The notes beneath the pieces were generated by a model, which saw only the letters and a list, made by a program, of their open reading frames with translations, was not told where the DNA came from and did not search any database. The position numbers were made by a program, and so were the translations under genes. A DNA stretch of 53,218 nucleotides, filler included, from Sluysia triapertura (taxonomy: Eukaryota): NCBI GenBank assembly GCA_046118255.1. It is 4 parts of 4 records of this genome, joined end to end, with 100 filler letters (N's around TTAATTAATTAA, not from the genome) between each part and the next. Parts side by side here need not be neighbours in the genome. Positions count along the whole stretch, not along the records: positions 42,320 to 53,218 come from JBJNIA010191784.1; 3 more parts are not named here. One strand, 5' to 3'. Within the stretch, counting starts at the first letter, position 1. The number at the start of each line of letters is the position of its first letter. This document shows positions 1 through 53,218 of this stretch, one piece after another.

Positions 1-480
1 AATAAAACCATCAAAACACATTTATTGTGGTTAAAACAATTTAATATATCATAATTTATTCTTAAAATAGCCGTTTCTGTTGAGTGATTGAATGATTGAA
101 ACTACGTAATGTATTTACTTGCATTTTTTATTTATGAAAATACAACTAAATTTTATTCACTGACTGAATTAATGTTATAATTATAATAAATTGCTAATAA
201 TATATTTAATATAATGTTAACTCTCATATTGGAATAATCTGTATGTTATATTTATGTTAAAGTTTTATGACAATTTGTTTAATTTCAATTTAAAACTAGT
301 TACTATTTATTATTAAATTTTAAATTTATATTAACTCTATTAAGTGTCATTTTAAATTGATATAAAGCACTATAATCTTAATGATAATGATTTTAATTTT
401 ATTTTAGATAGATTTAAATTAAATGAATTTTACATTTAAAAATTGAAAAAGATTTAAAGAATGACTGAATATTATGTTAC

Positions 481-486
481 AATAAC

Positions 487-552
<66 letters not shown>
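481..552. repeat. (AAT)n microsatellite, probably the 3' tail of the adjacent LINE relic
   Basis: About 24 near-perfect AAT units, directly abutting the LINE-like 3' UTR on the minus strand. Confidence 0.95.
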
Positions 553-900
553 TTCAATTAGGCTTAATAGCCTGTTTTCGATTTCTTCTTAAAAATCAAC
601 AATTATGAAAAATCTTAAATAATTGGGTCCCTCTGGACGAGGACGCAATTACAGATATGTTAAGAGAACTAAATTTAACGCTTTCTTAAAAATAAAGTCG
701 AATGGAGGGTTACTAATTTCCTTGCAATCAATGTTATCTAAACTTTATAAAAATTAACTGAACTCTGGAATTGTTTAATTTCAATTTACCTTAACTGCTT
801 TGACAATTCAATTTGATTTATCTAATAAATCCCTCTTCGAAATTTTTATGTTATTAATGTAATTTTTTCTTTAATCGATCTCTCTTAAATTGCTCAAAGT
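553..900 (-). mobile_element. Decayed 3' end of a CR1/L2-like LINE
   Basis: The minus strand gives broken peptide VKAVK..(W)N.TIPE...LDNIDCKE, resembling the CR1/L2 ORF2 end (RVVxxWNxLP...FKxxLD). A short UTR follows with hairpin AGGCTATTAAGCCT, then a (TTA)n tail. Confidence 0.4.
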
Positions 901-2277
901 TAAGAAAAATAACAACAGCAATATTATAATTTACACGTGTATTTATTTTGTAGTTATTTGTTGTATTATTTACATTTCGTTATCGCACTACGTTTTATCT
1001 GTACGCTTTCTGCCTTAGTAATTAAGTCTAGGAATTCATGTATGTTTCGTAGTATACCATTTTTAATTTTTTTTCTAGATAGAATAATCTAATAAAAATT
1101 AGTATGTTTATTTTTATGTTAAATATATAAAAAATTTTCAATATTAATTTATGAGTGAAACTGAGAATTTTATATTCTTATTAAATTGTGAGGTGTATCT
1201 AACTACTTTCCCATGCTTTCCATTTTTTTTATACTTTATTATTTTCATAATACTTTACAACATTATACATATTTGAAAGTTATTCAAAAGCTGTATTATA
1301 AGCAAGAGTTAATTAAAATTTGGAAATAAATATGTACAAATACATATAACTAATTACTAAAAAAAGATTCTTGTGAAATTTATAAATTTTTTGAAATTAT
1401 TTTTTTTACTCATCTTCAATATATTAACTTTTTATAGTAAAATTAATTCGATATAATTAGATTTTAAGAATGAAATGGTTGGATATTCTAGCAATATATG
1501 AATCAGATTTTTAAATATTATTTTCATTATAAAATCTAAATTCATTAAGTTTTTTTGCCATTGCTGACTTCAAAATATTAATAATAGTAATAATAATACA
1601 ATAACAATAAATATATTAATTTATATTGCACTAATGTCTGCTGTAAAATACTTAATATAATATTTCTGAAATAGAAAAAAATATTTTGCCTTTTTCTTAA
1701 ATATTTCATAATTTTTCAATAATTTAACAATCTCTTGTAGACAGTTGTATATTTTTTAAACGCAAACGATATATCACCTAGCTTATTATCACTGTGAATT
1801 CTGTAATGTAAATTATTACATCTTAATGACATTTTTTGACGAATTTTTTATTATTTCCGAGATATTCGGGACATTCATAAATTAATGTAATTTTTAATTC
1901 TACTCTTACTTTTATTGGTAACCAATGTAATTCTTTAAGATAAAGTGCTATATGAACTTACTTGGAAAATTAGTCGTGCTGATTGATCTATTAATTGTAA
2001 TTTTTGCCATTTTTATATACCATTTTTAAGAACAGTAGACGTACATATATGTTTTTAAGTTTTCGGCAATTGCAGCATCATCAAGCAATCGAGATTTTGA
2101 ATATTTCGATAATTCTGAATCAGAAAGACATTCAGAAACCAATATTTATATGCATTCATTGAACCAAGAAGAAACAGAAGCGGAAAAAATGTGATTGAAG
2201 AAGTTGTGAGAGTTTTTATGTTTTGAAATAATAACCGTTCTCAAAGGGTTTTAATCTATGTTAAAGGAATATTTTGC

Positions 2278-2325
<48 letters not shown>
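2278..2325. repeat. (TTA)n microsatellite in the intron just upstream of the beta-catenin exon
   Basis: Perfect TTA run seen directly. Confidence 0.95.
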
Positions 2326-2327
<2 letters not shown>

Positions 2328-2344
2328 ATTGTATTAAAATACAG

Positions 2345-2582
2345 ACACTATCAAGTCATTTGAGAAGTCCCACGAGTTCTTCCAGATTAATTGAAAGTTG
2401 TTTGTGGAGTATCAGAAATTTGAGTGATCACACATCACATATGACAGATATGCATAGTCTTATTAAAGTTTTGACAAATATGATAACTAGTGATAACTGC
2501 AATGTAGCAACATGTGCAATAGGTTGCTTGTGTAATTTAACTTCAAGCAACGAAGAAAATAAAATCACATTTGTGGATATTG
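2345..2582 (+). CDS. Internal exon of a beta-catenin/armadillo-family gene (central ARM repeats)
   Basis: Bounded by acag| and G|gttagt. It encodes TLSSHLRSPTSSSRLIESCLWSIRNLSD...NVATCAIGCLCNLTSSNEENKITFVDIG, which parallels beta-catenin [26 protein letters not shown]...[28 protein letters not shown]. The paralogue cannot be assigned. Confidence 0.9.
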
Positions 2583-5479
2583 GTTAGTGTTTTTATGTTC
2601 AATTCTTCAGTGCACTATTTGTTATTTTTAAAAAAAACTAATTTGTTATAGAAATAATGTTTTACTTAATTAAAAAATAGAAAATCTAAGCCTTCACAAT
2701 TTGGTATTTAATATATAATGAATCACCGCGCATTTTCGACTTAAATATATTATCTGGTATATATGATCGTAAGATGGTATCATAAAATAAACTTCAAGTG
2801 ATTAGACAACACGGTTAAGTCTCAAATAATCTAAATATTTATAAATATTACACTTGGCCTAAGAGAATCCTGAACTAGTTGTTGTGATATCAATTTGTAC
2901 TTTAACATCAATTATATATCTGGACAGTTTTACGCTATGGAAAAGTTTTGCTAAATAATAATAGATCACGGAATATGCTTATTGTTTTATTATCTTGTAG
3001 TTTGGATCAAGTTATGCATTAAACTATTAGTGAGTACTAAATCAGTGAGAGATAATGTTGTAAAATTTAAAAATAGGTTCTGCAAGTATTTTCTCTTATG
3101 CAAAATAATTCTGGAATACTGTCCGACTAATCAGGCACGATTTATATCGAAAGATGACGTCCTAATTAGATTTAAAAAACGTTAAGAGTTAATTACCTAG
3201 GCAACTTAATGTGTGTGTGTCACAAAAACTAATATTAGGAGACAGTTCAAAACTTAAGGTGCTTATGTTTGTTAAACCAGCCTTTTTAGGGTCTGGTCAA
3301 TTTATTATTGATTTAGAAAAAGGTAAACTAGGAATAAATTTATTATAACCAAGATAAAATTAGTTAACAATTATTAATAAATTGTGTATACAGATTTATA
3401 TAATATAAATAAGCACTTTAGATCTTAAGAAAAATCTTAGACCGAATAAGTTTAAAATGATTTTAAGTCAGCCTTTTTACGGTCTGACATACACAATAAA
3501 AATTTAAGTGAGATTTTAGTTCTATCCAGTACGATTAGAACTTATAAAACTTAAACATAAACGCATTACTTTTTCATGGAATGAAGCATCATTTTTTCTT
3601 TCCAAGAGTTCGAATTCTTAACTGTATATTTGTTAATTGTAGATTAATTGTGTCTAAATGTTCTATTTTAACAGCTTTATATATTAATTCTTACCTCCTC
3701 CATATTGATTTGTAATATTTATTAAATTAATAAAGTAAAACAATTTTTTAATTTTACTTTCTTTAATTTTAATAATAATTACTTTCTTTTTTAATTTTAA
3801 TTTATAATAACAATAAGTATGCTTTTTAAAATAAAAATAATTAATAATATTTAATAATACCAAATAAAATGTTATTGTCCAAATAAATAAAATCCAAATA
3901 AAAATAAAATATAAATGTTTAGCCAATAGTGAGTCAATTTGTTAATTAGTAGTAAAGGTAGTAAAGCCGCTGCTCTCACAGTTCTTTAGTGATTATTATA
4001 TGTTTTGGGTTATTTAGTCTCACGTCTTAATTGCAGTTGATACTAAACTTTAATTTTCTTTGGAGTTTATTTTCAAATTCCTCTCCTTGATAAGTTTTTT
4101 AACTTGTGCTTTATGTACAACTGATAACTTTATTTATATTTCTTTAATTGTTTATTATTATTATTATAAGTGTTAACTTTATATTTATAAATTGCTTTAA
4201 AGTTTATTCTTTACGAATTAACTCGAAATTATTAATTTAATGACTCTTAATGTAAACTAAGTTTTATTTTGGTTTAATGTAACTTCATCCTAAAGAACGT
4301 GCAAATATTTTATAACTGCGTTTTAATTCAAAGAAAAATCTTAATTTTCAATCCTTTAAAAAAGAAGATTAAAAGAAAAACTTTATTAAAATATCTTCAA
4401 TAGACTAATCAAATGTAACTTTTTAAAAAATTATTCAACTTTACAATTACAAAAATTCACTTTTTCCACAAAATATTTACTAAGAGAAAAATGATACTTT
4501 TTGTTCTTTTTACACCAAAGAATTTTATATTCCTGTCTTAATTTAAAACGCTTACAAATAGTTTATGCTTATAAATATTATGCAGAACGTTTAATGCGAA
4601 ATCTAGTTGCTGAATCAAACTTATAGTCAATTATTGTTTTAAACGTTTATTTTATATCGAGAATCTAATGCTGGATCAATTCACCGTCGATTGTTTGCAG
4701 ATATTTTTTTCAATAATCTAACTTCTTTTATATTACTTTAATGATGTGTAATACATGTAGTGCATAACATATAAATACGTTATGTACTGCAAAAAAATTT
4801 TCTATTATTGATTTATTTATTAAATATTAATTACAAATTTAAAGATACATACATTAATATTCTCACAAAATTTACAATAATGTTACAGAATTAATTATTT
4901 ACAAATTCATTATATGATTAATTTAATATTACACGTTTACTGATTCGTTATATGATTAGTTCGTTTTCAATTACACAATATTACAGATTTATTAGTCATT
5001 CACGAAACTATATGGTTCACCATTATTTTCATTTTCACCCTAATTTTGTGGCTCATCTTAAATACATTTGAGTAATATCTTATACAAATACAACTAATAT
5101 TGTAGTTTCAACATTCACAATGAAACTTTCGATTAAAAGTTTACTTCATTTAAATCATACTTTTTAAATAAGTTATTTATTTAACACCTTCGCTACCGGA
5201 GCTTGTGTTTGAAGTCGACCTATTTATACTAATCACAAATTAATCAATCTCCAATGCAAAATAGTAATTATACAAATAAATATTGATCAACAAAATTATT
5301 TTATATTAATAAATATTATATCTGATGCAAAATAATTACAAATAAATACCAGTAAGTATCAACAAATCATTTTCAGTAAAATTGTTTCCAATACAAAATA
5401 ATTAATTATATTAATCAATAAGTATTTTAAAAATTATTTCTAGTAAAATTATTTTACAAATATTATTTACAAGTTCTTA

Positions 5480-5975
5480 TAATTTGATTATTCTTTGTGT
5501 TTTTAAATTTTGCTTATATATTAACTTTATTCAATCTCAATTTAGTATGATTTTATTCTATTATAATGCTTTTAAATTTTGATTACATATAATTTTGTCT
5601 ATTCTATCAAATCTTTAATTTAAGTTGGTTTTGATGGAGAATAATGTTATTTATTCTATAATTCTATTCAATCTGAATTTAATAAAATTTATCTTGTGTA
5701 TTATGATATCCTCAATCATGTTTTTATGTTCTTAAAGTTTGATTTCATATTACTGTTACTGATTCTTAGTTTAAATTATTTTAATAGTTATACTAGTACG
5801 GTCTTATATTTATAAACTTTAATTTCATATTGTCTTTATTGAATCTCACTTTAAAATAATTTATTTTTTTTATTATTAATATTATTATTTATTTTAAATT
5901 AATTTTCACTTTAAATTTGGTTGTTATTTGTTAAATTTTGAATTAATATTAACTATATGTAATCTCATTTTAAAT
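5480..5975 (+). repeat. Unclassified AT-rich dispersed repeat with degenerate ~55-60-bp internal units
   Basis: Recurring ttattcaatctcaatttta / ttataatgcttttaaattttgatt motifs. Similar sequence lies at ~200-430, ~36720-36830 and, reverse-complemented, at ~52600-52970. Confidence 0.5.
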
Positions 5976-6148
5976 TGATACTAAAGCAAATTATCTGATG
6001 AGTCGGTTCGCCTAATATATACGCTTTATACCACTAATGGAGACGTATTATTAGGATTTAATATAATTCCTTAATTAGTGCTTAACCTAACACTCTTACT
6101 TACAGACAGTTTAAATCAATTAATTAAATTAATCAAATTTATATATGT

Positions 6149-6478
6149 TGCGCAACCCTCTTTATGGTGTTGCCTTTTAAAATTATTAACGATTTCGCAA
6201 CCTTTGTTATGGTGTTGCTTAAAATAACTTTATGATTTTAAAATTTACGCAACCCTTGTTATGGTGTTTCTTTTTTAAATATGATATTTTAGATTAATTA
6301 GAGACAAGGTACTTCACTTAAATATTTATTGAACAAATATGTATCCAAAACAAAATTATCAATAAATGGTTAACAAAGATATATATGTAGTAATAATAAT
6401 GATTTTAAGTTACTCAACCTTAGTTGGTACTTGTAATTTAATGATGAAGGTTTCGCAACCCTTTTTATGGTGTTGCTT
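6149..6478. repeat. Four copies of a ~24-bp hairpin motif CGCAACCyTTnTTATGGTGTTGC
   Basis: Copies at ~6150, ~6195, ~6248 and ~6453. The GCAAC...GTTGC arms are complementary. Confidence 0.85.
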
Positions 6479-7493
6479 AAAAATTAAAATAAAGTTTTAG
6501 TATATTTTATGATTACCGTATGGTGAATCGATCCTTAAATGAAAATAAAATTACTTGCGCATGGCTTAAACTTCAAGAACGAAATAATATTCTTCCAAAT
6601 ATAATTAAAAATTTCTCAAGTCTTGATTCTAAAAATTTTCAAATCTGGATTCTAAATTCTGTGTGAGTTAACAATTTTACTTACCTATTTATATTGATTA
6701 TTTGCTTCTTCCATCATGGATTGAGTTAGTTTAAACAATTTAATTTTAATTGATTTGATAAAACAAAATAATTTTATTTTTCAATTAATTTACAATTTTA
6801 TTTTATTAATTTATTAATTTTTTTAAAATAATTCTTAATTCTATTTTCATAATTTTATTTATTTTTCAAATATTTTATTTTCTATAATAAAAAGAATATT
6901 TAAAAATAAATAAATAATTAATAAATAAAACAAATGTAAATACAATGTATAATTACAATGTTAAATTATAATTCTAACAAAACCCTTATAGGTCTTTGGA
7001 ACCTTAAGATATTTTTTAGCTGCTAACATAATTATAAATGTTTTCTTATTCATGATTCTTATTTCAACATTGTTTATAATGTTAAATCCATCACTTGTAT
7101 CAGTTCTTCCTTGATTTTATAGTTCTATATGTTTCTTGCTCATCTCCTGATTTACAGTTGGACAATCCCAAAATTATTATTTTTGTATGTTTATAATTCT
7201 GACGATTATTATTTTAATATGAGAAGATTTAAGTAAAAATATATCGAGTAGAATAAAGGAAAATAATATATGATCATAAATCATTTTGCTGTTATATCTG
7301 GTAACGTTTGACAGACCACACCATGTAACTGTCAGAGTTATTATTGTCGCTTTAATTATCAAATAATGTTGCCATAATTTGTTTGAGATAATGCTTGATC
7401 AAAAATTCAGGAATGATTGGATTGTTGGGGTAAAGACCTAAAGTGCCATTTAAATTATGATAGTATTATTCACTATAATAGAATTTTTGGACG

Positions 7494-7566
7494 GGGCTGA
7501 TAGCTCAGTGGGTAGAACATCGAACTAAGCAGCGAGATGGCCCGGGTTGGAATCCCAGTCAGTCCA
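7494..7566 (+). pseudogene. tRNA-like sequence (tRNA pseudogene or SINE head), isotype unassignable
   Basis: 73 nt. Acceptor stem GGGCTGA/TCAGTCC, A-box TAGCTCAGTGGGTAGA, degenerate B-box GGTTGGAATCCC, followed by TTTT. The anticodon stem is mispaired. Confidence 0.75.
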
Positions 7567-8554
7567 TTTTACGAAGTCTAGCAGGATGATGAGAAATTAT
7601 AATGTCAGTATTGATTTTATTTACACTGCATATATATATATATATATATATATGATTTGATGTTTTATGATTTTGTATGTGTCTACATAACAATTAAATC
7701 AATATTAATATGAATTTTTGAACATTTTAATGTGAACATTTTTGGACATTTTAATTTTAATTTAAGTATTTTATTTTTGATTTTATAAAAATTTAATATT
7801 TTATAATATAATTTTAATTCAAACGTAACTATCGAGAGATTAAATTATTTAATTTAAATTTTTAATACAAATTAATTTTGTTTAAATACAACTATAAGCT
7901 GACCTTCAAAAAAGCTGCAATAAAAATGCATAAACTCACAACAAAACATTTTCTTAAAAATATCTTTTGTTCGCTTTTCTAGCTCTAACAATTATAAAAT
8001 ATATTTAAGCTGGGTTTGCCTGTGTAACACGATTTATCGTATACGGACGTGTCCACAGGATTTTAACAATCTAAGATGAATTGTGCTTTCAAATAACTTA
8101 ACTCTTTCAGTTACCTGGTAACCTAAATCTTTTAGTTACTTGGTACTTTAATATTTTTTAATTAACTTTCTCGACCTTTAACTAATTTCAGTCCACTTAC
8201 TGTAATATTTTACTAACAATGTTTCCCTTTAAAATACAATACCTTTTAAGACAAAAAATGTTATTCTAATAAAAATGGTATTCTAATCAAGATAAAATGG
8301 TATTCTAATCAAATTTAATTACAAAAATACCGAACAAATTATGAATGAATAATAAATATAATAACAAATATTCGATTTTAAAAAATTAATCCGAGTTTAA
8401 CCCAGGATTAATTCTTGGGTGCAAAATAAAATAGATTTTATGTTGATTTTAAGGCAAAATTTATTAATGCTTCTTAAAAATTACTAGCTTACTTAAAGTA
8501 TTCGAAAAACTCCTTCGAGAGTAATGTCTTGGAATATACGGTATTTGACTTGAA

Positions 8555-8805
8555 AAGAGTCCTGGATTCACGAACAGAACTTGTTTCCAAATATTCTTAA
8601 ACAACGAACAACGTTTTCCAAATAAGATTACTCCCAAAAATTAAAACGACGAACGACTTTTTTAAAATAAAATCGTTTCCAAAAAAATTAGGACGACAAA
8701 TGACGTTTTCCAATTAACGCGGTGATAAAAGATTCTAACGTTTTCTTTTCAGTTAATCCTTTTATTTAGTTTCTCAATATTGAACGTTCAGGAGGATGTT
8801 GAACG
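8555..8805. repeat. Possible non-autonomous DNA transposon remnant with repeated ACGAAC/AACGTT-TTCCAAA motifs
   Basis: Begins GAGTCCTGGATTCACGAAC and ends near GAACGTTCAGGA. It has 3-4 degenerate internal repeats of acgacgaacgacttttccaaa. No clean TIR pair. Confidence 0.3.
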
Positions 8806-10977
8806 TATATAAGCATATAATATGTATTATTAAACCGGAAAAATATGATTATTAGTTCTCTGAAAATCAGTCCAATTTTTAACATAAATATTTAAATTAA
8901 GTTTCCGTAATTTTATAATTAGCATTTTTAACATAAATATTTAAATTAAGCTCCAGTAAACATAAATATTAAATTGTAAATTTTATAATTAGCATATTCG
9001 TAAAATATACTTAAAATCAATTATATTTTTCCGTTAACCGTTTAAACGGTTGATATAATTTATTCTTTAAAATTCACTCAAATAAAAATTATTACCTAGA
9101 GTATATTTTTAGTAACGTTTATATAAATATTACAATATCCTCTTATTTTATCTTAAATATATTTTATTTAATACGAATTGCTCCTTTTTACATTCGTCGT
9201 AATTAAAATTTGCATAGTTACACAATTAACCCAACGTTATCAACGACTAGATTTCTGTAATATTAAAATCTAAAAAATTGCAGATTACTTTTTTGAGATC
9301 TAATATGTCATTGCAATAAGACAGAAACTAAATTCTGACACCACTGCTTGAGTTCTTTAGATAGATTATCAACGTTTAACCTCCAAATAACTATTTTATA
9401 CGCCATTTACCTATTATCCATTAAGTAAGTCTAATGTCGTAAGAATTCACGTAGGATAAAATTAAAATAAACAATTATAACATATCTAGCAATAAAACGG
9501 AATACCTAAAATTTTACTTCACACAATAACGCATCATCAAGTAAGGCGAATTTAATGTTGCTGCTGTTAGATCAACACAATGGATAAACTTTGAATTTAT
9601 TTTATTTTATTATTTTAATTTTAATTAAATTAGTTTTTTTGGTAGTAGTTACCTGAAGTTATTGAGATTCCTGGCGTTAAAAGTATATTGTGCATAAGTG
9701 CTTGAATGTAATTGATGCTGATTGAATTATTAGGAATGAAAATGATTATTTCAGTATCAATATAGTTGATAGATTTGAATTATATTTTTCCTGATAGGCT
9801 TTAAGCTAAAATGCAACATTCATTTCGTTTCATTTTTGTAATTGATCTGAACCAAAAGCAACTTATGTAGCTTTAATTTCAATTTCACATGCATCTCCAA
9901 TTCGCGCTTAACAAATTATTTTACCTTGACACAAAAGTTCTGTATTCACAAGCATGATCATAGGACACATTGCCTGCAGCACAAATTTGTTTATGTGCTG
10001 CAAACATAAACTTGATTTGGCTTGCAAACATTGTCGAATCCATTAGTATTTCACGAGTTTGAAAGGCATTACGATAATTTTTGGCGTAAATTCTCATTAT
10101 TCTTCTGTTTGGTTCTTGATAAGCGTTTAAGTGATACTACACATTCAGATAAAACATGATACTTAATGTATAACCAAAAATATTCACCTTATCAGTTTTC
10201 TACATCCATCAAAAATTTTCCTCCTTAAGTTGCATTGACTCAAAAGTTGCAATTGAATTGGCAACTGATATTCTAAATTACCATCGTAACCACAAATTAT
10301 GTTAATACATTTATACTATTGTTTTATTAAACAATGACAAATCTCATTTGCACGAGGATTTTACTTATCCAATACTACAGCTATAATGCAATTACTGTGT
10401 AGATGGTTAAAGTTGTCTCTATGTATTTTGGTGTTTCAAAACATTTACAGCAATTGACGCGATATTTTGTTGATATTTAAATAATGTAAGCTAATAATCA
10501 ATATATAGCTGTTTAATTATCTGCAAACATCATATATTAATTAATAATTAAATTTATTCGTGACACATTATTCATATAATAAATTAAGACACCCATTTAA
10601 TGAAACTCATTAAAAAATTAATGCTACTTAGTATTTTATTTGTGATTGCTTTATTAAAAAGTTACCAAAAATAATTTCCAATAATACTTTAAAAAAATTG
10701 TATCAAGTAGATCTATATATCAACTTGTAATTAATATGTTTGCAAAGTTTAGTGAACTTATATTTTTGAAATTTATAGTCTCATTTGAGGTCAAATTTTA
10801 TTGTAAGCAGTTGCCTTGACAATTTTATAATATAAAGTTATGCACATTCGCAGCTATTTATTATATTTACCACACAACCTAAGTAAATAAACTATACTGC
10901 TTGTATAAATTGTATTGTAGAAAACTATTTTACTTAGTTTATTGATTTATTAAAAATATTTCCAGTATTTTTATACA

Positions 10978-11562
10978 ATGGATGAACAAACGTTTATGAT
11001 GTTTTGTGATTCTACTAAGAAAGGAAGTAAAACTATGACTGATAAAACTTTAAAGAAAGTTTGTACTGATTGTAAATTATATACTAAAACATTTACTGCA
11101 AATGATGTTGATATTGAATTGAGAAAATTCATGGGAAATGCGAAAAAGTAATGGTTAATATTACAGATTATGTTAATGTTGTTAGAGAAATTAATTATTC
11201 AGAATTCAAGAACTTTTTAACTGATACTTTTATTCCTGCTTATGCAAAACGAAATAAATTGGATGAAGCTAAAGCTACTGCTGAAGTCAATGATAAAATA
11301 CAAAAAGGTTCGCCAAAATCTCATGGAGCAACTGTAAGATTGATTATTAAATATCCATTAGTATTAGAAAGAATCTGGAGATGATGCAACAAAACGATTA
11401 ACTGATGTTAAAGGTTACACTGGAGCTCATAAAGAACGATTTGATGCAGATACGGGAAAAGGTAAAGGAAAGGAAGGTCGGGAGTATGTTGTTGACGATA
11501 AAGCATCTTCTGGTTATGTGGGAAATTATAAAGGTAAAGATACTTATGATAAAACTCATTAA
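10978..11562 (+). CDS. TPPP: Tubulin polymerization-promoting protein (p25-alpha family), complete; exons 10978-11147, 11186-11333, 11368-11562; 170 aa
   Basis: Removing two GT-AG introns (38 and 34 nt) gives one open frame [18 protein letters not shown]...KVCTDCKL...[29 protein letters not shown]...[16 protein letters not shown]. It contains the hallmark p25-alpha RLTDxxxYTGxHKERFD and GKGKGxxGR motifs. Confidence 0.96.
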
Positions 11563-11884
11563 AAGCACAATCTATATATTATAATAATTTTAGTAGTTGT
11601 TTCTTTGTCAATGTATCTTATAAGCTTAATGGTTTGTTTTGTTTATTGCTTTTTTGATTAATATATTACGAAAATTAGTTTTAATATTTTTATAAAGGAT
11701 ATAAATGAATTTAATTAATTATTTGCTCAAAATCGAATTATTTTTGCACTAAATCCGAAAAATAGTTTTACCATAAAGATCATAAATTAGTGTGTAAAAA
11801 TAATAAATGAAAATATCCTTAGTAACCTAATAAGGTATTTAAAGTATTTAAAAATAAAATAATTGTTGCTGATATTAACTATGG

Positions 11885-12330
11885 GTTTAATGTGGTGGTA
11901 GTTAACATGAAGTAGAAAAATGAATCAAAGAGGTGAAGGTGAAAACATCTAGAAGCTCTTGAATGTCTTAGTACCTTAATAAAATCTTTAGAATAAAAAT
12001 TTGAAAACCTTTAAACATAAAATAAGATTAATTAATTAAAATCTTTATTAACTTAATTAAGCAAAAGTACGTTTTGTGAATAATATCTGAATGCGGAGTG
12101 TTATATATTTTTTAAAGACTTCGAGAAGGTATGGGTTGACCGAGTTCATGCAAGGAAAGCCTTAATATTGAGCAAGGCCAAATTTTAATTAATTCTTATT
12201 TATGGAAAGTTGAATTTTTAATACTTAGAATGATAAAAATATAATGAATTGAATATGAGATGATTGTTATTAGAGAGGAGAATCTAGAAGTGAGTTTGAA
12301 ATATTTGTAGAATGTGTTGAATTAATATTA
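11885..12330 (+). repeat. Dispersed repeat family B, copy 1
   Basis: Colinear similarity to 19020-19470: gaagtagaaaaa..ggtgaaggtgaaa, aacctttaa.cataaaataaga, agttcatg.aagga, gaggagaatctagaa. Confidence 0.75.
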
Positions 12331-13119
12331 TGTTTAAGTTAATATTTAAAATATTTTCGTTTACAATCAAAATATGTAAATTATATATGATCAATATTAA
12401 ATTACAAATGTAAATTATAAAATTAAAATTAACAAATACAAAAATCAAAATTGAAATAGATTAGAAAACAAAATTACGTCATTTTACAAATATTGAATAT
12501 AAGAACAATATTCAATGCAAGAACAATGGTCATAAGAGACTATAATAATAATGATATCTACGATAATGGTAATGACAAAAGCCCATTGTTATTATCGTCA
12601 TTATTGTAGTGGTCAACACTCACAACTTAAAATTCATCAAAACATTATATTCAACACTCATAATTCAAATTTCACTAAAACATAGTGTCTAAAGCAATCA
12701 CACTTCATAATATCGAACTACATCAACTCAATCATCATAAACAACACTCGACATTTATAATATCTCATCAACTCATATATACCAACAATTCGACTAACAC
12801 TCTCAACCATCCACTTCACAGCATACTCTGATAATTAATCCCGAATAATCCACAACATTCACTCAAAAGCTATTTTATCAAACAAACCACAACCATAATA
12901 TATAATACAGAAACCATAAATACACAAACACCATTTAACAACGTTAACAAGTACCTCAGACATAGAAAACATTTACATTAAAATCTCTAACCAACTACAC
13001 CAAACTAAACCCACTTCATTTACACATGTTCATTATCAATACTCATTTTTAACGACACTACAAATACACTAGGATTTATTTTGTAATAATAAACTTAACT
13101 TAACTTAACCAAGTAAGTA

Positions 13120-15360
13120 AAGTAAATAGAATAAAAACTTAACTAAACTTAACCAACTCACTGAACTTACCAGTTAGGGCCAGTCGTTGGTTTTATAAAT
13201 CAAGATAAGTCTCAATAATATACTAATAGAACTTTAGTGCTCAATCCTACCTGGAGACAAAATTTATTAATGTCTATTGTTAAGATTCTCTGATAATTGT
13301 CAAATTTAGGTTTTCTTATCAAGGATGTAAATAGATTTGAAGGTTTTGCGTCTTAGTATCTAGAAAAACTTTGATTATAAATAGAATTAAAATTTATTTA
13401 GTAATTTTACGTAGATTCCATTATATGGAATCGTGACAGTAGATTTTACTTGCTAGAGTTAAATTCTAGCTTCTTGAAAGCAACAGTAATTTTAAATATT
13501 AACAAATGTTAAAGCTATACGTAAATAAGTAAGTAACAAAAAATGTATTAAATATTTAAAATAAAATCTTTGCCCGAAGGCTGTACTAATAATGATTTTA
13601 TTGTTTGCATGTAGTTGAGAAGGCAGTATTTGTGGCTTGATCTGGAGCATCTCCTGGAGTATTGGCTGTAGCGGCATTAGTAGATTGCTGTCTGATTGTT
13701 GGGTACTGAGATAATTCTGGTTCATGAATATTCTAAATGACATTTTACCATTCCCATAGAGATATCGACGAGCAATTTATTTATCGTGGATTTACTGAAA
13801 TTGAAATTTTTAAGTATGCTAATATTCTTGGTACTCATTGTTCCCAATGCTGGAAAGATTAAGGTAAATATTTTGACCTTGCGCCGGACGATTCTATTAA
13901 GATGCAGAGAGAATTGTGAATACTTTATTGAGTTTTTCCTATGAATGTCTGGATATGATTCGATTTTATCAAATGGGGTTTTAATGTCAATATGAAAGTA
14001 ACAGTCATTGTATAGAAAGAGTAAGTGGTCAGAAACATCGGGTCGGTTCGCATTGAGCATCACAGTTAACATCAATGCCATTATCCCTGAAGAGAGAAGC
14101 GACAAGTCCAAATGCTAAGTTGTGGCGCGAAGTGATAAGGCTGGGATTGAAAGGGCAGTGATTAAGAACGTGAGGTGCATATTCATCGAGAACATCGACG
14201 ATAGTTAATGGGAAATTTTTCTTTCAAGTTTTGCACATTGAAGTTTAGAGATAAAGTATTTGTTCGGGCTCTGAGTAAGAAGAAGAAACTCTTATCTGGG
14301 ATTTCGGAGCTCATGAGCATTCTATTTGTAAGGCGAGACTGTGTCAGGAAAGAAGTTAGAAGAGATTGGAATTTCAAGGATTGCCATCGTAGAAAGTGAG
14401 ACAACCCTGTCAGTTGATGAAAGGTCTGAGTGACGTTATCCTTTTCATCTTTGGTGAAGGTAAATGATAGAGAAGGAATCATCCACAAAGGCAAACAAGA
14501 CTTATATATCATGTTTTGATTTAAGAGACTTACAACAGTCCCTAACGTTGGACTACAGGGTTGACTTTAGTGGGTACATTTCAGAATTAGTTATGCCAGA
14601 AAGCCAGTTGAGAGTCGTAATAATATCTGGTTTCCTGAAGTATAGTTTAGAGTTTTCCTTAAGATATTCTAGAGAAAAACGTCGAAGAGTATTGTCGCCA
14701 GAGGTAAAGATACGGAAGCAGTGGACTATAGTTTGAATCAAGTATTCGCTGTGGAGAGAAGTAAAGCCGAGTCCTCCGAGATCTACAGTAGTGTAAAAGT
14801 AGTCAATGGGTGATGATCGGAAGTGAATTTGAAGAGCGGGTCTCAGGATGTTTCTAAAACTTTGGTCGAAAGAAGGCGTGTTTCTATCAGTGTAATTGTG
14901 CACTCCCAAGTTTAGTTATTAATGAAATAATTATAAAGAAAAAAAGTTATTAACAAACTTATACAGAAAATTAAAGAAAAAATTTCTAAGAATTATCAAT
15001 AATAATAATAAATTACAGAACTAACTATCTTAGTTAGTTAATTAATAAAATGATTTTAAAAATACATTTTACCAACGATCCAATATATGATCCAAATGAA
15101 TTAAATGAATTTAAGTAGATTTTGCTTATGATATTTTAGAAAATACCTAACTTATTACAATTAAACTAACGTGATTTATAAAAGTCTTTTCTTTTAGACA
15201 AGAACAAATAAACGTAATTGAATCGTGTGCAAAGAGACCAGACAAAGATTTACAAAAACTTCTAAGTAAATGATTTGGATAACAAAATTGTGTGTCAATT
15301 ACAAAAATGTTAACGTATATATAGTTGTTTTAGTCTGACCTATAAAAGACTAAAACAAAA
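13120..15360 (+). repeat. Dispersed repeat family A, copy 1 (hairpin core 13153-13190), split by the RLE retrotransposon
   Basis: Core ccaac..ctgaacttaccagttagggccagtcgttgg. The segments 13120-13590 and 14910-15360 are together colinear with the reverse complement of 51770-52480, ending in gttgttttagtctgacct. Confidence 0.75.
13590..14909 (-). mobile_element. 5'-truncated, frameshifted RLE-type non-LTR retrotransposon (R2 group, NeSL/Utopia-like)
   Basis: Minus-strand fragments in order: YFYTTVDLGGLG, RWQSLKFQ, LRARTNTL, zinc knuckle (Y)RRC..DEYAPHVLNHC, RHN, RPD, IDIKTPFD and K..KY of the PD-(D/E)xK endonuclease. A short 3' UTR ends at AATAAA near 13600. GC content is higher than in the flanks. 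Confidence 0.9.
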
Positions 15361-15794
15361 TATTAAATATTTAAAATAGTCAATAATTACGTTAGTTTAA
15401 TAATTACGCTAATTTAAAAATTTTAAACAATATAATAAATTAAAAATTTAAACAATATAATAAATTAAAAATTTAAACAATAAATTCTTACGTGAAATTT
15501 AAATAATTATTTCCAAAATAAAATAAACAAGTATCAGTTATTCCATAAAATTTTATGATAAAAATCATAAATCAATATTCAAAATCATAATTATAATTCA
15601 AAATATCAATCATCAATGTGCATTTATCATAATAACAATTTGTGTTTACAAGTGTTTATAAACAAGTATTTACAATTAGTGTCTTTATAAACATCAATTT
15701 GATATGTACTCTATTAATACTTAGACATCGGAACATATTTAACTTTAATTTTAAATTATAAAAATTAATTAAAATGACTAATTTTTACGTTATC

Positions 15795-15894
15795 NNNNNN
15801 NNNNNNNNNNNNNNNNNNNNNNNNNNNNNNNNNNNNNNTTAATTAATTAANNNNNNNNNNNNNNNNNNNNNNNNNNNNNNNNNNNNNNNNNNNN
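15795..15894. other. Artificial contig linker
   Basis: N44-TTAATTAATTAA-N44, 100 nt. The palindrome has stops in all six frames. Confidence 0.97.
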
Positions 15895-18800
15895 ATAAGA
15901 AAATCTCAAGAAATTTATATTATACACGCATTATAACACAAGGGAGATATAAAAATTGATACATATGTTGCGAAGAATGTCTTAGTTAATTCTTTAAGTA
16001 ATAATTTAGCAATGGATTTTGCGTGAAACTATTATACGTTTCGAAATTGATTATAAAATTTTATTTTTCGTTGATTTTACGTGGATACTTATTGTATCCA
16101 AACTTAATATTATAAACTAACGTAAATATTTTGTTTAAAAGAAAATCTGGCAGGTCCTTTCTCAATGTCCAATTTTCAAAATGAAATATTTGTAACAACT
16201 AGTGATCTCTTCTTAAATTATAAAAGCTGTTGTAACTGTTGTGAGTCATGCATTTTATGATGTTTATATACTTAATTTAACTGACATTGGCCAGATTAAA
16301 ACAAAAATAATTCGATTAATAAAAAATAATTCAGTTAATAAAAAATATTAAATTTTACTTACGTTATTTTTTATGATTAATTTAAATCCAAATTCAAATT
16401 ATTCAATAAATTAAACCAAAAATAAATTAAAATTCAAAATGAATTAGTGAATTATAATACAAAAATTATAAATGTTTATAATATAAAGATTATTAAAGTT
16501 ATATACAATGAATAATCATAGATCAATAATACAAAAATTATCAATAAGGATTGGTATGTTCACAAAATACATAATCAATCAATATCAATAACGAATAGAT
16601 CAGTAGCGATTTGTGTTTGTACAGATTCATTATTGATAATTTTAATTTTCACATTAAGTTACACTGATTTAAAAATTACTGTTCTTGATTTTAAGTTACA
16701 ATTTGTAATTTGATTTTTAGTTTAATATAAGTTTGATTTAATTTTTAATTGATATTCGTTTCAATATATAAGTTTATATTACGATTACATTTAAGTTCCA
16801 TTTTACTGTCCGTATGAGTTTATTATTAAGTATAATTAAGTTAAACACAAGTTTCAAAAATAATATTCTACATAAGTTCGTATTTTGTTTTGTTTCACTT
16901 TATAAATTTTTATTTGATCTTGAAGTTTATTGTTTTAGCCCAAATGCACATTTGATATATTGTTTACATTGTGATTAAATTTGTTTAAAGTTTTAAATTT
17001 GCTATAAGTTATAAATTTGTTATAAGCCTTTTGATATAAGTTTAGTCTAAATAAAGTTACGTTTTAATTGAGATTTATATTTGAATCTGATTTTTGATAA
17101 GCCACATTTAATTGTTACTGAGTATATGAATTTATATTTTAATTTAACAAGTTTTGATTTTATTTTGTAAATTTTATATGGCAAATTTTATATTCGATAT
17201 ACGATAAATTTCTTGATTTGATTGATACTTTGATATAAGTTTATATTTTAATTTCACTAAGTTCAATGATAGTTTAATCGATTGAAAATTATTACAAGTT
17301 TTATTGTAAGTTTTATTTCATGTTACGTTTTGGAACCTGAAAGTATTTTATAACATTAGATAATAGCGTGATTATTATATTAAATTTGACTATATAAACC
17401 TTAGTTTTATTAATGATCAACTTATCGCTTATTTGTATTTTTCATTTTTTATTTTTATCCTTTCATCGAAATTAAATTTGAAGATAAATTTTTTCATATG
17501 GGAAAGTAATTTTAGATTGGCACTTCTCGTGTCCAGTAATAATAATAAAATAATTACTACTATTACCACCACCACTACTACTAATAATAATAGTAATAAT
17601 TTAATTAAATAATAATAATGTTAGATTTACCCAACTGTTGAATACAAAATGAGTGACGCAAAAAAATGCAGGAAGAATTATTTTGGGCAAAACATAATGA
17701 AACATTGTTGGAGTTAAAATTATTAAGATGAAAACATCTATAGTTATTTTGAGTTTTGAGATATATATTTGCTGTGTTTTTATATCTTAACCTTACTCAA
17801 GCAGCAAAATGGATTAAAAGAGTTCTTTTACAATACACGACTTACGAATGGCGTGGCTGTAGATACATGAGCTAATATAACGAAAATCTTCAGATAAAGC
17901 TGGTTAAGATGCGTGAACTATTACTTAGTAATTTCAATAAAATATCTTGTCGATTAAGTTAAGTAACTTTAGTATTGAAATGCTTTTTATATCTTTGAAA
18001 ATATAATGTATTTTGTAATAGACTTATTTTACACTAAATATTCACGTATTAAAAATTTCTTTATTTAAATATTCAATAATCTAAATGGTTTAATTACTAA
18101 ATAAGAAATACTTTAAGATTAATTAACTACAATAAATAATACTAAAACGACGATACTAATGTAAAAATGAATGGCCAATTAATAACAAAATTAAAAAGTA
18201 TTATATCAAAATATAATTTGTTTAACAAAATAATCAAAATAATAATATTTTCAAAAGGACCTAGACTACTTGAGGCTCGATCAAAAAGTTTAATTAATTT
18301 ATGATTTTATCATTGGTCTTAAGGACCAACGAAATATGGAAATTTTGAGTAAGATTTTATGGCTCTATTCGAGTACAACTATTAATATAAATTGCTGGCC
18401 AAATTGATAATTTTACTTTGTGGCTGTCATCTTTGTTGTTAATGTTGTGTTGGTCTTTATGCATAATGTCTGTTTTTATATTAATCCTTGTCATAAAGAC
18501 ATATTAAATTTTTTGATTTAGAAAAACAAATGATTTACAGAATATTCATTTATCTTTAATTTAGTTTTTAATTATAGTTTTTGATATAATTTTTACTGTA
18601 ATTTTTTAAATAATAATAATTTATATAATTTTTAACAATATTTTAATTTTTATAAAAAATACATAAAATATAAAATAAAAATATAAGTAATAAAGTATAA
18701 ATATTAAAATATAATAAAACATAATTGAATTATATACAATTTTAAAAATAAATTTTATGTAACTTTACATGTATAACTTTACAAATTAGAACTTTACATA

Positions 18801-19019
18801 TTGGAGTTCCACAGAGCCTTGTAAGGTGTTGATAACATTGAGAAAACTTGTGATTCGCTTAAAAACGTTTTAAAACATTAAAATATTTAATTTGTGAACC
18901 TTGGGAACATTTAATATTTCATCAACCTTTAAGAATCTTTGAAACCTTGATACGAATTTAATATTTTTTTATGAAATTGTAAAGTATCAGAAATCATTGT
19001 TAAAGATAAATTTGATATA

Positions 19020-19720
19020 TTAACAGTTAGCATAGAGAAGTAGAAAAAAAATCAGAGTGGTGAAGGTGAAAGCAACTAGAACCTTATAAAGTCCGAAACA
19101 ATTTTAGAACCATAATAGAACCTTTTAAGCATAAAATAAGATACAGTCCAAGTATATGTTAATTATTTAATTATTTAAGGAAAAATAAATTTTTTATAAA
19201 TAAAGTTATGACTGCGTATTTATTTCATTTGGTGAGATCTTTCAATGAAGATGTGGTATGCCAAAGTTCATGAAAGGATAATCTTGTTTTAATTAACTCT
19301 CAATTCTAAAGTGGTAAATTTTTCAAATTTAGAAAGATGAAAAGGTAATGAATTTCATATGAGATGATTTCTACGAATGAGGAAAATCTAGAAATAAATT
19401 TGAAATTTTCGTAAAATGACTTGTTTGAGAATGAGAACCTCAAAATTGAGTGTGAATAACTAAAAATTAATTGCATTCTGAAACTAAAGGTAAATTCATT
19501 ATTTTCATGTATATTGTTAATGTTAATAATTGTTATTTTAATGACAAAGTAATTTAGGAAAAAATAAGCCAGCAAAATAGAGGAAAATAATTATTGTTCA
19601 TTAATCAAATTTTTGTGTTTTGTATTTAATAATCCCTAACATACAGTACCATATAATTCTCAGAGTTATTATTGTCGGTTCGATTCTCAAAAATATTCAG
19701 GTGATTGGTGCACGAAAATA
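19020..19720 (+). repeat. Dispersed repeat family B, copy 2, running into a segment shared with 7320-7420
   Basis: 19020-19470 matches 11885-12330. 19650-19710 (ccatataattctcagagttattattgtcg...attcaggtgattgg) matches 7321-7420. Confidence 0.7.
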
Positions 19721-21899
19721 TTTGATTGGATAGTGAGAAAGTTTAAAAGAAAACTGTGATGATGACAATAATTCAAGATCCATAAAAGTAGTTTTTCATT
19801 TTATTATTAATTTACATTAAAATTTTTAATTTAATTTGATTTGATTGTAAATTTTTAGTTTTTTCGGGGTTAGCGTCGAACTGAACGTGACCCTTACTAT
19901 TTGATTATACTTTATTTTAATAATTTTTACTATTTGTTTATATTTATTTACATTAGCCTTAGTTAATAGTTTGATAATTATTTGGTAAAATATATTTGAT
20001 AAGTGATGTAGAATTTTTAAAATGATATAGAATGTTAAGTTAATTTAATTTAATTTAATAAAATAATAATAATAGTAATAATAATAATTTTGTCAATAAC
20101 ACAAAAATAAATAATTGTCTGTAATGCTAAAAGGTATTCTATGTTTTATTATAATGGTGTGAGTAACGCTAACAAAAATAAACAATTAAATAGTCAAGAA
20201 AACTTTTTGAGAAATAATTTTAAAGAGAGCTAAACTCATAAGTGGAACAAAAAAGAATTTGCCATTTTAAATAATACCAAAGTTCAGCAGTAAATCAGAT
20301 TAATCATTTTATTTTTTTTGGGATTTCAATAATATCGTTAATTTGTTTTAATTTGTTAATTATAAGGTGGCTTAATATCATAACATTTTCGGTAATTTAA
20401 AACATTATAGTCAGTATTTATTCCAAATTTTAACAAAAGTATTAAGTATCACTTTCTTATTAAACATTTATATAACTCGTTTGTTCTGTTGATCCTTTTA
20501 TTTCGTTTTGGTCTATTGATGCATTAATATAATTAAAGGTTTTTATAAAACTCTTATGCTATACAAAATAAACATTTATATTTTAATTGCCTTGAATTGA
20601 TATCTGCGCAGGAAATTGAATTAAGTAAACAATTCGTAAACAAAACAATAAGTAAACATTATTAACAATATGTGATTAATGAGATTAAAATATCTAAGAT
20701 TAAATGGTAAGGAAATTCATAGTAAGATTATGGAGAAAGATAAAATCATAATTATACTAATAAAAATTAGTATTATTACAAAACGTAATTTTATTTTCAT
20801 TTATAATACGATCTAAACATTGCACAATCAATAATCCAAAACAGTTAATATTAAAACAATTTTGTTATTATTATATTATATTTATTACTGTCTAAGTACA
20901 TTATTTTATAATTTTTTTGTTACATTTAAGTAGATTGCTCATATATATTTGTATATATACATGATGGAGTATATTTGTATATTCATGATGAAGTAATATA
21001 AATGCATTATATTATAAACTTTGTAAATTTTGATCACATAAATATTAATATAAATTTTAAAATTGTTGAATTTTTGTTATCAATTTTATTCTTTTAAATG
21101 GTTCACTTGAAACAGACTTTGAAAAAAGATTTTAATCTATTAATCCAATAAGTGACTTATTATAATTAAAATTATTTTTTTAACAACTACTGAAAATAAT
21201 TATAATTTATTAATTTATTAATTATGGAAGTATTTATAAAAATATTGTCACTTGATGACAGAAGTGCTACCAGAATTAAGATTAGTATCACTTCATTATG
21301 AAAAATGGAAAATAAAAGTTTAATTCAGGAAATCTAACAATTTTGTCAACATTTATTGAGAACAAAAAGCTTAAAATGCAGTATAGAGAAAATCAAAATA
21401 AACATTTTATTGGCGTTGCAAAATAGAAATTATAAATTAAGGTCCGATTACAGAATGTGGCTTGAACCTCGTTATTTTAACTAAAGAATTAAAAATAGAT
21501 TTCCGAATATTTTAAGATTTTTAATAAAAATTTTGTTCTTGTGTGGTACTTCTGTTTTAGGTTAAGTTATTCTGTATTTTATTGTATATATTATTGGTAA
21601 TTTATTAAATTATGTACAGAAATTATTTAGAGTTTACATGTATTTTATCTTGAATTCGTTCAAGAAAACTTATACAAGTCAGGTAGTATTATAATAATAA
21701 TAACAATAATAATGATTTTAATATAAGAATAATAATTTACCAATATAGTGTGATGATAATTCATAATCAGAGAGTGAATATGGTGTGATATCAGTTGATA
21801 TATTTAAGTAATGACTTTTCAGCACAATCATAAGTTTAATAGTAATTTTGTATTGATATTCTCAATTATTGTAATGTGGGGATTTTAAAAGATAAGATC

Positions 21900-22760
21900 C
21901 TTATAGAATAAAATACAATTTTAACGTGAGTCCACCAACGTACTAGGCTTACCAGTTAGGGCTAGCCGTTGGATTTATAGAGAAAAGATTTGTAAAGTAA
22001 AAGGTGGAATAACTTATCCAAGTGCAAATTTAATGGCATGCTCTTAATTTAATAATTTTGCTATTAATTCAAAATTTAAATGCTTATAGCCAAATCTGTT
22101 AAATTTCTGGAGGTATTTTAATAAATGGGAGTCAATGCAAGCTGTAAATAATATATGAACAACTGAAATTTAATATTTTATTAAATGAAAAATATTACTA
22201 AGAATAGATTACGTAGATCCTATGAAAAAGATCTGTAATAATTGATTTTGCGATATTAGAATTAAATTCTAATAGGAGAAATCTCTGCTTTAGTTTGAAT
22301 TTTATGTGAAACTATAAAGGTTATCGTGAGTCAAAATTAACAACTAAGTTTTTTAATAATCTATTAACAAAAATTATAATTTTTACAAAGGATGTTATAA
22401 TATAAGAATAAAAATTTACGTAATTAACTATTGTCGAGTTAATTATTTAAATAATAAGTTTAATCATATTTTACGCAAGAACCGGTAAATGGTGGTTCCA
22501 AATTCGTTACAAAAATAAATTTAAGAATATTTTATGTATGATACCTTTCAGGTATCTAAGCCTTAACAAAATAAACTATCTCAAAATTATTTCGAAAAGA
22601 AAAAACTGTTGTAATCCGGCCAAGGATAAATATCAAAAATATCTTCTACCTTGAATAACGTTAAAAAATAATGTATTAAAAATTATGTGACTTATGCGTT
22701 TTTACGTTTCTTATATGTTTTATTTATGTGACATTGGCCAGATTAAAACAAAAATATTTA
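21900..22760 (+). repeat. Dispersed repeat family A, copy 2 (core 21926-21972)
   Basis: Core gtgagtccaccaacgtactaggcttaccagttagggctagccgttggattt, followed by aaatttctggaggta and ttacgtagatcc blocks shared with the other copies. The end motif tgacattggccagattaaaacaaaaata also occurs at ~16282. Confidence 0.8.
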
Positions 22761-23325
22761 TCAAAATAATTTAAAAGATATTTAAATTTAATATTAAAGC
22801 TTACCTACATTAGTTTTTTCAAATAATTTAAAAATATCTAATTTAATTACAAAATTAAAATTTACTTACATTTTATTAATTTAAACCCAAGGAATTACAA
22901 ACAAATAAATATTAATGAACAAAAATCAATAAAATTATAAATATATACAATAACAATTATCAAAAAAATCAATAAGATTATAAATGTACACAATATCAAA
23001 GTTATAAATGTACATAATATCAAATCATAATCAGTGTGTGTATTAACAACAACAACAATAATAATAATAGTTTCAATTTTCTAATTTAAATTTAACTTAC
23101 AAATTTAAAATAAAGATTACACAAAAAATCACAAAACTTTACGAGTACCTATAAAAATAGTTTTCGAAACAATATTAAAATAACCACATATAAAAGGACT
23201 GCATAAAAACAGGTTTGAGTGTATTACATAAACACGCTGACACTGGCAGTAAAGACGCAATTTTACCTTTTCTGAAAAATGAAATTTTTTAAGTTACTTC
23301 CTATTTATGTAATGTTTATAATATA

Positions 23326-23510
23326 CAGTGGAATCCGCTTAATCGGACCACATCTAGACACAATTTTTTTGGTCCGATTAAGCGGCTGTTGTCATTAAAC
23401 AAACAATACTTTTATCTAATAATATATTGGATTGGATTCGGGACTTTTAAAAGTGGTCCAAATAAGCGCTGGTCCTATTAAGCGGCGGTCCGATTAAGCG
23501 GATTCCACTG
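23326..23510. mobile_element. 185-bp pogo/Tigger-type (Tc1/mariner superfamily) MITE
   Basis: Perfect 24-bp TIRs CAGTGGAATCCGCTTAATCGGACC, TA on both sides, and internal repeats of ggtccgattaagcgg. Confidence 0.93.
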
Positions 23511-23732
23511 TATTAAAATTAATCAGCTATTTTTGGATTTTTCTATCTAACTAGTAATTCTTTTAACTGTGATTGTTACTCTAACTACAATTGTATATGT
23601 CTAGTTTCATTGTGATTGGATTTTCATTTTTATTAATATCTTTTGTCTTACTAATCACTTCACTGTACTGCTAAATCATTATTAAGTCGATGTAATAATT
23701 AATCGTTACATCATGATTATCAAAATAATTAA

Positions 23733-23919
23733 CACGTTTGCTACCAGAACATGAGAAGAAAATCTTGTAGCCCAGCCCATGAAAATTTTTCTTATGAAAT
23801 GAGACTTTAAATGGTTTTGTAACTGCGAAAAACAGTGCAACATCTCATCGAAAACTTATAAGGTAGGCGCGCCACATGATTGCGAAGTCAGAACATATGC
23901 AACACTGGTAACGAAAGTG
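23733..23919. mobile_element. 187-bp piggyBac-like MITE
   Basis: TTAA on both sides. Imperfect 15-bp TIRs CACGTTTGCTACCAG / CTGGTAACGAAAGTG. Similar lone left ends at 5181 (ttaacaccttcgctaccgg) and 24696. Confidence 0.75.
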
Positions 23920-25462
23920 TTAATTTTACGTGGGTTAATTTATTTTTATTCTTATTATATCCTTGTTAATTTAAAATAATTTCTTTTGTTTTTCCGCATG
24001 AGCTTACATAACATATAGTTCTAGTGTTTTTTAGTGTACGATATGATTTCTGGCTATGAATTGTTGAAGGTTAAGAATGAACTAAGAATCAAAATGTTTA
24101 TGCGACGTTACTATTGAAAATTTTGAAGTTGAATGGTTTGCTAAATAATGTTATGAATTAATTGAGTGTTTCATGGATTAAAGGTGTTCATGTTAAATTC
24201 TTTTGGATTTTATCTGTTTATTAATTTGGCGAATGCATAGAATACCGTACTGCTTGGATTTTTTGTGAAATGTAATTTGATGATTTAATGAATTAAGATA
24301 TGATAACTTTAAAATAAAATATAAAATGTTTGATCAGTAGAATGAATTTGTTTAATGTGACATTATTGAATGGTTTAAATTGAAATGATTTATTGAATAA
24401 CGTGAATTTGTAAAATTTGTGAGATTCTGAATGAGTAAATGACTCCTAAATGATTTAAGAATGTGATTTGTTACTTATGCTATGATTCTGTGATAGTTCT
24501 GAACCTTCTCTCTTAATCCTTTTTGGTTTTTATTTAGTTCTTAAATTAATGCATTTTTTTCTTGAAGTTAGTCAAATATTTTAAATTTATTTTTTGATTA
24601 TTTTAATTTTACAAAAATTATTTCCTACATTTAAAATTTTTATATTCATATCAGCACTATCTTACTATTCTAAAAAGAAGTACTGAAGTGTTATCTTAAC
24701 ACATTCGCATCGGGAAACGAGAATTTTCGTGTTGTGTTCTTTCCTGATAAATTCTTAGATAACGGGATTATAAATTTCAGTGGATTAGTGCACAATTATC
24801 TGTGAGTTTGTTGCAGTCTATTATTTATGCAGCAGATGCAAATATGTAAATTTAATTTGATAAAATGTATTCCACAACATCACGAGATGGTATATTTTCT
24901 GGTGACACTATGAAGATGAATCTTACAAGAATATGTATATTATTATGTAAAGCACATAGTTAAGGAGTGAAATATGATCTGTACGCAATTCTGTGAATCG
25001 TTACATAATGGAAGCTGTTTTATCGATTATCACACTAAAAATTCTAATATAGTTTCTGGATATTTAAGTAATATATTAATTATAAAAATAATTATTGCAG
25101 TTTTAATTCATATACGTTGAAGTATCTTTGAATCACTAAAATACCCCGATTTATATGAACGTTTTAGGAAAAATAATTCGACGTGAATGTTTTAAAATTA
25201 TCCGATTTATTATTTTTCCAAACGTTTGTACAATTTCGTATTTTTAATTTTGAAATTTTTTCTAAATATTTAAACTTGAAACACGTTAATATATGATGTC
25301 AAGCAATGTGTATAACTTATAAAATTTAATAAAATTAGTTTTTTTTAATATGTAATATTGCAAACAATAAAAAGAAACAGAATTATGATTCAAAATAATA
25401 ATGTATCAAGTATTTATTATTCTGCATTTAATATGTAATGAAAAATTTATATTAAATTTTAG

Positions 25463-27314
25463 TTGTACTTACCATACATTGGATATTTAATATTATTTAT
25501 ATTGGGTATTCTGTTTATAATATTTTTGCCTATTGTTGGATTCTTTTTCTGTATTTGTCGTTGCTGTGGTAAGTGTGGTGGCCGTATTAAAGGAATGGAT
25601 CCTCCGCACGCTATTTGTAAACGTGCTACATACAGTATTTTCTTAGCTATCATATTTCTTGTAATGCTGTTAGTTTTTAATATTTTATTATAAATAATTA
25701 TTTTTGTGTAACTTAAGAATAATATTTTATTAAATTAATATATGTAATTGCATTTTTGTGAATGGTTTCAATTCTTGGTTTTGATGAGTACTTTAAAAAC
25801 ATAAAAGCATTAAAATATAGTAGAAAAAGGTAAACCATGTTTGTATTCTTGCATAGTTTGAAATGTATGATAGCTACACAAATCTATTCCAAAATGCCAA
25901 GAGTAAAACTTAGCACAATCTATTTAAATTTATAACATAAAAATGAAATGTAACAAGAGGGTTGAAAGGTCACAATGAAAAATTGATGAAAGGAAAAGTA
26001 AGCATCGCACAACATTGCTTAATTTCTTGAATATATTGTTTCGTTCCAGTGTAATATAATATATAAATTATAAAACATGAAATATAGTATTAAAATAAAA
26101 CATTATTTTAACATAGATATAATTATATAACAAACTAAATCATTTAGTTTTTTCGTTACTAACTGAACGTGACAAGATTCGAATCGTTAATTCATATATA
26201 TATAAAATTAGTGTTACTACTTTAAATTTTACAATTATTAAAATAACCACCTTAAAGTATATATTGCGCAAAATTTCATATTTTTCAATTAGATCATTAA
26301 TTATTGACATTTTCGTTTATGAATTTAATATTTTAATAAACGATTCATGTTTTATTTTATGGTAGCAGTAAATTAGTTTCTTTTTATATTAGAACTGGAC
26401 TTGTGTTGGCTTTTATTAATAACAAACTGATCCATGATACTCTGACGAATGAAAGTGATCAGATTAATGCTTTGAAGCAAATACGAAATGGTTTAAAACA
26501 AATTTCTGACGAAACGAAACAAATTAAATCAAATGTGACTACAATAATGCGGAGCGTACCTTCTCAAAGACAGAAAATGGTCGAAGAAGCAAAATTAGGC
26601 AATCGTTTGTTTATTTTACATAAGAAACTATAAATTTATTTATTTAGAATCAGCGAAGAACATGTTTGATAAAGTAAAGTATTCAGTTGATGAAATGTAT
26701 CTGAAGAATGAAATTCAGGTAATATGTACAAGTTAGTTTTAATTTATTATTTAATCATTAACAAGCTCATTAGAAATCTAAATTTGCTTGTACTTTTTAA
26801 AATGCTTTTCTATTGATTAACACAAGATACAACGAAATATAAAGTATTTCTATAGCGGCTTATCGAAAACACAAATCCCATAATGAAGAACTCTAATCAG
26901 ATTTTCAAATCACATGCACTTTCAAATTGAAGTTCAATCATGCATAATCGCTTTACAGGCAATTAACATTATATGCTACTTGTGGAGGTTTAATAATTCA
27001 ACGAATTCAATCATATATTCTTTAAACAATGAAGTTAAAAATAAATAAACCATATTATCAATAAAAATAGAATTTTATTTAACTAATATACTTTTTTGCG
27101 TGAATTCTAAAATTTGTGACTGTAAGAGTTTTTATGGGTTAAATCAAGCATGTGATTACTTATTATTACCTTTGTTAATTTTCAATAAATGAAATCAATT
27201 ATTTTTTATGCAGGTATTAGTAGTGCTGTACAAGAATTAAATTCAATTAAACAAGATACCAGAGAATTAAATAATCAGAATAATGAACTTAAAAAAGAAA
27301 GCAATAAATTAAAT
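25463..27314 (+). CDS. PROM: Prominin-family pentaspan membrane protein, partial; exons 25463-25668, 26393-26598 (or 26604), 26648-26718, 26856-~26928/26958, 27214-27314
   Basis: TM1 is followed by the diagnostic LPIVGFFFCICRCCGKCGG cysteine-rich loop, then TM2 continuing across the intron as TGLVLAFINN, then the helical first extracellular loop. Splice phases are consistent except at the fourth exon's donor. Confidence 0.9.
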
Positions 27315-27582
27315 GTTAGAATTATTATTACTATTTATTTATTTATTATATTTTACTAGTGCCTTTCTACATAATTAAATATATCCTTGATACATAGATG
27401 AAGAAATGATTTTTACCAATGATTGTACATCTTAGCAGGGGTTTCATCAAGAATGTATTTGCTTTTATACCGCGGCAATTATTATTCATTTAGTATTCAT
27501 ATGACTTTCGTTCATTTAAAGTATCATTTAAGGCAAAATTTAAAATATTTCCAAATTCTTAACTATTTTCAATAATCAAATA

Positions 27583-27736
27583 CATCTATACCTCGTTTTA
27601 CACGGTTTTGTGATACGTCGCTTTTACATTAAAATTAAAATTAAAAATTGAAAATTAACTGTCTATGATCAAAAGGAACAAATTTTCAATATTTAATGTT
27701 ACATTTTTTTGAACCGTGTAAAACGAGGGATATGCG
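27583..27736. mobile_element. ~154-bp Tigger/pogo-like MITE
   Basis: Inverted ends with a perfect core CCTCGTTTTACACGGTT / AACCGTGTAAAACGAGG, and TA flanks. Confidence 0.8.
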
Positions 27737-29680
27737 TATATTATGTAATAACTAATATTGAATGAAAAAGTCCAATCATTTATGCTATTTGGTTTTAATT
27801 CCTAATAATAGTAAACTTTAAATTTGAGTAACGATTTTATAGCTACGATTAATCTAGCGCAAAACAAATAGACTGCATCCTTTGGCTTAACTAAGGATGC
27901 AACTTACTAAATAAAACTTAAGATATCTAATTAATGAAGCATAGCAAAGATTTCTAGTATCATGAAAACCGTCACAACTATTTAGATAATTGCCTAAAAC
28001 GTAAAGTTAATTGAACTACCAAAACGTGAAGGTTGGTTCCAAGCGATTAACAATGAAATATCGTAAATTTTTAATCTTGTTAAGTCTTTCATTTGCTTAT
28101 TATCGTAGTCGTGAATTTTCTTATATGCTCGCTAGATGTTGACGCAATTATCAAATTTTCGATATTTTTAATTAAAGCAATATTTATTCATAATTGATTT
28201 AAATTTACATAATAATTAAAATAATAAAAATATTAAAATAAAGCAATATTTATTTTCTAATTCTAAATTTTAATTTACTATTTCACAAAACAATTCACTT
28301 GTTAAATAATCAGTTCGCTTAATCAGCAATATTTTACTCAAAAGTTTTACTCAAATCCGAAGAACACGATTAATAGGTTCTATATTCTTTGAAACACTGT
28401 TCGAGACTACAAAAAAGGGATTCCGTTTCAAGTCTGAAAATAAAAAAATGAAAATTTCAATGATTTTCCATTATTTTCTCATAAGGATATAGCGGATAAA
28501 AGTAAACAAGATGAAATTTCAAAGAAATATCGCAAATATGTTTATTGACATACTTACGCATTTGTAAATAATGTAATTTATTTCAATTAAAATGGAATGG
28601 AATTGAGAATTCAAACTTGATTTTCAAATTTCGTAATAATTCACATATAATTCTGAACAATTTTGCCTTTGAACATATCTCTATATCAAACAGATGACGT
28701 ATTTGGAAATAATTTTATATTAAATAATATATGTATTTTATACTTTTTCAAAATAATTATTCGAAAATCGTTAATTCGAAACCTGTGTTCGCCAAGTGTC
28801 GTATTTTTCGTGATTTATTAGTATTTTAATCAAAAATTAAATTCTAAATTTTTAATTATCTACTTATTCTTTTGTACGACAACTCTTACAAACCTATAAA
28901 CTGTTCGGATTTCTTATATATGATCACAAAATTCTTTATTAAAATATTGAAAAAGAACAACATCTTATTGTTTTATTAGTAAAGAAAAATTTCCATGCTT
29001 TTATTAATATTATTTTGCCGATTAAATGTGTTTTCCTTAAAATTGTAACTGAATTATTTTAAAATTTAAAAAATACGAAATATTCGATAATCTTGCAAAG
29101 AGAATTGTTTTCAATTAACTTAATTAAAATCTAAATAAGTATTATGCATTTTTGAATTAATTGTGTACTAGATTTCGATAATGTAGAATTAACGCAGTTT
29201 ATTATTATTAAATCAGTTATGAGATGTTGTGAAGCTACTGTTTAAGCATGAACAAACATTCAATTGTTAAATTAACAATGAATGTGAAAAACATACTTTC
29301 GACCATAATATGTTATTTATTTAAATTTAAATAGTAAAAAAATACAATTTGTGAAAAAAAATTCGCAAATAACTATAACTGCTAAAGAATTAAAATTCTA
29401 AAATTTAACAAGAGAGAAATTAACCAAGATAAAATTTTAAATTAACAATTCGTTTTAATATATGGTAATAGACACTAAATCAAAGTAAATATTAAAATAA
29501 CAATAAATAAAACAAAAAATTAAAATTTTGTTATAACTTGTTATAAAAAGTTCTAAATAAATATAATTTTGTAAGTAACAATTTTGTGACAAAATTAAAA
29601 TTTCGATTAATAATTCTAAAATGTAAATTTTTTGAAAAAACTATTAAATTTTATACAGTTCATGTCAAAAATAAAATACA

Positions 29681-29780
29681 NNNNNNNNNNNNNNNNNNNN
29701 NNNNNNNNNNNNNNNNNNNNNNNNTTAATTAATTAANNNNNNNNNNNNNNNNNNNNNNNNNNNNNNNNNNNNNNNNNNNN
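29681..29780. other. Artificial contig linker
   Basis: N44-TTAATTAATTAA-N44. Confidence 0.97.

Positions 29781-29852
<72 letters not shown>
29781..29852. repeat. (TTA)n microsatellite at the contig start
   Basis: Perfect TTA run seen directly. Confidence 0.95.
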
Positions 29853-29853
<1 letters not shown>

Positions 29854-29905
29854 TGATGTTATTTTTTAATACTTCTGATTTTCGTTATATTCTAATTTTT
29901 GAATT

Positions 29906-31433
29906 AGAAGTTTCTTAAAGTAAGAAAGTCAACTTACAGTTACAGGAACACCCATTCTTCGTTTTAAGTCGTTTACTCTAACCGAACCCTGCTCAATTTT
30001 ATTTGGCCGTAGGTTTAGAGTTAATAAAACCACTACATATATTAGGGCTAATGATGGGGAGGGCCGGCACTGATAATCGAAAAACACGGATAATTGGCAA
30101 AATAATAAATAATAATAAATACAAAAATAATTAAAAAATGCTAGTTTAATACAAAAACAATGAAAATATATTCAATGCTTTATTAAAAAATAGGTAATTT
30201 TGGTTTGTTTAAGTGAATTTCTCAATGACTTTTTAATATAATATCGAATTTTTCTTAAAGATATTACATCGTTATAGTTCGAAGCACTACTGATTGATAT
30301 ATTAGTGTAAAGCATCGACAGAAGTCAGTGCTGCGTCGTGACTAATACGATTGGTAATATCTTCTATCTCACTTTCAGTCTCAAATTTATTTTCATTTAG
30401 ATTTGAAATTAGATTTGAAATGTCTCTCTGTATCTGAAATCCTGGATCTGATGAATCAAATTCCATCCAATATTTTGGTCATCAACATTTTTCAAAGTCA
30501 TTTTAATTTTTCATTTGTTCACATAATTCTGAAATGTTACATATCTCAGGTTCGATAGACTCCGAAACATTACTTTCTACATTTGACAAAATTTTCAACC
30601 ACTATCAAACTAGTGTTATTGGCTTAATTTTGTTCCAAGATTTAACAGCTCCATATATTGCATCCAACAATGTCATTTTTTCTATAAATTCATTAAATCA
30701 TCATTCTCGCTACAAAAGCTTCAAAGGAGATCATTGCGATAATGGCGTTTCATTAAAGAGATAACTCCTTGATCCATAGGTTGAATTAAAGATGTTAAGT
30801 AGGTATTTTGCAGTATGCTTTCAGTTTGATTTCATTCGGATTCTTTCATTATGCTTTCAGTATGTTTTCATTAACTAATAAGAGTACTGCCTTCTGTGGA
30901 AATCCTTTTGAGGTATCCTTACGGAACTCCCCATCTTGCACATACAACGTGAACACTGAAAGACTGGTTTGAGAATTTATTGACGTAGATTTACGGTGCT
31001 TTGTCCTATTCTTAATTTCTTTGACATTGCTTGACGTATTCATTGGGTAAAAATTTTACCAAAAAATTTTTCAATAAATTCGTTGATGACGTCAGTGTTG
31101 GTGAGGCACCACACACTTACTTTTTCAAAAATCTCGAATTTCTGGGACCCATTTTTTTAAAACAATGTTCATAAATCCTTCTATCCATCCATGCTCCTTT
31201 TTGATTGTAGTAGTCAACAGGAAGATACTTTATTTCTGTTCTTTTTTGCATTTTCTAAAAATTATCCACGGATAATCGAGAGTTTACTGTATCTATTTGC
31301 TGTGGTTTTACTAACACTTAACCTAGAACAAAAATATTTTTGAGCAGGGTTAGGTTAGAGTAAACGTCTTATATTGTAAAGAGGGCGTTTCTTTAACAAT
31401 AAGTTAACAATTACCTACAAAGTAATGACTCTA
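29906..31433. mobile_element. Foldback-type element with ~130-bp imperfect inverted arms (29906-30036 and 31298-31433) enclosing a pogo relic
   Basis: The left arm cgtttactctaaccgaaccctgctcaa...taggtttagagttaataaaaccac is the reverse complement of the right arm gtggttttactaacacttaacctag...ttgagcagggttaggttagagtaaacg. Confidence 0.8.
30046..31289 (-). mobile_element. Decayed pogo/Tigger DDE_1 transposon
   Basis: Minus-strand peptide relics PVDYYNQKGAWMD..VPEIRDFL, GFPQKAVLLLVN and TSLIQPMDQGVISLMKRHYRNDL. A TIR CGGATAATCGAGAGTTTACTG+TA ends at 31289, and GATAATCG subterminal motifs lie at ~30072-30093. Confidence 0.88.
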
Positions 31434-31945
31434 TATAATAAATTTAATGATAGGTCTAAAAAAACTTAATAAATAAGGGCTCGAATTATTACACAAAACA
31501 TGAAACCAAAAATGTGAATCCAAAAACTTTTATTACAAAAAATTAAATAATATAAATTGCCTTAAGATGAAGAAACAACAGGGTTAAAATAAAGATCGAA
31601 TTTTAATAAAAACTGGTTAAAGTTAAGCTAATAATTATTATTTAATTTATAAAAATGATAGTTTATCCTATATTTTGCTCATCAATATATCGGAGAAACT
31701 TTTCACTTTATTAAATAGATTTTAATTTTGAGTAGATTTTATGATATTAATTTTCTTATAAAAATAAATTATTTTACATGGAATTGTATATAATTCGAAA
31801 ATTGGCCAATAGACGAATTGTAATACAGTACAAAATCCAAAATTGGCGATTTTCATTGTACTGATGCTAGCTTATATACCAGTCATCAACCAATGAAAAT
31901 CGATGGAATGTATTATACATTTTCTTCTGCGAATAGTAGTCCTTG

Positions 31946-32333
31946 GAATGGCTTTTGTTACGTGATCTTATTGTTGCTTGATTTTTGTTCAGCGTGAGCT
32001 TCTGGACCCTCATTCTTAAAAATGCAGCAAGTGACTTTAGATTTAAACTAACGTATCTTCGTTATTAAGAATTACTAAAGAACTCAGTTTATGCTAAAAA
32101 GCCTAGGACAATTGATCAACTAAAACAAAGCATTCAGCACGAATGGAACCAAATTTCAGAGGAAACTTGCCAAAAAGTATGTCGCAGTGCTGTCAAAAGA
32201 TGTCGAGATTTTATTGAATCTCAAGTTGTACATTTTGAACATTTCTAAATACTATATGTACATATTAAATTTGTCGTTTTTGATGTCTAATTTTTATTTA
32301 AGTTTGCGGTTCGGTTACTTTTGGGGCACCCTG
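31946..32333 (+). mobile_element. 3' fragment of a Tc1/mariner (Tc3/DD34-37D-like) transposon
   Basis: KNSVYAKKPRTIDQLKQSIQHEWNQISEETCQKVCRSAVKRCRDFIESQVVHFEHF* is a typical transposase C-terminus. It is followed by a TIR-like end ACTTTTGGGGCACCCTG. Confidence 0.85.
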
Positions 32334-33876
32334 CATATGCAAGATTTTCTGCGATTAAAATGTGTTTACTATAAGAAATGTTATGCACGTGAATCCCTTA
32401 CAATCTTAGTCTTACGCACTTAAGGGATAAGTTGTAAGTAGCAATCAAAAGATAGTTAATGGAGGTTAACAATTATTTTAAGTGATCAATTATCTCTTAA
32501 ATGTCTCATGAATTTTTATATTTCTTGTAGAGCAATGTCAGCTTAATGATCCAAACTGTTTTTAAGAACTTATTAATAATAAAGTTATGTTGCAATTAGA
32601 TTTTAAGTTAATTGTAGGGTAATAATATTTACTCGAAAAAAATTTTAATGACTTTACTACCGTTCTTTTATTAAAAACGGTTAAATGTATTAAATGTATT
32701 TTACTACCGATAAAATCGGATTCTATCTTTCAAAAATTTTAGTGATTTTAAGTATGTAAGTTACGACCGAATATAAAATCGGCACCTTAAAATTCGATAT
32801 AATGAAATAATCAATAAAATTCAGTTTATATACTAGCTATCAGCCAATGAAAATCGGTAGAATGTTATATAACATTCTAGAAGCTTCTATTCTATTTATA
32901 GAAGCAAATTTTCTTTGTTGGAAAATTAATATTTTTTAGGTGCTTTTTGACACATAAATAATTTTAAATGATTTTAAAGGGTCATGATGCCAGACCTAAC
33001 AGAGTATGCCTTAATGTTTCCGAAAACTAACTTAGGAGGAATTCTCTTGTTATAGATATCAAGTACTTAGATTAAAACCTTACTTATTTTACCAAAGATA
33101 AGTAGAATCAAGCTTCACATCAATTATCAGACCAACGAGGTCGAATATAACTAGTTATAATAATCGATTATAACTAGTTAATTAAAACAACTAATAAAGT
33201 AAAAAAAATTGTAAAATTAACCAATCTAAGTTTGTAGTTAAACATCTATGATAAATTTAAATTTAGGTCATTTAAATTTTTGGATGCAAACAATAATTTA
33301 TTAAAATGATTAAAATTTAAAAATGTTCAAATTGAAATTTATGTATAAAATCAAAAAATGGTTGTTTTACTTAGTAAGTAAAGTGCATTAATTTAATTAA
33401 AAATTTTTACTTTTTGCTTTTAAATTACTTATAATAAAAATTTTATTAATTTAAGAAATTTAGCCTGCAACTAATATAAAAATTTTAGTTTGCACACACT
33501 TAAATCAGTATGTATGCACAATTTTAGAGTACAATATCAGGATGTAGTGACACTTAATCGTATTTAATAATTTTTTTATTTAAATAAATAAATTTATTTT
33601 TAAATAAAAATTTATTTGTTAGTTATTTTTTATGCCTAAATATAAATATGTTATTTGGAACTAGTTCAAAAGGTAAACATACAGTGATATATTGCAATTA
33701 TGAATACATTAAAAGCAAACTTACGCCTTGAAAGCATAAGCCAAAATCTTTGGAGCACAATTTCTATTATTTCTTTAAAATAACAATTGAAAAATAAATT
33801 TCTGATGGAAGATATTTTTGGTTTCGTTACGTAAATCATTTAAATTTAGTTTTAAATAAAATTAATCGATACGTAC

Positions 33877-34002
33877 TACAGTTTTGTTCATTTCTAGCTT
33901 CTATAGTAAGCTCATATTGGTTCTGCATTTCACGATCAAATTCTTTTAATCCATATAAACGTCCGGTATCTGGATGAAGAAATAAATGATCTTTTGCATT
34001 TC
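33877..34002 (-). CDS. Cadherin-repeat exon (protocadherin/Fat/Dachsous-type gene, partial)
   Basis: Bounded by ttcag| and |gtacgt. It encodes GNAKDHLFLHPDTGRLYGLKEFDREMQNQYELTIEARNEQNC, with the GN..F.I...TG, (L/F)DRE and YxLxxxA cadherin motifs. Confidence 0.85.
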
Positions 34003-34446
34003 CTGAATACAAAATACAATTAAATGCTTTGATTATTTCTTAAAAAATTATATCGTTTAATTTCTTTTTAAAATTCAATAATTTTAATGATTAAAATCAT
34101 GGAAAAATTACACATAATATCAAATTATCAAGATTTAACAGAAAACGATGAATTAATTGAAAATAAAACTATTTTCTTACAAGTACGAACGGGGAACTTA
34201 ATCGGTATTAGTGCTAGTGGTAGAGTTCGAATTAGTTTAGTATTTTAATTAGTGATGTTATAAATTCTTTATTTATTTCTAATAAAACAGCACCAAAATG
34301 AGTTGGCAAGATTTGTACACGTGATTTCAATTTATAAATTATATCTTATAAAAGGTACATTTCATACGAGTTAAATAAGCTAAGTTTAATGTCTGTTGAT
34401 ATTTCATCTAAATCTGCCGGACAAAAATTTTTGTTTACAATTAGAG

Positions 34447-34520
34447 GACGATTTTAGTGCGCTGGGCGGTTTCAGTACGTCGGTCGATTTTAGTACACCA
34501 GATGATTTTGGCAAAATTGG
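34447..34520. repeat. Degenerate ~19-20-bp tandem repeat (x4)
   Basis: Units cgattttagtgcgctggg / cggtttcagtacgtcggt / cgattttagtacaccaga / tgattttggcaaaattgg. Confidence 0.65.
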
Positions 34521-35493
34521 TATTCTTTTATCTACTTGAATATGAGACATTGTATGTATATAGTCATATCTTTGTTAATGTATGTAGATAGAAACATTTA
34601 TGCGCATATAAATAGGTACCAAGAAATCGTTTCGTCATTTTTACATCATGTTAGCAATAATTAATTACAAAGGTCACATTTTAAATAATATTTAAAATTT
34701 AATCAATAGATGCCAAAACATTGTGCATGCAAATTAAAAGATTATTCATTGGTTATTTGTAGAATTATGGGATGTAAGAAACTAACAGAATATATTTCAT
34801 ATCCAAATTTATTGCATATACTCATGTACAGTCAGATTCAAAATGGACGAATCAATTAATTTATACAAGCTATAAACTAAGCTTAGCAACAAATTCATAT
34901 GTGAACCTAAAATTTTTGAAATAGTCTTTTGTGGTTAAATATTTTTGTTAGTGGTAAAGTTGTGCTTAGCATTAAAAACTTGCAACTCTCTAAGTTGGTA
35001 GAAAAAATTAAAAATAATTTGGTTTCTCACTTATAAGTGAATAATTTAAAGTAAAAAACAGTGTATAAATTAGTGCATTTAGAGAAACATTTATTATTAA
35101 TTATTATCAATTATTATGAATCAAATATATCTTCAGCCTTATAAACAGTACCAAGTAGCTCGCCAAAATTTGGCCGAAATGGAGAGACTTTAAAGGACCG
35201 CTGATGATCAACAAATTGCTACAGAAGATCCAAAATATTATCCGAAAGAAACAAATGATTTTATTAGTTTTTTGTTTAATGTTTTTAAAATATATTGAGG
35301 TTCCAAATATTTTGTTAATTTTGTCATATGTTTGGGGGATAAAATATTCGTAGTAGTACCATAAAATCATTTTAAATTAACACTAAAGATACTTATATTT
35401 ACGATACAAAATTATTTAAACAATATAAAAACTTGTAGAACGAACTAATTTTAATATTAATTAATATGACTAAAGCACCAAAAATAATTATAC

Positions 35494-35494
<1 letters not shown>

Positions 35495-35559
<65 letters not shown>

Positions 35560-35578
35560 TACTACTAATAATAATAAT
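35495..35578. repeat. (AAT)n microsatellite
   Basis: AAT run seen directly. Confidence 0.95.
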
Positions 35579-35824
35579 TTAATTGAATAATACCATAAGA
35601 ATTTAGAACTGTAAATATAATAACAATAAACAGTAATTAGTTTAAATAAATTAGTATAAATAATTTAAAGAATCAGTTTAAAATAAATTGTTAATTTTAA
35701 CAAAAGCAAATTATATAAAGTTTAAACGTTAAAGTGCATAATTTATAATTGCTATATTTAATATTGAATAAGTTATATTTCGCTTAGTATAAGGACCCTC
35801 TTTACGCCGTATATTGACATTTAC

Positions 35825-35874
35825 CTGTAACCGTGTCCTCCATAGGGACATGAATCACTGGATCACAGACGAAC
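35825..35874 (-). CDS. Probable 50-nt upstream exon of the cadherin gene
   Basis: Bounded by ttatag| and CAG|gtaaat. It encodes FVCDPVIHVPMEDTVTG, resembling the F...VxE...G start of a cadherin repeat. Confidence 0.45.
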
Positions 35875-36569
35875 CTATAAGTAAAAATTAATTATAATTG
35901 TTGAGTTTTTTAAGAAAGAACACAACAGAACCTTACTCAAATTATAATGACATAAGTGCAGGGTCATATTTTGTGTTATAATAATTTTGTGTATATTCTG
36001 ACAGAAATTTTGTATTTTTAATAGTTTAAAATGAGCTCAATGATCATATTGTAACGTGATTAAATTGAATTAACTGACTTTGACATTTTTGTAGATTGTT
36101 TAATATTGTGATTATATATTAAAGATAGGAAGACAATTGTCTTTTATTCTTAAAATGTAAATGTAGTACTAAGTATCAAAGATGAGGTTAGTCTCATTCA
36201 GAAATGAAGATATCTTCGGATGGTAATAACATTTAAATGATATCAATTTTTTTCTAGTCTAGATCACGATGAATAGTGTTTAAAGAGATTGGAATTTCTT
36301 CGGAGGGGCATACAATTCTTAAACTATATAATTATCATCGCTGCAAGATTTGATATGTATTAGAATATGTAAAAGCTCAAAATCGATCATAAACACAATC
36401 ATAGACAAACATCAACACAATGCAACACATTTCTCATAAATAAAATCATACTAAAAATAGCAACAGTTTTTAAGATAGCTATCTTTAAAATAGAGTAAAT
36501 GTTGAGGTAAAAGGCCTAAAAAGTGCCAAGTAGTATAATTGAATATATTGAAAATGAAATTGTTAGACA

Positions 36570-36642
36570 GTGCTGATAGCTCAGTGGTAGAGCAGTCGGA
36601 CTGCGCAGACGATGGTCCCGGGTTCGATCCCCGGTCAGTCCA
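36570..36642 (+). pseudogene. tRNA-like sequence, second copy of 7494-7566
   Basis: Intact D arm GCTC-AGTGGTA-GAGC, intact T arm CCGGG-TTCGATC-CCCGG, acceptor 3' strand TCAGTCC-A, then TTTTACGAAGTCTA as in copy 1. The anticodon arm does not pair canonically. Confidence 0.8.
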
Positions 36643-37534
36643 TTTTACGAAGTCTAACATAAACAATATTAAGAATTAATCTTAATATTTTAATATATTT
36701 CATTCGATTGTAGTCATTAATGTCATAATATTTCCATATTGTACATTTTTATTTAATTCTTAACTCTGTATTCTTAGTATTATTAGATTTATTTTATTGT
36801 TCATCAGACTAAATAATTGATTTAATATCAAAATCTAATAGATATAAAAGAAAGTGTAAGTGTATACTGCGGTTGAAGATTCTATAATTATAATTAAAAA
36901 ATGCGTTACAGAAATATTTAACTTTGTTGAGTAAATTCTAATAAAAGTTATAAATCGAGTAAGAATATATTGAATTTGGAATAATTAATTGTTGTCTAAC
37001 TACGTACAAAAGTTGAATTAAACGAAAGAATCATCTACGCAGATTAAAGAAGAGTTTGCATAAGTAGTGGGTTCTAAACCGAATCAAAAAATAAACTATT
37101 ACGCAAAAGGAATAAGAAATAAACTCGATGGCATAATCACTTGCTAGATCATTAAAAAATATTAAAGAACAAGTATTTACTCTCAGAGTCAAGTAATCGT
37201 TTTGCATTTGTTAATGAAGAAATCTTATAGAAGTGCCTTAGAATATAAGATATTTAGGTAAACATATTTTTCATAATTTTTAGAAAAACATTTATCTAAT
37301 TTTTCATTGTTAGCTCTTCAAAAACCTTCCTTTGAATCTTCACTGGTTTGATTAAAGTTATGCGTAACTTATACGTATATTTTTGTGAAATATCAAAAAT
37401 CCTAAAGTTTTCTTCAGTCATGCTTTCATGAATAATATTTGAATAAACAAATAATGTTTATTCATAAACTGGAACTGGTTCAAAAAGCATTATATGGAAA
37501 GAATTGTTGATAGCAAGTACTAGGGTTTTCTTAA

Positions 37535-38260
37535 GAACAGAATAAAAAATTTTCTTACAGTGAGTCCACCAACGTACTAGATTAGGGCTAGTCGTTGGAT
37601 TTTAGAAATAGTTAAGTGAAACAAAAGTTGTGATTGAACCAATGTCCGTAAGGATTCTCTTACCTTATATTACTTTATCAATACAAGTAATATTATGATA
37701 ATTTTACGAAAATCTGTGAAAGGATTCAAAATAGTATGTTACAAAGAATCTATTAAAAAGATTCCGAAAAAGTATAAGTTATTTTATTTACCTTAAAGTT
37801 TACATATAATTCATTAAAAGAATTCTGAAATGATATATTACGTAAAATCTGTAACAAGATTCAAATAATTTTGGTCTAAAATCAAAAATTTTATTAACAC
37901 GAAAGTTTATCAGATTTAACAAAGATTGAATAGTTACAATTATATTTAAAAATATAATAATGTTTGATAACAAATTATGGCAATTAACTGCTACAATGGT
38001 TGATTCAATGAATAATTTTAGAAGTGATTTTACAAATGGAACTATTAAACAGTTCCAGAAATTTGTTACATTTAAAAATTTAAGTCAGTATTTTACGGAT
38101 CTTATAATAATAAACGATATAACGATATAAAAATTTCCAGCGAATTAACTGCTGACAGATTAAATACCAAAATTACACGGGAGGTTGTATGACAAATTGT
38201 GAGTTTAATGAAAATTTTTACTAGTATTTATGGTTTTAAGTAAATTGACCTTGATTATGT
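37535..38260 (+). repeat. Dispersed repeat family A, copy 3 (core 37560-37598, apex of hairpin deleted)
   Basis: Core gtgagtccaccaacgtactagattagggctagtcgttggattt, followed by repeated ttttacg.aaatctgt blocks. Confidence 0.75.
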
Positions 38261-39169
38261 CAAACAAACAAAAAATTAATTTAATTTGAAGTTAAAAAAT
38301 TAATTTTTATTAAAATTAATAAGAATATTTTAAATTTAATACAATTAATTTCCAAAACTCGTTAAAAACTAGTTCATTTTAACAAAAGAAAAATTCATCG
38401 GTGTGGATAACTTCTAGTATTTCCATTCCTCTTCTATATTAATAGGCTTCATGAATTCTTCTACCATTCTTTTGTTTAAACATAATCAAATGTGGAGTAA
38501 ATTGAACGTTAATTAAGTCATTTATTGATTTAATGATTTGCCCAAAATATAACCCAAATCGATTTAAAAAATAATTAAATAAATAAAAAAGAATAAATTT
38601 ATATTCTTGAATGTGGAGTTTCCTTCCTTATTGTTTCTACTTCTTGTTCTTTCTCCATAATGCTTCTTCCATAATAATTTCTATCTATTGTTAGATACAC
38701 TTCTAAAAATTTTGATAGTAAATTTAAACTGCTTTAACAATTTTATTAAATAATACCAATGGGAAGTACTCCATTATAATATTCAATATATAGTTACAGT
38801 TTAGTAGTATTAATGTATGTGGTATTATACATACTGTAGGAAAATTACAATAAAGTTACACACGCACTTCGTCACATATGAACATTTCTTACACAAATAA
38901 AACACTAAATAAATTATCTGATTCACACAAAACACATACAATCATAACGCACAGTTATCATGACTTACATTTATTATTATCATAACTTTTATTGTAATAA
39001 TAATTCTCAAAATAATTTCATATAATAATTCTTGAAATAATATCGTAATACTATTAATATTAACGTACTAAAATACATAATAATCCTATCATAAATTTAA
39101 TTCTATTATTGTTGTCGTTATTACTTCTGTTATTTTTACAATTAATTTTCCTTCTTTTTATCATCTTGT

Positions 39170-40190
39170 TTTTTTGATTATATATGCATGTATTTATGTA
39201 CGTGTTGTTATGATTCACATTTTATTGCTTCTGACTTTAAAATCATCAGTATTATCTCTTCAACTTTCCGATACCAAAATTATTGAATATCTTATTCACG
39301 TAGTTCAAAAACATAAAGATAACGATGATGGTTGTCATAGTAAGTGTTCTTCAAAATTATCCAAACAAATCGCATAAACATAAAATTAAAGAAATTTCTA
39401 AACATCTTAAAAGCATGATAAAAAGAAATTTTCAAATGAAAGAGAAAATTAAAAAACATAAGCATTCTAAAAGTAATTCTAGTTTTCTAGAACGAAGAAA
39501 ACGAAATCGTCGACACACTCGAGATCATCACTTATTCACAAACGTAATCGAATCTCTAAATCTCCTCTTATAGAATATATCAAAATGAAAAAGGATATAT
39601 TTTGTTAAGAAAATAATTGAATTGAAAGTAAAATAATAAATGAAAATACTGAAATTGAAAATATCTTATTCATATCGCAAATCTTTACCAACAAATGACA
39701 CATATTATTTAACGAATTCCAAAATTAATGTAAATTTTCAAATAAGTCTTGTAGATTTGTGCAATTAATCTATTTTCAGCTTTTGAAGAAAAACTATTCG
39801 ATGATGTTCGAAAGAAAATAAAGTTTACAGATTCGTTATTATCTTTAATATTTTCGGTTATGTGCGAATGCCAACGAAAAAAGAAGTATAATATTTTATA
39901 AATTTCGGTAATTCATCTCGAAGTAGATTTGAAGGCGAACTTAATTTAGGAAGTGAAGGTTGAATAAATTTTATTATAATCCCAAGTTATTCTTTCATTA
40001 TACCACCCGAAAAGAAAGCTTTTATTAATGAATTCAATTAAATGAATTTAGTATATTTACGTCAAGATAATGGAAATAATCTAACTGGTTTAATAACATA
40101 TATGCAACCTGATGTTTTGAAAAATATAGCTAGTTATTATCGAAGTAGTAATAGTAAAGAATTTAACGTAACATCTTTAAATTTCTTTAT
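39170..40190 (+). pseudogene. Decayed intronless ORF(s) of unknown, possibly TE or viral, origin
   Basis: Consecutive plus-strand frames broken by few stops or shifts. A K/H/R-rich block (ERRKRNRRHTRDHH) is followed by NLFSAFEEKLFDDVRKKIKF and INFGNSSRSRFEGELNLGSEG*INFIIIPSYSFIIPPEKKAFINEFN*MNLVYLRQDNG. Confidence 0.4.
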
Positions 40191-42219
40191 ATCGTTTTCT
40201 TCAACTACATTACTGCTGTTGCCACCACCATTGATGCTGCGGCGGTTTCCATGGTCCTCTCCATAGTGTCTGCAACTAAAAACATAACAAAAATAATATA
40301 AAAAATAATAATAATTAAATGATGATAAATGATTATTTTACGAAAGTATCTTTCTCAAATATGAAACATGTCTTAAGAATGTGGTTAATTATGGTTTTAT
40401 GCCTTCAAGTTACATTTATTGTAGTCACAAACAAACCTGGTTATCTTTTTACCTTGTTTATCGAGTTAATAATATTGTTATTTTAAATTTTGTTTATTAA
40501 TTAAGTTAATCATAAATAATTATAATAAACGATGGTTATATCTTTTTAGTTGTTTTTGTCTTAGTTATTAAAACTATTATTATAGATGTTGATTATTTAT
40601 ATCAAATTTCAACCTATTATACACTAACTCTACAACTCGCTTTATTAATACTTGATTTGGTATTGTTGTATTTTTAATAACTGTTGCACTAAATTTTGTA
40701 GTTTAGAAATTGAAGAAATAGGTATTGAACGATTTGTTGGTGGTCTAATAACATTATTTTTAATTACTTTAATAGAAGACTTCATTAATTTTAAACGTAA
40801 TTATCAATGGCATAACATTGATTAAAAATGTGCTACCGAAACGCAAATCGAACGAAGTGATAAAAAACGGATTAAGTGGATTGAAAGATTCACGCCGACA
40901 TTGGTACAGGGAGAATATTGGAAGAATTTGTCAGTTTGCCAAACTAAGAAGTTGATCTACATACCTTTGATACCTTTTTCATTAATCAAATTTTTTGTGT
41001 TAATATAAAATTGTTGTGTTATTTATCTAGTGCATCATTTACTAAATTTAGTGTTGTTTCAAAGGGCCCATTTTAATTGCTAAACTATGCTTCTTTTCGC
41101 TAATAAATGAAATTAGACTAAATCTAAGTTTATTAATACCAATTAACATAAATCATTGAATCCATTCACATACACAAATAAACTTTTATTCTAAATAATG
41201 ATAATAAAAACTATTTTACAAATTGATATTTCAGAGCATTTTGAACCATCAAAATTTAAAATGCAATAGTTTACTATTATTGGATAATAACCAAACCTTT
41301 TCAGTTTAATGAATTCTCATTGGCAATGATATGTCCTATGAAATAATTTGGTCGAATTGTTTAATCAATTTAAATTTTACTTGCGGATTTAGCCAATAGT
41401 TAGATTCGATTAAAATCTATGAGTTCACCTACGATCATGGATTTACAAGAAACAGCTAGTCCATAAGATTTTATTGTATTATGAAATTTCGATATGTATG
41501 AATTTTTATTGTATGAATTTATATTATTTATGCTTCTGACCTGAAAAGGTCTTAATGATTAATAGTACTATTCTGTTTTTAAAAATTTATTATTATTATT
41601 ATTAATAATAATAAAATTATATTATTTCACACAAATCACATAAAATACAAGAAATTTTTTAACGTTTAGGTTTTTAAGCTTACTGCACGACTGCGCCACA
41701 AATTGGTACGTGAAATAAATTACAATAGCTTTTTCAAGTCAAAATAGATTAATATACAAGTATTTGATCCACAACATTCTTTTCGAATTGATTCAGAATA
41801 TCAACCAATCATACTTGGAGATAGATTCGATTTAATATAAATTTTTCTTTTTGATTCAGCTAATGTAAAAATTAAGTGGAAATAATTTATGAATTACTAT
41901 ATAAATATTATCTTTCTAATATCGTATACAATTTACCAGCTATTCATATATTTCGTCATATACTTTCTCACTTCGAATTAAGTTTGTTAATCAGATACAT
42001 CGTTTTCTATATTATTAACTTTAATAGTACTTTTATTATTTATTTAAATATTATTTATTTTTATTTAAACCTAACAGAGCCAATTGAAAAATGTGTACAA
42101 TTTGGGATAAAATGCTTATCTAATATATAAAAATGTGCCACTTACATTGAAAATTTTAATTTGTAAATAAATATATTTGATTTAATTACTTTTCTAATAT
42201 TACTTTTCTCTTTCTTACG

Positions 42220-42319
42220 NNNNNNNNNNNNNNNNNNNNNNNNNNNNNNNNNNNNNNNNNNNNTTAATTAATTAANNNNNNNNNNNNNNNNNNNNNNNNN
42301 NNNNNNNNNNNNNNNNNNN
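42220..42319. other. Artificial contig linker
   Basis: N44-TTAATTAATTAA-N44. Confidence 0.97.
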
Positions 42320-42506
42320 AAAAGTAGATCACGATAAAATTATACTTGATATACTAACTATTGAAATTATTAAGGTTTAAACTGATCAAGATAATAGTTA
42401 GTTAAATATTTAACAATTTTTAAAGACGCAACAGTTTAATAAATAATCCGGATTTAACTTAGAAGTTATCAACAAACCCAATTCACAAAACAATGGCGCC
42501 GATTGT

Positions 42507-43812
42507 ATGTCGCGGCTGACAAACGTAGATGATAAAGGAAATATTAATTTAATACAAATTATGGCAATATCGAGTAAGGTTCAAGACACTAAGGAAATTA
42601 TCAAACATCAAAGGGAAGATGAAGAAATTTCATCTATCATTCATTCATTAGCGAATGAGACGCTAGTCGAAAATCAAGCAAAGAGATTGGCCATTACGGA
42701 CGGAATTCTTCGATTTAGAGATTCGAAGGAAGATTGGAAAGCGATAGTCCCCAAATCATTAATAACACGAATTCTAATACAATTACATAATGATCAGCTG
42801 GGTGGACATTAAGGAAAACATTATCACGCATAAAAGATAAATATTATTGGAAGGTCATGGAAGAAGATATTAGAAAACGGTGTAAGAATCCTTCATTTTG
42901 TTGTAGAAGAAAGAACATAGGAGTTAGACAAAGGTACCACTCAAACCAATGCCGGTACCATTATCACCCATGGAATTTACAGCAATGGATATAATGGGAC
43001 CATTACCAGAAACTATTAATGGAAATAAATATATTATTGTATTTGCTGACTACTTAACTAAATGGCCTGAGGCATACTCATTACCAAATCAAAAAGCCGA
43101 AACAGTTGCACAAGTACTTGTTGAAAAAATAATATACAGATAAGGTACGACACGGAAACTATTAAGTGATCAAGGCACAAATTTCACTAGTGATGTAATT
43201 AAATCAGTGGCCAAAATATTTGATATTCTAAGAATTTACACATCACCTTATCACCCACAAACTGACGGATTAGTTGAGAGATTTAATCGAACATTGATAA
43301 ACATGCTTCAATCTTATGTTAACGACAGACAATCAGATTGGGACCTCTATATTGCACCATGTTTATTTGCATCCAGCAACAAATTTTACTCCATTTTATC
43401 TAATATCATGCGTCACTCAAATATGCCAGTGGATTTAGAATGGATAACACCTACATCACAATACGTGGGCACGCTTGAATATGTAACAATAATGCACGAG
43501 AGACTACAAGATGCGTGGAAGCGTGCGGGTTTACAAATAAAATGTTCACAAGAGGCATATAAGGATGCATACGATAAGAAAGCTAAAGAGCACAATTTTC
43601 AAATTGGTGATAAAGTACTCATCGAATATCCACTAACTAAACCAGGTCAATCACGAAAGTTACATAAACCACCGATACCAATATATTTGTTAAAGATATA
43701 ACCAAACTAGACTCTGAAACTTTTGTAGTACATGCTAACAGATGTAAGATAGCACCAAGCGACGAATACCAATTAAGAAATAGAACTCTTAAGAAATCAA
43801 AATTAAAAGGAT
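42507..43812 (+). pseudogene. Gypsy-type integrase (HHCC + DDE core + C-terminal region), with stops and frameshifts
   Basis: Motifs LHNDQLGGH, AMDIMGPLP, DYLTKWPEA, LLSDQGTNF, TSPYHPQTDGLVERFNRTL, YDKKAKEHNFQIGDKVL and VVHANRCK..YQLRNR. The GPY motif appears deleted. Confidence 0.95.
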
Positions 43813-44220
43813 GAAAGACCGCAATAAACCATCATCTTCAGTTCAGTCACTGATTGATAAACAAGTAGTAATGATGTATCATGTATCAAGTGGAATACGT
43901 ACACATATTTTCCAAAACGTACGATTTAATGAGAGATGGATCCAAGCAGTCATAGATACAGGAGCAACCACATGGGTGATACATTACAATTTTTTGACTA
44001 CATGGGAAGTCGCGTTCTTAGATCCATCGCGAACAATAATTTATAACGTGAAGCGGACACCGATAAATAATACATGGACATATTAGATAAGCGAATAAAT
44101 GAATCTCCTTTTGATTTAATAATTGGTTTTGATATACTTGATAAATTAGATGACACAGTCATAAATTACAAGTATGGTCTTATAAAATTCCCTCAAGGTG
44201 CACAATTAATATTTCCACAA
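43811..44220 (+). pseudogene. Retropepsin-like aspartic protease domain downstream of the integrase
   Basis: IQAVIDTGATTWVIH carries the catalytic DTG at 43955. After a frameshift, SPFDLIIGFDILDKL...INY gives the C-terminal IIGxD motif. Confidence 0.85.
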
Positions 44221-44246
44221 GTTGTTACTCCATCTTTCAATACTCC

Positions 44247-44247
<1 letters not shown>

Positions 44248-44301
<54 letters not shown>
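44248..44301 (+). repeat. In-frame (AAT)n microsatellite encoding poly-Asn inside the retrotransposon ORF
   Basis: About 18 AAT units within ORF 44074-44520. Confidence 0.95.
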
Positions 44302-44302
<1 letters not shown>

Positions 44303-44514
44303 TTGCTCCGATTCACATCCCGACATCTGATATCCAACCTATTAATCCAGTTCCGTTACCGAGTTACTTGTCTGATTTGTTTTGGGATGAGTCATCCACA
44401 GACTCATCATTGTCAGCAGTAATGAATGAATTTTCGGATTCATCATCATCAGGAATTGGCTATGTTGATACAGTAATGCTAACATTTGCTAAGCCGAGTA
44501 ATAGTAAGAAATCA

Positions 44515-45600
44515 TGGTGAACAACAATACTAATAGTTATACTAATTTATACTCTTATCTCTAATTAATTTTGCTAAAGCTATAGATATTGAAGAAGATG
44601 AGGAATATAGAAATTTATACGCCGCTATTAATAACGGGAAAGAACAAAAGATATCAATTACAAACATTTACAATGAGTATTGGGAAATAAAATTTTCTTC
44701 AAAGAAAATGTTTTTAAGACATATATTTGATATATACTTCATTTATTTAGAACCATTATTAATAGGTAAACCACATCACATAGATATGATCCCGCGAAAG
44801 TTTACAATACGCATATAGACCAATGATAATAGCATTCGCATTAGATACTAAACGAAACACTAGAAAAGTGCAAAGCTGGATAGGAAATGTTACAACAAAT
44901 AAATATATGAATAATTGTATGTCTGAATTTAGAAAAAAAACAATCCATCAGACAGTATGTTGTCTAACGTTTTTACATTGATATATAAACTAATGTCAAT
45001 ATCTATAATCTTAATAGTAGTATATGCACTTTGGATCATATTACATGTAGTTGATTTTAGTAGAAAGGTATATGTATTCACAGTTAATAAAAATCTAATA
45101 CCTTTAACGTTATTCATGATAATTACTACAATACATTGTAATACATATGAAGTACAAATCTACGAAACCGAATATCTCGAATTTCGAAATTATGACACAG
45201 AAGTAAGAATTAAAGTGTTACAGAATGACATTTATGAGATTTATGTGTTACAGGAAGTGTTACAGAATGAGATTTATGTGCCCAAAACCAACTCGACTTA
45301 ACTTTAGTTATTGGAACGTTCAAGAATATTAAATTAATAATTTAGTCAACCCCATTGCTATATGCACTGATTTTTTGGATAATGAAGAACGGCACATTAT
45401 TAATAGAATATATGTGGCACCAGCAAAATTAGAACAATTGTATTTTGCATTAAAGGGAACTCGAAAATATTTATCGTTATCAGAAATGTTGAAAAATGAT
45501 CCAGCCTTATTGATATTAATATTAGCAACAATACTATTTATTATCGCTTTATCGATAGTTGTACTGATAATTATTATGTTTGTAGATATCCAACTTCAAT
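44515..45600 (+). pseudogene. Membrane polyprotein-like (env-position) ORF relic of the LTR element
   Basis: Hydrophobic segments TTILIVILIYTLIS..AKA|IDIEED, SISIILIVVYALWIILHVV, LIPLTLFMIITTIHC|NTYE and ALLILILATILFIIALSIVVLIIIMFV, separated by ~100-130-aa polar domains. Confidence 0.55.
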
Positions 45601-45690
45601 TACCTTTCTTTTTGTTCTTCCCCCAGCTCCTTTTCCCTCTTCACTTTCTAATCCCTTTACCAATGACACCGCTAATTTGAAGCGCTGGAC

Positions 45691-46351
45691 ATGCCTTTTG
45701 GTTGGTTACGAGATGTGATGAACTTGTCTAATCACAACTTCATCCCTTTCTCTACCGATGACATTTTCACACGTGCAAGACAGAGGTTAAAAATCGTCTA
45801 CCGCGTATGTCCAAAGTTCACATGCAAGCAATTGGCATCTGAACTTGTTACCGTGTTAGATTACATTAGGGAAAGAGACCTCACTTTCATCCAACTTTGT
45901 AACGACCCTCTTCCTACTCTTTTCTAAGCCTGTTACTAAACCTTTTCCTACTCAAACACCACGGTTTGCTGCTGATATTCATTCTCCAAAAACTTCTCCC
46001 AGTTCACGACAAAATCAGTCAGCATCGTCATCTTCATTTATCAATCCAAGTAAAGAACAGAAATCATCATTATCATCATCGTCATCCGTCGTTCAAGAAA
46101 TTAAACAGCAACCGGTATCATCATCATGACCTTCGTCTGTCTTCGTCAAACTCCAAACCCCAAAAAGAAAATCACCCAACCTTCCAAAAGAACATCAATA
46201 CCTTTCCCAAAATCAAAACCCACTAGATTCTCCTCCACTGGAAGATGTGCCTGTACATCGTCCATGGAAACGATCTTATTACGGCACACTCACAGATTCG
46301 CTACCACCACATTGGCTCAAAGATGAAGAAGTCGACCTAGACTCCTACTGA
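45691..46351 (+). pseudogene. Terminal accessory ORF of the LTR element: small N-terminal domain plus Ser/Pro-rich tail
   Basis: MPFGWLRDVMNL...LCNDPLPTL continues, after one frameshift near 45920, as SKPVTKPFPTQTPRF...SSSSSVVQEIKQQPVSSS*PSSVF...HRPWKRSYYGTLTDSLPPHWLKDEEVDLDSY*. Confidence 0.55.
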
Positions 46352-46412
46352 TCCTGTAGTCATTTTAATTTATTTCGAGATTTGCGGACGAATCTTCCCG
46401 TTGGTGAAGTAT

Positions 46413-47090
46413 TGTGAGGACGCTGAGATCAATTATAGATCAATTGTAGATTTAAAACAATTCGACTGAATTTTATAACAATCATTTTATTTTATTTGAC
46501 AAAATATTTACTTTTATTATAAAATAATAATAATCAATAAATTAAATTGAAATTAACCTCGTTTAAATGGAAATAATTAAATTAAAATTAAATAAGTTAT
46601 TTTAATTTAAATCAATTTAATTTAATTATGATCTAATTTTAAATTTTAATTTAATTTTAATCAATTTCATAAATTTTGTTTAACTTGGCAAACATGCACT
46701 ATGGCTGCTGAAAATTTTATATATAAACCAGTATGTTTAGTAAAATTTTCAGAACAAGTCATTTGCTGTGAAAATCTGTCGACGTCCATCAATCAATTTC
46801 CATGACGTATCAAGTAAGATTTTTTCATGATAACTTTACCTTCTCATCGTAACTTGGAGAAGTAAAATCTACTCAAAATCTTAACAAATTTAATTTAATT
46901 TCTTAATACTTATTTGTATTATTGACAGTTTATAATTGTCTAGCATATCTGACCATAATTAGTATTTGCTGTGAAATTAGTTGGATCATTTGTCGTAATT
47001 GTTTTATTATAATAATGACGATTTGTTTTGTAACTGACTAAAATAATTTATTTCACCCGACTTTAAAGATGAAAGATTACTAAGCTTACA
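46413..47090 (+). repeat. Putative 3' LTR (~680 bp)
   Basis: Starts TGTGAG right after GGACGAATCTTCCCGTTGGTGAAGTAT (Gypsy PPT-region-like) and ends CTTACA (imperfect terminal inverted repeat). A TATA-like TATATAAA lies at ~46720. No second LTR is available to confirm the ends. Confidence 0.6.
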
Positions 47091-47365
47091 TATGTAAATG
47101 TGTTTAAAATATTAATTGCTATTAATTATCATTTCATTTCGTGATTCGTCAATAACTCAGAACTTTGTAGAAATGTATCAGAATTAACTAAGAACTGAAC
47201 ACATAAAGAAAGACACGATGCCATTGTAATGGACCAAATAAATTAACACAAAATAATCGAGATTAAACAAGTTAGGGAGTTAAAAATAAATTTAAAATAA
47301 ATAAATAAAAATCAATACTAATTACATAATCTGGCAAGCATAAAATTAGTAAGAATAATTTGATA

Positions 47366-49484
47366 TTATTTGACCTCTGCTTTAGAAATATAATTCATTA
47401 GAGCTCGAATGTCATTCAGACACTCTTTGGCTGCTTTTTGACATTCTGGAGTAATCGGTGAAGCCATACTTAAAAAACCATGAGCTAAATTTGGCATTAC
47501 TTTAAGTTCGATTTTTTGATTCGGTGCAACTTTTGAAACTCGTTTACATAACTCTATGGAATCATCCAATAATGGATCGTATTGACAAGCCTGCAATAAT
47601 AATAATAGTAATAATGAAATAGTAATCATAATGATAATAATAATAACAATAATAATAATGGAGAACTTAATTTAAATCAAAGTAAAACTTGTCGTAATGT
47701 CAGCAGTTTCAAAGAAAGAACCTAAAAATCTAAAAACAAAAATAAATACAAACGCTTTTATCTTTAGAAGAAAATAAAATAAAATGTGAAATAGAACTCG
47801 CTACATTTAGTTATCTATCAGAAAAAGCTACGGATTGGATGGAATCGTCTCATTAACGAAAAATCGCTATATTCTAATAAGATAGAAATGAAAAGAGAAT
47901 ACTAACATAGGGAAATAAACACGAGCTAATACAATGTGGATGTAAAGACTAACGTTATATCTTAGAAGGAAATTAGCATTTGTATGGAATAATTGGTCAT
48001 ACAATAGAATTAAATATTAAATATAAAAAGATTAATAATCAAAAAAGATAAAATGAAATTCAAAAATATTATTGGCCACAGTAAAAATAGTACTTAAAGA
48101 AATCAGATAAACAAAACCGTGCAATAATTAATTGGATTGTTGAATTTAATTCTACTTGAATTTTATATAAATTTAAACGTATTTTGTAGTGGTTATGTCG
48201 CCAATTTTTATATACATCAAATTATATCGTTGTGGTTATGTATTTTCAACATTATAATTATCACTACGTATTTTGTTCACTCATATGCGCCTTGATAATA
48301 AACATACATATTTTCGCGGATTTACTATGTTTATTTGTGTTAACGTTTTGAATGCTAATTAAGTGTGACGGATTCTTGATTTCTCATTTCATATTTGATT
48401 GCTAATTTCTGATTTTCAGTATCTGGATCTTGTAAAAAAATAATTTTAAAAAATGCAAATAAATTTCAAACAATAAACTATTTTTATTGATAAAAATCTC
48501 TTATTAATTCTAAAGTTTTCCACATAAATTCATTTAAAAAATCATTTTTGATAACCATCATTGTTTTACATCTTTTGTTTTTAGTCCAATAAGATTCTTT
48601 GTTTCAAGTTTGAACACCTGTAATTGGTTCCACAAAATTAACTGAATCATTAACTTCATCGCTATCAATAATGGATGCTGAAAGCCTCCTTACCGTCAGT
48701 TCATAAAAAAATACCTAACATGAGCAAAATTTAGTTCAAATAATTTAAAAATAATTTATACATCAGCAGGATAAGAGGTTTGTTTTGCGGATATAGTGGT
48801 AATACCATGAACTCCTCTACAGCTCTTATGGACGTTCATGTATTAGGTCAATAAACAAATATTGTTTAGTAACATTGTTGACAATCAACATCCAATGATT
48901 GTCCACATTAACGACCCAATACAAATGTTGGAACTTGGCTAATTTATACAGGGTCTGACAATCCACTGTTATGAATAACTGAACGGTTCAGTCCAAAATA
49001 GTAATATTCCATTTAAACAGCACTAAAAAGTGAATTTGATTATTGTAAAATAGTTAAATTAATATAAACTCACGAAGACAGTCATTGGTGGAAATTTTGC
49101 CAATAGAGAATCTTCTGCAAGTAGAGGACTTTTAATGTGATCTTGTTCTAAATATACATTTTCTATTAATTTCGCAGGACTGAGTGAACTTTCTTTAGAA
49201 TAAAACAATATTTCACCACGACTTCTTATTGTACCTGTTTCTACTGTTAAATATATATACATATTTTAAATCAACCAAATAATTTTATTATAAATTAATA
49301 TTCAACATCGAATAAAAACGGTTTTATAAATATTTCAAATTTAACTAACAAAATTTATGATTAGAACGAGATTTTCGATTTTTATATCTTTTTGATTTTG
49401 ATATATTTTCGTTCTCATTGTGATCAGATTCCGAATTTCCAGAAATTGTACGAACTAAGTTCTCCTCATCTATGCCAGCATACG
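47366..49484 (-). CDS. LIPE: Hormone-sensitive lipase-like alpha/beta hydrolase, last three exons (49484-49350, 49243-49074, 47590-47366)
   Basis: Phase-consistent GT-AG splicing gives YAGIDEEN...KSPLLAEDSLLAKFPPMTVF-ACQYDPLLDDS...LAHGFLSM...EVK*. This matches HSL motifs AYAG, SPLLAPD..L..LPP, DPMLDDS (catalytic Asp) and HGFL (catalytic His). Confidence 0.9.
48760..48980 (-). pseudogene. Ulp1/C48 cysteine-protease-like relic within the lipase intron
   Basis: KFQHLYWVVNVDNHWMLIVNNVTKQYLFID resembles the Ulp1 N..HW.L.V.....Y.D segment. The downstream Q..DCG region is degraded. Confidence 0.5.
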
Positions 49485-51769
49485 CTGAAATATTATTAAC
49501 AAAATACACAGTTAGAATATCAAGTATTGTTTACGTAAGAGTCTATATAATATAACAAACGTAGCTTTAAATTAAAATTATTTTCACTTCAATAAATAAA
49601 AAATAATTAATTACTCGTCAGAAAATATGCGAAAAGTAGATCTGGATAATCTCCAAGACATACACATCCAATCATTTAAATTTACTTGGAAATATACTAA
49701 AACACACCATTTTGGTTCCACAAAACTTGACAGAAGAGCAAACATTTTTAGATGAACCAAGGACTTTCTATAGACGAATCTTTTGAATCGACTCCTCGAA
49801 GTAACTCACAACCAAAAAAGATTCCTTTCTTAACTTAGTTTTGTCAGAAATTAAGTATAGCTTTGTATATACCAGAAAATGTTCGTCCAGAATCGATCAA
49901 GAGAAAAGAAAATAATCGACACATTTAAATATACACACATCACGAACAATACATATTACATCCTCAAATTCTCATACACTAATACTTCAATAGTTATCTT
50001 TACAAGCTTTATTTATAAAGAGATCTACACATATACTGTAACTTTATTACAGAGTACAATTTATCTTAAACGTTATCATTAGTGCTGTCGTTACTTTTGT
50101 AATATAACATATCGAATATAAATTACAAACAATTACTGATTCCGAAAAAGAAAGCAACATCACATAGTTACATGAGAAAATTTTACAATCACAACTGAAA
50201 ACTAAACCTACTAAAAGGATGAAATAATTTGAGAGAAACAGTATTTAAGCAAAAACTTTTGACAAAAAATACAACAATAAATACAAGTATGTTTTCTGCT
50301 CAAGTATTCTATTTTAAAAAGAGAAGATTTTTCATTATAATTCATTGAAGAAAAGATTCTTAATATCCAACTATTCCAACATAAAAGATTTTAATATCCA
50401 GATTTTCTGACTATTTTTTAAATTCTACTATGGACCAAAATTTTATATAAGTTTATCGAAAATTTAAATTTTCGTTATAAAATATACGCAAACTCTTATA
50501 AAAACTATTGTTCAATCTTTTAATCGATTGTTGTAAATTCATTATAAACTCATTAAATTAAAGTAGATTAATAACTATTAAAATTTTAATAACCTAACTT
50601 AATTGTTTTTCTCTTACAAATTAATGTATTGTATTCTGTAATTTAATATAAACTAATTAAGCACATTCTTTATTACAAAAATTGATTTCTTTATATTAAT
50701 AATAATAATAATTTACGTAGTTTCAAATTACATCTAAAATGTACTCTACATCGTTGATTTAACCTTTAAAATTTTATTTCTAGATCCTATTGAATCGGAA
50801 TCTTAAGCAAAATCATTATTCAAAAGACTCGTCATTGCAAGAAGACGGGAAATAAACTATTGAAGCCATTCCATTAAATCTTTTGCGAGTTTTTGACCTC
50901 CCAGAAGTTGAAGAACTTCTATACAATAATTTATATTTGTGTTTTCAAATAATCTTATTTTATACGTCTCTTACGTGTTAGCCCTTAAGTGGGTAAGACT
51001 AACATCGTAAGGAACTCACACAAATTAAAGTAAATCAAACATACAGAATCGATACAATGAAAGATTTTGCTCATGTAATACACGAACAAGCATAAATAAA
51101 TCATAGGATAAACGTAACCATTGATTCAATTTTTAAGATCTCAAACTTTTACACAACCTTTACAAAACATAACCATTTAAACTGTTAGATGTTTAAAAAT
51201 ATGCTTAAATTTAATTAGCTATTTGAATTTACATTTAAATTTAAATAATTTCTGAAATTAATATGTAAATCATGTTGTAAAATTAGTATAATGTTTTATA
51301 AATCATTTTAATGAGATATTTTATAAAAAAAACTGATCGAAAGAAAAAATAAAGTAAAAGTAAGAACGATACTAATTATAGTTTTTTTGATTTATTGCGC
51401 AAATTTTGCATTAATAACGTAAATCTTGTAATCAATTAAGTTTGATGTATATTGAATTCATACGCATATTGACATATTTATTGACTATTTACGTAATTAT
51501 TTTATTTATAATGTATATGTGTTTATTTATTGATATAGTTATTGACTATTTACGTAATTATTTGTAATTTTATTTAAAACGTATAAATGTTAATTTATTT
51601 TTATGGAATTAATCAAGATTATTAATATTTTTATTGGAACTAATTAAAAATCGAATTTATTGGAAATAATTTAAAAAAATTGAAAGTAAGAAATTATTTT
51701 TTAATATTGTTTTTAAATTAAAAAAAAACTTTTAAAATATTTTAATTAATTTAAACTGGCGTAATTGTT

Positions 51770-52480
51770 TACCAAGGTCAGACTAAAACAACTTTATATA
51801 AGGACATATTTCTAAAAAAAGTCTCACACAAAAAAATAACTTTCTTAATATTGGCATTGAAGCTCAGTTTTAATTCATTCAGTTTTAATTACTGATTTAC
51901 ATATTTCCGCTTGGCTCTATCTTGTCGTTACGTTAGTTTATTTTAATAAGATACCGATATCTTTTGATATCATCGTAAACTATACTTAAAATCCTTTTTG
52001 TGTAATTATTTAGGATCTTATAAGAGATCCATCGAAAAATCACTGTTTAAAATCTTACACATTGGAATTGATTAATTCCACGTAATATATTTTATAACTT
52101 GTAATCCGATTGTTAATTTTGTCAATAATAAACTTTCAGGCTAAATTTGTTTTTTATGCATAATAAATTTTATAGTCTTAACTATAAATTTATTATCAGA
52201 GAAAAGTTTTTGTTACATTATAGTTCTAACCACAAAAATAATTATTGTAGATCATATTTCACAGGATCATCGAAAAATATCACTTAAATTTTGTTTGACT
52301 ATTAGATAAATTTTTGTAATTTACCTCCAGAAATTTAGAGTACATAACTAAACACTAAGGTTCTTTAATTTTTATTACGCTCTTGAGACTTTCATTTCAC
52401 AAATCAAACGGCTGGCCCTAACCGGTAAGTCCAGTACGTTGGTGAACTCACTTTCAATTAATATTTATTCTATATTTTAC
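51770..52480 (-). repeat. Dispersed repeat family A, copy 4 (core 52405-52451)
   Basis: The reverse complement reads gtgagttcaccaacgtactggacttaccggttagggccagccgtttgattt, then aaatttctggaggta and gttgttttagtctgacct. Confidence 0.8.
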
Positions 52481-53218
52481 TCACATTAGTAATATAAATG
52501 TAACATAATATTCATCCATTTTTCAATTTTTCAACCTAAATCATATTTAAATTTCATAACATCATCCATTTTTTCTAAATTAAATCAAAAATTTATGTAA
52601 TTTAAATTTATTTAAAAAATAAAATTATTTCAAAGTAAAATTAAAATCATTATTATTAAGATTATAATGCGTTATATCAATTTAAATTGAGATTTAATAG
52701 AGTTAATATAAATTTAATATAACTAATTTAAATTGAAATTAAACAAAATGTCATTTTAAAATGAGATTCTATAAAGACAATATAATATTAAATTTTAAGA
52801 ACATGATATGAGAGTTAAAATTATATTATATTGAGATTGAATAAAACCAGTACATAATTGAAAATTAGTAATATTATTTTCGATTAAAATTAACTTAAAT
52901 TGAAGTAGAAAGAATAATGTAATTTCAAATTTATAAGCATTATAATCGAGTAATTATTATAATTATTATTAAGTAATTATTAATCATTACTTAACCCTTT
53001 TGCCGCCGCTGGGACCAATTTCTGCAAGTTTCTCAGGCTTAAGTAGGTCATGTTACATATTGTTTTAGAGGATTAAATAAGGACAATGTTTTGCATAATC
53101 CTTTCTGCTTTTAAAGTGTGTGTGCACAAAGTTATTTCAACAATATACCACCATTTTGTGAGAAAAATATTTGAATCAAATAAAATAAGTGAAAATATTA
53201 TAAAGTCTAAAGTTATTA

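Follow-up and report, generated by a model that had tools for sequence, protein, structure and literature searches.

A retropepsin downstream of the integrase in a decayed Ty3/Gypsy element of Sluysia triapertura and in some related elements

The question raised by this locus is why an aspartic protease should stand 3′ of the integrase in a retrotransposon of the Ty3/Gypsy type, whether it belongs to the element at all, and what it might do there. Domain order in Pol is a defining trait of the groups of LTR retrotransposons, and to our knowledge a single aspartic protease (PR) upstream of the reverse transcriptase (RT) has been treated as invariant in Ty3/Gypsy. The canonical order, as given in the available portion of PMC5408684, is PR-RT-RNase H (RH)-integrase (IN).

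The window, by which we mean the whole stretch of 53,218 nucleotides that was analysed, is AT-rich (mostly 17–30% GC) and poor in genes: no more than 10 stop-to-stop frames reach 100 aa. Its exons match the armadillo, p25-alpha, prominin and cadherin families, which suggests an animal genome. Three identical gaps (44 N, TTAATTAATTAA, 44 N) interrupt it at 15795–15894, 29681–29780 and 42220–42319. The p25-alpha/TPPP gene lies at 10978–11562 (+) (Pfam E 1e-8) and apparently has, judged by eye, two introns of about 34–38 nt. One tRNA-Arg(gcg) was found by ARAGORN at 36570–36642 (+), and a tRNA-like stretch recognized by eye at about 7495–7570 (+) may be the head of a SINE. The weak match of a 71-codon frame at 9924–10136 (−) to Monjiviricetes_fusion, a family of viral fusion glycoproteins, is probably due to chance (E 0.022). 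A GC-richer, decayed coding remnant at 13300–14915 (−) has no Pfam match; its motifs recall, in our reading, those found at the 3′ ends of non-LTR retrotransposons. Finally, a dispersed AT-rich repeat family is represented at 317–420 and 52617–52720, two copies inverted with respect to each other (86%) and separated by 52 kb, and also at 5500–5980.

The element of interest occupies the + strand from 42354. What is seen here is the 3′ half of an LTR retrotransposon of the Ty3/Gypsy type, a dead copy decayed throughout by many stops and frame changes; the 5′ part of the element is truncated by the last of the gaps (42220–42319, 100 nt). The first recognizable piece is the decayed C-terminal part of RNase H (42354–42518, +), detected by tblastn and aligned to positions 77–125 of the 125 in the RH profile of the clade (E 2e-4). 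It is followed by the RH-IN linker and the HHCC zinc-binding domain of the integrase, spread across two frames (42519–42927, +; tblastn, and Pfam Integrase_H2C2 with E 3.8e-5 at 42812–42916), then by the DDE core and the region after it, with one internal stop (42928–43671, +; Pfam rve with E 8.1e-11 at 42973–43257; 49–64% identity to the related proteins P0001–P0013), and then, in another frame, by the C-terminal end of the integrase, which tblastn to the clade proteins traces to about 43790 (43656–43790, +). Both the HHCC finger and the DDE core expected behind the RNase H of a Ty3/Gypsy element are present in the window. The GPY/F stretch is gone from this copy, at a break; GPY or GPF is seen in relatives.

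Two motifs behind the integrase mark the protease. IDTGA (43952–43966) follows a hydrophobic strand and supplies the D-[TS]-G of retropepsins, with the codon of the catalytic Asp at 43955–43957; it lies in the N-terminal part of the domain (43811–44083, +), an ATG frame identified by Pfam, by the clade profile and by comparison with shuffles. IIGFD (44119–44133) supplies the hydrophobic-hydrophobic-G-x-D motif of the retropepsin C-terminal part, and belongs to a second piece in a different frame (44095–44151, +; clade profile positions 81–99, E 0.21; tblastn to P0001 960–989). When a profile seeded with eight proteases of related elements (P0122 being outside the seed) was run against all six frames of the window, it matched 43904–44068 at its positions 4–58 with E 7e-7; the score of 27.6 bits was reached by none of 1000 shuffles, whose maximum was 6.2. 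A retropepsin on the same strand as, and 3′ of, an RNase H end and an integrase, as proposed in a preliminary description of this DNA, is thus borne out. The same description had read IDTGAT...DLIIGFDIL as one fold: both motifs are indeed present, but the halves do not share a frame, and about 20 profile positions are missing between them. A complete retropepsin domain of about 100 residues is found in the relatives P0001, P0002, P0003 and P0122, and not in the window copy; this incompleteness weakens the case that the protease was functional here, not the identity of the domain.

Searches that start from the decayed copy itself give less. Pfam recognizes the window protease as gag-asp_proteas (E 0.001), RVP (0.035) and Asp_protease_2 (0.064), none of which reaches its curated cut-off. 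In a word-indexed protein search with the 91-aa window protease as query, none of 16 candidates was accepted, and against the PDB there were only two chance matches (E>0.4). The sole match among 1.84 billion representatives, P0121, was rejected as consisting of tandem repeats without the protease motif; this is an 801-aa database protein built of near-perfect repeats. The window protease is 22–27% identical to three of the proteases of the relatives, and the best match of the window tail is the post-IN junction plus protease of P0002 (E 3e-5).

Beyond the protease, the window copy continues with a low-complexity linker, made of a poly-Asn stretch (AAT repeat) and a Ser-rich stretch (44152–44517, +), which is open in the frame of the C-terminal part of the protease (ORF 44071–44520). 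A signal-peptide-like hydrophobic segment then extends over more than one frame (44527–44580, +; 44527–44577 in the hydropathy scan); its position in relatives suggests a signal role. There follow a putative, decayed ectodomain (44581–45500, +), in which stretches of 90 and 122 codons are open, with an extra hydrophobic stretch at 44990–45040 and no Pfam match, a strong transmembrane-like (TM) segment (45531–45581, +; mean hydropathy 3.5), and a putative, decayed cytoplasmic tail (45582–46351, +), in which an 83-codon open segment precedes a Ser/Pro-rich stretch and a stop at 46349–46351, and which matches no Pfam family at E<0.05. The 83-codon segment (45676–45924, +) contains Cys/His, and the tails that follow the TM segment in relatives are much shorter. 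A single-sequence fold of 44933–45298 gave one long helix (pTM 0.29) and was rejected as uninformative. A candidate boundary between the internal region and the 3′ LTR lies at 46380–46460 (+), with TGTGAGG at 46413, and resembles what we take to be Gypsy PPT/LTR junctions; TGTGAGG, as a candidate start of the 3′ LTR, has no partner copy within the window. Elsewhere in the window there is no similarity to the gag side, to a further protease or to RT, and neither a second copy of the element nor a repeat flanking the protease was found. The earlier statement that no LTR, gag or RT is visible stands to this extent, with the exception of the candidate at 46413; no conclusion on the structure of the element can be drawn from the lack of gag and RT upstream, because the RNase H match starts only 34 nt past the gap.

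The design of the element was therefore sought in its relatives. The integrase query retrieved, among 1931 candidates, 970 proteins at E≤1e-30; 120 of these are listed, the domain counts rest on those listed, and the searches for relatives covered proteins up to 2000 and 2265 aa. In an IN tree of 34 rows, which took in 33 of the 120 listed matches, P0001–P0013 and the window form one clade (support 100/99). A further query, P0003 520–700, added P0122 (2 of 78 candidates matched, one being the query itself). Thirteen of the 14 clade proteins run past the integrase, and in four of the 13 a retropepsin follows it directly in the same frame, whereas it is absent there in all 107 other integrase matches listed. 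Eight of the 14 proteins show the RVT_1-RH-IN order; no RT lies within the window. The four carriers differ in what accompanies the protease: P0001 has the order RH-IN-PR-finger-PR, with two post-IN proteases and no hydrophobic segment; P0002 is IN-PR; P0003 is RH-IN-PR-linker-signal-repeats-TM in a single frame; and P0122, also in a single frame, is RT-RH-IN-PR-dead PR-ankyrins-signal-repeats-TM. The protease of P0122 matches the clade profile with E 4.5e-23, and those of the other three, which are in the profile seed, are supported independently by Pfam. The distance from the motif at the end of the integrase to the catalytic Asp is 62–69 residues in P0001, P0002, P0003 and P0122, compared with 227 nt in the window. 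The same position, the same frame and the same spacing from the integrase indicate that the protease is part of the design of the element, not a nested fragment, and that it extends Pol, one of the two possibilities previously suggested. A single IN-PR-TM frame, which had also been asked after, exists in P0003 and P0122; in the window copy it is broken.

In the four relatives and in the window, the first post-IN protease has kept both D-[TS]-G and hydrophobic-hydrophobic-G-x-D, and both are intact in the second post-IN protease of P0001 as well. P0122 953–1041 is a second protease-like domain that has lost DTG and is catalytically dead. In that protein an active-type retropepsin and the protease-like domain without DTG (816–1041), and then ankyrins (about 1154–1368), are lined up between the integrase and the membrane protein; the tandem of protease and pseudo-protease could fold as a single-chain pair. 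When two copies of P0002 338–456 were modelled, a DTG-DTG dimer was predicted with a score of 0.38 compared with 0.15 for the best control, with contacts agreeing at 68% or more and pLDDT of at least 71. In a benchmark, 21 of 30 solved pairs but none of 23 single chains reached the mark for a dimer (17 of 29 and 0 of 30 for eukaryotes); since retropepsin dimers have already been solved, the pass of P0002 may reflect the memory of the model, and shows likeness only.

A normal protease before RT is visible in five records of the clade, P0005 (via the contig L001), P0006, P0007, P0009 and P0010 (partial), none of which has a post-IN protease; conversely, the pre-RT region is in view in none of the five elements that carry one. 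No record combines a protease ahead of RT with one behind the integrase, so that the post-IN enzyme would be a second protease of the same element, as the preliminary description had it, only by extrapolation across the clade. Surplus proteases are found on either side: P0007, and apparently P0006, has two before RT, and P0001 and P0122 have two after IN. P0007 has finger-PR-PR before RT, and its first protease is the nearest match (34% identity; support 90/81 in the PR tree) to the second post-IN protease of P0001, which likewise follows a finger. P0009 has signal-repeat-TM both before its protease and after the integrase. Judged from these domain orders, the clade moves cargo to both sides of RT-RH-IN: extra and dead proteases, a zinc finger, ankyrins and a signal-FN3-TM protein.

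P0005–P0012 and the contig L002 pass from the integrase directly to a hydrophobic signal-like segment, with no protease in between. No remnant of a protease at the level of the profile was found after the integrase in P0004, P0012 and L002, despite strand-like motifs noticed by eye; the ORF of P0004 stops 144 residues past the integrase, with neither PR nor TM. A short hydrophobic site, which we take to resemble retropepsin cleavage sites, lies directly 3′ of the integrase in carriers and non-carriers of the protease alike. Both L001 and L002 are short contigs in bacterial MAGs, made of eukaryote-type retrotransposon sequence, and most likely represent binning contamination.

As to the nature of the membrane cargo, when 10 proteins were scanned with an iterated profile, 8 of them proved to contain a repeat of about 75 residues, in 20 copies altogether. 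P0008 440–730 is assigned to FN3 clusters in the Atlas with a score of 0.93, although shuffled proteins reach 0.9 in 4–10 of 100 cases, and a low-confidence model of P0008 (mean pLDDT 48.6) matches fibronectin FN3 modules in Foldseek with E 4e-8, a result weighed only jointly with that of the Atlas. For P0003 585–1294 there was no usable match in the Atlas. Together these results indicate that the membrane protein of the relatives is FN3-like, and not an Env of the F or gB type. An FN3-like repeat ectodomain and a TM segment in frame with Pol occur in P0003, P0005–P0011 and P0122, in L001 (2–4654) and in L002 (1–1890), and such a fusion may be no less unusual than the protease. The profile of these repeats scored 3.1 bits on the window ectodomain, a value equalled or exceeded by 124 of 200 shuffles.

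The post-IN proteases have diverged considerably: those of the four relatives share 24–32% identity, and those of all five elements, including the window, 22–32%. In P0002, P0003 and P0122 the post-IN proteases are 28–32% identical, as against 77–83% for the integrases; in the one comparable pair of pre-RT proteases the identity is 49% at 74% for the integrase. Divergence at such a rate would also be compatible with a host target or with relaxed constraint and, like the loss of DTG from the second copy in P0122, speaks against a simple housekeeping role. A single clade of the five carriers is rejected (p-AU 0.015), and the distribution of the post-IN protease requires 3 changes on an IN tree of 18 rows; an early single gain followed by losses, repeated gains, and recombination would all be compatible with this. 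Most of the PR tree lacks resolution, and it leaves the window protease unplaced, its join with P0001 being flagged as a meeting of long branches.

These results can be interpreted as follows. We put slightly short of an even chance on the reading in which the post-IN protease is an optional, once-active paralogue that helps to process the 3′ polyprotein. The Pol frame of the clade extends past the integrase into variable cargo, of which the first item in the window element would be an extra retropepsin, paralogous to the clade's own proteases and translated in frame with the integrase, followed by a linker and then by the signal-ectodomain-TM protein. That the domain is a retropepsin, that it stands behind the integrase, and that integrase and protease share one frame in the intact relatives is observed. 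The domain would be a working homodimeric aspartic protease, excised from the polyprotein at the hydrophobic site just past the integrase. A single polyprotein would enter the ER at the signal-like segment, leaving integrase and protease in the cytosol, and host signal peptidase would release the ectodomain; in the step of which we are least sure, the retropepsin would free the integrase and the cargo from a membrane-tethered precursor on the cytosolic side. Since sister elements lack it, the post-IN protease is optional, and these elements presumably rely on their pre-RT protease. Against the proposed role stands its being non-essential, since in P0005–P0012 and L002 the membrane cargo, or at least its beginning, is found without a post-IN protease; in the ORF of P0001, which has two post-IN proteases and no hydrophobic segment, there would be nothing membrane-bound to release.

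Other readings were weighed against the optional paralogue. That the motif arose by chance, or belongs to a fragment of an unrelated nested element, would agree with the Pfam scores below cut-off and with direct searches that found no true relative of the window protease, but is largely refuted, and close to nil in our estimate, in view of the shuffles, of the same position and single frame in four relatives, and of the lack of gag, RT or a flanking repeat nearby. The domain could also be a neutral passenger, duplicated by template switching during reverse transcription, which is the usual source of such rearrangements, and tolerated in frame with no selected function. Its dispensability in the clade, its fast divergence and the dead domain of P0122 point that way; drift, however, would not have kept the motifs in the first post-IN protease of all five elements and in the second of P0001 at 22–32% identity, which leaves this idea a slim chance. 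Dedication of the protease to maturing the downstream membrane protein, in the manner of an Env-processing enzyme, had been considered in the preliminary description and is probably wrong. While P0003 and P0122 have IN-PR-linker-signal-ectodomain-TM in a single frame, and the window has the same order, nine relatives carry the membrane protein or its start without the protease and P0001 carries the protease without membrane cargo; moreover, a protease encoded before the signal-like segment would remain on the cytosolic side, with the ectodomain out of its reach, and the ectodomain of the relatives appears FN3-like rather than a fusogen needing priming. We consider such a dedicated enzyme very unlikely.

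A relocated sole protease, with the order RT-RH-IN-PR, none before RT and the post-IN enzyme performing all of Gag-Pol maturation, would account for the fact that the two states never coincide (five records with a pre-RT protease and no post-IN one, five post-IN elements with no visible pre-RT region), and for the different places of the block of finger and protease in two close relatives, ahead of RT in P0007 and behind IN in P0001. The missing co-occurrence is, however, accounted for by fragmentary records, by the lengths of 2000 and 2265 aa covered in the searches and by the gap; relocation would have to recur, because the carriers are not one clade (p-AU 0.015), and surplus proteases are frequent in the clade, all of which makes it, too, very improbable. 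Alternatively, the protease might be an accessory directed at the host, released to the cytosol to cleave host proteins and belonging to the same class of cargo as the ankyrins that adjoin it in P0122. Divergence that is fast relative to the integrase with catalytic motifs intact, a patchy distribution requiring 3 changes on the IN tree, and the host-regulatory domains of the Burro polyprotein described in PMC6431247 all favour such a role. The contrast in rates, though, was drawn between three sequences related to one another and a single comparable pair of pre-RT proteases. Retropepsins of retroelements normally act on their own polyproteins, and a host target seems to us decidedly unlikely. 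In a broader formulation, the window element would represent an undescribed animal Ty3/Gypsy lineage whose single long polyprotein is assembled from mobile cassettes: retropepsins in active and dead form, ankyrins, a C2H2-like finger and, instead of a fusogenic Env, an FN3-TM protein resembling a receptor. Its post-IN protease would be either fast-evolving and host-directed or the sole protease (RT-RH-IN-PR). Taken as a whole, this formulation is unlikely.

The value of these observations lies in the family, not in the dead copy of the window. A clade that repeatedly carries motif-conserved retropepsins after the integrase, and an FN3-TM protein that is not a known fusogen, would widen the range of cargo attached to Pol. 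It would also offer natural material for studying the division of labour among several retropepsins in one polyprotein (homodimer, heterodimer, pseudo-enzyme), and for asking whether retroelements use surface proteins that are not fusogens. Classifiers based on domain order would label such copies as nested or chimeric. In the parts of the open-access literature available, no aspartic protease after the integrase and no FN3-TM cargo are described; the family may sit in Repbase, GyDB or Dfam, in supplements or in subscription journals under a plain Gypsy name. In the accessible main text of PMC13524379 'protease' occurs once and 'fibronectin' and 'ankyrin' never, and in what is available of PMC9094657 FN3 figures only as the topology of a class II fusogen domain.

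Several known systems resemble the element in part. Ginger1 DNA transposons, in the available text of PMC2836005, have a Gypsy-like integrase with a C-terminal protease fusion; there the protease is a cysteine protease of the OTU or Ulp1 type in a DNA transposon, whereas here it is aspartic and RNase H precedes the integrase. The window element, with its RNase H, does not belong to Ginger1, which has no RT or RH and an OTU/Ulp1 protease. The LTR retrotransposons of bdelloid rotifers share with it a variable cargo 3′ of the integrase (TM proteins, a GDSL esterase, a DEDDy nuclease), which is encoded, however, in a separate ORF3, and the accessible part of PMC5408684 lists no aspartic protease, FN3 or ankyrin among it. 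Errantiviruses, in the portions available of PMC13524379, are likewise Ty3/Gypsy elements that encode a membrane glycoprotein, either 3′ of IN or in between gag and pol, but their Env is of the F or gB type, in contrast to the FN3-like repeats of the relatives. Burro/GYPSM1 of planarians, according to the available part of PMC6431247, is a giant Gypsy element whose polyprotein has many in-frame accessory domains, including ankyrins, and a membrane protein that may precede the protease. A multi-domain Gypsy polyprotein, ankyrin repeats and a membrane protein are common to both, while Burro has an F-like env between BCL2 and PR, in addition to BIR, MATH and Smc, and that part of PMC6431247 mentions no second protease or FN3; Pfam scans of the 14 clade proteins, all partial, found no BIR, BCL2, MATH or env domain. 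With Ty3/Gypsy proper (Metaviridae) the likeness lies in the RNase H followed by an HHCC-DDE integrase in the window, in the PR-RT-RH-IN order of relatives and in the best PDB sequence match of P0002, which is Ty3 Gag-Pol (E 9e-18); what sets the present clade apart is that its Pol runs in frame into one or two retropepsins and other cargo, with surplus proteases before RT as well.

What the first reader, a model, noticed from the sequence alone, without database searches (positions are those of the whole stretch)
44515..45600. Env-position membrane polyprotein with signal-domain-TM-signal-domain-TM layout but very small ectodomains
Seen: four hydrophobic segments, two ending in signal-peptidase-like sites (AKA|ID, IHC|NT), bracketing two ~100-130-aa domains. 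Established: some invertebrate LTR elements captured viral glycoproteins, such as baculovirus F-like env in errantiviruses and phlebovirus-like glycoprotein in nematode Cer elements. Those ectodomains are several hundred aa and Cys-rich. Inference: this could be an undescribed pair of small surface proteins for cell-to-cell spread, or a heavily deleted env.
Basis: partly seen in the sequence, partly recalled or inferred. Interest (0 to 1): 0.75.

Follow-up and report, generated by a model that had tools for sequence, protein, structure and literature searches.

The report
Retrotransposon's orphan protease-plus-membrane gene
A broken copy of a many-copy jumping gene in an animal genome carries, where a viral envelope gene normally sits, a long gene unlike known envelopes that likely made a second protease and two small cell-surface proteins, which would be a new way for such elements to pass between cells.

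Summary
The feature is real and larger than described. It lies in a decayed copy of a multi-copy Ty3/gypsy element in an AT-rich animal genome. The stretch 44515-45600 is crossed with 5 breaks against 16.6 expected (0 of 200 resamples as few). Related contigs from two runs (two organism labels) cover it in collinear pieces. The two domains (about 138 and 120 codons) hold about one Cys each and no furin site. They had no match in Pfam, PDB, a 5.8-billion-protein word search or 1.84 billion representatives. A deleted F- or gB-type env is therefore unlikely. The closest integrase relatives (L003, L005) carry a different signal-ectodomain-TM module fused to integrase, plus RING and exonuclease-like ORFs: a cargo-swapping lineage. 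Best reading: two small surface proteins released by signal peptidase and serving spread between cells (0.45, untested); host-manipulating surface proteins are the main rival. No fold, expression or function shown. The scan's earlier notes held nothing like it.

The parts
42447..43814 (+). 3' part of pol (end of RNase H, integrase), broken; the 5' part of the element is lost in the assembly gap at 42220-42319
   Evidence: Pfam rve E 9.3e-12; best PDB matches are foamy-virus and Ty3 integrases; 58% identity to L003 integrase. The RNase H end is a recalled motif reading, no Pfam hit
43811..44240 (+). Retropepsin-like protease domain at the start of ORF3, split by a frame change near 44070; its ATG overlaps the pol stop (ATGA)
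   Evidence: Pfam gag-asp_proteas E 5e-4, RVP 0.022, Asp_protease_2 0.036 on the N-half, all below gathering cut-offs; VIDTGA at 43949 is the only such motif in six frames, IIGFDIL at 44119 one of 2
44240..44520 (+). Pro/Ser/acidic linker with an in-frame AAT microsatellite (poly-Asn); in-frame stop at 44518-44520; a Met at 44476
   Evidence: X1 record 3 links protease to domain 1 with 502 letters against 574 here
44521..44581 (+). Signal-peptide-like segment 1 (basic n-region, hydrophobic core, AKA|ID), split by a frame break near 44545
   Evidence: sequence; -3/-1 rule only
44582..44995 (+). Domain 1, about 138 codons, predicted luminal; frame changes near 44798 and 44920-44948
   Evidence: contigs of both runs differ in length from this copy near 44797-44799; no homologue
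44996..45052 (+). TM1, followed by a 12-codon basic loop
   Evidence: KD 2.63
45095..45139 (+). Internal signal-peptide-like segment 2 (IHC|NT)
   Evidence: passes the crude signal-site rule
45140..45503 (+). Domain 2, about 120 codons with a local tandem duplication; frame change near 45290, stop at 45330-45332
   Evidence: no homologue
45504..45584 (+). TM2
   Evidence: KD 3.39
45585..45718 (+). Probable Pro-rich cytoplasmic tail with an NPF motif, after a frame change near 45585; its stop overlaps an ATG (TGATG)
   Evidence: local score against the L003 tail reached by 3 of 1000 shuffles, L005 tail 33 of 1000; post hoc, three frames tried
45718..46348 (+). Possible further ORF of about 210 codons (Ser/Pro-rich, basic), low-copy; coding status uncertain
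   Evidence: 3 breaks, but 35 of 200 resamples as few; summed contig depth 22-57 over 45860-46443
46385..46560 (+). Possible internal 3' end and start of the 3' LTR (TGT at 46413); end of LTR not defined
   Evidence: recalled resemblance to gypsy 3' ends; depth rises again in both runs from 46444; no second copy in the window

Best explanation
A many-copy Ty3/gypsy retrotransposon family carries behind its integrase an orphan gene of about 636 codons, broken in this copy, that likely made one precursor: a cytosolic retropepsin-like protease and linker, then two small membrane proteins predicted to be cut apart by host signal peptidase and likely used for particle release or passage into neighbouring cells in place of a classical envelope. 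Inferred steps: SP1 takes domain 1 into the ER lumen and TM1 anchors it; the 12-residue loop stays cytosolic; SP2 takes domain 2 in and TM2 anchors it, leaving a Pro-rich NPF tail for trafficking or capsid contact. The protease would trim itself or the linker off the front. Shown: position, reading frame, segment order, multi-copy family, absence of detected relatives. Inferred: single precursor, cleavage, topology, protease activity. Untested: any role in spread.
For: Frame far more open than chance: 5 against 16.6 breaks, 0 of 200; whole 43811-46347 10 against 30.5, 0 of 200. Codon-position score agrees in 28 of 30 windows. 1021 contigs of X1 and 38 of X2 lie on 44400-46560, most under 95% alike. 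Pieces bridge linker-SP1-D1 (44401-44646; 44440-44646), D1-TM1 (44617-45066; 44666-45071) and D2-TM2 (45170-45583; 45369-45583) collinearly. One X1 contig links protease to D1 at a distance shorter by 72 letters, a multiple of three, and one joins IN end to ORF3 start. Of 37 listed differences between this copy and others, 14/6/17 fall at codon positions 1/2/3 (P 0.017 for so few at position 2; chi-square P 0.07). Two retropepsin motifs 57 codons apart plus three weak retropepsin Pfam hits. The nearest integrase relatives also put a signal-ectodomain-TM module right behind integrase. Precedent for env-independent transfer by a small TM protein: sORF2 (PMC11952523, passages).
Against: No homologue, fold, transcript or intact copy was seen. 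Both single-sequence models were poor (pLDDT 51 and 47.5). No fusion peptide or furin site. No laid piece spans the whole ORF, and no contig with a measured length crosses SP2. The codon-position count rests on 37 of 256 rows, chosen by the tool as best supported (3 of the 40 shown left out at indel or duplicated places). X1 may be the source sample, and X2 holds one piece 100% identical to the window at depth 2, so its independence is not complete. X1 records 4 and 5 do not keep frame against the inferred path over their spans. The ectodomains do not match those of L003/L005. The protease scores below Pfam cut-offs. Relatives carry RING and exonuclease-like cargo, which shows that cargo here need not concern spread.
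Confidence: 0.45

Rival explanations
1. The ORF is real and processed as above, but the two surface proteins act on the host (decoy, adhesion or signalling receptor mimics, immune or cell-fate control) and play no part in moving particles.
For: L003 and L005 carry a receptor-like module (signal, two tandem ~70-aa repeats, stalk, TM, Tyr-containing tail) beside RING (Pfam E 5e-7) and weakly ISG20-like ORFs (E 0.21 and 0.84). Bdelloid ORF3s once called env proved to be esterases and exonucleases (PMC5408684, passages). Burro elements carry apoptosis and ubiquitin cargo (PMC6431247, passages). No fusogen hallmark.
Against: No host receptor family matched. The tandem signal-domain-TM layout in one frame is typical of viral structural polyproteins and rare in host genes (recalled).
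Confidence: 0.27
2. Mosaic: the protease is a relic of a second, nested or recombined element, and the membrane part is a separate ORF, expressed from a spliced RNA or from the Met at 44476.
For: A stop at 44518-44520 and frame changes near 44070 and 44545 separate the parts in this copy. L003 and L005 have no protease behind integrase. No RT follows the protease.
Against: Another copy keeps protease and D1 at an in-frame distance. The linker is stop-free for 149 codons with coding-like base periodicity. Summed depth stays high over IN end, protease and membrane part.
Confidence: 0.15
3. A known env (F, gB or Gn/Gc type) reduced by large deletions or diverged beyond recognition.
For: Env position; the two-glycoprotein layout recalls Gn-Gc precursors (recalled); some gB-type errantivirus env are flanked by two TM segments (PMC13524379, passages). 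Searches with a mutated single copy are insensitive.
Against: About one Cys per domain, no R-x-K/R-R site. No Pfam or PDB env match, 0 hits in 1.84 billion proteins. Measured bridges in other copies add at most 34 letters, so a deletion would have to predate the family in both organisms.
Confidence: 0.1
4. Hydrophobic segments are chance products of AT-rich non-coding DNA.
For: Hydrophobic 19-mers (193) and signal-like sites (13) are common in this window; Atlas recognition values were low, 1543 and 1450.
Against: 0 of 200 resamples are as open; the minus strand needs 9 breaks; codon periodicity; position-2 deficit among copy differences; kept in two organisms.
Confidence: 0.03

Closest known systems
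Errantiviruses with F-type or HSV/gB-type env (Chary and Hayashi, PMC13524379)
   Same: Ty3/gypsy pol followed by an ORF with signal peptide and TM anchor; multi-copy in invertebrates
   Different: Their ectodomains are large, Cys-bridged trimeric fusogens. Here there are two small Cys-poor domains, two anchors and a protease in front. Their search used env baits and kept only F or gB types, so such an element would not be recovered (section 14).
sORF2/FAST-like proteins of MDG1-group elements (Voichek et al., PMC11952523)
   Same: Small TM product of an env-less gypsy element linked to cell-to-cell transfer
   Different: sORF2 is 63-107 aa with one TM, a ~30-aa ectodomain and usually N-myristoylation. 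Here: a long precursor, two TMs, two signal-like segments, 120-140-aa ectodomains.
Bdelloid Vesta4 and Vesta6c ORF3 (Rodriguez et al., PMC5408684)
   Same: Short env-position ORFs with TM segments and no clear env homology; a lineage that swaps ORF3 cargo, DEDD exonucleases included
   Different: Vesta4 ORF3 is 220-230 aa with Cys between two TMs, RXXR and a coiled coil. None has a protease or a doubled signal-domain-TM unit in the passages read.
L003 and L005 elements
   Same: 56-58% integrase identity; signal-ectodomain-TM-tail module directly behind integrase; possibly related tail
   Different: Their module is in frame with integrase, has one signal and one TM with two tandem repeats, no protease, and no detectable similarity to D1 or D2.
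Alphavirus and flavivirus structural polyproteins (recalled, no call)
   Same: Cytosolic N-terminal domain, then alternating signal, ectodomain and anchor segments cut by signal peptidase; alphavirus capsid is an autoprotease
   Different: Analogy of layout only: aspartic rather than serine protease, no class II fusogen-sized domain, no sequence link.

Membership tests
Ty3/gypsy LTR retrotransposon (Metaviridae) | rve integrase with HHCC zinc domain at the end of pol | tested here: met
   Pfam rve E 9.3e-12; 58% identical to L003, which has Integrase_H2C2 E 1e-19 plus rve
Ty3/gypsy LTR retrotransposon (Metaviridae) | RT that groups with Ty3/gypsy; gag-PR-RT-RH-IN order | not testable with these tools
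   5' part lies beyond the gap at 42220-42319; no genome held
Ty3/gypsy LTR retrotransposon (Metaviridae) | Paired LTRs | tested here: inconclusive
   Possible 3' LTR start at 46413; no second copy in the window
Errantivirus F-type env | Large ectodomain with furin site, fusion peptide and conserved Cys | tested here: not met
   Domains about 138 and 120 codons, about 1 Cys each, no R-x-K/R-R; no Pfam hit
Errantivirus HSV/gB-type env | Five-domain Cys-bridged ectodomain of several hundred residues | tested here: not met
   Same calls; PDB search with D1 0 hits at E<=10
Errantivirus F-type or gB-type env | Fold match to a fusogen | tested here: inconclusive
   D1 model pLDDT 47.5; 0 viral Foldseek matches at E<=0.001; D2 not folded
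sORF2/FAST-like fusogen | 63-107 aa, one TM, ~30-aa ectodomain, N-terminal myristoylation | tested here: not met
   Two TMs and two ectodomains over 100 aa inside a long ORF; criteria from PMC11952523
Retropepsin (A2) protease | hh-D-T/S-G-A motif and a later hh-G-x-D-hh motif | tested here: met
   VIDTGA 43949 and IIGFDIL 44119
Retropepsin (A2) protease | Profile score above Pfam gathering cut-off; retropepsin fold | tested here: inconclusive
   21 bits against 28.2 on the N-half alone; C-half no hit; model pLDDT 51
L003/L005 post-integrase membrane module | Two tandem ~70-aa repeats in the ectodomain | tested here: not met
   Repeat profile: 226 and 178 of 300 shuffles score as high as D1 and D2; hhalign E 0.19 and 0.54
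L003/L005 post-integrase membrane module | Short Pro-rich tail behind the last TM | tested here: inconclusive
   3 of 1000 and 33 of 1000 shuffles, post hoc

The most novel reading that the evidence does not exclude
A third kind of retrotransposon envelope module: a self-contained precursor with its own second aspartic protease and a pair of small glycoproteins, built like the structural polyprotein of an enveloped RNA virus and unrelated to F, gB or FAST. It would let this gypsy family spread between cells and help explain its very large copy number, within a wider unstudied lineage (L003, L005) that swaps surface modules behind integrase.
Probability: 0.25. Interest if true: 0.85.

Novelty: new variant of a known kind. 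Interest (0 to 1): 0.6.

Why it matters
Surveys of enveloped gypsy elements find only F- and gB-type env, partly because they search with those baits, and the one env-independent route described (sORF2) is a single tiny TM protein. A successful family with a protease plus two small surface proteins in the env slot would widen the set of ways retroelements reach other cells, or show that they carry surface proteins to steer the host. A second protease behind integrase was not found in my paper searches.

Tried and rejected
Protein word searches: 44933-45298 'longer' (120 candidates, 0 at E<=1); 45270-45587 'near' (10, 0); protease N-half 'longer' (16, 0 at E<=0.1). Full HMMER search of the frame 44546-45298, which holds part of D1, TM1, SP2 and part of D2 plus about 50 off-frame codons: 0 of 1.84 billion at E<=0.001. 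ESM Atlas: no usable hit for 44546-44800 or 45333-45590; the whole of D1 was not searched there. Viral contigs: nothing for the protease, integrase or L003/L005 module; two 18-residue matches (L001, L002) taken as chance. Metagenome scan with TM1-D2: 0 of 85 candidates. Prokaryote genomes: 0 of 415. D1 and D2 are not detectably alike. The FN3-like look of the L003/L005 repeats is a recalled motif; Pfam and PDB did not confirm it. Single-sequence folds were too poor to use. No RNA holder listed. Three integrase motifs were absent from 7 supplementary files of PMC13524379; its bait sequences are on GitHub and were not seen, so the clade was not placed. Earlier scan notes: nothing relevant in 6 look-ups. 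The two stop/start overlaps (ATGA, TGATG) could mean coupled translation or be chance by-products of copy-specific frameshifts; not decided. The host taxon was not determined.

Full report
Setting. The window is AT-rich (mostly 17-30% GC), gene-poor DNA with AAT microsatellites, three assembly gaps and an intron-containing lipase-like gene at its right end; I read it as an animal genome. Right of the gap at 42220-42319 begins the 3' part of a broken pol: integrase core by Pfam (rve E 9.3e-12), closest in PDB to foamy-virus and Ty3 integrases. The finding lies about 700 nt behind the pol stop.

The observation. The four hydrophobic segments are there, on the + strand but in three frames. Taken alone they prove little: the window holds 193 hydrophobic 19-mers at KD>=1.8 and 24 at >=2.6 (TM1 and TM2 among these), and a crude signal-site rule fires 13 times (SP2 among them). 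The frame is the real evidence. 44515-45600 is crossed with 5 breaks on the + strand and 9 on the - strand; Markov resamples need 16.6 on average, 0 of 200 as few as 5, and 1 of 156 same-length window stretches does as well. A codon-position score trained on pol picks the inferred frame in 28 of 30 windows from 43800 to 45630; this test is not independent of stop avoidance. The stretch behind, 45600-46347, is not clearly more open than chance (35 of 200).

The coding signal starts at the pol stop: 43811-44500 needs 1 break against 8.0 (0 of 200). This part reads as a retropepsin: VIDTGA (the only such motif in the six frames) and IIGFDIL 57 codons later (one of 2), with three retropepsin Pfam families on the N-half, all under their cut-offs (best E 5e-4). 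A Pro/Ser/acidic linker follows, then SP1. The whole reads as about 636 codons: protease and linker 257, D1 138, TM1, loop 12, SP2, D2 120, TM2, tail 44. This copy changes frame near 44070, 44545, 44798, 44920-44948, 45290 and 45585 and has stops at 44518 and 45330.

Other copies. Two runs hold the stretch. On 44400-46560, 1021 contigs of X1 and 38 of X2 (another organism label and study) were laid, most under 95% alike. Summed depth is mostly in the thousands to tens of thousands over 44400-45567 (one bin of 112 just before TM1) against 22-57 over 45860-46443; this is no copy number but shows a large family, and a 3' part that is rare or too diverged. Pieces are collinear over linker-SP1-D1, D1-TM1 and D2-TM2, and measured bridges add at most 34 letters, so the small domains belong to the family and are not a deletion in this copy. 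Both runs differ in length from this copy near 44797-44799. One X1 contig links protease to D1 at 502 letters against 574, an in-frame difference about the size of the microsatellite, and one joins the integrase end to the ORF3 start. Of the 40 difference rows shown (256 in all), 37 fall in assigned frames: 14, 6 and 17 at codon positions 1, 2 and 3 (P 0.017 for position 2, chi-square P 0.07). Against: X1 may be the source sample; X2 holds one piece identical to the window at depth 2; no piece spans the ORF; SP2 is crossed only by joints of unknown length; two X1 records do not keep frame over their spans and may be broken copies themselves.

No relatives in protein space. Three word searches, a full HMMER pass over 1.84 billion representatives with the frame 44546-45298, two Atlas queries, Pfam and PDB gave nothing for the membrane part. 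All used one decayed copy in pieces, so distant relatives can be missed. The domains hold about one Cys and one possible glycosylation sequon each and no furin site. Single-sequence models were unusable.

Relatives by integrase. A metagenome scan gave 12 loci from 80 candidate stretches. The two closest, L003 (58%) and L005 (56%), have integrase running in frame into a signal peptide, an ectodomain, one TM and a short Tyr-bearing tail. These modules are homologous to each other (23%, E 1e-15) and hold two tandem ~70-aa repeats (hhalign E 8e-4). The window's D1 and D2 do not match them (226 and 178 of 300 shuffles score as high). Only the tail behind TM2 resembles theirs (3 and 33 of 1000 shuffles, chosen post hoc). 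L003 then carries a RING ORF, and both carry a shared ORF whose only PDB matches are two ISG20-family exonucleases (E 0.21, 0.84). The lineage thus changes its cargo behind integrase, with a surface module first each time. I listed ORFs for 3 of the 12 loci (L003-L005); L004 shows no such module.

How it likely works. Inferred from the anatomy: one precursor; SP1 and SP2 pass D1 and D2 into the ER lumen, TM1 and TM2 anchor them, signal peptidase frees two type I membrane proteins, and the cytosolic protease trims the front. The layout recalls structural polyproteins of enveloped RNA viruses (recalled, analogy only). I put 0.45 on a role in particle release or passage between cells, 0.27 on host-directed surface proteins, 0.15 on a mosaic with an unrelated protease relic, 0.10 on a reduced known env and 0.03 on noise. 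That the ORF is real and family-wide I hold at about 0.9.

Literature. PMC13524379 (abstract, outline, passages, section 14, first part of section 5, motif search in 7 supplementary files): intact env-bearing gypsy elements fall into F and gB types, found with env baits. PMC11952523 (passages): sORF2 as an env-independent transfer protein. PMC5408684 (passages): bdelloid ORF3s include small TM ORFs, esterases and DEDD exonucleases, and warn against calling ORF3 env from TM segments alone. PMC6431247 (passages): Burro elements with many cargo domains. Other papers were seen as search listings only. Nine searches showed no gypsy element with a protease behind integrase or a doubled signal-domain-TM unit. 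The library lacks most subscription papers and Repbase, and bioRxiv supplements were closed, so an entry may exist unseen.

Verdict. A real, undescribed-looking env-position gene of a gypsy family: a new variant of a known kind. Interest 0.6, held down by one broken copy, no fold and no function, and held up by the second protease, the orphan domains and the cargo-swapping relatives.

Noticed in passing
L003:3-6448 and L005:1-4017: Two gypsy elements with open frames: integrase fused to a signal-repeat-repeat-stalk-TM-tail module, followed by a RING ORF (L003) and a shared ~700-aa ORF weakly like ISG20 exonucleases. Looks like an undescribed cargo-rich lineage and is easier to study than the window's copy.
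   Followed up: partly
window 43811-43814 and 45716-45720: Both ORF junctions show overlapping stop/start signals (ATGA, TGATG), as in coupled termination-reinitiation (recalled); they may be chance.
   Followed up: partly
window 44249-44300: An AAT microsatellite sits in frame in the linker (poly-Asn); one other copy is 72 letters shorter across the linker.
   Followed up: partly
window 45718-46348 (+): Possible fourth ORF, Ser/Pro-rich with a basic C-terminal part; low-copy in X1, with a few contigs joining across parts of it.
   Followed up: partly
window 47366-47590, 49059-49265, 49611-49805 (-): Exon-like pieces of a host lipase gene (Abhydrolase_3 E 0.017 for the first, no Pfam hit for the others; hormone-sensitive-lipase likeness recalled), ending about 1 kb from the element's 3' end.
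   Followed up: no
window 13722-14915 (-): Three consecutive open frames of 120-130 codons in a GC-richer patch; they read like a decayed non-LTR retrotransposon (recalled), no Pfam hit.
   Followed up: no
window 7520-7583 and 36596-36659: Two copies (77%) of a short repeat with a tRNA-like box, possibly a SINE.
   Followed up: no
window 317-420 and 52617-52720: A 104-nt inverted pair, 86% complementary, 52 kb apart; probably dispersed repeat copies.
   Followed up: no
window 15795-15894, 29681-29780, 42220-42319: Three assembly gaps with the same 12-nt six-frame-stop linker; the last one cuts off the element's 5' half.
   Followed up: yes
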